Below are positions 1-64,000 of a DNA stretch of 64,000 nucleotides, piece by piece. Both the position numbers and the translations under genes were made by a program. How positions within the stretch are numbered: the first letter of the stretch is position 1; every line of letters begins with the position of its first letter. Source of the stretch: the human T2T-CHM13v2.0 reference genome, Homo sapiens; NCBI GenBank assembly GCA_009914755.4, contig CP068257.2, positions 40,544,001-40,608,000 on the forward strand, given 5' to 3'. The notes below the pieces were generated by a model. That model did not search any database. It was given only the letters and a program-made list of their open reading frames with translations, and had not been told where the DNA came from.

Positions 1-364
1 GCAGCATCAGGCTGTGTGGGACTAAGCCCTGGAACATGGGACAGGAGAGCTGATGCCCTGATTCTCTGGAGCCTGAGCCCTGGGACCCGAGCTGGGCTGA
101 GTGTGTGTGGCCCTCTCTCAGGTCTCAGTGGCAGGGGAAGGAGGTCGTGGGGACTGGGGACCAGTGCGTCCTTTTATTCATCACCTCATAGCTACCTCCT
201 CCCAAACCCCATTAGGATACAGTGTGTCAAATCTCAGACAGCAAATCCTTCTCTCATAAAGGGGCAGGATCATCTCCATCCTGTTTGTTCCAACAGAGGC
301 TGTAGTCAGGGGCAGTTTATGGGGTAAGAAGGATGTGCTGGGGGCCCCCAGGACCACGCTTAGG

Positions 365-540
365 CTTGATGCTTCTCTGGAAAGACTCACAGACCACAGA
401 AGTCACAGTTTCTTACAGCAAAAGGAGGCAGATTAAAATCAGCAAATGAGAAAGTCACACAGGGTGGGGAGGGACCGGGTGCGAGCTTTCAGCTCCCCTC
501 GCAGTGGGGTCACCAGTCAGCACCCGTTCCCTCAGCGTTG
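365..540. repeat. Left arm of a ~175-bp inverted repeat; the partner arm is at 1765-1935
   Basis: Reverse complement of 1765-1935 matches 365-540 with only about 3-4 mismatches. Arms read ...ttgatgcttctctggaaagactcacagaccacagaagtcacag... and ...ctgtgacttctgtggtctgtgagtctttccagagaagcatcaa. Confidence 0.85.
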
Positions 541-1764
541 ATGTGTGACAACACTCACGGTGCCTTGCCACCACCCTGGGAGCCCTGAGCCTTGGTGTCC
601 ACATTTTTATTAGGGGTCAGCCATGAAGGCGTGGAGCACCCACATGGTTGCCCACGGCTTCTCAGCCCCCAGCCCCCAAGAGGTCAAAACTGTGACCCAG
701 GACCCCAGAAGACCAAGCCAAACCTTTACCCTAAATCCCCTGGTTAGGGTAAACCGTCCAACAGGGCCCCAGGTCCCAGGTCTACAAAGACATGCTTGTC
801 GGGCGGGATATTCCAAGGGCTTAGAGGTCATCACCAGGCCAAGCAGGAGCCAGTCCTGTGGAATGTGCAGGGTCTGGACACCCAGCCCCACTGAGTGAGC
901 CCTTCCCCGCACAGGGGACAGGTGGTCTGGAAGGGAGGGGCATGAGTGTCTGAGGGTGCCTGTGTCCATGGAGCCGCCCTCTGAGCACTGACGTCTCATA
1001 AAGACGTGTCCCGGCTGTTGGGGGTCAGCCCCTCCTGTGTCTGGCTCTGATTTCCCTGCAGGGTGGGGAAATTGTCCCACCCCAGGCACTCAGGTGCAGC
1101 TGGACTAAAGGTCAAGGGGGCATTAGCTCAAGCTCAGAGCTCCTTGACTTCAGCTGTGCAGAAACGATGAGCGCCTGCTGGAGGGACAACTGGTGCATGC
1201 AGCTGACGGCACGCAGCTGAGAGGAGACGCCCCTCATTGGTTTTGGATGCATCATATTTTACGCATCTCCAAAGGTGTTTATAATTTTTTTTTTTCAAGT
1301 AGCAGAAATCGCCATCAACCCAGCAAAAATAAACATATCAGTAACCATGGTGACTTCAGCCTTCCAGCCCTGGGCAGAAATGATCTCAGGCGGACACAGA
1401 GGGGCGCAGGCGTGGTTCTAAACGCTGGGTTCTATTGAAGGTGGACTAGATCTGATTGAAACTCTTCACAGCTGCTGGTGGTTGGAATTCCAGGCTCCCT
1501 GCAGGTGTCTGCCCTTCCCCTGGAAGCCTCAACAGTGACAGGGGCTGTAGCTGCTGGTGCCCGGGCTGGTCTCCTGAGGCCACCACTAGCTTCCTAGGGA
1601 GGGGCTTTACCCAACTAGGACACAGGGCCGCAGACCTGGGCACCGCTCAGCCAGGCTTCCTTCCTCGGGCCTGGACCCACTATCTGCCTGGGCTTCTGTT
1701 GCACAGCGATGATGCCAGGAAGCACACATATTCCAGCGTTCACCAGTGCACACCACCACACATC

Positions 1765-1935
1765 GACGCTGAGGGAACGGGTGCTGACTGGTGACCCCAC
1801 TGCGAGAGGAGCTGAAAGCTTGCGCCCGGTCCCTCCCCACCCTGTGTGACTTTCTCATTTGCTGATTTTAATCTGCCTCCTTTTGCTGTAAGAAACTGTG
1901 ACTTCTGTGGTCTGTGAGTCTTTCCAGAGAAGCAT
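1765..1935. repeat. Right arm of the ~175-bp inverted repeat, spacer ~1.2 kb
   Basis: See 365-540. A weaker ~25-bp extension of similarity continues inward (atgtgtgacaacactcacggtg vs cgatgtgtggtggtgtgcactgg). Confidence 0.85.
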
Positions 1936-2354
1936 CAAATATTCCAACATTCACCAGTGCACACCAAAATTCTCTCTGTGGATTTTGGGAGAGCGAGAGC
2001 GAGAGAGAAACAACAGCAACAAAACTCTAAGGAACTAACGGTGTAAAGAAATAAATTAACATGCAGAAAATTTCACATAAGGTCCATCCGCATGGCCTCC
2101 CCAGGCAAAGCTTTCACCTTCTTCCTAAGGCCCAGCCTTCCCCTGGAGAAAAGGCCATTCACCCACCTGCTGGCGAGGGAGAGGTGGCCCCCAGATTCTC
2201 ACACACAGGGTCACGGAGCTTGTCCTCCCTCCCAAACCACCTTCACTTCGGATCTGCCTGGATGCTGATTAGACTGGAGAGAGGAACAGATCAGAGACAC
2301 TAGACCAGGGTGGGCGGAGGAGGGGCCAGGAGGCAGATGCAAAAAGGGGAGCCT

Positions 2355-2650
<296 letters not shown>

Positions 2651-4257
2651 TAAAAGGGGAACCTGAGACCCCCAGCTCTGGCTGCCCTCGGTCTACACTG
2701 CTGGCAACAAGTCCAGTCCATAGTTTTTTCAGACTTTGAGGCCCAAATCTTTGATCTGGAAGGACCTGGGATTGCCAACTTGGCAGGGACTAGAGGGTAA
2801 AGGGTGGAGTCTGTCCAGGCGAGGTGTGGGGTGCCCTGGACACAGAAGACTGCATTTTGGGTCTTTATCCCTTATTGTCTCCCCAGATGCTTTTGTGAAG
2901 ACAGGTCTGCTCTTCAGGTGCTCCCCTCTGCCCCTGGGTCCTGAGGGCACCAGCCCTGCCTCCCCAACCTTCTTCCAGGTGAGAATGCAGGTCAGGCTGG
3001 AGGCAGACACCTGCAGATCCTCCTAGAATGCGGGCAGCTGGGGACTCCAGATGTGGGAGTCCTGATACCCACAGTCCAGCTGTGGCCGAGAAAAGGGGCA
3101 TTTTCTACTTTGCTGATCTATTTGAAGGGAATAACACCCAAAGATGGCTTTCTCCCAAGTCATGGACAGACAAAGGCAAACACGAAAACACCATCAGCCT
3201 GGCTGGCTCCGGGCCATGAAGCCTGCGGGGCTGAGCAGACTTCTGCTGCATCTGTTGGGAAACAATGCACAGTGGCCCTTGTCCCGAGGACGCAGGCTGC
3301 CTTTCAATCACTGCTGTTTCTGGAAAAAGAGAGCCCAGTCTTCCCAGAGAAGCGGGCTTAATAAGGACACAACCCTTCTGTACTCATGATAATCACAGCT
3401 CACGGCCGTGGAGAGCTTCATAGCGCTCCATCCTGTACTGAGCCCTACACATTTATAATCTCATTTAATCCTCGTAACAATCGGGCAAGGTCAGTATCGC
3501 CGTCACTGCTCCCCTTCAGGAAGCTGAGGAACTGCCCAGGGCCCTAGGATAGATCGGCATGGGGCAGGGTCAGCCCGAGACTCCCAGCCCTTAGCCCACA
3601 GAGCCTGGGGTCACAGCGGTGAAAGAACGGGACATACAAATGCAGAGGGCTCCTGCTCTAGGGTCCTCTAGGTGCTGTCACAGAGGACCACACAATTGGT
3701 AATTTAAAACAATGCACATTTATTCTCTTAAAGGTCTAGAGATTGAAGTCCAACACAGGTCTCCTTGAGCTAAAATCAAGGTACTGCAGGGCTGGTTCCT
3801 CCCAGAGGCTGGGTTTAGGGAGAGTCCACTTCTTGCCTTTCCCGGCTTCTAGAGCTGCCCTGAGGCCTTGACCCTCGGCCCCTCCTCCCTCTTCAAAGGC
3901 AGCACTGGCGTGGAGGCCTTCTCACATCTCATCCCCTGAGCTCCTCTTCCGCCTGCTCTTTCACATGTAAGGATCTTGGTGATCACTTTGGGCCTACCAG
4001 GATAATCCAAAATAAACTCCTGATGTTAAGGTCAGTAGATTAGCAATTTTCATTCCACCTGATGCCTTAATTCACTTTGCCAGGTAAGGCAACCGAGTCA
4101 CAGGTTCCAGGATTAGGAGGCAGAAAGGGCTTCAGCCGGGGTTGACGCATTCAGATGTGTGCTCTCTATGGCCTTTCTGTGTCTTGGCCTGGCAGTCCTC
4201 CTGGAGTCGTCCCTGCTGGCAGGGACAGGTGCTGGAGTCAGCTCACGCCGGCTTCTG

Positions 4258-4905
4258 AGAGCCCAGTGGGGAACGGCTGAAATGTACAATTAATAAATTG
4301 CACTAAAACAAAGGTAACTTGAGTTTTGAGCATTTGTTACCTTTGTTTTAATACAATTTATTAATTGTACATTTTATGGTATTATTATGATATAATTTTA
4401 CGATCATCATGCTGTGGCAGTTATTACCTCTGTTGCATCTGTATGGCAGAAATCCTGTGTAACAGGAGGTTTGCTAGGGCACACCGGTCTCTGCATTGAG
4501 CTTCGTCGTGTCCACAGCTTGAACCAACCATCGCAAGAGCATTTACGTCACGGAAATCAGCATGTGCTACAAATCGAGGCTTGATTTTATCGTCTTATTG
4601 ATTATCTAGACTCAAGGAAATGATGAAAATCTTCGATGAACGCAGATTAATCTACAAGTGTGCTATGGTCATAACTGTTACACTGTAAATAGCATAAAAC
4701 GTTGTCAAATCGTAGTTGAATTGCAGCTATAGGCTGGCTACAAATATGAGAGTTTGGCCAAAATCAACAAAAGCATCTGTGTGGACCAGTTGGCTCTATG
4801 GAATTTATGATAAAAAGTCCTGTATATTTATTATTTGTAAATTGTGTGCTTCCTTTGCATGAATAAAACTTAGAGTGGACTGACGTACAGATGTTTACAC
4901 ACACG
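4258..4905 (+). other. AT-rich block that retains CpGs (observed/expected ~0.6 vs ~0.2 in neighbours), many TAAT/ATTA cores, AATAAA at 4862-4867. Candidate conserved noncoding element or terminal 3'UTR-like segment.
   Basis: About 15 CpGs in ~640 bp at ~38% GC. Motifs include caattaataaattg, gattaatctac and tattgattatctag. gaataaaac lies near the 3' edge and no A-tail follows. Confidence 0.3.
4270..4372. repeat. Near-perfect palindrome: 39-bp arms and an 18-nt loop (hairpin-capable)
   Basis: aaatgtacaattaataaattgcactaaaacaaaggtaac / loop ttgagttttgagcattt / gttacctttgttttaatacaatttattaattgtacattt. Two mismatches in the stem. Confidence 0.85.
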
Positions 4906-6796
4906 TCTTTTCTGCAGAGAGCCTGTTGTTAAACATTTGCCAGCACACCACTGCCTACCCCCTGCAACCCCCACCCCGCCAGCCTCACCTTCCCGGCCCC
5001 ACACTTTGTGCTCTCGTCCTCTGAGCCACGAGCACTTTCCAGAGCTCTCCTGCTGCACCGATGCCCTCTGCCCAGCATGGGATGACCCATCCCAACCATC
5101 CTCTCCCCTTGCCTGGCCCATCCTACTGGTCCCCCAGGCACGGCCCAGCAGTTATTCTCTCCAGGAAGCTGTTCTCTCCAGGAGGCTGTCCTGGCTTCTG
5201 GGTTGGGTCAGTGCCCTTCTGTGTTCTGGGGGTCCTGGGTTTTCCCCCATTGCACCCTGTGGGAATCGTGCTTGCTTCTCTGTGTTTAGGACTGGCCCCT
5301 GGCTGCCTCGTTGGTGGGGCCATAAAACTCTCCGTTTGTGCCCCAGAATCTAGCACATTTCCTACATAGTAGATGCTCAATAAACATTCACTCAATAGAA
5401 CAAACAGAATATTCACTTAAGGAGCTGGGATTGTTCTTGACTGAATACAGAGCTAGGTCTCTTCCCAGACACAGAAGGAAACAGACAAAGGAAGGGAAAG
5501 CTCTGATGGATACATGGTTCTGAAGGGGCCCTGGGTCCTGGCACATGAAGACGCTTGGGCACATGGGTGGGGAACATTGGGGAATGCCACGTCTCAGCTC
5601 CTATGACTGGAGGGCCCTTTGGACCGTTTTGGCTTCAATACAGCAGGCACCTGACATCCTTGACAGAGGAGTTTCTTTCTGCAGATGCACGAGGGATGTG
5701 GAACCCAGGACTCAGAGGGGGCAGATTAGTGTTCCCCCCAGGGGGCCCTGGGAGCCACGATCCTGCAGCCGGGGGTGCTCAGAGGATAAACAGGTGAGGC
5801 AGTTAATCGGGAGGCAGTCCTCTGGGAGCCCCAGTGCAGTCAGCAAGGCATGGAAGCCGTCTGTGTGGGCTTCCATCATGGTGGGGCACTGGGGGCCATG
5901 TGGGGTTCCTTCACTTCACGTAGGTGCAGCTCATCATGGGATGACAGTGGGGGGTTGGAGGGGACACCCTACGGGTCCCAGAGATGCCAAGTGAGGTCAT
6001 CGTGATGATGGAGGTGCTGGCTGGTGGCCTCCAAAGGCAGGCAGGGGCAGGCCCTTTCCCTGTGTCCAAGTCCACATGGGCACTCTCAGGGCTATGCCCA
6101 TTTGACACGAGTCTCCACGCCTGGTGAATGTTGGCACCAGCACAGCCATTCCATCGTGGCCCTGAAACCACCACAGAATACTCCATATCATGATCGTAAA
6201 ACACTCAGTGCCAGCCGCAAGCTCCTCTGACGGAGGCTGTGGTTCCCACGGAGCCCTGGCGCCTGTGGCACCCTCTGCCCTCCTGCTCCATCCGGAGCCC
6301 TGGTGGCTGTGAGGCGGGGGCTCCTCTCCTGTCCCTGCCACCCCCACCAGGTGGTGGCACCCCATCCTGGGAGGCCCCCGCCTCCTCTGCCTCTTCTTCT
6401 ACTTGGAGTGTGAAATCAGTGGACACGCGCTGGGGCAGAGTGCAGCACTGACCCCCGTGCTTGCTCACTCTGCAGGCGCCGTGGGCAGGGGCTGGGTAGG
6501 GGGCTGCTGAGCCAGCGTGAGGGCCCTCCCCACATCCTCACCTCGGAAGGAAATGCCCTCCCTGGAGCCGCGGGGCAGTAACTGAGGTAGCACAGCTGTT
6601 GAGTGCGTGTCCGGTGCCAGGCCAGGGGGGCAACCCGTGTTGGGGACATGTTGGATGCCTCTCTGAGTCCTGGAGCCTGAGTGGCTCTAGCCCCCAGACG
6701 TTCTCCAGGAAGCTTTACTGGCCTGAGGGTCGCTCGGGAGCAGAGATGGAGGGGAGAGATGGGCCCTTCCCACTCGGCCTCCAGCAGCTCAGCCCG

Positions 6797-6843
6797 GCCT
6801 CTGCCCCCTGCCAACCCCCCTCCTGCCAACCCCCCTCCTGCCA
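6797..6843 (+). repeat. 3 copies of the 15-mer CTGCCAACCCCCCTC in tandem
   Basis: ctgccaacccccctcctgccaacccccctcctgccaacccccg. Confidence 0.8.
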
Positions 6844-7119
6844 ACCCCCGTTTTCAGGTCTCCTTTTGGAGACAACAAGGTCACTGTGGCACAAGGACCC
6901 ACAGTTCCTTATAGTCCAGAGAAATTTAGGGCGGTGGGCGGTAAGCTGGGGCAAGAACTGTTCTCGGGCAGCCCCGGCTGGAAACATCACAGATTTGTCA
7001 ATGAGTTTGCAAACATGATTGAGACATCTCCGCTCAGGAGCCTTGGGCTTCAGGTGACAATGACTCACTGGCATGGGCTACCAAGTGTGTGTGTATTTGA
7101 CCTCAGCGGGTTACACATG

Positions 7120-7202
7120 CACAACACACAGACACACAAAGACACGGACAGACACAGATACACACACAGACACACACACACACACACACAGAAATATACA
7201 CA
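7120..7202. repeat. Compound CA-rich simple repeat, (CA)n/(ACAGAC)n, left part
   Basis: cacaacacacagacacacaaagacacggacagacacagatacacacacagacacacacacacacacacacag. Confidence 0.9.
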
Positions 7203-7497
7203 GGCCGGGCACGGTGGTTCAGGCCTGTAATCTCAGCACTTTGGGAGGCTGAGGCAGGCGGATCACTTGAGGTCAGGAGTTCGAGACTAGCCTGGCCAAC
7301 ATGGTAAAACCCCATCTCCACTAAAAATACAAAATTAGCTGAGCGTGGTGGTGCATGCCTGTAATCCCAGCTACTCAGGAGGCTGAGGCAGGAGAGTTGC
7401 TTGAACCTGGGAGAAAGAGGTTGCAGTGAGCCAAGATCATACCACTGCACTCCAGCCCAGGCAACAGAGCAAGACTCCATCTCAAAAAAAAAAAAAC
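7203..7497 (+). mobile_element. Alu SINE inserted inside the CA-rich repeat
   Basis: GGCCGGGCACGGTGGTTCAGGCCTGTAATCTCAGCACTTTGGGAGGC ... CTCCATCTCAAAAAAAAAAAAA. Confidence 0.92.
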
Positions 7498-7815
7498 AAA
7501 CGAAACACGGAGAGAGACATACCCAAACATATACACAGACACACACACACGAATACACACAGACACACACAGAGAGACACAGAGAGACACACGCAAACAC
7601 ATACACACACTGACACACAGACACACATATACAGAGACACACATATACAGAGACACACATAGGTACACACAGACACAGAGAAACACACACACACACAAAC
7701 ACACACATACAGACATATGCACAGAGAAACACACACACAGAAGACATACAGACACACACACAGAGACACACACAGCCACATACAGACACACAGAGCCTCA
7801 CACACAGGCACACAC
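7498..7815. repeat. Compound CA-rich simple repeat, (ACACAGAGAC)n-like, right part
   Basis: Runs of acacacagacacacacagagagacacagagagacac... The -strand ORFs here (Cys/Val-rich) and the +strand ORFs (His/Thr-rich) are translation artefacts. Confidence 0.9.
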
Positions 7816-8199
7816 GCCGCCCTGAGGCCACACAGGCCACACTTTGTACGCAGCCCCCACCTTCCACAGGCCTCTCTGTTTGTACAAACACCGCCAAACA
7901 CATCCCCCTCATCAGCCCCTTTGAGTTTTCAAAATAGTTACGATATCCTCACTCCAACAATATCTGGAGGAAGGCTGCCTTTCCCCAATTTTATTTTTCT
8001 TAGACAAAGAAACAAAGAGTCCAGGAGACGCCTGAGAGAAGACAGAGGAAGTGGCAGAGCGGGGGAGGGGAGCAGAGCATCCAGCAGCCCAGAGAAGGGG
8101 AGCAGGGAGGGGGGGACCCAGTGGAAGGCTCAGAGCCACCGGTGAGGTGGAGGACCATCACAGCCACGGATTCTGTAGGCGGACTTGTCAGGACAGAGT

Positions 8200-9495
8200 G
8201 GAGTGAGGGTGAGTGAGGGGCAGATTCAGATGGCTGTTCAGGGGCGAGTGTGGGGAGACTCGTGGCTGTGCGGGGGTGAGTCAGGGGAGACTTGTGTGGC
8301 TGTGCAGGGGTGAATGGGGGGAGACACATGGCTGGGCAGCAGTGAGTGGGGGGAGGCTTGCATGGCTGTGCAGGGGTAAGTTGGGGAAGACTCCCATGGC
8401 TGTGCAGGGGTGAGTTGGGGGAGACTTGCACGGCTGGGCAGTGGTGAGTAGGGGGAGACTCGCATGGCTGTGCAGGGGTGAGCTGGGGAGAGACTCACTT
8501 TGCTGTGCAGGGATAAGTGAGGAGGAGACTCAAATGTCTGGGCAGGAGTGAGTGAGCGGTGACTCACATGGCTGGGCAGGGGTGTGTGAGAGAGGGAGAC
8601 TCACGTGGCTGGGCAGGGGTGAGTGAGGAGGAGACTCACAAGGCTGGGCAGGGGTTAGTAGGGGGTGACTCCTATGGCTGGGCAGAGGTGAGTGGGGAGA
8701 GGCTCCCATCGCTGGGCAGGGATGAGTGAGGGGAGACTCATGGCTGTGCAGGGGTGAGTGAGAAAGGGAGACTCCCATGGCTGGGCAGGGGTGAGTTGGG
8801 GGAGACTCATATGGCTGGGTAGGGGTGAGTGGGGGGAGACTCCTATGGCTGGGCAAGGGTGAGTGAGAGGAGACTCATAGGGCTGTGCAGGGATGAGTTG
8901 GGGGGAGACTTACGTGGCTGTGCAGGGGTGAGTCGGGGGAGACTCGCATAGCTGTGCAGGGGTGAGTGGGAGGAGACTCACGTGGCTGTGCAGGGGTGAG
9001 TGGGGGAAGACTCGCATGGCTGTGCAGGGATAAGTGAGCAGGAGACTCACATGTCTGGGCAGGAGTAAGTGAGGGGTGACTCACATGGCTGGGCAGGGGT
9101 GTGTGAGAGAGGGAGACTCACATGGCTGGGTAGGGGTGAGTGAGGAGGAGACTCACATGTCTGTGCAGGGGTTAGTCGGGGGTGACTCCTACGGCTGGGC
9201 AGAGGTGAGTCGGGAGAGACTCCCATGGCTGGGCAGGGGTAAGTGAGAGGAGACTGACAGGGCTGTGCAGGGGTGAGTGAGAGAGGGAGACTCACATGGC
9301 TGGACAGGGGTGAGTTGGGGGAGACTCACACGGCTGGGTAGGGGTGAGTGGGGGGAGACTCCTATGGCTGGGCAGGGGTGAGTGAGAGGAGACTCACAGG
9401 GCTGTGCAGGGGTGTGTGAGAGAGGGAGACTCACATGGCTGGGCAGGAGCTAGTGAGGGTGAGACTGCATGGCTGGGCAGGGGTGGGTGAGGGAT
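8200..9495. repeat. GC-rich minisatellite (VNTR-like): ~36 tandem units of ~34-37 bp, consensus about GGCTGKGCAGGGGTGAGTGRGGGGAGACTCACATG
   Basis: Direct tandem units are visible throughout. Block 8502-8895 reappears at 9019-9412, giving a ~517-bp higher-order period. The proline-rich -strand ORFs are artefacts. Confidence 0.95.
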
Positions 9496-10006
9496 GAGGA
9501 ATGGAGGCAAAGAGCAGATTGCTCCTTAGGGACCTGGGTTGCTAATGGTAAGAGGCTGCTGAGGAGGCTCCTGGTTGCAGAGAAGGGTTTGTTTTCGCCT
9601 TGTGCAAGATGGGCAGGTTTGTGGGCTGGAGGGCAGGAGGCGAAGACACAGCCTGGATGAGGGGGAGGAGGAGGGGCTTGGGAAGCAATGGGGAATGGGT
9701 CGCTGTGAGCAGAGGGCCCTGCCAGCTTCGGATGGAGGGGCAGTGGTGAAGGAGGGAACGTGAGTGGACAGATGTTAGGGCTCAGTGGGGGGTGCGGGGT
9801 GCAGGGTTGGGCCCGCTGGTGGAGTGGAAGTCGGTCATGAGGGATGTGCCAGGTGCCCAGTCCTCAGTGCGGTCAGAGGTGAGCCCCAGGTCAGAGTGCA
9901 CGGCCTGGGGAGTGTGGTGAGTAGTTAATGGGTGCGAGCCTGTTGACTTCTGCCATTAAAATCTCTTTATTTTGAGATAATTATTATAAGAAGAGTCGAT
10001 AAGATA

Positions 10007-10073
10007 CACTGCACTCCAGCCTGGGCGACAGAGCAAGACTCCGTCTCAAAAAACAAAAAACAAACAAAAAAAA
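10007..10073 (+). mobile_element. Alu 3'-end fragment (5'-truncated) with A-rich tail and TSDs
   Basis: CACTGCACTCCAGCCTGGGCGACAGAGCAAGACTCCGTCTCAAAAAACAAAAAACAAAC. Flanked by ataagaagagtcgataagata before and aagaagagtagataagatag after. Confidence 0.85.
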
Positions 10074-11373
10074 GAAGAGTAGATAAGATAGTAGTTATCA
10101 GAAATAATACAGAGAGCTCATGCGCCCACCTCCCATTGCCCGTGGTAGCATCCTGCCTGACTCGGGACTCTCTGCCCTGTGTTCTGGTCCCTGGGCTCTC
10201 CTCATGGTGGCCATGCCCCTGGCATTCCTGTCCTGGATTTCTAAGCCATCTTTGACCTAATTAGAAAGCCTGGCCTACCAACCTGCAGACCAGCTGGGAG
10301 AACCCTTAGCCCTGACCCAGTGTCTGGCATGGGCCTCTGGGTTTTAGAATGGGGCTAGTGATCAGAGGAGCTAGTCAAGGTCTTTGGTTGCAGGCCACAG
10401 AATATGGGCTGAGAATCCAAGAGGCCAGAGTATGTGGGAACTTGGAGCCGGGGGAATAGCTAAAGAACCAACCAAGAAAGAGCAGTTTCCAGGTAGCTCT
10501 GGGGATCCACGTAGTTGAGTCTGCAGGTCACTGCCCTGGGAGGAATTGCTTTTGACAGTTTCACCTCCATCCCTCCATCACCCTGATCTGGGTTTCAAAC
10601 TAGAGTCTCCTTGGCCTGGCTTGTATCCCAGCCCCACACTTGGCCAGGAGGTGGAGCTCCTTGATTGACAACCTCTAAGCCTGCACACAGGGTCAAAGGC
10701 AGCCGTCCAAAGTCAGGCAACTGTGGCCAGAGGAAGGAGAAAGAAACAGACTAATTTGACCCCCAGATCTTGGTTCGATGTTGGGTCAAATTATGGCTGG
10801 CACCAGAGCCCAGAAGTTGCAAGGACACTCAAGTGAGAACGTTTGGGTGTAGAGGTGCAAGACAAGTGCATCTGAGAGTTCGAGTCCCAGTGTGGACGTG
10901 TCTGGCATTGTGTAGATAGGCAGACTGTGCTGAAACACGTGTAGATCAGTGGCAGAGAACAAAAAGACCTTTAGTTTTCTGGGAAACTGTACTTAAAACT
11001 AGTTATGCATCTTGCCGTCATGAAACAGAGTCACTTATTGCCAGTAATCTCCCTATGAGAGTCTACTCAAACTCAGATGGTTTATTTTTTATAACTTTAA
11101 CCTGGGGACTATGATGTTTGTTTTACTTACTTGTGTGGAGAAATTATATTTACTCATGCTTTGTTCATTTATAGGAAATTGGACTTACTTCCCAACCATA
11201 TTACATTAACCTATGGACTAACTTGTTTTAATAACCCAGCAGCAATATAAAAGAATGGCCATAGATTCTCTTTGAATAAGGAAAACATCTGTTTTTCTTC
11301 TTAAATAGAAAAAAACTCAGTAAGTCTATTAATGATGATTAAAGCTGATTTAAAATACACAGCAAGACTTTCA

Positions 11374-11690
<317 letters not shown>

Positions 11691-11843
11691 ACAGTGGTCT
11701 AAGGGCAGAATTTCCCCCTTAACATCTAGGAAGACCCGCACACAACAAGAGGAATAAGAAACATGAGCTCTATCTGTAATGAAATCTGGGTGTACGTGAG
11801 ACCTCAAGCCATGGAGGTGGAAGAGATATCAAAAGCAGCAGCT

Positions 11844-12112
11844 GGCCGGGCCCAGTGGCTAAAGCCTCTAATCCCAGCACTTTGGGAGGCCGAGGTGGGC
11901 GGATCACCTGAGGTCAGGAGTTCAAGACCAGCCTCCCCAACATGGTGAAACCCCATCTCTACTAAAAATACAAAAATTAGCCGGGCGTGGTGGCGGGCCC
12001 CTGTAATCCCCACTACTCGAGAGGCTGAGGCATGAGAATCGCTTGAACCCGGGAGTCAGAGGTTGCAGTGCGCCGAGATCACGCCACTGCACTCCAGCCT
12101 GGGCGAAGCAAG
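11844..12112 (+). mobile_element. Alu SINE, 3'-truncated with no A-tail
   Basis: GGCCGGGCCCAGTGGCTAAAGCCTCTAATCCCAGCACTTTGGGAGGCCGAGGTGGGCGGATCACCTGAGGTCAGGAGTTCAAGACC... ending ...CAGCCTGGGCGAAGCAAGG. Confidence 0.9.
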
Positions 12113-12800
12113 GGTGCAGGAAGAAATGGAGACAGAATCTTGCAGCCGCACATTTCAGAAAAGGCCATGGAGGATCGCATCACGAAGGCAAAAGCTGGTA
12201 TGCAGCAGGGAGATGAGGTCCGTGCGCAGGCAGAGGGGCACCTGCACCTGTGTTGGTTCTGAGAAGTGGAGGATGTGTGGCTGAATGAAGAATTACCCAG
12301 CAAACCATACGACGAGGAAGCCGTGTGTTGATGTTGTACCTTTTCATTAGAAAAAGAGAAAGCGTCCCATGTACACGTACGAGAGAACCAAGATCAAACG
12401 CGTCAGGTCATTTAATATAAACGAGATAAACAGAAGAATCAAAAACTCAATCCCGTGCCTGTCCAGGAGAGAGTCCTAAAGCTCTGTGACTGAGAGAGCT
12501 TGTAAAATGAAACGATGGGCGAAGAACGGATGGACAGCCTCAAACAGAAACGAAGCTGGGTTTATATCCTTAATGTCAGGTAAGGCTGAGTTCAGGGAGA
12601 AACACACCAACGAAGACCAGAATAGGTTCTTTAGAATAATAAAGAATGCAATTGACAACAGATATGTCCCAACTACAAATATTTATGTACCAAAAAGGTG
12701 CTTCACCATGCATAGGGTGAAAATTGTGGGAGATACAGTGAGGTACGTGTAGGGCCACGATACTAATAGGAGACTTTAAAGAAAATAACTGTTGTAATGT
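12112..12800 (+). mobile_element. LINE-derived remnant with an endonuclease-like ORF, plus orientation. It is unusually CpG-retaining and only distantly similar to human L1 ORF2.
   Basis: ORF 12486-12752 (..GFISLMSGKAEFREKHTNEDQNRFFRIIKNAIDNRYVPTTNIYVPK..) aligns loosely with L1 ORF2 ..AGVAILVSDKTDFKPTKIKRDKEGHYIMVKGSIQQEELTILNIYAPN... About 22 CpGs in 690 bp at ~42% GC. Confidence 0.4.
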
Positions 12801-14120
12801 ATTCAATTTCTTTTTGTATTTTCCCCAATATTTTACTATGAAAATGTTTTAAATACACAGAAAAGTTGAAAGAATTGTACAAGAAATGCCCACATGCCCT
12901 CCTCCTATGTCAGGGGTCAGCAAATTATAGCCCGTGGGCTAAAGCTCACCCACTACCCGTTATTATATGGGCTGCAAGCTAACAATGGTTTTTCTGTTCT
13001 TAAATGGTTAAAAAGTCAAAAGAAAAAATATGTTGGGACACATAAAAATTATATGAAATTCAACTTTCAACATCTACAAATGAAGTTGCATTTGTTTTAC
13101 AACAGAACCCAGGCACACTCATCATTTGCATAGTGACTATGGCTGGCTTCTAACAACAATGGAAGAAGAGTCGAGCCATCGTGACTGAGATTGTCTGGTC
13201 CATAAAATCTGCAATATGCATTCGGCCCTTTATAGGAAAGTGTACCAAACTCTTCCTAGATTCTAAAATGAACATTTTTCTATTATTGCTTTATCACATA
13301 TTTGCCAATTCCTCTGTCGACAAATCCACTGGTTTTTCGGATGCATTTTAAAGTAAGTTGTAGACACCAATGCACTTCACTTTGCAAGCGCTTCAGCATG
13401 CAGATCATTAATTGGAGTTCATTATGAGTTTATAATTCTTTTTTTAAATAAAATTTACAAACAGCAATGTGCATAACTTTTAAGTCTCATCCAAACCTCT
13501 CTCACAATGCAGAATGTTAGCCGAGAATCCCCTGTGACCTTTCCCAGGCACTATGGAACCACTAAGGCAACCACAGTGTTGAATTTTCTTCCCTGGGGAT
13601 GAGCTTTGCTGGCTCTAGACCTTCATATAAATGGAGTTGCACAGTCTGTACTCCTTTGTGTAAGATTTCTCTCACATGGCATGGTGTTCTGAGGATCACA
13701 CTGTTGCATGCAATGGTAGGCCAAGCCTTTGATGGATGAGTATTGTTCCACTGTACAAATGCACCATGGCTTGTCAGTTTGCTCTCCTGGTGACAGACAC
13801 ACAAGCTGAGTCCAGGATTTGCTTTGACTTGTCTTGGGTAAATATCTAAGAGTGGGAGGTTAACTCATGGGGCTGTTGCATATTTAATTTTATAAGATCC
13901 TGCTGGACATTTTTCCAAAGTGGCTGTGCCATTTTGCCTTCCAACGTGTGAGAGTTCTCATCATACTACATCTTTCCCAACAATTGGTGTTGCCATTCTT
14001 TCTAATTTTAGCCGTTCTGTTGTGATCTCTTTGTGGCTTATGGGTATTTTCCTGATGTTGATGATTTTTGCATGTGCTTTTTGGACATCATGTATCTTCC
14101 TTCGTAAAGTAAAAAGTTAG

Positions 14121-14406
14121 ATGGGCTCATGCCTGTAATCCCTGCACTTTAGGAGGCTGAGGTGGGTGGATCACCTGAGGTCAGGAGTTCGAGACCAGAC
14201 TGGCCAACATGGTGAAACCCCATCTCTACTAAAAATGCAAAAATTAGCTGGGCGTGGTGGCACACGCCTGTGATCCCAGCTACTCGGGAGGCTGAGGCAG
14301 GAGAATCTCTTGAACTTGGGAGGTGGAGGTTGCAGTGACCTGAGATCGCGCTACTGCCTGAGCGACAGAGCAAGACTCCATCTCAAAAAAAAAAAAAAAA
14401 AAAAAA
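14121..14406 (+). mobile_element. Alu SINE, slightly 5'-truncated, long A-tail
   Basis: GGCTCATGCCTGTAATCCCTGCACTTTAGGAGGCTGAGGTGGGTGGATCACCTGAGGTCAGGAGTTCGAGACC... then A25. TSD is AAAAAG(T/A)TTAGATGG. Confidence 0.92.
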
Positions 14407-14493
14407 GATTAGATGGATTCTTGTCATCTAAATGTTCTTGTGAACATTTGTGTATCAATATTTGTGGATTTGCTCACTGTGAACATTTGTGTA

Positions 14494-14560
14494 TTTGCTC
14501 ACAGATGAGTAAGACTAAGAATAATAGTCTTGAAACATTCATCTGTGAGCAAATACACAA
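14494..14560. repeat. Small perfect hairpin: 18-bp arms gtatttgctcacagatga / tcatctgtgagcaaatac with a ~30-nt loop
   Basis: Read directly from the sequence. The adjacent direct repeat gtgaacatttgtgtat appears twice. Confidence 0.8.
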
Positions 14561-17500
14561 AAAACAATACTGGAATAATCAGTGAATTGGTTAAAAATAA
14601 ACAGCTCTTTTTAAAAAATTAACTTTATTGAGATGTAATTTGCACATTCAACAATGCACCCGTTGTAAGTATACAGTTCAATGCATATGTCCTGAGGGAA
14701 GGTTTGAGGTTCCTTTTTCTTGTTCTCATATGGATCCCCTGTTGTTCCAGTACCATTTGTTGGAAAGACTATCCCTCCTTCCCCCATTCAATTACCTTAG
14801 CATTTTTTGTCAACAATTAATTGAGAGTATATTTCTGGACTCTCTGTCCTGTCCCATGAGTCTTTATGTCTATGTTTATATCCATACTACAATGTCCTGA
14901 TATAAGCCTTAAAAGTATGTAGTGGAAGTCTTCTAATTTTATTCATTTTCCAAAAAACTTTTGGCTGTTCTAGATCCTCTGCATTTCCATATTAAATTTT
15001 TGAGTCAGCTTATCAATTTCTACAAAAAAAGAATGCTAAGCTTTTTAAAGAGTTTTGCAGAATTAATGTTATTTCTGCCTAAAATGTTTAGTAGAATTCA
15101 CCAATGAAGCCATCTGGGGCTACAGTTTTCTTTGAGGAAAGCTTTTAACTACAAATTCAATTTCTTTAATAGATACAGGAATATTCAGGTTATTGATTTT
15201 TTTCTTGAGTGAGCTATGGTAGTTTGTGTTTTTCAAGAAATGTTTTTCAATTAACTTGTCAAATTTATTGGCATAAAGTTATTCATAATATTCCTTTATT
15301 AATCATTCTTTTAAAGTTTGTAGTATTTATAGTAATGTCCTCTTTATAATTTCTGATATTGGTGACTTCTGTCTTTTCTCTTTTTTAAAAATTTTTTTAT
15401 TTTCCTGTCTAGAGATGTATTAATTGTGTTGATCTTGTCAAGTAACTTGGTTTTATTTTCATTGATTTTTCTATTCCTTTTTTCTCTTCTGTTTCGTTGA
15501 TTTCCACCCTCAGGTTTATCATTTTCTTCCTTTCATAATTTGAGTTTAATTTGCTTTTTTCTTCCTTCTTGTGTTGCATATATGGATAATTGATTTGAGG
15601 CCTTCGTTCTTTTTTTTACATAAACATTTAATGCTATCAACTTCCCATTAAGTGCTACTTTAGCTGCATTTCACAAATTTTGATATGGTGTGATTTTATT
15701 TTCATTCAATTCAAAATATTTTCTAATTGCCTTTGTAATTTGTTCTTTAGCCTATGGGCTATTTAAATGTGTGTTATAATTTCCAAATACTTGACAGATT
15801 TTTCACATATTTTTCTCTTATTGATTCCTAGTTTAATTATCTTATGGTTAAAAAAGAAATACTACATAATTCGAACCACTTTATCTTTATTATGATTTGT
15901 TTAATGGCCTGGGATATGGTCTATCTTGGTAAGCATGCTACATGTACTTGGAAAGAATGTGTATTTATTTGTCAGTAGTTGGGTGGAGTGTCAGTAATTG
16001 TGAACTGGGCAAGCAGGTTGATAGTGGCTAGTACTTTGTTCCTGAGTAAGGAACATATTCTTACTAACTTCCTGTCTACTTGTTCTATCAATTACTGAGA
16101 AGAATGTTTAATTGCCAACTCTAATTGCTGATTTGTCTGTTCCTTCTTTGAGATCTGTCAGCTTTTCCTTTATGTATTTTTGGAGTTCTATAATTAAGTA
16201 CATTGACATTTAGAATTGTTATATCCTCATAATACATTTCTTCCTTTATCATTCTGAAATGTCCCTCCCTATCCCTGGTAATATTCCTTGTTCTAAAGTC
16301 TACTTTGCCTGATGTTAACATAGCTATGCCAGCTAATTTCATGCCTAGTATATGCATGGCATATTTTTTCTCATGTTTTTAATCTTTAATCTATCTGTGT
16401 CATTATGTGGATTTAAAGTCAGTTTCTTGTAGACAGCATAAATTTGGGCCCTGCTTTCTTGTCCAGTTTGACAGTCTTTGTCTTTTAATTGCAGTGCTTA
16501 GCCTGTTTATATGTGAGATAATTTGGGTGTGGTTGAGTTTAAGTCTACTATCTTGTAATTTGCTTCATTTGTCCCATCATTTACTTGTTTCTTTTTCCTT
16601 TTTTCCTCTCCTATTTTGATCAATTGAATATTCAGTATTTTTTTTAAATCATGGTAAAATACCCATAACCTAAAATTTAAATTGAGTGTTTTTTAGTGTT
16701 TCATTTTATCGCCAAAACTGGCTCGTTGGTTGTACTTTTTTTGTTATTTAGTGGTCGCTCTGTTGCTTTTTAGTATCAGGCTCTAGGGCATCTTCATTTG
16801 TCACAGGCCATCTCCAAATCACAGGACACCTCTTCCCCATGTAGTATAAGAACCTTACAACTATAACTGTGTACTTTCATTTCCCCACCCTCCCTTTGTA
16901 TTATTGTTTTCATACATTTTACTTTTACACATGTAGGATACACATGAGCCCTACAATACATTCCACATCATTTTTAAGCACTTCTTTTACGATCACAACT
17001 TAACAGAAAAGTAATTTTTAAATACAAATATCATTAACATAAGATGTCAAAATGACACAGCAACTACACGGCTTCTTCCTCTTGCTTCTAGAATGTACTG
17101 TTTGTACTTCAGTTGCAGCATTTTTATGCTGTTATTATTTATTTGTCTTTCTCTTGCATTAGACAATAAGGCCCTTGAGAGTAGAAACAATATCTATTCA
17201 TCTCGTAACTTTAGCACAATGCTTGGCACTTGGCGGGAGGTCAACAAATGTTGTACCATCACGGATTTCCTGACTGTCCAAGTGACTGACTGACTGAATG
17301 AAGGAATGATGAGCCTGCGGAAACACACATACCACACGCAGGTTGGGGCAGGCTCTAGCACACGCAACCAGATAAGCACCCGCCCCCTTGATAACTTTTA
17401 TGTGCGCCTCCTCCCCTCTGTCCTCACCTCTCAATGTTCAGCTTCTCATTTAAAATTTGGCAAGAGGAAAGAGGAAATCATGGACCATCAAAGAGTGCCT

Positions 17501-18169
17501 TAAAGAGAATAGACTTTTAAAAGTCACAAATAGGACTCAGGTGGACCCTAAGTTTGGCTGCCTGCCAGGAGCTGCTGAACGTGGCCCTGTTGGGTGCGTC
17601 ATTGTGTCTGGAGGCCTTGGGTGTGTCTGTATTGTGAACAAATGTGACTGTGGGTGAGGTCTGGAAACAGAGAGTGGGTCACTCTGGATCCGTGTTCTAG
17701 CTGGGCCTGGAAACTGTCCCAGAGCCCATGCTTGCTCCTGATCTCATTGGGCAAACTGAGACATCTTAGCAGCAGCACCAACTGCAAATCATTCTCTGCA
17801 ACTAAAGCGGAGCATTGAGTGCTTAATAATGTGGGTGTTAATTGTTTGGGATATAAAAATTTCATGCCTAGAGCTTTAAAGTTGTACCCCAAATGCTTTC
17901 TAAAGCGGTTGTGTGCCTCAGGAATAGTTAAAGCTGCCTCACAGTGTACAACAGTGTTCTCAGTTCTAAAAATGAGGATGTGGAAGTATTTCTCTTCTAG
18001 CATTTTGAGTTCAGAACAATGATAGCATTATGTTATACTTCACTCTGCTTTACTGACCTTTCTCTAATTTTTTAATCCTTGAATGTTGGAATGATTAGAA
18101 AAATGTTCACAACGTGCTTTAATAAAAGTTTCTACATAAATAAACAAAAAACCAAAAATAATAAAATAA

Positions 18170-18565
<396 letters not shown>

Positions 18566-18839
18566 TAACATTATTTAAAAAGCTAAAGAATTTTCTTTCA
18601 AATGTAAAATTAAAATTAAGTTCAACAGCCTTCCTGTTTCATTTATTGAGCACGGATTTCTTTTGCATTTTTGATGGGGAGAGGTGGGTTTTGTCATCCG
18701 TGACTCTGATAGAAGACCGATGGGGTGACTTGCTTGAAGGGAGGCAGGAAAGTCTCCGCCAAGTGATCAGCATTTGCTCTCAACGTGCTTCTGTGTTTCC
18801 CACACGTGTATGGATCGGACTCATGTAGAAATGCCTCCT

Positions 18840-19450
18840 GCCACTGCATCACGGAACCAGCAAGCCCTTGAAGGCCACGCGCCACGGCGCTTCAGGCGTT
18901 CTTTTGTAGCCCAGCGGCCTGCTGTGCAGTGATCCAAGTGGAGTCGCAGGTAGTAGCAGTGGGGCAGGGCTCATGGCTCTGCCTCTTACCACCTCCCCGT
19001 TGTTCTCCCGAGACTTGGGCAGTGGGCGGTGGAGAACCACTGACCTCGGCTACTGCCTTCATTTAAACAAGGGGAAACTGTGGCTCTGTGAGCTTCCGTG
19101 GCCTGCCAAGGTCCCATGCACCCCTCCCTCGACCCTTGCCGAGACAGAGCTGGCCTCGATGGGGGTCTTCTGACTCCTGGGCCAGCGTGGTCTCCCTTGC
19201 ACCCGCATTCTCGGAGAGGGCAGCAGTGGCGGTGTGGAGGAGAGGGCATGCCTTGAGAAGCGCCGGCACCTCTGAGCACGTGGGTGAGACCCCGGCCAGC
19301 TGAGCACAGGTGACCCGCTGAATTAGTGGCCAGGGCTGCCAGCATCCAGGGGGTGTTGGGACCCGGAACCTCTCTGAGCTTGAAGGCTAAGGCTAGGATC
19401 CCGCGAGTAAGCCTGTTCTCGGTCCATTTGGGCCCTGGCCAGTGTGGAGA
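18840..19450. other. Moderately CpG-rich, GC-rich segment. It could be a weak CpG-island-like region; there is no repeat signature.
   Basis: cacgcgccacggcgcttcaggcgtt..., gccgagacagagctggcctcgatgg..., gaagcgccggcacc... About 20 CpGs in 600 bp. Confidence 0.3.
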
Positions 19451-20896
19451 CGTGCCAGGTGTGATGGCACGGGAGAGGGGACCTCTCGTTTAGAGGTTGC
19501 CCAGGGAATGGCAGTGAGCCCAGGAGATCCTCCAAGGGGAATCGGGACAGGACTTTTTCCGCAGAAAACACCCCATGTGGCTCATCAAAGAGGAGAGGCA
19601 ACCCATCTGTTCCAGAACATTCCAGATCATCATTTAAGACCCCCAATGACTCTATCACAGAAGATAGGGTCAGTATCTCCTTTGCCTTTAAAGAGGTCAT
19701 CACCCCTAGAGCTTAGAGTTTTCTAGAAGTGTTCAGCCTGATTCAACCAATTCAAAAACTACTCTAAGAAAGCAAACCAGGTATTGTTTTAGAAGTTCCA
19801 TGAACTCTTCCAAAATGATCAGGTACCATTTAGTTAATGACTACTCTGGAGTATTTAATGACATTCCAGCACCTGAGAACGTTGGTTTCATCTCATAACA
19901 CTCGCTAAAATGTGTGTGGGTGGGAGAGAGAAGGAGAGAGACACAGAGAGCTAGTTTGGAGAAATAATGTATAAATGCAAAGGTTTCTCTACACCTCTAA
20001 AATGCTGCTCATTCCTCTCTCGGTGGCCTGAATTAACAGCCAGTTCTGTTTCTATTTTGGGGAATTATTAGCTGTAGTTTCTTTAAAATGCCGTTTATCA
20101 CTCCATTATGGTTAAAGGTTGTATTAGTCTGAGAAGCAGCCGCCTCAAACCGGCCTAAGCAAAACAGGGAGTCCCTTGGCTGACACAAATGGAAAGCCCA
20201 GAGTGCACCCAAGCGGCCCTTGGCCAGGCTTTAATGATGTCATTAGTCTCCCCCAGCCCCTTCCGATCCTCTTACCTTTCAAAGGTGCTTTCTGGGCCAG
20301 GCTGGAGAGGAGGCAGGTGGACCCTTGGGTTTCACATTCTCCTTGGTGCAACACATCAATGAAGGGAGAGAGCTTTTCCCATTGGCTCAGTGCTGGTCAG
20401 GAGAGAGTCTGATTGGTCCAGCCTGAGTCACGTGAGTGGGCTTAAACCAATACCATAGCCAGGAGGTGGGGTGCTCTGATTGGTCAGGTCTGGACCATAT
20501 GGTTGGCAAGATGTCAGCCCCATCTGGGCCAGGTGGAAACGATCCCTCTTGGGAAAAGGGGTTGGTTGACATCAGAAAGGCACGAAAGGGTACTGTACAC
20601 ACAAAACTCACCAGCCCCTGTTTTTCTGGCCCTTAGTTCATGTCTTAAATGACCTTAATCTTGACAGCCCTAGGAATAGCGCCAATGATACCCTCCTAAT
20701 CCTCCCTGGAACAAGGCTGGGTCTCAATACATAAATGTATAACTATATACTGTTTTATTTTAAAACCTCGTTGCCTGCTGTCTCTGTAGTTACTGCCTTG
20801 ATTGTGTTTAGCTTTTAGTCTGGCTTTATTTCTTCATATATAGGCCATTTGTTCTAGCAATATACATTTCAAACTCGATTTCAAGAATTCTGAGAG

Positions 20897-21264
<368 letters not shown>

Positions 21265-21700
21265 TTAGTGAAGTCATCCCTCAATGCCTCTAAGTAGTGA
21301 GTTTTTTAACACTGGAAGGTCTTGGCAATTTCTACTGTTCCACGTACTGTCCTTGGTTATTTGAATTGCTTAACAGACTGACCTTCAACCTGCCAGGAAT
21401 GCCTCCTGCAGAGGAGTCCCATGGATGTCCTTACTCTTCCTGGCAATGGCCTTAGAAATGTCAAACCATTTTCCCAGTGGCCCTCAAGCACTTCTCTGCA
21501 CCCCTTCACCCAAGCCACTTGCCTGCAAAGAAGCCTCCCGATCACTCCAACTTCCCTTCGAAGCTTCTCAGCTTCTTGGCTCCACGTGCTTTCTCTTGGC
21601 TACCATGTGGATTTTTAAAATCTGATTATTTTAGTAAGAAATGACCTCAGACCACAGTTTTGAAGTTGGCTTTATGAAGCACTAACAAACCACTTTAGAT

Positions 21701-21833
21701 CTTTAGGGTCAGGGAACCTAACCTTGCTCCTTTGCTCACTTGGCCATCGGCTGAGTGGCTTCTTCCCTACATACATCTGCAAGCGGATGGCCAAGTGAGC
21801 AAAGGAGCAAGGTTAGGTTCCCTGACTCTAAAG
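21701..21833. repeat. Long near-perfect hairpin palindrome: ~48-bp arms with 1 mismatch and a ~37-nt loop
   Basis: ctttagggtcagggaacctaaccttgctcctttgctcacttggccatc / loop ggctgagtggcttcttccctacatacatctgcaagcg / gatggccaagtgagcaaaggagcaaggttaggttccctgactctaaag. Confidence 0.9.
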
Positions 21834-22562
21834 ATTTAACCCCAATATAGACATGACACACTCCTCTCTTCCATCCAGAAGGTGTCCTGCTCCATCTGAC
21901 AGCAAGTTCTGTCTCCTTTGGGCTTCTGCAAAACATGGACATTTGATCAAACGCTGCTTAAATGTCGGCCATGTTTTGGATGCTCGAGTGGCCATGCGTG
22001 TTCGTGTGTCTGAGCGTGTGTGTGCAAGTGCACAGAACTTAGCTCCATTAATTAGCCTGTCAACCCGAGGTTGGAGACCAAGTTTTCCGGAGCTTTGGAT
22101 TCTGCACGGTGCCTTCCTAGCCAGCACTCAATAAACACTTTTAAATGAACTCAAGACCTGCTTCAAGATTTACAAAGGTGTTTTCCTTCTGTTCCACTCC
22201 CGGGTCTGCACCTTGCCCTCACAGATCTGAAGCTCACAGGACCTCCAGCACCAGCCTGCTCTTACACCCGCTCAGCTGCCAGAGCCTTCTGGGGGTTTTT
22301 GATGGCCACACAGTCACAGCGGGAGACAGGGCAGCTGCTTTGGTGTTTCTTTCTGGAACCTCAAAATGGTGCATGCTTTAAGATTGAAGATCTGAACATG
22401 CAAAACCCAACACTGAGGTATCAGTGCATGCCCTGGAAGAGCTGAGGCTCACCAGAGCCTTCCTGCCGGGCTGCCAATGCGCTTCCCAGAGCTGAAAAGG
22501 ATCACAAGGTGACTGGGGAGACATGATCGCCAAAGCCTAACCTCAAACTCACAGTGAAATAG

Positions 22563-22945
<383 letters not shown>

Positions 22946-23875
22946 TAAAAATCTTAGGGACACAAAACACGTGGGCAGGATTGGTGAGAAATCATTTAAA
23001 AGCAGCCCTTTACATGATTCAGCCCTTATAGGATGGAACAATCCAATTTGACTTCGTAGAAGCATGGATTTCCTCCAGCAAAACACATTTGGTTTCTTTT
23101 TGGAAAACAGGCCATTTTTAAGTGGTTGAAATGTTCTTGGAAACATTCTCACATGATTGCACTGAATACTTTGTGTTAGCATTAAAGCTAAAAATACACC
23201 CAGTGGTTTTTTTTTTTTTTTTTTTGTTCTTCTCCGCTTGTAATATTGACATCCCTTGTATCCACACACTCAAGGAGCTAACATTTGATGATTAGATTTT
23301 CCATTTGGATTAAACACTTTGGAAGTTTCTTTTTTATAAGTTATGAGAAAACAAACCATGAGATCATGAGAGTGAACAAAACGTGGACTTGTTAAAATGT
23401 CCAAATGCCATTAGAGATTGATCTTCTCACATGATTAATCTCCTTGTTTTGAGAGGCAGGGGTGCCTAATGGGCAGAACAGAGCCCTGGATGGAGCTGGG
23501 CACTGCCATGCACTGATTTTGTAATCTTGACCACCTGCGTCCTTTCCTTTACCCTTAAAAGGACCAGCTTACAGAGGATATGCATCCTCAAATTCACCCA
23601 ATGTCATGAACCTGCCCTCCAAAGTGGTTGTACCATGTTATTCTCCACCGAGAATGTGCTAGAAATCCTGTTATCTGCATGCTTGGGTACACTTGTTGTC
23701 GACAGGCTCAAAACGTCTAAACATGTGAATGAGTGTGACATGGTCTGTCATTGTTTTAAGTTACAGCTCCATGTTTACTGACAAATTTGAACATCTTTTT
23801 ATGTGTTTGGTGGATATCTGAGTTTCTTCTGTGAATTTTCTATTCATATCCATTGCATGTTTCAAATATCAGTTT

Positions 23876-24181
23876 TTTGTTTGGTTTGGTTTTGTTTTGT
23901 TTTGAGACAGGGTCTCTGTTGCCTATGCTACAGTGCAGTGGTGCAAACTTGGCTCACTACAGCCTCAACCTCCTGGGCTCAAGTGATCCTCCCACCCCAG
24001 CCTCTAGGGTAGCAGGGACTACAGGTGCAAGCCACCTCACCCAGGTGATTTTTGTATTTTTTGTACAGACTTGGTCTCACTTTATTGCCCAGGATGCTCT
24101 TGAACTCCTAGGCTCAAGCAATCCTCCAGCCTTGGCCTTCCAAAGTGCTGGGATTACAGGCGTAAACCACCATGCCTGGCC
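23876..24181 (-). mobile_element. Alu SINE on the minus strand, older and more diverged (AluJ-like)
   Basis: tttgtttggtttggttttgttttgagacagggtctctgttgcctatgctacagtgcagtggtgcaaacttggctcactacagcctcaacctcctgggctcaagtgatcc ... ggcgtaaaccaccatgcctggcc. Confidence 0.88.
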
Positions 24182-24199
24182 TGAATTTCTTATATAGTC

Positions 24200-27171
<2,972 letters not shown>

Positions 27172-28214
27172 CTAAACATGTGCTCCCTCTCCCCAGTTAT
27201 CTTTTGTGTTTAATTATTAATTGTGGATAAATAATAAAATGTTCATGAAACCAAATTTTTAACATTTTTTGGGTTTTGCTCTGTGTCCTGGAATTAGGTA
27301 AATTTTTGTAAATGTTCTGCTTGTGCCTGAAACATGCCTGTGTTCTCTCATGTCACAGATGCGGCTGGTGTCACCTATGTCTCTGGGGCTCTGTCATTTT
27401 GGGATGTTCTGTATAACTCGCAACTAGCAGTGACTGCATCTCTGTGTTAGAAGGCATTTCTGGAAATACGGAAGGCAGGGCAGGCCAGAAGTACTTGGGA
27501 ATTGACATTCCTAGGAAAAGCCATGAGACAGTGAGGATGAGAGCTGGGGAAAGGCCCTCTCCTGTCTACAGACATGTTTGTTTTACTGTCCTGGTGAACT
27601 GAAGCTTTGTCATTGAGTACTGACACTCTATTTATTGCTCATGGTTTTGCCTTACATTTATTTTTCTGATATTTACATGTATTCTTTGGTTAATGTTTTC
27701 TTGCTATTTCTCTTCTCTCTTTTTAGTTTTTTATATGGAAATGTCTAAACATAAAATAGAGAGCTTCGTGTAACAAACTACAATGATGCAGCTTCAAGAA
27801 TCAGCAGAAAACCAACTTTTGTATTTTAAACCTGTTTTTAAAGAACTAAGTTGGCTTTTGAATTTTCTCTCTTGGAGATGTTTTTCAAAGAACCAGACCA
27901 TTCATCCATTCTACCTATGTCTGATTTCTAACTCAGGGACTTCTACTTTTACCTATATTAATTCCTTCTTTTTACTTTTTTTTGCCAGGTATAAGGTTTG
28001 TTTTAAACTTCAATTATTCTACCCTTCATTTTCAAAATTTTTAATGTGATTCTCTTTTTATATCTTTTTTCTTTGTTTAATAATTTCTTCTGCTTCTTTT
28101 ACATTTGAATAATTTCTTCAGTATTTCCGCCAGAATGTCCTATAAAATTAATTCTATTTGATGTGAATGCATGCTTCTAATGTTTCCAATGCTAGTTTTG
28201 GGGATCGGTCATTT

Positions 28215-28700
<486 letters not shown>

Positions 28701-29254
28701 GTCTCCATGTGTTTTAGAATTGTGGTTTGCAAGCTCATGTTGCATGAGAACTTGAGTTTCTGTTTTTTTGTCCCCCAACCAAGGAGCAGCTCTGGGCCCC
28801 CTCTCTGCCAGCTCCCTCCCATCCCAAGGCTCACCTGGGCCAGCCTCCTTCTCCCTAGGGGCTGGGGCTTGTCTAGCAGAGTCTCAGCACTGCCATCTGT
28901 GAAACCCATCCCCTCCCTTGCCCACAGTGTCCTTGGCCAAGGAGCCCTAGCCCAGCCCAGCCCAGCCAGCGGCAGCAGCAGCTTTTTCTCAGTCACTTTC
29001 GCCAGCAGGGCTGGCCTGACCCCTGCCCTGCTTTAAGCAGGGAGCTGTCTCCATCCCCACCTCACTCCTGACCCTCCAGCACCTGCCTCCAGCCCCAGAG
29101 CCCAGCCAGCCATCCTCAGCCATGGGCATCCCAAACCTGGCTTTGGGTATGGATTTGTTCTTCTAGGTTTTATGTTTGAGGCAGCACCATGTCCCCACAC
29201 CACCCTGCCTATTCGTGAAGAGGTCTGGAGAGGTGGTGTGCCTGCACAGCATCA

Positions 29255-29450
29255 GGGACTGGTCAGCTGAGGGATGAGGGCTGGAATCCAGGCCTGCCGG
29301 CCCGACTCTCAGGGCACACATCACTCTGGCAGGGGACTTCATGACATTAAACAAATTAGGCAGACAAGTGTAAAAACATACAAACTATTCTGAGACTGCT
29401 TAGTAGATAAGCTATTCAAAGCCAATGGTTTATTAGAAGAGGGAAAAATA
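29255..29450 (+). repeat. Copy 2 of the local direct duplication, with no Alu, immediately upstream of the GT-rich repeat
   Basis: See 28215-28700. Identity is about 75-80% by eye. Confidence 0.8.
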
Positions 29451-29451
29451 T

Positions 29452-30432
29452 ATGTGTGTGTGTGGTGTAAGTGTGTCTGTGCGGTGTGTGTAGTGTGTGT
29501 ATGTGGTGGGGTGTGTGTGTGGTGTGTTTGTGTGGTATATGTCTGGTGTGTGGTGTGGTGTATGTATGGGAGATGTGTGGTGTGTGATGTGTGGTGTGCA
29601 TGTAGTGTGTATGTAGTGTCTGTATGGTGTGTGGTGCGGTGTGTGGATGTGGTGTGTGGTGTGTGTGATGTATGGTGTGTGGTACACTGTGTGCATGTGT
29701 GTGTGTGTGGTATGGTGTGTGTGATGTATGGTGTTGTGTGTGTGTGTGTGGTATGTGGTATATGTATATGTGATATGTGTGTGGTATGTGTATGAGGTGT
29801 GTGGTTGTGTGTGTGAGGTGTGTGGTGTAGTGTGATGTGGTGTGTGTCTGAGATGTGTGGTGTGGTGTGTGTAGTGTGTGTGTTGTGTGGCATGTGTGGT
29901 GGTGTGTGTGTGAGGTGTGTGGTGTGGTGTGTGTTTATGGTGTGTGTGTGTGAGGTAGGTGTTTTGTGTTGTATGTGTTGTGTGTGGTATATGATGTGGT
30001 GTGGCACGGTATGTGTGTGAGGTGTGTGGTGTATGTGGTTTGTGTGTGTGGTGTGTGGTTTGTGTGATGTGTGTGAGGTGTGTGGTGTGGTGTGTGTCGT
30101 TTGTATGTGTGATGTGTGTGGCGTGTGTGCACACATCTGTGTGGTGTGCGTGTAGTGAATGTGTGTTTGGGTATGTGTGTGTTGTGTGTGTATGGTGTGA
30201 GTGGTGTGTGGTGTGTATGTGTGGTGTGTGTGTGGTGTGTGGTGTATATGTGTGGTGTGTGTATGTGCCTGTGTGTGTGGTGTGCATGGGGTGAATGTGT
30301 GTTTGGGTATGTGTGGTGTGTGTGTGGTTTGTGTGTGTGGTGTATATGTGTGGGGTGTGTGTGTGGTGTATATATGGGGCATGTGTGTGGTGTGTGTAGT
30401 CTGTGTGCATGGCATGGGGTGTGGGTGTCTGT
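29452..30432. repeat. About 1 kb of GT-rich cryptic simple repeat, (TG)n interrupted by GGTGTGT/TGTGTGGTGTG motifs
   Basis: Continuous gtgtgtgtggtgtaagtgtgtctgtgcggtgtgtgtagtgtgtgtatgtggtgg... The 358-aa and 344-aa His/Thr/Pro-rich - strand ORFs and the Cys/Val-rich + strand ORFs are repeat artefacts. Confidence 0.95.
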
Positions 30433-31195
30433 ATAGAAAAATGAAGAGGAGCTCCCTGAGTTAACATACCTGGGACCCACTGGACAATTGAGCCTCATGT
30501 TTTTTTAAAACCTTAATGGTTAGAAGACTGGGAAATAGTTTTTTTTTAAACCATAAGCAATTTCTGTGCCCAGAAGTGAGGAATTCCTTGGGTGGAATAT
30601 TTCGTTGCTCTGGTAAGCCTCACAGTGTCATTGGTGTGCGTTTGGCCGTGGGGGAAGAAAAGGAGGAAGAGGTGATGGCTCCAGTGAAACTGCAGGGACT
30701 TGGCGCCAGTGGAGCTGGCAGTGGCCTCCACTGGCCAGTAGGGACCAATCGTTAAACCCACTCTTGGTCCAAAATTGAATTATTTTAAAACCAAGAGTAC
30801 TAAATCCTCAATCCTCAAACCTTATCAATTCCTAGTTATGTTATCCCATTTTATTCTGTCAGTTCCGGAGGTTGTTGATGGTGGAAATACTCCACGACAG
30901 GGTGCAGCTGCACCTCTCTTCCTGATGTGTCCAGGGAAGTCATATTGGGCACTTTTAATTGGTCAGTGGTAGGAGCATTGACACCATGGAATTTGGCAAA
31001 CTCTACAAGCCAGGGAGTTATTTTGAACCCCCAAATCTGATTGTTCAGTGTGGATCAGTATACCACTGCTTAAAGCCGTGGCTTTTTGGCTTTCCAGGTT
31101 GATGAGGCCTCACTCTCCCCTTATATCAGTCAGAATAGTTCCTTAGCAATACGGGAAGCTACTCTCCTGTTAAGATCTGTTAAGATGTGAGTATG

Positions 31196-31494
31196 GCCGG
31201 GTGTGGTGGCTCACGCCTATAATCCCAGCACTTTGGGAGGCCGAGACGGGCAGATCACAAGGTCAGGAGATCGAGACCATCCTGGCTAACACGGTGAAAC
31301 CCCGTCTCTACTAAAAATGCAAAAAAATTAGCCAGGCATGGTGGTGAGTGCCTGTAGCCCCAGCTACTCAGGAGGCTGAGGCAGGAGAATGGCGTGAACC
31401 CGGGAGGTGGAGCTTGCAGTGAGCTGAGATCGCACCACTGCACTACAGCCTGGGAGACAGAGCAAGACTCTGTCTAAAAAAAAAAAAAAAAAAA
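31196..31494 (+). mobile_element. Alu SINE, young AluY-like
   Basis: GGCCGGGTGTGGTGGCTCACGCCTATAATCCCAGCACTTTGGGAGGCCGAGACGGGCAGATCACAAGGTCAGGAGATCGAGACCATCCTGGCTAACACGGTGAAACCCCGTCTCTACTAAAAATGC... with A19 tail. TSD is AAGATG(TG/CA)AGTAT. Confidence 0.92.
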
Positions 31495-32063
31495 GATGCA
31501 AGTATCTCAGTATCTTAGGACAGCCAGGGATAAAAAACATGGTCATTCAAAAACAAATAAGCCCAAGTTGTTTCAAATATAAGAGGAAAAAATAAGGTAA
31601 AACTGTCAATTTCTTAAAAACAAACTACTAGTTAAGGAAAAACCATGACTAATAGAGAAGAATATATTATTGACCATTTCTAGAACATGCACACAAAAGA
31701 CAAAGCTAGAGTTGCCAGTATTAGTATTAGCAGGAAAATTATGCCAGTAACAGTATTAGCAGAAAAAAAAGGAAGCAAATTTCATGTTCCTACATCAGAG
31801 AATAGCTGAATAAATTATGGCACTTACAATTCAAGGAAAGATGATGTGGCTAATAAAATAATGGGTACGATCTGCATATATGGCCATGGAATGCTTTCAA
31901 GATATGGAAAAGGTAACATGATTAGTACAATTCCATAGTGATTTAAAAGGAAAACTACCTCACATAAATAATGCACACACACAGACACACACACACTCAC
32001 AATTACTTATGTGTTATGATCAGAGGAAGTTATGGAAGGATGTTGTTTTGGTCTGCTTGGGGT

Positions 32064-32403
32064 ATGATAGGGTTTGGCTGTGTCCCCACCCACATCTCAT
32101 CTTGAATTCCCACGTGTTGTGGGAGGGACCCAATCGGAGGTAGTTGAATCATGGGGGTAGGTCTTTCCCATGTTGTTCTCATGATAGTGAATAAGTTTCA
32201 CGATATCTGATGGTTTTAAAAAGGAGAGTTTCCCTGCACAAGCTCTCTTCTCTTGTCTGCCGCCATGTGAGACGTGCCTTTCGCCTTCCACCATGATTGT
32301 GAGGCCTTCCCAGCCATATGTAAGTTCATTAAACCTCTTTCTTTTGTAAATTGCCCAGTCTCACGTATGTCTTTATCAGCAGCATGAAAACGGATTAATA
32401 CAG
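32064..32403 (+). mobile_element. THE1-type MaLR (ERVL-MaLR) solo LTR carrying internal deletions
   Basis: tgatagggtttggctgtgtccccacccacatctcatcttgaattcccacgtgttgtgggagggaccc...catgggggtaggtctttcccatgttgttctcatgatagtgaataagtttcacgatatctgatggttttaaaaaggagagtttccctgcacaagctctc...gccgccatgtgagac...aattgcccagtctcacgtatgtctttatcagcagcatgaaaacggattaataca. Confidence 0.82.
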
Positions 32404-33420
32404 GATGCTATAACACAACAGCATACAGTGGGTGGCTTAAACAACAGAAATTTATTTCTTACAGTTCTGGAGGCCACAGCCTTAGTGTTCTCTTCTGAAC
32501 ATGGCTTCTCATTTTTTACAACATAGATAGGCTGAGATTTTTCCAAATCTTTAAGTTCTAGTTCTGTTTTGCTTAGCAATTCTTTCTTCAATCCATTATC
32601 TTTTCTCACATTTCACTATAAGCAGTCAGGAGGAACCAAGCCACTCCTTCACGACTTTGCTTGGAAATATTCCCAGCTAAAGATCCCATTTCATCTTTTA
32701 CAAGTTTCACCTTCCACAAAACACTAGAACAGGAACACATGTCAGCCCAGTTTTTTGCTACTTTATAACAAAGATCACCTTTCCTCTGCTGTCCCACGCC
32801 ATGTTTCTCATTTCCCCCTGAGACCTCACCCACATGGCCTTTGGTATTCCTACCAGCATTCTGCTCATGGTTGTCTGTGTGTCCTCTGAGATGATGAATG
32901 CTTTCCCTCCAGCTCTCCTCTCCCCTTTCTGAGCCCTCAGCAAACTGACTTTAGTGCTTCCTTCACAGCTATCTCAGCTTTTTCTAGCATGGACCCCCAA
33001 ACTCTTCCAGCCTCCACTCATCACCAAGCTCCAAAGCTGCATCCATATTTGTGGTTCTTGGTTACAGCAGCATCCCACTCCTCAGGGCCACTTTCTGTCT
33101 CAGTCAGCTTAGGCCGCCATGGGGACTGGGTGGCTCAAAAGCAACAGGCTCCCAGTTCCAGAGCCTGGGAAGTGTGAGATCAGGGTGGTGGCAGGGTCAG
33201 GGTCTGGTGGGGGCCCTCTTCGTGACTGGCCAACAGAAGACTTCTTGCTGTGTCTCCCATGGTTAGGGTTGAGAGAGCATGAACATGCTGGTGTCTCTCT
33301 CTTTGTATAGGGCACCAATCCAAACATGAGAGCCCCACCCTCGTGACCTTATCTCCTCCCCAATGCAGCACCTCCAAATACCACCACATTGGAAATCAGG
33401 GGTTCAGCACGTGGATTTTG
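32404..33420 (+). mobile_element. Older interspersed repeat of the common human family that starts ...tataacacaacag..ggtggcttaaacaacagaaatttatttctcacagttctggaggc... and ends ...ccaccacattggaaatcaggggttcagcac. Family name not recalled.
   Basis: Start and end motifs match a widespread repeat consensus recalled from memory. THE1 lies immediately upstream. Confidence 0.4.
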
Positions 33421-34629
33421 GGAGTCCATAGCAGAAATACACCCAATTTTTAAGTATCTGATACGTGCATTGGGAGTGAAAAAGGCTAGAAGCATTGTTT
33501 CATATATCTTTATTTTGTTATAATTTATCCTATTTTTTCGAAAGAGATCTTCCGCTTCTTTTTGTTTTCTGAATAATTTGGTCCTAAAGTCATGAGATGG
33601 GCTGAGCAGGATAGGGTTCTATTCTGGCATGGACAGGGCAGTACCCTGAGTCAGAGGAGGTGCAGGAGTTTGAGCAGGGTGAGGGTCGTGCTCATGGAGG
33701 GGAGGCCTGGTGTAGAGGTGAGAGCTGGGGGAGATTGGGAGGCATCCTTTGGTGGGGGCAGCTGACTCAGATTGTATGTACCCCAGCAGGGGCAGGTGGG
33801 TACCCCACAGGGGGGCTGAACGCTGCAGCTCATGTCTATTCCTTATGTCTTTCAGGGTTCACCCAGGGCCCGAAAGCTTGTGTCTGGACCATTGAGAAAG
33901 ACAACTGGACAGTTCTATGTGGATACGAACATGCAGGAGGAAGTCCATGCTTCCTAGCACAGGCCCTAGAATCAGAGTAAACGAGGTCAGAAGTCAGCTG
34001 CCCCACTGGCTGTGTGCCCTAGACAAGCCAGGGGCTCCTCTGTGCCTCAGTTACCTCACCTGGAAAATGGGAATCACTTTGGAGGGACCAACTTGTCCTG
34101 GTTTTAGCACTGAAATTCCCACTTTCCAGGAACTCCTCTCCCCTCCTTCCCAGTCCTGGCAAAGCCACCCTAAATAATCCCCACAGTGCTAGGCTGCGCT
34201 GAGAGTAAAGTGCTGAGCGCGGGGCAGTCACTTGGTAACAGGTAGTTACTGCTTTCATAATAATGGAAGCAGTTTACAGACATCTGCTTGGGAGAAAGTA
34301 TGAAACTGTCCACCACCCACAGTCTGGAACTGCTAGGCTTTTAGTTTGTGGAGGCCTCGCCGACTGTCTCCTTCTCTTCTGCAGTTAGAGAAGGGCTGCA
34401 GGAGTGTTAGCAACAACTCAGCCAGAAAGAGAAACCAGTGTATTTCCTGTGATCAAGTCACACAGCCTAGGCTGCAACAGCGAGACAGCCAGTAGTTAAG
34501 AAGTTGGCTCTAAGACTGAGCAACCAGGAAGAGCTTTGGCTGTGGGCTAAGATGGAAACCACGAGCGGAAGTCAGACATAGCCCAGGGAGAAGGGGGCTG
34601 GGCGAGGCATTTACTCATTTAGAAATCTA

Positions 34630-34730
34630 TCATCTCTCTCTCTCTGCCTACCTATCTATGTATCTATCATCTATCTATCTCTTTATCTATCTGTTCATCA
34701 TTGATTCATTCCTTCCTTCATTCAAAAAGA
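34630..34730. repeat. (TCTA)n/(TCTATC)n-like microsatellite, imperfect
   Basis: tctctctctctgcctacctatctatgtatctatcatctatctatctctttatctatctgttcatc. Confidence 0.85.
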
Positions 34731-35192
34731 TGTCCTACATATGGTTGCTTCATATTGGTTGAGCTCAGTTATGTTGCTAAAAAGATTTTTTTTTCAATTT
34801 AAGAGGCATGGACATTTTGCAGTGGATTTCAGTGGAAAGTTGATGTTTGTGGGTTCAGAAGTCAGTCCTTCCCACACGAGCTCCAGGCCCAACACTTGCA
34901 TCTGCTGGGAAGCAGGTTGCAAGCCCTGTGAATGCTTCCGGGACAACAGTTCCCTGTCTCAGCCTCTGATATGAGCTGTGCCATGGTGCACACTCTTGCA
35001 ATGGGGTGGCACGAATATCGCAGTCAGCCAAGATCCTCTGCTATCCTAGAATTCCCAGGAAACTCCCCTTGAGAGCTTTAATCATTTGTTTGCCCTTCAA
35101 TAACTGCTTATGGAGAAGTTCCCAGACTCACTGACACCTATCATTTTAGGGGACAGTTATGAATGAAAAACACTTTAAATTGACAATGATTG

Positions 35193-35517
<325 letters not shown>

Positions 35518-38500
35518 TTATAATACATCTTTTAAATTATGTTGTAAATCAGTTGACAATATATTATTTAATGTCCCAAAATATATTAGTGTCTATACAA
35601 CTTTGAAGAGTTATGAAGTATGGCAACATAAAATTGCAGAAGCAACTCAAGTGCAATATACAGTGGCTGTAAATATACTTCGTAGCTAAGTTTTTCTGGA
35701 CACGGAAGTGGGAAACATTCAACTTTTTAAAACTAGTGATTTCAGCTCTCTAGACTAGACTTAATTTTGTGTACAGAAAACAAAACCTTTTCCCCAGAAC
35801 ATGACTGCCTGCTTTTTCCCTGACATTGCATAGATGCCATTTGGCATAGAACATTTTTAGATTTATGTGCCCAATTGTAGAATCCTTGACAAATAATGCT
35901 TCTGGTATGGACTTCTGAAAATGACCCCAGTGTCAGCTTGCATTTAAGAGCACATTTTTCCATGGGGAATTCTAAAAGTATGGCAGGTACTGACTTTCCC
36001 AGTGAAGATGTGGCCAGGGTTGGCAAATTCCCAGCACAGTGTCCCTGCCCCGTTCCGTGGCAGACATCACTAATCAATCAGAGCCTCAGGCCCCGCTGAG
36101 TGTGGGCTTGGCTCCACAGGAATTAAGGCAGTGACAGCCGTACTGGCAGATCGGACTGGGCATGTAAGATGAACCCGAATGGCCTCCTCCTCAGGTGAGA
36201 TACTTTGTGCTGACGGGAGCTCTATTGGTGTTCGCTTCATCAGCCCTTGCTACACAGTTTAGAAGCCATCGGAGCTCTCAAGTCTCAACCCTCAGAAATG
36301 ACTGTGTTAACCAATATCCTGTCATCTCCATCTCACCTCCTCGGCCCTGGGGTTGTCCCCCTGGCCAAGAACCACCCTGTAGGTGATGCTGGGCCATACT
36401 TGCCCCTGCACAAAACCCCGCCTGGATCCCAGTGGATTCCTCAGCACCTGTGTGGCTGTGGCATGTGGGCTTCCAGAGATCTTGTGTGAAGGGAAGACCA
36501 AGCCTATAGCCCTGGAGGCCAGGGGCCAAATTTGGAATATTTTTCCAACACCCACAGTGTTGCAGAGCTCTCTATACTGAGTCCTACAGTTTGGTACCAT
36601 GAGGAATTACAGTGAGGCAATCTATTTACAAATGAAACAAAAACAGGCTTTTATGGACTGGCCTGGGAACCTCACCCTTGCACAGATGGGAAAATGCATT
36701 CTCACTGCTGAACAATAAGCCCACGAAAGCACTGGCTCGCCTGGGACTGCCAACACGGGATGGTGTGCGCTGCCTACAGACCAGAGAAGTGGACAGTGGC
36801 GCCTGCCGCAAGCTGCTGGGGCACCCGCTGCAGAGCTGCGGCTGAGGGGGAGGTGGGCTTTTAGCCCCAGCAACTTTAAAGATCCTGTCTCCAGTGCTCC
36901 ATCAGGTTTTATAAAGAGATCTGAATATTCGAAATTTTTAAGTTAAGATTTCGATGGTTTCTAAAGACAAAACCTTTGCTATCAGGGCACATTTGTACAC
37001 AGGGCCCCCAGTCTGACTTTTAAAGAGCGCAGCCAGGAGCCAGGAAGGCTGAAACGGAATCACACTGTTAGTCCCTGGCCGCCTCTGGCTCTGCTCTGCT
37101 GGAAGGGCCCTGCCCACTGTCCTGAGGAGCTCAGGATCTCATGGGTTCCAGGTAGCAGGTGAGCTTTCTGTGGCCCCATACACCAGGTGTTCCATGCCAC
37201 CTTGTGCAACCCACTCCACTCAGCTCCGCTTTCCATCCCCAGACCCCCTGCCATCAGCTGGAGACCTGAAGGTAGGGAACAGCTGTCCACATCCAGCGGT
37301 GACTGTGGGAGGTTCACAGCACACTGAGGAGGAGCATTCATCTAGACCCCGAGCTGTCCAACTTACTGCCTTTGAAACCCTCTGAACCCTGGGGAGGCAC
37401 TGACTAGCTTTGCTTTTCTGTCCTCTCGGCTCCCATGAGGCACAAATGGCCTTTCGGTTTTCCTGCAGCCACTGGGACTGTCCCAGCTATGTGGGCAGCA
37501 CCTGGACTGTCTTGGTGAGCAGATTTGAGATTTGGTCAACAACAGTCTGTGATTTCTATCAAATGGCAGCCTACTACACACATATGCCTTTCAACTCCAG
37601 CTACATGAGATATTTTTATGTGGTTTTTCCATTTTCCACATCCTGCAATTATTTAATAGGTGTTGTGGCTGTAAGATTCTGCCGCTGACAGTTGGGAACC
37701 TCTTAGGAGCCCTCTTCCCGTGTTGGGGAGCAAAATGCTCTGCCCCAACGTGACTTTCTATGTTAGTTTTGACGGCGCTATTTCATTTTCTGTCCCAGCT
37801 CATGCTTACCTGGCCTGCTGTGGACAGGCCTCATCCTAGCAGCTGCTTCTCTGTAGAAAACACACAATAAACATCCCACTGCCAACAGCAGCGTACATCC
37901 CAGAACTCATCGGCCACCGGAGCCTGAGACATTTGTTAACATGACAAGGCCAACGGCAGTGCAGAAAGTGAAAATCTTTGAGGAAGCAGGTGCGGCCAGT
38001 CTGCATTCGTCTCAAGCCCTCCCAAGTTTACAAATGAAATCATGAAGGAGCCCAGTTCTCTCCAAGTATAAGCTCCCAGGAGAGGGGTTCCCACTAGGGG
38101 CTATATCTAAAATGGGTCATTGTTCTTGCAGACAAATTCGCCTGCACTGTCCAGTAAAACAGAGGGGCATACATTCCAGGCGTGCCTTCACACATCACTG
38201 TGGCTCGTAGCCACGTGTCAATGTGGTTCATAGCCACTCCCGCTCACTAAATCACACTGCCTGGGCAGGTTCTCCAAAGATCAGAATATGGAAGGGCAGC
38301 ACAGCCGGCCTCAGGGCAAAGCAGTGAAGCACTGGGCCCTGTGTTCGCTGTCTTTGGACCTGGCTGTCCCCTTCTTCCCTCACGCACCCTCTCCCCACAC
38401 CTATTGTACAGAAACCACCATGTGTGACAATTTGTGACCTGTTTTCCCTGTTCCCACACCACCCCCTCTGCCTGCCTACGGTCAAATCCAATTCCCCTGG

Positions 38501-40112
38501 CTTCCTTCTTCGTGTTCCTATTCCCAAACCCTTCTCCCTTTTTTTTTTTTTAACACCTTTCCAGTTTCTCTTTTTGGAAGTGGGCCAGAGTCAGCGATCA
38601 GGGCAGCTCTTTCTGTGAATTGAAAAGGACAGGTGCGTCAAGCCGGTGTAGATTTGCTAGACTCCCCACAGGGTCCTTCTTCAAACCCCTCCTTATTTTT
38701 ATTAAGAAGAAAAATCCCCCACATCTCAAGCTCTCCCTTTCCCAGCTTCAGCCTGCCCTGCCCACCGAAGGCATTTGCAGTTACCCTGCTCTCTCCTGGG
38801 CTTTCTCCCTGGCTCCTGCCCAGAATATTCTAGAATATAGACTCCAGGAGGACTAGAAAAAGCAACTCAGTGGTTTAAAAAAGACTGCTTTGGAGAATGA
38901 CATCTTTAATGCTAAAAACGCTAATTGTCATTAACTTCATTATCTTCGTTATTCTTTATTCATCAAGTTCTTTACATGGAAAGGACCATGTTTCCTCCAG
39001 GACTCGTAGCTGACACCACCCCACCCCCCATTAGACAGCTTCCTCCACTGCTGCCAGAATGGCTTTAAATGGCAGAACACAGTTCCACAGCACACAGCAC
39101 AGCTTGAATACAAACGCCCCTGAGAGGAGCGAGGGCCAAACAGCTGGTCTCAGATGCCAAGAGCAGGTTCTGAAAGGTAAGGAGAGGATGACTGAGCTCA
39201 AGGACACCAAAGATGCAGAGGGGTGGTGACCAGAGGAGGTCCCCGCAGGAGGCTCCAGGGGGGCCCTCAGAGACACAGCTCCTGCCCTTCCCAGCATGGC
39301 CCAGGGTGCTCCAGCAGGGTGAAGCCCCCGCGGGTAAGCCACTCCCTTGCCTGTCATCATCCCAGCCAGCCACCACGCCACAGTCTCCACGCCACAGTCT
39401 CCACACCACAGTCTCCTTGCTGTTTTGTGGTTCTCAGACCTGTTGAGCTTTCAGCAGAGCAAGAAAATAGTCTGCGGCGTATTTTTCAGAGTGAATCATT
39501 TCTTATCCTGTGGTTCATCAGGAAAAAACAAAGCAAAACCCTCATCCTCATGTCCTCGTGGCCTGAGCTCATACACAAATCCTGCCTGCAATGACCTCAG
39601 ACTGCACCAGCAGGTGAGGCCGGCAGTGAGGGCAGCCTGATGGGCTTAGACCAGCAGACCAGGTTAGGAAAGCAGATGGCCCCTTGCAGCAGGGGTGCAA
39701 AGCCCCTGAGGTATGTGTGCAAGGGGACTGGCAAAGCGTTGTGAAAGAGACGGAGGACACTGACCATCAGCGTTGCCACCTCCAGTGGCTCAGGACTGAC
39801 CCGAGGCATGGCTCTCAACTCTGGTCACCCACTGGAGTCCCCTCTTCCTGGATCCCACACCCCAAGCTCCTGCCTTATGGGTCAGGGGTGACAGTCACTC
39901 CCCAGGTGATTCTACAGGGCAGCCTGGCTTCAGAACTGTGATGGCATCACACTCAGTCACTGTGCAAGAGGCAGGGAGGCCTGGCCAGTCTGGGTGGGGC
40001 TGGAGGGTTAGGTGTTCATGACAGATGGGGAGGGAGTTGGCACGCTCTGCCAGGGCTGACGTTACGATGATACCATTTTCAAGAAGGAATACAGAAGTGA
40101 TGTGGGCACTTA

Positions 40113-40479
<367 letters not shown>

Positions 40480-42861
40480 TCAGAATGTGGCCAGTGTGTT
40501 GGGCAAACTCTGGATGATTCTTGCACACATTCAGTTTCAGGTGTTCTCTGTCTGGGAGGCAGACTTGAATCGCCTGGGAAGATGCCCAGTCTCACCCCAT
40601 CAGAATCTCTGAGGGATCCCAGGCTGTGGGCCTTGCCATAGGCAGGAGGTGGGGCATGGAGTTAGATCATCGGGAAAGGGCTGCGGGGAGGGATTCCGGG
40701 AGCTGGAGACCCCCTGGGCCAGGTCCCTGCAGGGGAACAGGAGGTGGATTTGAGAAGAAGGACACTGCATACCTGGGGCTGGAGAGGCACGTGCCATCAT
40801 CCCAATGCCTGAGGCAATGGAGCAAAGGGAAGGAAGGGACATCCCTCCGCTCCCCACGTCTGTGATGCTGTGGCTGGGCTCACAGGTGCTGGGAATGCCC
40901 CATCATCACACTCAGCTGCCACACAGGAAAGGACAGTGGCTTGAATAGAGAACAGAGACCCTCAGTGTTTGGCCCTCCACCTCTCAGGAGTGAATCAAGC
41001 ACACCTAAAACGAGTTAATGTGGCTGGAGGCACTGATCACCCCCAGGCAGCCCCACACTCAGGCCTTTCCCACCCGAGGCACTCGTTAGAGGCGCTGGCA
41101 GCCTCAGCTGCCCCGGCTGGAGAAGCCACAGGAGCCAGCCAAGGGCAGGCGCTGCAGGAGCATGGGCGGATGACACCGATGATGGGCTTCATGGAGATGC
41201 CTGCAGACAATGCCAGCAGCTAAGGGAGCCGCACTGATCTCAGGCTGCAGGAAAGGTGCTGTCTCAGAAGTGGGTTCTGCTCTCCTCTGAGGGGCTCAGG
41301 CCCCTCAGGAGAGCTGGGGGTGGGGGAGTCACAACTTCTTATGGGGGGAGCTGAGAAATCCAAGTGCACCCAGAGGTAGGTGGCCAGAGAGCAGTGGCTG
41401 AAGGGCGTGTCCTGCTGGATGTGGATGGGCTGATTCAAGAAAATGATGAAAACAATTTTTATGTGTAGACCTGATTTGCCCAAGACAGGTTCCCAAGTCG
41501 TTTGTGGAAAAGGAAAGGCACCCCCTGACTGTCAGTCACAGGCCGGTGACCTCACCACTGTTTGGGTGATTGCATTGCTGTTATTATAGACGGGTTGCAA
41601 CATTCAGCTCCTGGCCTGGTTCCTGGAAATGGCATGCTGGGGACCCTAAGAAATGATGCACACGTGGGAAGACAAAGCTGACCCCAGCAGCAGGCTGTGG
41701 GTGAGAGGCAGCGCAGCTGTGGGAGGCCAGCCTCACCTCCTCCCCTCTGGAAACAGCTGTGTGTTCAGGGGCCATGCTCCAGAGAAGGAAGTGAGCAGCC
41801 AAAGACTGGGAAGTAATGCTTGTAAATATGCTAAAAACAGAAGAAAAGATGGACATGAGGGGTGCAAAGAGAGAGCATCCCAGTGGAGAACTGGAATCTG
41901 CAAAAGTCACCAATTAACATTCCAGAAGCACAAATAACTATTTGACATGAGGGTATTGCAGATGGCTTTAAGAGCAGGCTGCATCTAGCCGAACATAAGA
42001 TTAATATGCTTCAAGATGGATCAATAGAAAACATCCAAAGCAAATCATGGAGAGAAAAAAATGGTAGAAACAGAACATTATGTTGATATAGTCAATGCCA
42101 ACACAGGTGTGACTGGAGTCCTGGAGAAAGGGGGAGAGTGGGGAGGGAGAGGGAGGGAGAGAGACAGGGAGATGCAAGATTTGAAGAAATAATAGATAAA
42201 TATTTTCTAAATCTTATGAAAGACAGCAACCCACAGAGTCAAGAAATTAGATCCAAGCCAGATGAATAAGTTCTTAAAGGATTATACTCAGGCACAACAT
42301 AGTCAAACTATCTCTAAACAAATCTATCAACTGTTATCATTAATAAATAATCTTAGAAAATTCACTAAAATGTGAAAATTAAACAGTATTCTCTTAAATA
42401 AACGATAGTTCAAAGAAGAAATCACAAAGGAAATTGGAAAATACTTTAAAATGAATGAAAATAAATAGAAACACCACATACCAAAAGGTCCAGGATGCAG
42501 CAAAAGCAGCACTGAGAGGCAAATCTATGGCTGCCAATGCCTGTATTTAAAAAAAAATCTCAGATAAATAACCTAAACTTCCTCCTGAGAACCTAGAAAA
42601 AGGAGAGCAAGCTAAACCCAAAGCAAGCAGAAAGAAGGAAATAAAGATTAGTACAGAAACAAGTGATCTTAGCAAGGTTGCGGGCTATAAAGTCAATATA
42701 CAAAGGTCAATACTATTTTTTATAGACTAACACCAAACATTTAGACAGCAAGACTAAAATATATCATTTACAATGAGATAAAAAATATTAAATACTTAAG
42801 AATAAATACAACTCAAGATGAACAAGAACTCAACCCTGAAAACTTTAAAAATCTGCAGAGA

Positions 42862-43155
42862 GCTGGGCCTGGTGGCTCACGCCTGTAATCCCAGCACTTT
42901 GGGAGGCCAAAGCAGGCAGATCACTTGAGCTCAGGAGTTTGAGACCAGCCTGGGCAACATGGCAAAACCTGGTCTCTACTGAAAGTACAAAAAATTAGCC
43001 GGGTGTGGTGCACGTCTGTAGTCCCAGCTACTTGGGAGGCTGAGGTGGGAGGATCACCTGGGCCCAGGAGGTTGAGGCTGCAGTGAGCCGTGATTGCTGT
43101 ACTCCAGCCTGGGTGACAGGAGTGTGACCCTGTCCCAACAAAACAAAACAAAACA
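42862..43155 (+). mobile_element. Alu SINE, older AluS/J-like, nested in the L1
   Basis: GGGCCTGGTGGCTCACGCCTGTAATCCCAGCACTTTGGGAGGCCAAAGCAGGCAGATCACTTGAGCTCAGGAGTTTGAGACC... TSD is CTGCAGAGA. Confidence 0.9.
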
Positions 43156-43872
43156 CTGCAGAGATAAATTTTAAAAGACAAATAAATGGAGAGCTATTCT
43201 ACATTTATGGATCAGGACATTTAATGTGTTAAGATATCATTTCTCCTCAAATTAATCTATGAATGTGGCGTAGTCAAAACCCCAGTATGCTTGTTTTCTT
43301 CTTTCTCTCCTGCTCCCTTTTTTGAAGACAATTGACAAGGTGATTCTAAAATTTATACAGAAATAACATCCAGAACAGCCAACACAACCTTGAAGAAAAT
43401 TGGAGAACTTACACTATCATATTTCAAAACTTAGTTAAAAACTACCGTAATTAAGATGGCGTGGTGTTGGTACAAGTACAGATAAACAGAGCAGTGGAGA
43501 AGAACAGATGGTTCAGAGATTTACCTTCCTCCCATATACGGCCATTGGTTACATCAAAGAGCCAGTGCAATGAAGACAGGAGGGCGTTTTCAATCCCTAG
43601 TGCTGGAGACACTAAGAAAGCATTTGGAAAAAATGCACCTTTCAGCCTACATAGAAATTAATTCAAGATGCATCATAAACTTAAATCTGAAAATGAAAAC
43701 AGTGCTGCTTCTAGAAGAAAGCAAATAAATGTATTTTCATATTCTTCATTTCTTCAGAGATTTCTTAAAGAAAACACACACATACTAACTATAAAAGTGA
43801 TTAGATTTCATTAAAACTAAGAACTTCTGTCATCAAAAAACAAAGACGAAAACTGACATCATTACAAAATTA

Positions 43873-44277
<405 letters not shown>

Positions 44278-46654
44278 CTACAAACCAATACTAAAATCAA
44301 AACAATACAACTTAAAAAAAATGAAGTGGCACATCATTAATCAGTACAGAACAGCAAATTAAAGCCTTGATGATATGATCATCACATTCCAATCAGAGTG
44401 GCTACATTTTACAGAAACTGACAGTGCAAAGTGAGGGCAAGCACGTGGAGCCACTGGAACTCTCACATTGCAGGCAAGAGTATAAGTCGGTAAAAATTTG
44501 GAAAACTGGTTGATAGCATCCACTAGCATTAAGCACATTCTTGTCCCATAACCTGGCAATTTCTCTGGTAGATTTCACTCAACAAAAATGAATGTTTGTA
44601 TCCACCAAGAGACAGATACAAGAATGCTAGTGGCAACTTTATTTATAATAGCCCCAAACTGAGAACAACCCAAATGTCCACCAATAGGAGAATGAAAAGA
44701 TACTCTCTCACATAAAAGAGTAAACTATGGACTCAAGCACTAACGTGCATGAATCACAAAAACATATGAATGAAAGAAGCCAGACACAAAGTAGTAATAC
44801 TGTATTCCAATTATATAAAGATCAAGAATAAACAAAGCTAATCTATGGTAATTGAAGCCAGAATAATGTTTACCTGTAGAGACAGTAATTGGTTAGGAAA
44901 TGGAAGAGGAACATTTTTACACAATGCAAATGGTCTATATCAGGATCTGGATGGTGAATGTACAGGTGCATAGACATGTAATATTCATCAGACTTTACAG
45001 AAAGATTTGTGCACTTTACTTAAAAAGCAGTCCTTACAGGAAGGAAAAAAAGGGCAGCTTCTGGAGCCACACCCACCTGTTTTGACTCTGGAATTGGGTA
45101 CTTTCTTGCTGTGACCTTGAGCAAGTAAAATAATCTGTGCCTTACTTCCCCACTGTGAATAATAACAGTGTCTGGCTCATGGAGCTGTGATGGGGATTAA
45201 GTGAGTTAATGGATAGACTTCTCAGCACAGAGCACCTAATACAGCCTTCATTCCATTCGTCCTTGTTACCAGGTTTCTGCTAAGCTCCCTTCCAGGGCTG
45301 AGATCTCAGAGGCTTCACCAGCTCACTTTCCCCCACTTTGCTGCAATAATCATTGGCTAGAGGTATTGTGATATGATGTCATTAAAGTTAATCTAGACGA
45401 AAATTTGATTTACCTAAAACTATTACACTGTAGACCTGGAGGAATTTCAGTTTTTGCCGTAATTGTTTTCAATGTGTGTTATAAAAAATAAATTCCACTA
45501 TGTTCACGAATGTACAACTTATAATCTGACCAAAAGTGAGAGATGGGTAGATTTTCCTACTTGGGTCCTTCTGTGGACAGGTACTAGGTGCTGCTTTACG
45601 CCCAGTGACTTGTGAGGGAACAGAACTGCCCTTTAGTAACCCTGCTCACTTCCTGTTTTCTGCAGTAACAATTACATTAGGCAATATTATTACACATGGA
45701 ATTGCATCATGCTGATTTTAAAACAATCCTCCCTGTAGCATTACACAGACACTGAATCATCATTTGTAGTTTGGGGGGCTTTACATGCCTGCAGTGGTGA
45801 AAACTGAAATTTTGTCCCACTTAAGGGAGTTTCTTCTTCCCTTTATTAATTGCAAAATAAATATATGTCACTTCAGAGGGCAGCAGCTGGACTACCTATG
45901 TTTGTGGGTAAGTCACTGACAAAATGCTTTCTAGTAAGAAAATATCTTTAAATATAAATGTATGGAATAAGTGTAATTAACTAGATGTAGATTAAGAAAA
46001 ATGTAAGCCACATCTCCTAGTTCAGGCAGCAATCATTTGTGACTTAAACTGTGATGTAAAGTATCTGTGACCTATACCAGTCAGACACCAAATATTGGTG
46101 AGCTGCCTGGATTTGGGAGATGCAGTGAGAATGAGTCAGAGCCCACGACATGAGGGAGAGAAAGGGGGACCCTGAGGACTTGGGGTCCGGTGTGAGGATC
46201 CTGCACTCGGTTTCTGTGATGGTGTGTGCAGGGGAGTCACAAGTTCAGGTGGGCCTGTGGCAGGGCTGCCCATGGCCCCTGGTGAGCATGTGCGGCCAGC
46301 CGGGCCATGGGGGTGAGGCCGGCTTGGTGGCTTGGATTGCCTACTCCTCTGCAGGGTCCCAACGGGTTTCTAGATCCCTCCAGAGAAGCCTTTGGGTACA
46401 TCCCATGGCTTCCCAGCCTCCCCCTCTCAGCCTGTGAAGAAGAATTCTGATCAAGTGTTGGGCATGAATACAGTCTTCCTGGAAGTGTGGGGCTTTGATT
46501 TGCAACCTTTTTACGTGCAGTCTTCATATATCAGGGGTCCCCAAACTTTTTGGCACCAAGGACTGGTTTCACAGAAGACAATTTTTCCATGGTTTGGGGG
46601 TGGGGTGGAGGGATGCTTTCGGGATGATTCAAATGCAATACTTTTATGTTGCAC

Positions 46655-46945
46655 TTTTTTTTTTTTTTTAGACGGAGTCTCCCTCTGTTGCACTGGAGTG
46701 CAGTGGCATGATCTCGGCTCACTGCACCCTCTGCTTCCTGGGTTCAAGTGATTCTCCTGCCTCAGCCTCCTGAGTAGCTGGGACAACAGGCATGCACCAT
46801 GACGCCCAGCTATCTTTTGTATTTTTAGTAGAGATGGGGCTTCACCATGTTGGCCAGGCTGGTCTCGAACTCCTGACTTCAAGTGATCCACCTGCCTCGA
46901 CCTCCCAAAGTGCTAGGATTACAGGCATGAACCACCACGCCTGGC
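46655..46945 (-). mobile_element. Alu SINE on the minus strand, nested in the DNA-transposon-like element
   Basis: T15 then AGACGGAGTCTCCCTCTGTTGCACTGGAGTGCAGTGGCATGATCTCGGCTCACTGCACCCTCTGCTTCC ... GGCATGAACCACCACGCCTGGCC. Confidence 0.92.
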
Positions 46946-46949
46946 CTAC

Positions 46950-47112
46950 TGTGTTTTTTGTATTTTGTTTTATTCTTATTTTATTGTTTTTCATTTTTCT
47001 TACGTCCCGAGGTACATGTGCAGGATGTGCAGGTTTGTTACATAGGTAAACGTGTGCCATGGTGGTTTGCTGCACCTATCAACCAACCACCTAGGTGTTA
47101 AGCCCAGCATAT
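46950..47112 (-). mobile_element. Short L1 3'-end fragment on the minus strand (tail plus ~110 bp of 3'UTR), nested next to the Alu
   Basis: T-rich tract then cccgaggtacatgtgcaggatgtgcaggtttgttacataggtaaacgtgtgccatggtggtttgctgcacctatcaaccaaccacctaggtgttaagcccagcat, the reverse complement of the L1 3' end. Confidence 0.85.
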
Positions 47113-48671
47113 TGTGCTTTTTTTTTTCACCTCACTTGCCACTATAAAGCCTGCCACCAGATGTAGCTTAACTGTCACTTGCCACTCACTGATAGGGTTT
47201 TGATACGTGTCTGCAAGCAGTTGATTTATTATGGTCTCTGTGCAGTCAAACCTCTCTGCCAATGTTAATCTGTATTTGCAGCCACTCCCCAGCACGAGCA
47301 CCAGCACCTCAGCTCCACCTTAGATCATCAGGCATTAGTTAGATTTAGATTCTCATTAGAAGCGTGCAACCTAGATCCCTTGAGTGCTCAGCTCACAATA
47401 GGGTTTTCACTCCTATGAGAGTCTAATGCCGCCACTGATCTGACAGGAGGGAGAGCTCAAGCCATAAAGCTCCCTCGCTTGCCGCTCACCTCCTGCTGTG
47501 TGGCCCCATTCCTAACGGGCCACGGACTGGTCTGCAGCCCAGGGGTTGGGGACTTGTCTTACATGACAGGGTGAGCTACCCTGAGTTAATCTGAGTGAGC
47601 TTCATTCTGTCGACCTTCTTCCACTCCACCACAGCGCTACACCAACCTGAACTTCGCTTCCTGAGACCTAAGATTCAGCCCCGTGCTCAGCAGACATCAG
47701 GGATCACCGACTCTGTGCCAGGAGCTGTTCTTGATGCTGGGAACGCAGGGGTGGACAAAACAGAGAAAGCCCTGCCCTCAGGTGTGGTCAGAAGAGACAG
47801 GGAAGGATTTGGAAGCTAAAGCTCAGATCCAGACTGGGCTTGTTTCAACTCGTTCCGTGGGCCTGATGTAGTCTAGAGATGATTCTTGGTGTGGGCTGTG
47901 GGAGCTCCTGCGGTGTAGTTTGGTGAGGGGCCAGCCCGAGGCAAACTGGGGACCTGTGTCTCCAACCTTCAGCACTTCTGCCCTTCAGGGTCATCCCTCC
48001 AGGTGCCCCACCCTGGGGACTTGAACTCTGCCCTTGTCCCCCAAACCACCTTACCCTAATGCTGTGGTTCTCCTGGTCCATGCAGGGCGCAGTGTCCTGC
48101 TGAGTGTGCAGGTGCCTGTCCCTGCCCTCTGCAATGTCATCTCCATGCAGCAGCAGCGTTTACCCACGGATGGATCCCCACCCCTGGACCATGCCTGGGT
48201 ACAGGTTTTGTTCCGGTTGGTCTGCTATTGAGTATGGAGGCCAGGGTTCCACTCCAGACCCCTCTGACTCCCCTCACCAGGCTGTTCCCAGAGACTTGTG
48301 AGGGAAGTTGACAATAAATATGTAAATTCAGATGGGTTTCATGTTAGTGAAAACCTGAATATTGAAATATTACAAACCTAGGGTTGAAGATCTCAGGCTG
48401 GTGGGAGTGCCTTTGTGCATGTATCCACCCACTTTTCCTTGCAGAACTTTCTACACAACAATTCAGCACAGGAAGCATGGAGGAGTAAAGCCATCTGGGG
48501 AGAGATGAGCAGTGAAAACCGGGGGCCGGCAGGTTAGAGGAGGGGTGTGATCTCAGGGTGCAACGCTGTTGAATGCACGCCTCCCTCCCCCCATCCCTCT
48601 CTCGGCAGCTCCCAGGCAACTTAGTCACCCCCATCTTAATCTTACTCAACAGTCACAACAGTCTCTCTCCC

Positions 48672-48969
48672 TTTTTTTTTTTCGTTTGAGACAAGGTCTC
48701 GCTCTGTCACCCAGGCTGAAGTACAGGGGCGCGATCACAGCTCACTGCAACCTCTGCCTCCCAGGCTCAAGCGATCCTCCCACCTCAGCCACCTGAGTCG
48801 TTGAGACTACAGGTGCCCACCACCACGCCTGGCTAATTTTTAAAATTTTTTATAGAGATGAGGTCGCACCCTGTTGCTCAGGCTGGTCTTGAACTCCTGG
48901 GCTCAAGCGATCCTCTGGCCTCAGCCTCCCAAAGTGCTGGGATTACAGGTGTGAGCCACAATGCCCAGA
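48672..48969 (-). mobile_element. Alu SINE on the minus strand
   Basis: T12 then CGTTTGAGACAAGGTCTCGCTCTGTCACCCAGGCTGAAGTACAGGGGCGCGATCACAGCTCACTGCAACC... TSD is CAACAGTCACA. Confidence 0.92.
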
Positions 48970-48997
48970 CTTCAACAGTCACAGCTATCTCTTGGTG

Positions 48998-49219
48998 TAG
49001 ACTGTTTGCTATTGGCAAAAGGACAGACACAAAGACCAATGGAACAGAATAGAAAACCCAGAATCACACCCACTCAAAGATACAAAGCAAATCAGTGCAG
49101 GAAGGACAGCTTTTCCAGCAAGCGCTGCTGATGCATTTGGGTATCCACGGGCAGAAAAAAAGAAGAACCTGGACTTAAATTTTCTTATACAAAAGTTAAC
49201 TCAAAATGCATCATAGATG
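48998..49219 (+). mobile_element. L1 ORF2 segment in PLUS orientation. It forms the left arm of an inverted duplication whose partner is 49482-49703 inside the adjacent minus-strand L1.
   Basis: Translates to ..CLLLAKGQTQRPMEQNRKPRITPTQ.YKANQCRKDSFSSK..WVSTGRKKEEPGLKFSYTKVNSKCIIDVEHW, matching L1 ORF2 ..YWQKDR.IDQWNRIE..IYGQLIFDKGAK.IQWGKDSLFNKWCWENW...[21 protein letters not shown]. It is also the reverse complement of 49482-49703 at about 95% identity. Confidence 0.8.
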
Positions 49220-50739
49220 TAGAACATTGGAGAATTTTGAAAGTTCTTCAGGCATTATGAATCCTAATCCTTTGTTGGAGATGAGATTTGCAGATATTTT
49301 CTCCTGGTCTGTTATTAACACTTTTCGTCTTCTTAACAGGGTCTTTCTCAGAGTCAACATTTTTCATTTTGATGTAGTCCCGTTTATCAATTTTTCATTT
49401 TATGGGTCATGCTTTTGGAACTCTTTGGCTCCGTATCCTAAAGATTTCCTCCTAATATTTTTTCCCTGAAAGGTTATTTCACATCTATGATGCATTTTGA
49501 GTTAACTTTTATATAAGAAAATTTAAGTCCAGTTTCTTTTTTTCTGCCCGTGGATACCCAAATGTGTCAGCAGCACTTGCTGGAAAAGCCATCCTTCCTC
49601 CAGTGATTTGCTTTGTATCTTTGAGTGGGTGTGATTCTGGGTTTTCCATTCTGTTCCATTGGTCTTTGCGTCTGTCCTTTTGCCAATAGCAAACAGTCTG
49701 GATTATTGTAGCTATAAAATAAGTCTTGATACCAGGTAAGCTGATTTCTCCTCCTTTATTCTTTGTTTTCAAAATCGTTTCAACTATTCTAACTCCTTGG
49801 CCTTTCTTTAAATTTTAGACTACTCTTGTTTATATATACAGAAAATTTTGCTGGGATTTTAATAGCAATTGCATTAAACATGCATATTTTGTTGATCATT
49901 GATATTTTTACTACGTTAAGTCTTCCAATCTATAAACAGTATTTCTCTCCTTTTTTCTTTAGTTCTTTTTTTACTTCTTTTATCAGGATTTTGTAGGTTT
50001 TAGCATACAAGTCCTGTACCTGTTTTGTTACATTTACTACTAAGTATTGAATTTTGTTTGAGCAGTTGTGAATGGTGTCACGTTTTTAATTCCAGTGTCC
50101 ATGTGTTCATTGACAGAGCATAGAAATAAAATTTATGTATGTTTATCTTGTATCCTGCAACCTTGCTTGAACTCACTTATTGTTTCAGGAGTGCTTTTGT
50201 GGATAGATTGGGATTTCCTAGGTAGACAATCATGTCATTTGAAAATAGAAACAGTTTTGCTTTTTTTTCCCTTTCCAATCTGTCTGCCATTTATTTCCTT
50301 TTCTTGCTTTACCACACTGGCTGGAAATTCCAGCATCATGTTGAATAAGAGTGGTGAAAGCAAACATCCTTGCATTATTTTTGATATTAAGGAGGAAGCA
50401 TTGAGTTGTTCACTATTAATTATATTATTAACTGTAGATTTCTTGATGCTGTTTATCAAGTGGAACTTCTCTATTCTGATTTTTCTGAGTGTTTTAACCA
50501 TGAATGGGTAAAGAATTTTGTCAAGTGCTTTTTCTGCATCAATTGGCATGATCATGTGATTTTTTTCCTCTTTTATCTATTAATATAGTATATTACATTG
50601 ATTGACTTTCAACTATTGAACCAGCCTTACGTCTCTGGAATAAACCCAACTTGAATGTGGTATATAATTTTTAAAATATATTCCTGACTCTGTCTGCTAG
50701 TATTTTGTTTGGGTTTTCTGTATTTATATTCATGAGGGC

Positions 50740-50872
50740 CATTGGTCTGCAGTGTAGTAGTCTTGCTGTGTTGCCCAGGCTGGAGTGCAGTGGCTATTCA
50801 CAGGCATGACAATTGTGTACTAAGGCCTCGAACTCCTGGGCTCAAGAAACCCTCTTGCCTCAGCCAATGATC
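50740..50872 (-). mobile_element. Partial, rearranged Alu fragment on the minus strand
   Basis: tcttgctgtgttgcccaggctggagtgcagtggc...ggcctcgaactcctgggctcaagaaaccctcttgcctcagcc. Confidence 0.7.
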
Positions 50873-51374
50873 AACTATAGTATTTTTAAAAAATATTATA
50901 TTTGTCTGATTTTGATACCTGGGTATGCTAACTAAATAAAATGAATTGAGAAGTATTTCTTCCTCTTCTGTTTTCTGGAGGAGATTGCCTAGAATTAGTG
51001 TTAATTTTTTAAAATGTTTGATAGAATTCTCCAGTGATATCATCTGGGCCTGGAGAATTAGGTGTTGTTTTTGTTGTTTTTTTTTTTTTGAGTTTTCAAA
51101 ACTAAATTCAATGTTCTTAATAGTTATGAGACTATTCAAATAGTCTGTTTATATTCAGTGAGTTGTAGTTTGCATCTTGCGAGGAAGTGGTTCATTTCAT
51201 CTGAGTTGTCAAATGCATGATTGCAGAGTTGTTTGTAGTGTTCCCACATTGTCCTTTGGATGCTTGTGGGATCTGTAGTGATGTCGCTTGCTCCATCCCT
51301 AATATCAGTAATTTGTATCTTCTCTGTTTTTCCTTTGCTCATCTTGCTAGAGGTTTGTCAATTTTATTGATTGT

Positions 51375-51684
51375 GGCCAGACATGGTGGCTCATGCCTGC
51401 AATCCCAGCACTTTGGGAGGCTGAGAAGGGCAGATCACCTGAGGTCAGGAATTCAAGACCAGCCTGGCTAACATGGTAAAAACCTGTCTCTACTAAAAAT
51501 ACAAAAATTAGCTGGGTGTGGTGGTGGGCACCTGTAATCCCAGCTACTTGGAGGCTGAAGCAGGAGAATTGCTTGAACCTGGGAGGCGGAGGTTATGGTG
51601 AGCCAAGATCATGACACTGCGCTCCAGCCTGGGTGACAGAGCAAGACTCCATCTCAAAAAAAAAAAAAGAAAGAAAGAAAAACA
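51375..51684 (+). mobile_element. Alu SINE nested in the minus-strand L1
   Basis: GGCCAGACATGGTGGCTCATGCCTGCAATCCCAGCACTTTGGGAGGCTGAGAAGGGCAGATCACCTGAGGTCAGGAATTCAAGACC... TSD is CAATTT(T)ATTGATT. Confidence 0.92.
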
Positions 51685-52132
51685 ATTTATTGATTATTTC
51701 TAAGAACCAGCTTTGTGTTTCATTGATTTTCTCTACTGGCTTTCTCTTTTCAATTACATTGATTTCTGTGATTATTTGCTTTCTTTTCTGATTTTTCTCT
51801 CCTTTTTCTACATTCTTGAGGTAAGAGTTTCAATTATCATTTTGAGAGTTTTCCTCATTTCCAATGTATATGAATTCAGTGCTATAAATTTCCCTTTCCC
51901 GACTGTTTTAGTTGTGTCCCACAAATTTTGATATTTTTATTTTCATTTTTCATGTATTTTTATTTTCATTTTCATTCAGGTAAATGTATTTTTATTGCCC
52001 TTCAGACTCCCTCTTTGCCTCATAAATTATTTTAAAGTATGTTGTTTGGATTCTAACTGTTCAGAAGTTTTTCTTATATCTTCCTGTTATTGATTTCTAA
52101 TTTGATTTCACTTTGACCAGAAAACACAGTCT

Positions 52133-52586
<454 letters not shown>

Positions 52587-52639
52587 TTATATAAATATTG
52601 ATTAGATCCTATTGATGAATGGTGTTATTGAGTTCTTCT

Positions 52640-52790
52640 ATATCCTGGTACTACAGGCATGGTGCCACCACATCTGGATAATTTTAAAATTTTTTGTAGA
52701 CATGGGACCTCACTATGTTGCCCAGGCTGATCTCAAACTCCTGTGCTGAAGCAATCCTCCTGCCTCAGCCTCTCAAAGTGCTGTCCTTCT
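52640..52790 (-). mobile_element. Alu monomer-like fragment on the minus strand (FLAM/partial Alu)
   Basis: ggcatggtgccaccacatctggataattttaaaattttttgtagacatgggacctcactatgttgcccaggctgatctcaaactcctgtgctgaagcaatcctcctgcctcagcctctcaaagtgctg. Confidence 0.7.
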
Positions 52791-55700
52791 TGATGTTCAA
52801 AGTTTCATTCTTTTACCATTTTATTTATGTTTAAATAACTTCATTTCATCATTATTTTAGGTTATGTCTATGAGTGACACATTTTCTTAGTTTTTCTTTA
52901 TCTGAGAATATCTTGATTTCTGGGTGGCCAGTTTTTTTTTTTTTTCTTTCAGGAAATAAAAAATGTTGTGCTAATTCTTTCTGTCTTCTTCTATTGTTTT
53001 CAGTGAGAAATATGCTGTCATGTAAATTGCTTTTTCCCCTATAGGTAAGGTATTGTTTCTCTCTCATTCCCTTTAAGATTTCTTCTTTGTCTTCCGTTTT
53101 CAGAAATTTGACTGTAATATGTCTTGGTATAGTTTTATTTGGGTTTATTCTGTGTGGAGTTTGCTAAGGTTCTTGAATCTGTAGGTTTATATCTTTTGGT
53201 AAGTTTGAGAGGTTTTCAGCTGTTATTTCTTTGATTACTTTTTAACCCCTCAGCCCCACTTCTGGGCTTCTGTTAGATCTGTATATACAGTCCTACAGGC
53301 CCCTCAAGTTGTGTTCATTTTTTGTTCAGCTTGTTTTTCTCTGTTGTTCAGATTTGATGATTTCTATTGTTCCATTTCCCAGTTTATTAATTTTTTCCTC
53401 TGTACTTTCCATTCTGCTATTAAGCCCATCTGCTGAGTTTTTAATATTGGTAATCCATTCTAAACTTTCTATTTTGTTCTTTTTATCTTCTATTTGTTTG
53501 CTAAGACTTTCTACTTTCTATTTTATTTTTTCAAGTCTGCTCATAATTGCTCACTGAAGCATTTTTATGATGGCTGCTTGTTAACATTTGTTGGATAATT
53601 CTAACACTGCTGTCCTCTTTGCATTGGCATGCATTGATTGGCATCCATCCATTAATTGGCTTCTCTGACATCACTGTGGGAGGGGACGGGGGCACGGCAC
53701 TGCCACCTTACTACCAGGCAAGGGTAGAAGTCCAGGTTCCCTGCTCAGCCTTTGTTGACACCCAAAAGAGGGGCTCCTCATTACCACTGGATGGGGGTTG
53801 AAGTTCTGGCTTTCCATTTGGCCTCTACTGATACCTCCCTAGCTGGGGGAGGTAGAAGACCTTAACTACTGTTCCCCACATGGTCTTCATGACATCACAG
53901 GGTGATGAGTATCCTTGTTACCCTGGGTGGTGGTGAAAGTCCTGACTCTACTGGGTCTCCTGTCACCACCCCAGCAAGGTGGACGAGGAGCTTCTCATTA
54001 GTGCCCAGTGGGAGCAGAAGTCCAGACTTCCTAATTGGCCTTCTCTGACACATATATTATGGCTAGAAGAGTAAGAGTTGGTTTATGTGCCTAATTACAG
54101 CCTGAGGAGGGTGGAAATCTGAACTCCCCACTCTTTCTTTGCTGGCATGGGCAGACATTTGACCACAGTTTATTCTGGAATGTTTGGTTGAAGCAGAGAA
54201 GTTATTGTCTAAAAATTTTCTGTCCTCTAGGTTCCCCTTTTCCTATTCTTTTGGCTAGAGAGAGCAGGCTTTTGTTGGGACTTTTTTTTTTTTTTTTGGT
54301 CTGTGCTCATTTGCATTTCCAGGTTTTCAGCTTCTTCAACTCAAACTCTGGGACATATGATGCAAAACAAAAATCTAGGGACCTCACCACAGTGTGGCTC
54401 TTTGGGTCCCAAGAACCCTGGATGGTTTGCCTTCCTTTTCCTATCTTCTAGAGTCTCCTTATGTTGGTTTTGTGTAATATCCAAGGTTTTGAATTGTGCT
54501 TAGAGGGAGAAGTAGGGAAAAATATGTCTATTCCATCTTCCCACAAGCCTGTCCTATGACCTTGAACAGATTGAACTTGTGCTCCTTGTAGAAATCTGCC
54601 CATTTGGAATAGGTTTGCCGTCTTCACCCAATAAATACCTGATAGCAGTGAACGTGTGGAAAAGATACTTAGCCAGGTGCTAGGAGACCTGGATCCTTTT
54701 TCGGGGCTTTATGGCCCTAAGGAGGTTACAAACCTCAGGGAGCCTCCATTTTCTTTTTTTCATGTAGCAGGATAATTTACTGAGATAATTTATGATGTTA
54801 ATTTTCCCTGCTCTAGCAATTTTCCCCTCCCTTTAAAAAGTAGTCATGTCTTTTTTTCTTTTTTAAAATGAGTTGTTTTTCTCCTAAAGCCTTTAGGGAG
54901 TTGCAGGACCTGAGGCAGAAGTTTCCAGGCATGCAGAAGATAATCTCTCTAATCAAACTTTTGCTTTTGAAAGCTTAGGCTCCACAAGGTGACTGCCCCA
55001 GGCCCTCCTGGAGAGGAGGAATGCAGAGCTGGGGTTCTGGGGGAGGGAGGCAGGAGGGTCAGGAGAAATGTCTCGGAGCCTGGAAAGGGGAGCTGTGGAG
55101 TCTGCAGGCACCAGGAGAGCTCAGAGGTCTCAGGGAGGCAAGAGGACTTCTGCTCAGGTGATCAGGGGGCTGAGTCCACAGAACACTTGAACTGTGGCCT
55201 TTGGAGCCATGGAGAGTTGATCTGGACCTGACCTGGGCTTGGCATGGAGGAGCTGCCTCTGAGGGACCAGGCACAGATCATCTGACTGATAGAAATAGCA
55301 AAATGTGGGCTGCCTGGTGCCTGGTGTGAAAGTGTAAAACCCATGAGGGTCCAGCGATGGCACCTGCCCTCCTACCCCACAGGGCGTTCTGAGGCAAAAT
55401 GCAATCATGCACATTACAACATTTTCTAAAGCACTCGAGGTTGTCCAAACATAACTCATGGTTTTTATTAAGCACCTACTCCAGCTAGGCTCCGTGCTGG
55501 GAATGATGTTAGAGCAAAGCAATATTAGTGAGATGCTGGAATTTATCATCTCTTTGGAGAGATAATGCATATACTGGGTGAAGAAAAAGCTAAGGGTTAG
55601 AGGGTCAATCTAGAAACTACTTGTAAGGATTTTCTCATAGAGTGGCTTTGGGCCTCTGACTTTTAACTTCCTTGTCAAACTGATGATCGTAATCAAGACT

Positions 55701-56997
55701 TCTTAGCTGCAAGTGACTGAAATCTAATTCATACTAGTTCAAGGTCAGAAGGGAGAGTAGAGGATCCCGTAACAAAGAATAATAATAGTGAGCACCAGCA
55801 TTTATAAGATGCACACTATGTGCCGGCCATGGCTTTCAAATGCTGACACCTCTCATCCTTGAAACAGTCTTCTGAGGTGAACAGGATGGATCATCAGCCC
55901 GCTTAATAGCTGAGGTCACAGGGGCACAGAGAAGAACGAGTTTGTTTAAAGAGCCGCCATCTGGCTCTGGGGCCCAGCACTTATCAAAAGTTAAAAATGG
56001 TTGCCCAGCCACTTGGGAAGGGCCAATGATGGACAATGGGTGTGAACTCGGGAGGGCAGGATGTAGGGGCTCCAGCGATGAAAGGGCTGATGAAAGGGCT
56101 TTGTCACTTCCTTCGTCTCCGGCTCTACTTCCCTGGGGGTGTTTACTTAATTCCTAGCCAGACAAACACTCTCCTTACATCAATGCCAAAAGGGAACAGG
56201 GAAAGAAACCCTCTCCCTCTTAGGGTCCAGGAAGTCCCTGCGAGAACTCTGATGGCCCTGCTGGGTTGTGTATCTTTTCCAGAACATCAGTAGTGGCCAG
56301 AGGGATGGAATGTTCTGGGAGGCTCCAGGTGGGGGTTGAGTTCTATGGTTGACCACACGGAGTCAGGGGTGGGAGGTTCCTTGGAGGAAACGTGGGGTAC
56401 ACAGTGGTTCCAGTTACTTCCTAGCAGGTATTTGTTATGGGTGTGATGGGAAGCTTTTAATTATTTGTGGGAAGGAGGCCTCCAGTAATTTTCCGGTATC
56501 TGTCTCTGAGACTTCTGTCTTAATCTTCAACTTTGAAGGTCATCTTGGGGCCAGATGTTATTTACTCTTTCTTCATTTGAAGAAATGGTTTCCTAGATCT
56601 TTCCCAGCCACTCTTGATTCCATGCTAATGGAAGAAAACAAAAGGAATTTGTCTGTAATACTTAACTTGTCTTGTCTTAACTTAATCTATGAAATATCTA
56701 CTTGCAGTTTTTCCCCTGAAACCATCTCTCATCATCTGTCTTGCCACCATAGCTTCCAGGCATCTGCCGCCCCCCTCCCTCCACCCTGCACCTCCCTGCC
56801 TCCTTGATTTCCCTCATCTCATGGCCCCTCCTTTGCACTGACCTCCCACAGGCTGTGTGTGCTTGGTGAAGAAGGGGTCCTCTCTATAGCTGGGCTGGCT
56901 CACCAGAGGAAGCGAAGGAGCGTATCTGGATGCTGGAGACAGAATACCATTGAAGTCAAGAGTGCCAGCAAAATAGGAAACAAACAGTGGAGATTAA

Positions 56998-57314
<317 letters not shown>

Positions 57315-57658
57315 CTCAGCATTCCCATTTCTTTCAAATGAACCAACACACAGAGTTGCTATTTGGTGTATCCAACCAGCCTTATGCTGCTGCCCTCCCT
57401 GATGACATGGTCTCTGTGTCTGACCCACTTTCCCAGGCTTCTGCTTGAAGGGCTAAGGCATGGTTTTCCTCTGCTCCTGTTCTTCTTCCTTTCTCCACTC
57501 ACCTTTCCCTTCCTCCTTCCTTCCTCTCTCTGTCTCTACCTCTCTTCTTTCCTTCCTTACTTTCTCCCTGCTATGATCCAAATGTTGGTATCCTCCCCAA
57601 ATTCATATGTTAGAACCTAATACCCATAGTGACAGCATTAAGAGATGCGATCCTGGGC

Positions 57659-57995
57659 CTGGCCTGGTGGCTCATGCCTGTAATCCCAGCACTTTGGGAG
57701 GCCGAGGCAGGTGGATCACCTGAGGTCAGGAATTCAAGACCAGCCTGGCCAACATGGCGAAATCCTGTCTCTACTAAAAATACAAAAAAAAAAAAAATTA
57801 GCTGGGCACGGTGGCATGCGCTGGTAATTCCAGCTACCTAGGAGGCTGAGGCAGGAGAATCGCTGGAATCTGGGGGGCAGAGGCTGCAGTGGGCCGAGAT
57901 TGTGCCACTGCACTCCAGCCTGGGTGACAGAGCAAGACTCTGTCTTAAAAACAAAAATCAAAAAACAAAACAAAACAAAACAATAACAAAAAAAG
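57659..57995 (+). mobile_element. Alu SINE with a long A/(AAAAC)n tail
   Basis: GGCCTGGCCTGGTGGCTCATGCCTGTAATCCCAGCACTTTGGGAGGCCGAGGCAGGTGGATCACCTGAGGTCAGGAATTCAAGACC... TSD is AAGAGATGCG(A/G)TCCTGGG (18 bp). Confidence 0.93.
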
Positions 57996-58656
57996 AGATG
58001 CGGTCCTTGGGAAGTGATTAGGCCATGAGGAATGGGATTGACGAACTTATTAAATGGTTTGAAACAGGTTGAAAGGAGCCCCTTTCCTTTCTACCACGGG
58101 AGGGCACAGAAGGCACACCTATGAGGAACAGGCCTCCAGACACTGCATTTTCTGGCGTCTTGAATTTGGACTTCCCAGCCTCTAGAAGTGTGAACAATAC
58201 ATTTCTGTTGTTTTTAAGTTACGCAGTCTAAGGTATTTTGTTATAGGAGTCCAAATGGACTGAGACAGAAATTGGTACCAAGAAGCAGAGTGTTGCAGAG
58301 ACAAAGACCTGCAGATGTGGAAGAGGCTCTGGAACTGGATAATGGGCAGAGGCTGGAAGAGTTTAGAGGAACAGGCTCAAAAGGCCTGGACTGCCAAGAG
58401 TGGACATAAAGGGTGATCCTAGTGAGGGCTGAGAAGAAGACACAGAGCCTCCGAGATTATGTAAGTGGCTGTGATCAGAATGCTGATAGAAGTATGGATG
58501 GTAAAGGCCACTCTGTTGAGGTGTCAGACAGAAATGAGGAACGTGTTACTGGAAACGGGAGGAAAGGCCATTCTTGTGACAGAGGGCAGAGGACTTGGCT
58601 GAACTGTTTGTGTCCTCATGTTCTGTGAAAGTCAGAGTGGCAAGGGATGAACTTGA

Positions 58657-59099
<443 letters not shown>

Positions 59100-61971
59100 T
59101 CAGCCTGACCATACTGTAAAGAATAAAAAAGCATGTTTAGGAGATCAAGGGTGTAGCCAAACTAGCGTTTCAGGCAGAGATTAGCATGGACAGGCAGAAG
59201 CCAGGTGCTGTGCATGAAGACAGTGACGGCATAACCCTGAAGGTGTTTCAGAGGTTATTATTGCTGCCCTCCCATCACAGGCCCAGGGTGCCGAGGTCTG
59301 GGGGACAGAACTATGCCCACAGAGGTGCCTGGAGTGCCTGCAGGACCTCGGCACCTGCTGCAGTGTGTCTCCCTCAGAGGGCACAATCAATAAACCTTGG
59401 GCTTCTGTGCAGGGCCATCTCCATGGGTGTGTAGAGGGTAGGAGCTATGGAGGCATGGCTAACTCCATCTGGATTTCAGAGGATGCTTTGGAGAGCCTTG
59501 GGGTCCAGGCAGAGAACTGCCACAGGGGCAGAGCCACTGCAGAGAGCCCCCACCAGGACAATGCCCAGTGGAGGTGTGGGGGCAGGGCCACCTGAAGACC
59601 TCAGACTAGCAGAGCCACTGACGTGCACCTCCAGCCTGAGAGAGCCACAGGCAGGAGACTCCAGCCCATGAGAGCTGCAGTATGGGCTGTGCCCAGCAAA
59701 CCCATGTAGGAGGTGCCACCCAGAGCCCTGGGGGCCTAAGTCCCTCCTTAGAGTGTTCAGAAGGTGGGACCATGGAGTCAAAGAAGATATAATGCTTTTT
59801 GCCCTGTTGGGTTTTGGACTTACTTGAGACCTGTTATCGCTTTCTTCTTTTCTGTTTTTCTCTTTTTGGATGGAAGTGTCTGCCCTGTGCCTGCCCCATC
59901 CTTGCATTTTGGAAGCACATAACTTGTGTGACTTCACAAGTTCACCGCTGAAGGAATTTGCCCCAAGAGGACATTTACCTTGAGTCCCACTCACATCTGA
60001 TTTAAATTATGTGTAGCTGGGACTCTGGGCTTTAGACTTTTTATTTGGTGCCGGGAACAATTTAAGACTTTGGGCCCTATTGAGATGGAATGAACATATT
60101 TGGCATGTGAGAAGACTGAATTCTGGAGGGCCAGGGGTGGAATGCTATGGTCTGAATGTTGGGGTTCCCCCTAAATTTATTTGTTGGGACTTAATGCTCA
60201 GTGTGATTAATACTCTGATAGTACTAAGAGGTGTGGCCTCTGGAAGGTGATTAGTTCATGAAGACTTTGCCTCATGAATAGGGTGGAGCTCTCATAAGAC
60301 AGGTTGAAGGGCCCATCTCTTCCTCTTCCATCATGTGAGGACACAGAGGCGCCATCTATGAGGAACAGGCCCTCACCTGACACCAGAGATGCTGGAGTTT
60401 GACCTTGGACTTCCCAGCTTCCAGTGCTATGAACAATACCTTTCTGTAGTTTACAGATTTCCCAGTCTACGATATTTGTTACAGCAGCCAGAATAGACTA
60501 AGACACACGTACACTCCCTCCCTTGGTCAGAGAAGCCAACAGGGCCGGGGCCAGGCTGACCAGAAGGGAGATCTCCAGGCCCAGCCCAAGGCAAGCTCGC
60601 CACAGGGATGCGTCTCGAGCATGAGCACCTGCTGTGTTGTCCCGGCCTGGGATGACGAGGGCACGGTGTTCATCCCTGTCTCTCCCTCCCTCACATCACT
60701 CACCACTGTCAGACAGGAGAGCCACAAGCCCTCTTTCCTACTTACACTTGGGGCAGCATCTTCTGTTCTTAACTGGCTGGGAACTTTTATCTTCAGAGTC
60801 AGAGATCTGGGTTGTGAAAAGCAGGCAAGCAGACAAACATCTCTCTGCAGCCTTCTCCCCATTCTCCTACCCAGTTTCCAGAATTTGGGGGAAAAAAATC
60901 CCATAAGCTGTCATACTTCATATTGCCATCAGGCAGCAGTGGGAATGGTGCAGAGAGGAGCTGGGCAAAGGGGCAGAGGGACAGCTTTCTTTGTTTTTTT
61001 GTTTTCCTCCATGAAATGGGGAGGTGTCAAGTGAGCGAGATGTCCCCGGCCACACAGTGAAGCACAAGGCAGCCGAAGACACAGCAGGCAGGTCAGGTCT
61101 GTGTGCACATTGGCAGGCTGCATGCAGACCAGCCTCGGCCCAGGTGGAGAAGCAGAGGGATCTGCAGGGGAACCAGGGATTCAGAGACCTGTTGTTGGGG
61201 TCCTGCAGAAGATGGGGCAATTCAAGTCACCAAGCCAGTCTCACCCCAATGGCCTGGCTGGTTGCAGAAACTCACCAGGGACAAGGGGTCACCCCACCAC
61301 AGGCCCACCTGGACATGTGACTCCCCTGCACCCACCCTCACAAGCACCAAGGGCAGGATCCTCACGCCAGAGGCCAAGTCCTCAGTGTGCCCCTTTCTCC
61401 CCTTCATGTTCAGCCTCAGCAGCTGGAAGTCCACAGAAATAAATCAGACACTTCTAAAATGGGACACCATAGGGAAGGCCAGATGGAATAAGAGTTCTCT
61501 TCCCACAGACCTAGACTTCCATTGACTCCACTCGAAGTCAACTGGGTGATGCTGTTGGCTGCAAGTCAAGGCCAACATGGGCTGTGCTAATAGATGCAGA
61601 CCCTCTAGAGGGAAGGAGCACATCACCCTGGCCTGTTCTGTCCTGATCACACTGAATAGGTGTTCTTTGGTGGCCCTGAATTTCATGAGGGACACGAGGA
61701 ACTGGCACCCATCCCGAGAAGGGGAAAGTGGGACAAAAGGGCGTCTTCTAGGAAGCCACACTGGAGAGACTGGGGGCATCTGGTCCAGAGAACAAGGGTC
61801 TGGAAAGAATGTTGTTGCCATCATTGGCTGGCCAGGGCCTACTCTGGGGAGTGACTCCATGTTGCTATGGTGTGCAGAGCAGTCAGGGTGATAGGGAGTC
61901 CAATTGGACACAGGTTCAGTTTGCTAATGGTGACAACACTTAATAATGGAGTGGGTTGCCAGTTGAGGTAG

Positions 61972-62329
61972 TGATATAGTTTGGCTGTGTCCCCACCCAA
62001 ATCTCATCTTGAATTGTAGCTCCCATAATTCCCACATGTTGTAGGAAGGACCTGGTCAGAGATCACTGAATCATAGGGGCAGGTCTTTCCCATGCTATTC
62101 TCATGATAGTGAATAAGTCTCATGAGATCTGATGGCTTTATAAAGGGGAGTTTCCCTGCACAAGCTCTCTCTCTTGTCTGCCGCCATGTGAGACATGCCT
62201 TTCACCTTCCGCCATGATCATGAGGCTTCCCCAGCCACATGGAACTGTGAGTCCGTTAAATCTCTTTCCTTTGTAAATTGCCCAGTCTCAGGTATGTCTT
62301 TATCGGCAGCGTGAAAATGGACTAATACA
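61972..62329 (+). mobile_element. THE1-type MaLR solo LTR, essentially full length (~358 bp)
   Basis: tgatatagtttggctgtgtccccacccaaatctcatcttgaattgtagctcccataattcccacatgttgtaggaaggacc...tcatgatagtgaataagtctcatgagatctgatggctttataaaggggagtttccctgcacaagctctc...gccgccatgtgagacatgcctttcaccttccgccatgatcatgaggcttccccagccacatggaactgtgagtccgttaaatctctttcctttgtaaattgcccagtctcaggtatgtctttatcggcagcgtgaaaatggactaataca. Confidence 0.88.
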
Positions 62330-63677
62330 GACAGGAAGTGGCTCCCCACTGGAAATTACCAGCTGTCAGCAATGCCTTAGCAGAAATTTCTGTTGGGGTT
62401 GGGACTAAGCTGGTCCTGTCGAGAGCTCCCCTTGCCTGGTTGATCCTCAGGGTTCTACTTAGAATGCCTCGAAAAGTCTTGGCTGGACACCCATGCCCAG
62501 TCTTTCTGCAGGGTCCCATTGGGGTTAACCTTCTCATTTCATCCCATGTGAACCAGGCCAGGCCCATCAGGGTTTGGCAACCCCCTGATGCAGTGGTTGC
62601 TGCCAGGTGACAGGAGCAAGCCTGCAGCTGCTGGGGGGCCATGCAGAGACAGCCTGCCAGAGGGGAGACCACCTGGGGAGGCCAGAGCCGTGGAGACAGC
62701 AAGAGACCAGGGGCTGAGGACAGAGTAGTACAGGTCTTTGGTCCCAGTAGTCCTGAAACCACTGCACTCCGAACCTTTCTGTACTTAGCTTAAGCCAGTT
62801 GGAGTTTCTGTCCTTTACAACCAAGAGCCTTGATAGGAATGGGGTCCTGTGCTACGCTACTGTTGGCTTCTTTCCCGATCGGGCGCTGGAGGGGAACACA
62901 GCAGTGACTACAGTGGGATGCTTACTCGGTGCTGGGCATGCTAGAAAGTGCTTGCCATGCCTTATTTCCCACGTGGTGGGGATTTTGACCCCACTGTACA
63001 GACAGATAAGTGAGGACCCTTTCACTTATCCTGCAACAGAAAATCCAGCAGCCAAAGCCAACAAGGGCCCAGCATAGCATCTTCCCTCTCTGACTTCATC
63101 CTCACGCTCCACACACCATCCCCCTGGCCATTCCCAGCAGCCCAGTAAGCACTGCCTCACACTTCCAGTTCCGGACCAGCCAGGATGGCCAGGCTGGATG
63201 GGGGCCATCCACCGGCTGAAGCCAATTGCCTATTCTCGAGCTGAAGGTGAATCAATCCCGCATAAATCTTCGGGCAGAGAACTGGGTGGGGGTAGAAGAG
63301 GGGGAATGTCTAGAAGGAAATTCTGGGCACATTCCTGGAAGTGAGGAGGATGGATATTGGACAGAAATTATGTCATTGCAGGCACCCTCACTTGCCCTGG
63401 CCACATGGACAGTTCCTCCCCGGCTGTGTTCCGTGCCTCCTCTCGTGCTCCAGGGCCTGTCTGTTCCTGGAGCGAGATGGGTCCCAGGGCTGGGCACCAG
63501 TCCCCATCTCCAGCCATCAGGCACTTTCCTCTCTGTGTTTTGGCGTAAACACTCCCTAGGTTTGTGGATCTGAATCCTCTTCCCAACACACTCAAGCTTT
63601 GCTGGCCTCCCTGCAGTGTATGTTTAAGGCACCACACAGCCTCCAAGGCCTGGCACCCGGGCAGTGGCACCTGGTAA

Positions 63678-64000
<323 letters not shown>

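What the first reader, a model, noticed from the sequence alone, without database searches (positions are those of the whole stretch)
8200..9495. GC-rich minisatellite with ~517-bp higher-order periodicity and embedded donor-like CAGGGGTGAGT motifs
About 36 tandem ~35-bp units (GGCTGKGCAGGGGTGAGTGRGGGGAGACTCACATG) fill the array. An 11-unit block at 8502-8895 is repeated at 9019-9412, so the array expanded by multi-unit unequal exchange and is likely a length-polymorphic VNTR. Every unit carries CAG/GGTGAGT, which resembles a 5' splice-site consensus, plus GGGG runs on the + strand that could form G-quadruplexes. If the locus is transcribed, those are potential cryptic donors and polymerase-stalling sites.
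Basis: seen in the sequence. Interest (0 to 1): 0.5.

Follow-up and report, generated by a model that had tools for sequence, protein, structure and literature searches.

The report
Ordinary old G-rich primate minisatellite
This is a real but ordinary 1.3-kb non-coding tandem repeat (about 37 copies of a 34-base G-rich unit) in Alu-rich primate DNA; its splice-donor-like and G-run motifs are simply part of the repeated unit, and nothing found here points to a function.

Summary
The array is real: 8207-9493, 34-bp period, 37.4 copies, 77% matches, 62% GC, strong G-over-C bias on the + strand. The "517-bp periodicity" is one old internal duplication of about 13 units (8443-8892 vs 8961-9411, 92% identical, K2P 0.08), not a recurring higher-order repeat.

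Two claims are overstated:
- Only 10 of 37 units carry CAGGGGTGAGT. 19 carry GGTGAGT, and 22 sites score as strong donors.
- Only one canonical short-loop G-quadruplex motif exists.

Because of it, the minus strand also carries donor-like sites, plus acceptor-like sites.

Of 38 units, 37 are distinct, and no recent duplication is visible. The array therefore looks old and slowly evolving, not hypervariable.

No coding exon, CpG island or RNA family was found in the 64-kb window, so the host locus and the direction of transcription could not be determined. Length polymorphism could not be tested either.

Known precedents (F7 intron 7, CBS, IFI6) show that reiterated pseudo-donors usually stay silent.

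Verdict: a known kind of element, low interest.

The parts
8207..9493 (+). Minisatellite array: about 37 head-to-tail copies of a 34-bp unit, consensus GGCTGGGCAGGGGTGAGTGGGGGGAGACTCACAT. Unit lengths are 32-37 bp; a 37-bp variant carries an extra AGG/GAG-type triplet.
   Evidence: Tandem Repeats Finder; unit parsing; unit alignment; unit profile scan with nhmmer.
8443..8892 (+). Copy A of the internal duplication of about 13 units.
   Evidence: Local alignment. 449 aligned positions, 34 substitutions (21 transitions, 13 transversions, 10 CpG-associated), K2P 0.080.
8961..9411 (+). Copy B of the internal duplication, offset by 517-519 bp (15 units) from copy A.
   Evidence: family D4; lag-15 identity 0.866 against about 0.79 at other lags.
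8207..8363 (+). Degenerate 5' edge units, with the lowest profile scores (22-27 bits) and a partial first unit.
9437..9493 (+). Degenerate 3' edge units (13 and 8 bits). This stretch holds the only canonical short-loop G4 motif (9475-9493).
8001..10000 (+). Wider G-rich, G-over-C skewed domain in which the array sits. The flanks are not unit-like.
   Evidence: 200-bp composition profile; flank-to-unit alignment against shuffles; nhmmer.

Best explanation
This is a non-coding, G-rich, strand-asymmetric minisatellite in Alu-rich primate (most probably human) DNA.

Origin and growth (inferred): it arose by tandem duplication of a 34-bp unit. It grew by replication slippage and unequal exchange, the usual minisatellite mechanisms. 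One of those events duplicated about 13 units.

Later history (inferred): since then it has mostly decayed by point mutation, including CpG transitions. Almost every unit is now unique.

The motifs: the donor-like GGTGAGT, the G runs, the short GTGAGT/ACTCAC inverted repeat and the E-box or AP-1-like words are all parts of the amplified unit. None shows signs of selection. The most likely state is therefore a neutral repeat with no sequence-specific function.

Polymorphism (estimate): some copy-number variation among individuals is likely, roughly 0.7 in my estimate. Hypervariability is unlikely, roughly 0.1.

Shown here: the anatomy, the boundaries, the single duplication and its divergence, the motif counts, and the lack of constraint. 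Inferred: the mechanism of growth, neutrality, and the level of polymorphism.
For: - Array and sharp boundaries.
- Non-coding: the 34-bp period is not a multiple of 3, and the only frame of 110 aa or more that touches the array lies mostly in the left flank and crosses about 7 units.
- Of 38 units, 37 are distinct. The one identical pair (8813 and 9332) are positional partners in the duplication.
- Only lag 15 stands out in unit identity.
- The duplicated copies differ by K2P 0.080, with 10 of 34 substitutions at CpG. Array CpG observed/expected is 0.19.
- With copy B removed, shared-variant linkage is R = 0.27 against a null of 0.22.
- The donor hexamer is not the best conserved block (0.919, against 0.957 for GAGACT). 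The stem shows no compensatory change, and only 8 of 35 units have a full 6-bp stem.
- Hairpins are no more stable than shuffles, z = -0.5 to -1.6.
- No Rfam family matches the array.
- Primate context: about 25 Alus, confirmed independently by sub-threshold SRP hits, plus L1 fragments.
- No coding exon was detected among 636 non-repeat ORFs or 62 exon candidates.
Against: - Function cannot be excluded from sequence alone.
- The array lies in a 2-kb G-skewed domain, next to the best exon-like interval in the window (8004-8141). That could mean it is transcribed.
- 88% of differences from consensus are variants shared by two or more units. Some past shuffling or conversion therefore occurred, and intra-array conversion could inflate the apparent age of the duplication.
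- Population variation and orthologues were not examined.
- The donor weight matrix and the Alu consensus were typed in from memory.
Confidence: 0.85

Rival explanations
1. It is a hypervariable Jeffreys-type minisatellite, possibly B6.7 itself (34-bp unit, 20q13.3). Its array would be reshuffled at high rate in the germline by recombination-initiated conversion.
For: - The period is 34 bp, which matches my recollection of B6.7 (Tamaki et al. 1999; memory only).
- It is GC-rich with strong strand asymmetry.
- 12 units contain TGGGCAGG, most of the Jeffreys core.
- Variants are concentrated at a few positions and shared among units.
Against: - 37 of 38 units are distinct, and there are no runs of identical variant repeats.
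- The only detectable duplication is 8% diverged and still collinear over 13 units.
- There is no exact Jeffreys core, chi or PRDM9 13-mer.
- Window GC averages about 0.46 with AT-rich L1 stretches, which is not typically subtelomeric.
- The B6.7 sequence or primers could not be obtained for comparison.
Confidence: 0.08
2. It is a functional RNA-level or transcription-level element of a host transcript. On the + strand, an array of U1-type 5' splice sites and G clusters could act as cryptic donors, as a U1 snRNP sink, or as an R-loop/G4 pause element. On the - strand, it would read as donor plus C-rich tract plus acceptor repeats.
For: - 22 donors of at least 8 bits lie on the + strand, 17 per kb against about 1 per kb elsewhere. 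The - strand has 14 donors of at least 6 bits and 22 acceptor-like sites.
- G is 47.7%, skew is +0.5, and R-loop-initiation-type G clusters lie on the + strand only (7 and 14, against fewer than 1 expected).
- 34% of 25-nt windows have a G4Hunter score of at least 1.2.
- An exon-like interval ends 66 bp upstream of the array.
Against: - No evidence of transcription is available. The window has no CpG island, no coding exon and no Rfam hit.
- The donor motif is not preferentially conserved.
- In F7 intron 7 and similar genes, downstream pseudo-donors are silent.
- Only one canonical G4 motif exists, and loops are mostly 5 to about 17 nt. Only loops of 3 nt or less destabilise minisatellites in yeast.
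Confidence: 0.05
3. It belongs to the class of minisatellites whose first monomer spans an exon-intron boundary (F7 IVS7, CBS IVS13, IFI6 intron 2). The array would then have arisen by amplifying a real splice donor.
For: - Units contain a strong donor.
- The best exon-like interval in the window (8004-8141, +) lies just upstream and ends in ACCG|GTGAGG.
- The class is documented in PMC1557585.
Against: - The array starts 66 bp after that donor, and the intervening sequence is not unit-like (p about 0.22; no nhmmer hit).
- The exon is unverified. It has no match in PDB sequences, Pfam or the large protein collection.
- The period and copy number differ from all named members.
Confidence: 0.02

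Closest known systems
GC-rich human minisatellites / VNTRs in general (Jeffreys-type, e.g. MS32, MS31, CEB1, B6.7)
   Same: Unit of tens of bp in a head-to-tail array of about 1 kb. GC-rich, with one G-rich strand. Part of the core-like word (TGGGCAGG) is present. Edge units are degenerate. There is evidence of multi-unit duplication.
   Different: Units are unusually heterogeneous (37 of 38 distinct, 77% matches). There is no exact core or PRDM9 motif. The only visible duplication is old. Variability among individuals was not tested.
F7 intron-7 37-bp minisatellite and relatives (CBS IVS13, IFI6 intron 2, LMNB2, PDGF), as described in PMC1557585
   Same: Tandem units that each carry a 5' splice-site-like sequence and G triplets. 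This is the best available model for how reiterated donors behave: the most upstream site is used and the rest stay silent.
   Different: In those genes the first monomer spans a real exon-intron junction, and the pseudo-sites are identical to the authentic donor. Here no exon junction is shown, the array begins 66 bp after the nearest exon-like donor, and only about 60% of units keep a strong donor.
G-quadruplex-forming minisatellites CEB1 and CEB25 (PMC5491262)
   Same: A G-rich strand with several G tracts per unit, including a G sextet in many units. The G4Hunter score is positive.
   Different: CEB1 instability depends on three G triplets separated by single-nucleotide loops. Here the tracts are separated by 2, 5 and about 17 nt, and the canonical motif occurs only once.

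Membership tests
Minisatellite (tandem repeat with a 10-100 bp unit) | Head-to-tail array of a unit of tens of bp, far beyond chance | tested here: met
   Tandem Repeats Finder: period 34, 37.4 copies, score 1324. There are 8 near-consensus matches against 0 in shuffles, and 37 profile hits.
Minisatellite class used for polymorphism prediction (Denoeud et al. 2003, as summarised in PMC1781109) | Unit >= 17 bp, >= 10 copies, >= 350 bp, >= 70% matches; predicted polymorphic if GC >= 0.48 and HistoryR >= 0.54 | tested here: inconclusive
   The class criteria and GC (0.62) are met. HistoryR could not be computed with the original algorithm. My own redundancy index is 0.42, or 0.27 without copy B, and it is not comparable with the 0.54 threshold.
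VNTR (variable number tandem repeat) | Copy number differs among individuals | not testable with these tools
   No other human or primate copy could be retrieved. The protein-collection search and the three contig scans gave nothing relevant.
Hypervariable Jeffreys-type minisatellite | Shared core GGGCAGGAXG (recalled from memory) | tested here: not met
   There are 0 exact matches to GGGCAGGANG. The partial core TGGGCAGG occurs in 12 units.
Hypervariable Jeffreys-type minisatellite | Very high heterozygosity and germline mutation rate; arrays built from a few interspersed variant repeat types | tested here: inconclusive
   The rate is not testable here. The internal structure argues against it: 37 of 38 units are distinct, and there is only one old duplication.
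Minisatellite B6.7 (specific locus) | 34-bp unit, plus sequence identity of repeats and flanks to the published locus | not testable with these tools
   The period matches my recollection. The defining paper and any primer or repeat sequences are not held.
Donor-reiterating intronic minisatellite (F7 IVS7 class) | First monomer spans an exon-intron boundary | tested here: not met
   The nearest exon-like donor is at 8141. The array starts at 8207, and 8137-8206 is not unit-like (p about 0.22). The exon itself is unverified.
Donor-reiterating intronic minisatellite (F7 IVS7 class) | Each monomer carries a functional-looking 5' splice site on the transcribed strand | tested here: inconclusive
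   22 of about 37 units score at least 8 bits on the + strand. The transcribed strand is unknown.
G4-forming unstable minisatellite (CEB1/CEB25 type) | Several G triplets separated by short (<= 3 nt) loops in each unit | tested here: not met
   Motif counts are 1 with loops of 1-7 nt, 2 with loops up to 12 nt, and 18 only when loops up to 20 nt are allowed. The loop criterion comes from PMC5491262.
SVA element VNTR / immunoglobulin switch region (considered) | SVA: flanking (CCCTCT)n, Alu-like and SINE-R parts. Switch region: AGCT-rich pentamer-based repeats upstream of an IGH constant gene. | tested here: not met
   Tandem Repeats Finder reports no CCCTCT array. Pfam finds no immunoglobulin-domain exon in any ORF. 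SINE-R could not be searched, because no repeat library is available.

The most novel reading that the evidence does not exclude
If the array is transcribed, its roughly 22 strong U1-type 5' splice sites on the + strand could make it a length-dependent U1 snRNP sink. On the - strand, the units read as donor plus C-rich tract plus acceptor. Such a sink might set the nuclear retention, premature termination or splicing of a host non-coding or intronic transcript. Copy-number alleles would then tune that effect.
Probability: 0.03. Interest if true: 0.5.

Novelty: already known. Interest (0 to 1): 0.12.

Why it matters
As it stands, it matters little. GC-rich minisatellites of this kind are common in primate genomes, are listed automatically by tandem-repeat annotation, and are a well-understood class.

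It would matter only in two cases. One is if the array proved to be a common length polymorphism inside a gene, with copy number associated with splicing or expression. The other is if it turned out to be a classical hypervariable locus. Both are quick look-ups in human reference resources that were not available here.

Tried and rejected
- **Naming the locus.**
  - Text searches of about 8 million papers for seven sub-strings of the unit, on both strands, gave 0 hits.
  - A crude codon-usage and splice-site exon finder gave no convincing exon.
  - 62 concatenated exon candidates gave no hit against PDB sequences or the 5.8-billion protein collection.
  - All 636 non-repeat ORFs of at least 45 aa were scanned against Pfam. 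Only L1 ORF1 and reverse-transcriptase hits were significant; the rest were at chance level.
  - Pfam refuses frame translations that contain stops.
- **Finding other alleles or orthologues.**
  - A flank-plus-array ORF (8000-8431, -) gave no hit in the protein collection.
  - An 18-mer of the unit was scanned in the metagenome, prokaryote-genome and viral contig collections. It gave 13, 31 and 0 single isolated matches in unrelated bacterial or environmental contigs, about the number expected by chance, and no arrays.
- **B6.7 lead.** The defining paper is not held, and five citing papers and two supplements give no sequence.
- **UPS29 (ACAP3) minisatellite.** By PCR product sizes its unit is about 45-50 bp, not 34, so it was rejected.
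- **Hairpin or cruciform idea.** The predicted stems are weak and not better than shuffles, and there is no covariation.
- **Decayed units in the flanks.** None were found.
- **137-bp sub-period from Tandem Repeats Finder.** The lag analysis does not support it.
- **Transcription-factor words.** NF-kB-like, E-box and AP-1 words occur in a minority of units only, and there is no CTCF core.
- **RNA genes.** There are no tRNA genes, and no Rfam family matches the array.

Full report
**Observation**

Tandem Repeats Finder reports a single array at 8207-9493 with period 34, 37.4 copies, 77% matches, 4% indels and score 1324. Parsing gives unit lengths of 34 bp (21 units), 35 (6), 37 (5) and 32 (2). 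A profile HMM of the unit finds 37 consecutive units from 8232 to 9493, plus a partial unit at 8207. It finds nothing in the flanks or anywhere else in the 64 kb. The units at both edges score lowest, as is usual for minisatellites. The array is 62% GC and 47.7% G, and the 2-kb bin that holds it has a GC skew of +0.50.

**Higher-order structure**

Autocorrelation peaks at shifts of 34 and 517 bp. Local alignment shows 8443-8892 and 8961-9411 are collinear copies at about 92% identity, with a 1-bp and a 2-bp indel. Without gaps they are only 72% identical, because of the 2-bp indel. Mean identity between units is about 0.79 at every lag from 1 to 24 except lag 15, where it is 0.866. This is one duplication of about 13 units, not a recurring higher-order repeat. 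The 137-bp row from Tandem Repeats Finder has no support either.

**Age and turnover**

- The two copies differ at 34 of 449 sites (21 transitions, 13 transversions, 10 CpG-associated; K2P 0.080). Array CpG observed/expected is 0.19.
- At commonly used primate neutral rates of 1-2.2e-9 per site per year (my background knowledge), this corresponds to roughly 18-40 million years. That is an upper bound if intra-array conversion contributed to the differences.
- Of 38 units, 37 are distinct. The one identical pair (8813 and 9332) are positional partners in the duplication.
- 88% of differences from consensus are variants shared by at least two units. However, linkage among variants (my parsimony redundancy index) is 0.42 against 0.25 for a column-shuffled null, and only 0.27 against 0.22 once copy B is removed.
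- The array therefore records little recent duplication history. It looks like an old, slowly evolving minisatellite rather than a hypervariable one.
- The published predictor of polymorphism (GC >= 0.48 and HistoryR >= 0.54, for arrays of this class; PMC1781109) is met for GC. HistoryR could not be computed in its original form.

**Donor-like motifs**

- Exact CAGGGGTGAGT occurs in 10 units, GGTGAGT in 19 and GTRAGT in 24, so 'every unit' is wrong.
Most are GGG|GTGAGT at 9.2 bits. That is 17 per kb, against about 1 per kb elsewhere.
As a result the minus strand also carries 14 donor-like sites of at least 6 bits. It also has 22 acceptor-like sites (a C-rich tract followed by CAG), while the + strand has none.
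- The donor hexamer is not specially conserved among units (0.919). GAGACT is the best conserved block (0.957).

**Structure potential**

- *Hairpins.* Those predicted from the inverted repeat are weak and not better than dinucleotide shuffles (z = -0.5 to -1.6). Only 8 of 35 units have a full 6-bp stem, and there is essentially no compensatory change.
- *G-quadruplexes.* The canonical G4 motif (loops of 1-7 nt) occurs once, at 9475-9493. There are 2 motifs with loops up to 12 nt and 18 with loops up to 20 nt. G4Hunter averages 1.04, with 34% of 25-nt windows at 1.2 or above and 10% at 1.5 or above.
- *Published comparison.* Work on CEB1 and CEB25 shows that only G4s with short (<= 3 nt) loops destabilise minisatellites (PMC5491262). 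Here the tracts are separated by 2, 5 and about 17 nt.
- *R-loops.* R-loop-initiation-type G clusters are enriched on the + strand only (7 and 14, against fewer than 1 expected). R-loop formation would be plausible if that strand is the non-template strand, but this is inference.

**Context**

- The window holds about 25 Alus, confirmed independently by sub-threshold SRP matches. It also holds L1 fragments, so it is primate DNA, most probably human.
- There is no CpG island, no tRNA gene and no Rfam family at gathering score.
- No coding exon could be found, by codon-usage and splice scans, a PDB sequence search, a search of the large protein collection with 62 candidates, or Pfam scans of all 636 non-repeat ORFs of at least 45 aa.
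- The array is therefore deep-intronic, in a non-coding transcript, or intergenic. The locus and the transcribed strand remain unknown.
- The best exon-like interval in the window lies at 8004-8141 (+), just upstream of the array. The 66 bp between its donor and the array are not unit-like, and the exon is unverified.

**Comparison with known systems**

- The element fits the general minisatellite class.
- It lacks the exact Jeffreys core, chi and the PRDM9 13-mer. It contains TGGGCAGG in 12 units.
- The 34-bp period recalled B6.7. That locus's sequence could not be obtained, and the internal structure argues against a hypervariable locus.
- The documented class of donor-reiterating minisatellites (F7 IVS7, CBS IVS13, IFI6, LMNB2, PDGF) is the best functional analogy. 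In those genes the pseudo-donors are functional in principle but normally silent, because the most upstream site is selected (PMC1557585).
- The defining feature of that class, a first monomer that spans an exon-intron junction, is not met here.

**Verdict**

This is a real, correctly located, but ordinary G-rich minisatellite. The multi-unit duplication is confirmed but is single and old. The donor and G4 statements are overstated. Polymorphism and transcription are untested. Interest is low, and the kind of element is already known.

Noticed in passing
window 8004-8141 (+): This is the best exon-like interval of the whole window in a crude scan. It has acceptor tttatttttcttag|AC (10.0 bits), an open frame, and donor ACCG|GTGAGG (9.2 bits). 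It ends 66 bp before the array. It has no match in PDB sequences, Pfam or the large protein collection, so it is either a non-coding exon or chance.
   Followed up: partly
window 8207-9493 (-): On the minus strand each unit reads AT|GTGAGTCTCCCCCCACTCACCCCTGCCCAG|CC, that is, donor-like site, C-rich tract, then CAG acceptor-like site. There are 14 donors of at least 6 bits and 22 acceptor-like sites of at least 6 bits. The + strand has no acceptor-like sites.
   Followed up: partly
window 8001-10000: The G-rich, G-over-C skewed domain (skew +0.3 to +0.57) extends beyond the array on both sides. For example, 9601-9800 is 50% G without resembling the repeat unit.
   Followed up: partly
window 7120-7815: A repeat cluster lies immediately upstream of the array: (CA)n at 7120-7202, a full Alu at 7203-7490, and then a 283-bp (AC)n/(ACACACACAG)n tract at 7533-7815.
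   Followed up: no
window 29453-30407: A TG-rich complex repeat of about 950 bp (periods 2, 7, 9, 11 and 23 reported). It produces long spurious His/Thr-rich ORFs of up to 358 aa on the minus strand.
   Followed up: no
window 26200-27200: L1 retrotransposon fragments. ORF 26611-27126 (-) reads as L1 ORF2 sequence. Pfam RVT_1 and L1 ORF1 (Transposase_22) hits came from the batch of long ORFs, and those two hits were not traced to a particular ORF.
   Followed up: no
window 6807-6849 and 39373-39416: Two small near-perfect tandem repeats: CCTGCCAACCCCCCT x 2.9 (100% matches) and CCACGCCACAGTCT x 3.1 (96% matches).
   Followed up: no
whole window: There is no CpG-island-like 500-bp window anywhere in the 64 kb, despite about 25 Alus and GC of 0.50-0.60 over the first 10 kb. 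No coding exon was detectable.
   Followed up: yes

What the first reader, a model, noticed from the sequence alone, without database searches (positions are those of the whole stretch)
21701..21833. Near-perfect 48-bp-stem hairpin palindrome
ctttagggtcagggaacctaaccttgctcctttgctcacttggccatc pairs with gatggccaagtgagcaaaggagcaaggttaggttccctgactctaaag with a single mismatch. The loop is ~37 nt (ggctgagtggcttcttccctacatacatctgcaagcg). A perfect stem this long is rare by chance. Candidates are a young MITE-like palindromic insertion, a local inverted duplication, or a hairpin RNA source. Perfect long hairpins are classic precursors of endogenous siRNA or miRNA-like species, for example the MADE1-derived miR-548 family.
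Basis: seen in the sequence. Interest (0 to 1): 0.55.

Follow-up and report, generated by a model that had tools for sequence, protein, structure and literature searches.

The report
Lone near-perfect palindrome in human DNA
A real 145-bp near-perfect palindrome sits in unique human sequence and is most likely an ordinary by-product of a DNA-replication copying slip, with no sign so far that it is a mobile element or a small-RNA gene.

Summary
The arms are 21695-21752 and 21782-21839, 58 nt each with 55/58 complementary, separated by a 29-nt spacer. Chance expectation is about 1e-17 per genome. An independent human contig (L064) carries the identical sequence, so it is not an assembly artefact. 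The palindrome lies in about 1.5 kb of unique DNA between two Alus.

No other copy was found in the window, in 111 kb of other human contigs, or in four collection scans. A MADE1 control 20-mer gave 63 hits in the metagenome collection. No target-site duplication exists that is independent of the palindrome. No Rfam family reaches threshold, and no paper prints the sequence.

The best explanation (0.55) is a local inverted duplication made in one step by replication template switching. Two or three substitutions followed, so it probably predates the human-chimpanzee split. A low-copy MITE remains possible (0.2). If transcribed it would fold at -110 kcal/mol. The 54-58 bp stem is far longer than the 35 bp of canonical pri-miRNAs. 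Expression and ancestral state could not be tested here. It is an ordinary member of a known kind.

The parts
21695..21752 (.). Left arm of the palindrome (58 nt).
   Evidence: the repeat finder I1; base-by-base comparison; identical in independent contig L064
21753..21781 (.). Spacer or loop, 29 nt, not self-complementary.
   Evidence: MFE structures
21782..21839 (.). Right arm of the palindrome (58 nt), the reverse complement of the left arm at 55/58 positions.
21698..21707 (.). Two transition differences between the arms (21698 G vs 21836 T; 21707 G vs 21827 T). They are G:U wobbles in + strand RNA and A-C mismatches in - strand RNA.
   Evidence: energy difference between strands
21749..21752 (.). 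G-G mismatch (21749/21785) followed by a 3-nt GCT/AGC match at the top of the stem. This is a possible microhomology at a template-switch point, or a chance match.
21176..22646 (.). Unique, non-Alu sequence block that contains the palindrome. It is bounded by Alu copies at 20898-21175 and 22647-22929.
   Evidence: Alu map; blastn of the block against the window plus 111 kb of human contigs finds only itself and the palindrome

Best explanation
The element is a single-locus local inverted duplication in unique human DNA. Most likely one replication template-switch event (TSM) made it. The nascent strand folded back on itself or jumped to the opposite strand a few tens of bases away. It then copied about 54-58 nt in reverse-complement orientation and returned to the original template. 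That would create a perfect hairpin-forming repeat with a 29-37 nt loop in one step. Two or three point substitutions have accumulated since, so the event is millions to tens of millions of years old and probably predates the human-chimpanzee split. It is most likely a neutral mutational by-product. If the region is transcribed, the RNA would form a very stable long hairpin, but nothing shows that it is processed or used. Shown here: the palindrome is real, non-random, reproducible, sharply bounded, and found at no other place I could search. Inferred: the template-switch mechanism, the age, and neutrality.
For: The repeat is real and far beyond chance. It is identical in an independent human assembly. 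Its boundaries are sharp on both sides, with 2 of 14 outward positions pairing and a non-complementary spacer. The surrounding 1.5 kb is unique sequence with no similarity elsewhere in the window or in 111 kb of other human contigs.

No other copy of the arm turned up. Exact 20-22-mers gave 0 hits in metagenome contigs, genome contigs (two scans) and viral contigs. A MADE1 20-mer control gave 63 human-type contigs in metagenome contigs.

No target-site duplication is independent of the palindrome itself.

Template switching is documented to make perfect hairpins in one event. PMC10710096 reports 53,666 putative TSMs in human genic regions, of which 31,007 created new stems. Its miRNA-like class is defined as stems of 30-55 bases. 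Events of 62, 90, 119 and 125 bp and up to 318 bp are reported in PMC9435742, so a 54-58-nt copy is within range.

Three more short-spacer or local near-perfect inverted repeats lie in the same 64 kb. This shows that such structures recur as ordinary sequence features.
Against: The defining test could not be run with these tools. That test is an outgroup or ancestral sequence that has one arm and the spacer but unrelated sequence in place of the other arm.

The copy-number evidence is limited. It used exact words, and the collection holds by my rough estimate only 5-10% of a human genome equivalent. A low-copy or old diverged repeat family would be missed.

The arm identity of 95% does not separate the hypotheses well. 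With only 3 differences the 95% interval for age is about 5-76 My at 1e-9 per site per year. A few MADE1 copies in the sample also reach about 96-97% over shorter arms.

The possible microhomology (GCT/AGC) is interrupted by a G-G mismatch and could be chance (1/64).
Confidence: 0.55

Rival explanations
1. The element is a low-copy palindromic MITE, for example a Tc1/mariner-type non-autonomous element of 139 bp (21698-21836) with 55-nt terminal inverted repeats, inserted at a TA dinucleotide.
For: The shape is MITE-like: almost the whole element is inverted repeat with a short internal segment. TA lies immediately outside 21698 and 21836. The arm divergence is compatible with an insertion 37-50 My ago when Hsmar1/MADE1 was active (PMC9062482). 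P(3 or fewer of 58 mismatches) is 0.16-0.41 for arm mismatch rates of 7-10%. My searches could not exclude families of fewer than a few dozen young copies or a few hundred old copies.
Against: No second copy was found in the window, in 111 kb of human contigs, or as exact words in three collections, while the MADE1 control gave 63 hits.

The only flanking direct repeats (TA, AGATCT/AGATTT) are self-complementary. They are therefore explained by the palindrome simply extending outward. Read as palindrome the 9 outer positions match 8/9, and read as an 8-bp hAT duplication they match 5/8.

From memory, the termini (GATCTTTAGGG...) do not resemble the Tc1/mariner, hAT or piggyBac termini known in human.

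Typical MADE1 copies have much less perfect arms. In 22 full-length copies the median arm identity was 81% and the maximum 92.9%. At the median rate, P(3 or fewer of 58) is 0.0025.

Rfam's MITE-derived miRNA families do not match.
Confidence: 0.2
2. The element is a local inverted duplication produced by double-strand-break repair rather than by a replication-fork template switch. Possible routes are fold-back priming at a resected end or inverted insertion of a nearby fragment. The product would be the same but the enzymology different.
For: The same structural evidence applies as for the best explanation. The 3-nt GCT/AGC match at the apex could equally prime fold-back synthesis at a broken end.
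Against: Nothing in the sequence distinguishes this route from replication template switching. The published surveys attribute short events of this size in primate genomes to replication template switching (PMC10710096 and PMC9435742).
Confidence: 0.12
3. The element is a functional hairpin-RNA gene: an unannotated lineage-specific miRNA or endo-siRNA precursor, or a dsRNA element that is edited or sensed. Its structure would be maintained by selection. This concerns function and could sit on top of any of the origins above.
For: The RNA fold is extremely stable on both strands. Two of the three arm differences are G:U-compatible on the + strand. A CCCC (CNNC-type) tetramer directly follows the stem. 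TSM-born hairpins do sometimes become miRNAs (18 MirGeneDB genes; PMC10710096). Sub-threshold Rfam hits are all miRNA precursor models.
Against: No Rfam family reaches its gathering score in the window. The sub-threshold hits (49 bits or less, against cut-offs of 79-100) are to perfect-palindrome models and align through generic pairing.

The 54-58 bp stem is far from the preferred 35 bp (PMC10710096), and there is no basal UG.

No paper in 8 million prints any 14-17-mer of the arms apart from one coincidental mutant oligo.

Two of three differences being + strand wobbles is expected by chance about 26% of the time (my calculation).

Only 0.9% of miRNA-sized TSM hairpins are annotated miRNAs. 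No coding exon or CpG island was found to suggest a host transcript.
Confidence: 0.06
4. The element is an assembly or sequencing artefact, such as a fold-back chimera.
For: Artificial palindromes do arise in some library preparations.
Against: An independent short-read assembly from another sample has the identical 145 bp in the same 1.45-kb context. The arms differ at three positions, which a fold-back artefact would not produce.
Confidence: 0.01

Closest known systems
Template-switch-mutation (TSM) hairpins of primate genomes, including TSM-born miRNA loci such as hsa-mir-4713 and hsa-mir-576 (Monttinen, Frilander and Loytynoja 2023, PMC10710096; Loytynoja 2022, PMC9435742)
   Same: A reverse-complement copy of sequence lying a few tens of bases away gives a near-perfect stem with a loop. 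It sits in otherwise unique sequence at a single locus. The size is inside the reported range. A few substitutions accumulated after the event.
   Different: The ancestral state is not known here, so the TSM origin is inferred and not shown. The 54-58 bp stem is at or above the upper limit of their 'miRNA-like' class (30-55). There is no evidence of expression or processing.
MADE1 / Hsmar1 MITEs, the source of the miR-548 family
   Same: Both are short, almost fully palindromic elements. Both have TA next to the ends. Both can fold into long perfect hairpins if transcribed.
   Different: There is no sequence similarity to MADE1. No other copies were found, whereas about 7,000 Hsmar1 TIR-related sequences exist (PMC9062482) and the control scan gave 63 hits. 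The arms are longer (58 vs 37 nt) and the loop longer (29-37 vs about 6 nt). The arms are more alike than in typical MADE1 copies (95% vs a median of 81%).
Quasi-palindrome correction by strand switching in bacteria and yeast (the classical Ripley model; cited as the origin of the TSM concept in PMC10710096)
   Same: Intra- or inter-strand template switching makes or perfects inverted repeats in one step.
   Different: The classical cases correct pre-existing imperfect palindromes of a few to about 20 nt. Here a 54-58-nt arm would have been created, and whether any earlier partial complementarity existed is unknown.
Hairpin-RNA (hpRNA) endo-siRNA loci of Drosophila and mouse oocytes
   Same: Both have a long perfectly paired inverted repeat that could be diced into small RNAs.
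   Different: Those loci have arms of hundreds of bases, documented small RNAs and target genes homologous to the arms. None of this is known here, and the arms here are unique sequence with no other copy detected.

Membership tests
Template-switch mutation (TSM) product | Reverse-complement copy of a segment located nearby (within a few hundred bases) on the same molecule | tested here: met
   The arms are 29 nt apart and 55/58 complementary.
Template-switch mutation (TSM) product | Sharp switch points: similarity ends abruptly at both ends of the copied fragment | tested here: met
   Only 2 of the next 14 outward positions pair, and the spacer is not self-complementary.
Template-switch mutation (TSM) product | Copied fragment length within the observed range | tested here: met
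   The arm is 54-58 nt. Published events include 28, 62, 83, 90, 119 and 125 bp and reach 318 bp.
Template-switch mutation (TSM) product | Parent or outgroup sequence lacks the inverted copy: one arm plus spacer is present and the other arm is replaced by unrelated sequence | not testable with these tools
   No primate or mammalian genomes are reachable. ORF look-ups and a protein search returned only one human contig.
MITE (non-autonomous DNA transposon) | Terminal inverted repeats | tested here: met
   Trivially met, because the element is nearly all inverted repeat.
MITE (non-autonomous DNA transposon) | Target-site duplication flanking the element | tested here: inconclusive
   The only flanking direct matches are TA and AGATCT/AGATTT. 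Both are self-complementary and equally explained by extension of the palindrome. The palindrome reading matches 8/9 against 5/8 for an 8-bp duplication.
MITE (non-autonomous DNA transposon) | Multiple dispersed copies in the genome | tested here: inconclusive
   There were 0 further copies in the window and in 111 kb of human contigs. There were 0 exact-word hits in three collections against 63 for a MADE1 control. This excludes a high-copy young family. It does not exclude a low-copy or old one, because no complete human genome was searchable.
MITE (non-autonomous DNA transposon) | Similarity to a known transposon consensus or to MITE-derived RNA families | tested here: not met
   There is no Rfam family at threshold, including mir-548. 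Dfam and Repbase were not available.
Canonical animal miRNA precursor | Membership of a described miRNA family | tested here: not met
   There were 0 matches at gathering score in the window. The best sub-threshold hit is mir-2300 at 49.3 bits against a cut-off of 90, through generic perfect pairing.
Canonical animal miRNA precursor | Stem of about 35 bp with an unstructured apical loop of 10 nt or more and single-stranded flanks | tested here: not met
   The stem is 54-58 bp. The loop of 29-37 nt is adequate. The criterion is quoted in PMC10710096.
Canonical animal miRNA precursor | Discrete ~22-nt reads with fixed 5' ends and Drosha/Dicer dependence | not testable with these tools
   No small-RNA data are available. 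No paper prints the arm sequences.
Hairpin endo-siRNA (hpRNA) locus | Long inverted repeat with arms homologous to a target gene, and abundant 21-22-nt siRNAs | not tested
   The arms are only 58 nt. No homologous sequence was found elsewhere in what could be searched. Expression is unknown.

The most novel reading that the evidence does not exclude
The palindrome is a hominoid- or catarrhine-specific hairpin born by template switching. It is transcribed on the + strand, where two of its three imperfections are G:U wobbles. It yields small RNAs or acts as a long-dsRNA substrate for ADAR editing or PKR sensing. That would make it an unannotated young RNA gene caught soon after birth.
Probability: 0.05. 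Interest if true: 0.4.

Novelty: new member of a known kind. Interest (0 to 1): 0.17.

Why it matters
If the template-switch reading is right, this is one more example of a process already catalogued in tens of thousands of primate loci. It adds little on its own beyond being an unusually long and clean case, with 54-58-nt arms. It would matter more if small-RNA or editing data showed that the hairpin is expressed. It could then serve as a model for how a one-step mutation turns unique sequence into a structured RNA, and for how cells deal with a stem much longer than Drosha prefers. The cluster of four local palindromes in 64 kb might also be worth a look as a possible template-switch-prone region. 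My control for that is biased.

Tried and rejected
1. Known RNA family. Rfam at gathering threshold found nothing in 64 kb. The permissive scan gave only sub-threshold hits to perfect-palindrome miRNA models, plus weak lncRNA and snoRNA noise. Rejected as membership.

2. Literature search by sequence. Three searches used 14-17-mers of both arms in DNA and RNA alphabets. The only relevant-looking hit (PMC2387165) is a deliberately mutated TLR2-promoter oligo, which is a coincidence. The other hit was a plant transcriptome primer. The minisatellite sequence gave no hit.

3. The arm as part of an ancient L2 element. I thought the right arm and its flank resembled the L2 3' end (...CCTTCCCTGACC...TCTAAAATAG...). 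The remembered consensus is valid, because it finds 8 or more significant L2 copies in human DNA. However, neither it nor a profile built from those copies hits 21300-22400. Only a marginal ~45-nt L2/MIR-tail-like match appears at 22105-22149. Rejected.

4. hAT-type MITE with TAGGG ends and an 8-bp duplication, and piggyBac with TTAA. The flanks fit extension of the palindrome better than a duplication, and the piggyBac CCC/GGG termini are absent.

5. Retrieving orthologues through ORFs. Exact look-ups of four flanking ORFs gave one human contig. A protein homology search of the 99-aa ORF gave nothing. The cluster of the 66-aa ORF has one member. No non-human sequence was reachable.

6. Gene context. 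There is no CpG island. A codon-usage log-likelihood scan of 772 stop-free segments gave no convincing exon, with a best score of 19 bits. I ran no further search on this.

7. Arm identity as a clock to exclude a MITE. The first estimate looked decisive, with 0 of 22 MADE1 copies at 94.8% or higher. A second scan showed a few MADE1 pairs at 96-97% over 35-49 nt, and the Poisson interval is wide. I downgraded this to weak evidence.

8. Enrichment of palindromes in this window. There are 4 in 64 kb against 0 non-MADE1 in 111 kb of control contigs. This is not claimed, because de Bruijn assemblers tend to break contigs at inverted repeats, so the control is biased.

Full report
**1. What is there**

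The window is Alu-rich primate DNA, with about 24 full-length Alu matches in 64 kb. It is human. A 1,457-bp contig assembled from a human gut metagenome (L064, ENA ERZ981051, run ERR2045141) matches window 21318-22772 at 1453/1455 positions.

They lie at 21701-21748 and 21786-21833 and pair with one mismatch around a 37-nt loop. The repeat is slightly larger than reported. The repeat finder gives arms 21695-21752 and 21782-21839, 58 nt each, 95% complementary, 29 nt apart.

Base-by-base comparison shows three differences:
- 21698 G opposite 21836 T.
- 21707 G opposite 21827 T.
- 21749 G opposite 21785 G.

Outside the arms pairing stops at once, with 2 of the next 14 positions pairing. The spacer is not self-complementary.

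**2. Is it more than chance, and is it real**

An inverted repeat of 58 nt with at most 3 mismatches within 300 nt is expected about 2e-22 times in 64 kb and about 1e-17 times in a 3.1-Gb genome. The 37-nt core pattern occurs only at these two places in the window, and none of 100 shuffles gave a match.

Folding results:
- + strand RNA: -110.6 kcal/mol, z = -16.9.
- - strand RNA: -103.5 kcal/mol, z = -13.5.
- The 145-nt unit as single-stranded DNA: -63.2 kcal/mol.

The independent contig L064 is identical over the whole 145 bp, including the three arm differences. A fold-back artefact would give identical arms. So this is a genuine feature of the human genome and not an artefact of one assembly.

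**3. Surroundings**

The palindrome sits in a 1.47-kb block (21176-22646) between two Alus. That block has no similarity to anything else in the window or in 111 kb of other human contigs, apart from the palindrome pairing with itself. The window has no CpG island. A codon-usage scan of 772 stop-free segments found no convincing exon. The element is therefore intronic or intergenic, and I could not name the locus.

**4. Known RNA or known sequence?**

Rfam at gathering thresholds finds nothing in the whole window. A permissive scan of 21500-22050 gives sub-threshold matches to mir-2300, mir-552, mir-2068, MIR1219 and mir-764. Scores are 28-49 bits against cut-offs of 79-100. The alignments show that the score comes from generic perfect pairing and not from shared sequence.

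Full-text searches with 14-17-mers covering both arms, in DNA and RNA alphabets, found no paper that prints the sequence. The one apparent hit is an artificially mutated TLR2-promoter oligonucleotide.

**5. Mobile element?**

A MITE should have other copies and a target-site duplication.

Copies:
- Exact 20-22-mers from the arm gave no hit in metagenome contigs, in genome contigs (two different words) or in viral contigs.
- As a positive control, a 20-mer of MADE1 found 63 human-type contigs in the same metagenome collection. Twelve of these carry Alus.
- About 7,000 Hsmar1 TIR-related sequences exist in the genome (PMC9062482). Few of them keep an exact 20-mer. My rough estimate is that the collection holds about 5-10% of a human genome equivalent.
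- Zero hits therefore argues against a family with more than a few dozen well-preserved copies. It does not argue against a small or old family.

Target-site duplication:
- A systematic scan of boundary offsets found only TA, AT, AGATCT/AGATTT and a 3-nt CCA.
- TA and AGATCT are self-complementary, so they are what one sees if the palindrome simply continues.
- Read as palindrome, the outer nine positions match 8/9. Read as an 8-bp hAT-type duplication next to TAGGG ends, they match 5/8.
- A mariner-type TA insertion of a 139-bp element (21698-21836) cannot be excluded on this ground.

Arm identity:
- 22 full-length MADE1 copies from the control contigs have arm-to-arm identity with a median of 81% and a maximum of 92.9%. 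This compares with 94.8% here over 58 nt, and 97.9% over the 48-nt core.
- A second scan found a few MADE1 pairs at 96-97% over 35-49 nt.
- With three differences the age interval is wide.
- This is weak evidence only.

**6. Most likely origin**

A single-locus reverse-complement copy of sequence 29-37 nt away, with sharp ends, in unique DNA, is the expected product of a short-range template switch during replication. Published surveys show that this mechanism makes perfect stems in one step (PMC10710096):
- 53,666 putative events in human genic regions since the primate ancestor.
- 31,007 of these created new stems.
- 6,054 were miRNA-sized.
- Only 0.9% of those miRNA-sized stems are annotated as miRNAs.

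That study defines the miRNA-like class as stems of 30-55 bases. Event sizes of 28, 62, 83, 90, 119 and 125 bp and up to 318 bp are reported. A 54-58-nt copy is long but within range.

The 3-nt GCT/AGC match beyond the G-G mismatch at the top of the stem could be the microhomology that primed the switch, or it could be chance (1/64). This is inference. Which arm is the copy cannot be told without an outgroup. A double-strand-break fold-back route would give the same product.

**7. Age**

Two or three substitutions in 54-58 paired positions give point estimates of about 18-26 My at 1e-9 per site per year, and 37-52 My at 0.5e-9. The 95% intervals span about 2-150 My across both rates. If the event were younger than 1 My, the chance of seeing two or more differences would be 0.006. 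At 6.5 My it is 0.18 for two or more and 0.04 for three or more. I therefore predict the palindrome is shared with the African apes and probably with Old World monkeys, unless the copy was imperfect at birth. Gene conversion between the arms would make it look younger than it is.

**8. Function**

Nothing here shows function. If transcribed, either strand forms a very long stem. Two of the three imperfections are G:U wobbles on the + strand, but that pattern is expected by chance about a quarter of the time (my calculation).

The stem is much longer than the roughly 35 bp preferred by the Microprocessor. There is no basal UG. A CCCC tetramer follows the stem directly, but it is not diagnostic.

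From general knowledge, a 58-bp near-perfect RNA duplex would be a good ADAR substrate and long enough to bind PKR. That is a prediction and not a finding. As DNA, a 29-nt spacer makes cruciform extrusion unlikely (general knowledge).

**9. Base rate inside this window**

The same 64 kb holds three more local near-perfect inverted repeats:
- 39-41-nt arms with a 17-nt spacer at 4278-4376.
- 23-25-nt perfect arms with a 26-30-nt spacer at 14486-14561.
- A palindrome with arms of about 220 nt and a 260-nt spacer at 48999-49699.

The control contigs show none apart from MADE1. They are short de Bruijn assemblies that tend to break at inverted repeats, so I do not claim enrichment.

**10. Verdict**

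- A local inverted duplication, most likely by template switching, is the best explanation (0.55).
- A low-copy MITE remains possible (0.2).
- A functional hairpin RNA is unsupported (about 0.06).

The element is a new instance of a known and common kind of mutational product. The decisive tests could not be run with these tools. They are genome-wide copy number, Dfam annotation, primate orthologues and small-RNA data.

Noticed in passing
window 4278-4376: A second near-perfect hairpin-forming inverted repeat. It is AT-rich, with arms of 39-41 nt (95% complementary) and a 17-nt spacer. The RNA fold is -40.6 kcal/mol, z = -11.2.
   Followed up: partly
window 14441-14581: A perfect 23-25-nt inverted repeat (14486-14510 / 14537-14561) with a 26-30-nt spacer, folding at -43 kcal/mol. 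It lies next to a direct repeat of tgtgaacatttgtgtat...ttgctcac. This is a compound local rearrangement of the kind template switching produces.
   Followed up: partly
window 48999-49699: A larger palindrome with arms of about 220 nt (two blocks of 166 and 63 nt offset by an indel), 95% complementary, with a 260-nt spacer. It starts just 3' of an Alu (48688-48959). By eye the sequence looks like old L1. The arm identity is the same as at the 21.7-kb hairpin.
   Followed up: partly
window 1-64000 versus loci L001-L063: There are four local near-perfect inverted repeats in this 64-kb window. In 111 kb of human-derived metagenome contigs there are none other than MADE1. This may hint at a template-switch-prone region, but the control is biased because assemblers break contigs at inverted repeats.
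   Followed up: partly
window 8207-9493: A G-rich minisatellite with a 34-bp unit (GGGTGAGTGGGGGGAGACTCACATGGCTGGGCAG), about 37 copies at 77% match, with a 137-bp higher-order period. It causes a strong local GC skew of 0.50. There was no literature hit for the unit.
   Followed up: partly
window 29453-30407: About 1 kb of degenerate TG-rich simple repeat (TG, TGTGTGG and similar units). It generates long spurious His/Thr-rich ORFs on the - strand. A shorter degenerate (AC)n tract lies at 7533-7815.
   Followed up: no
window 21901-22100: A patch about 100 bp 3' of the hairpin retains CpGs: 8 CpG in 200 bp, observed/expected 0.69, in the top ~2% of 200-bp windows. It contains a TAATTA homeodomain-type motif (ccattaattagcc). 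It could be a conserved non-coding element. Conservation could not be checked.
   Followed up: no
window 22105-22149: A marginal ~45-nt match to the shared 3' tail of L2/MIR (...GTGCCT..GCACTCAATAAACACTTTTAAATGAA). The local alignment score was 34 against a maximum of 33 in 200 shuffles. It is unrelated to the hairpin arms. Clearer L2 3' end copies lie at 17135-17252 (+) and 47687-47781 (-).
   Followed up: partly
window 26611-27126 (- strand): A 171-aa ORF whose translation (…[23 protein letters not shown]…) looks, from memory, like an L1 ORF2 fragment. It was not tested against a family library.
   Followed up: no
locus L064 (ENA ERZ981051, human gut metagenome contig): Host-derived human DNA in a gut metagenome assembly covers window 21318-22772. 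There is one substitution and a 1-nt length difference in the poly-T of the adjacent Alu. The contig was reachable only through an exact look-up of a spurious 66-aa ORF. It was not found by the DNA pattern scan of metagenome contigs, so the two collections differ in content.
   Followed up: yes
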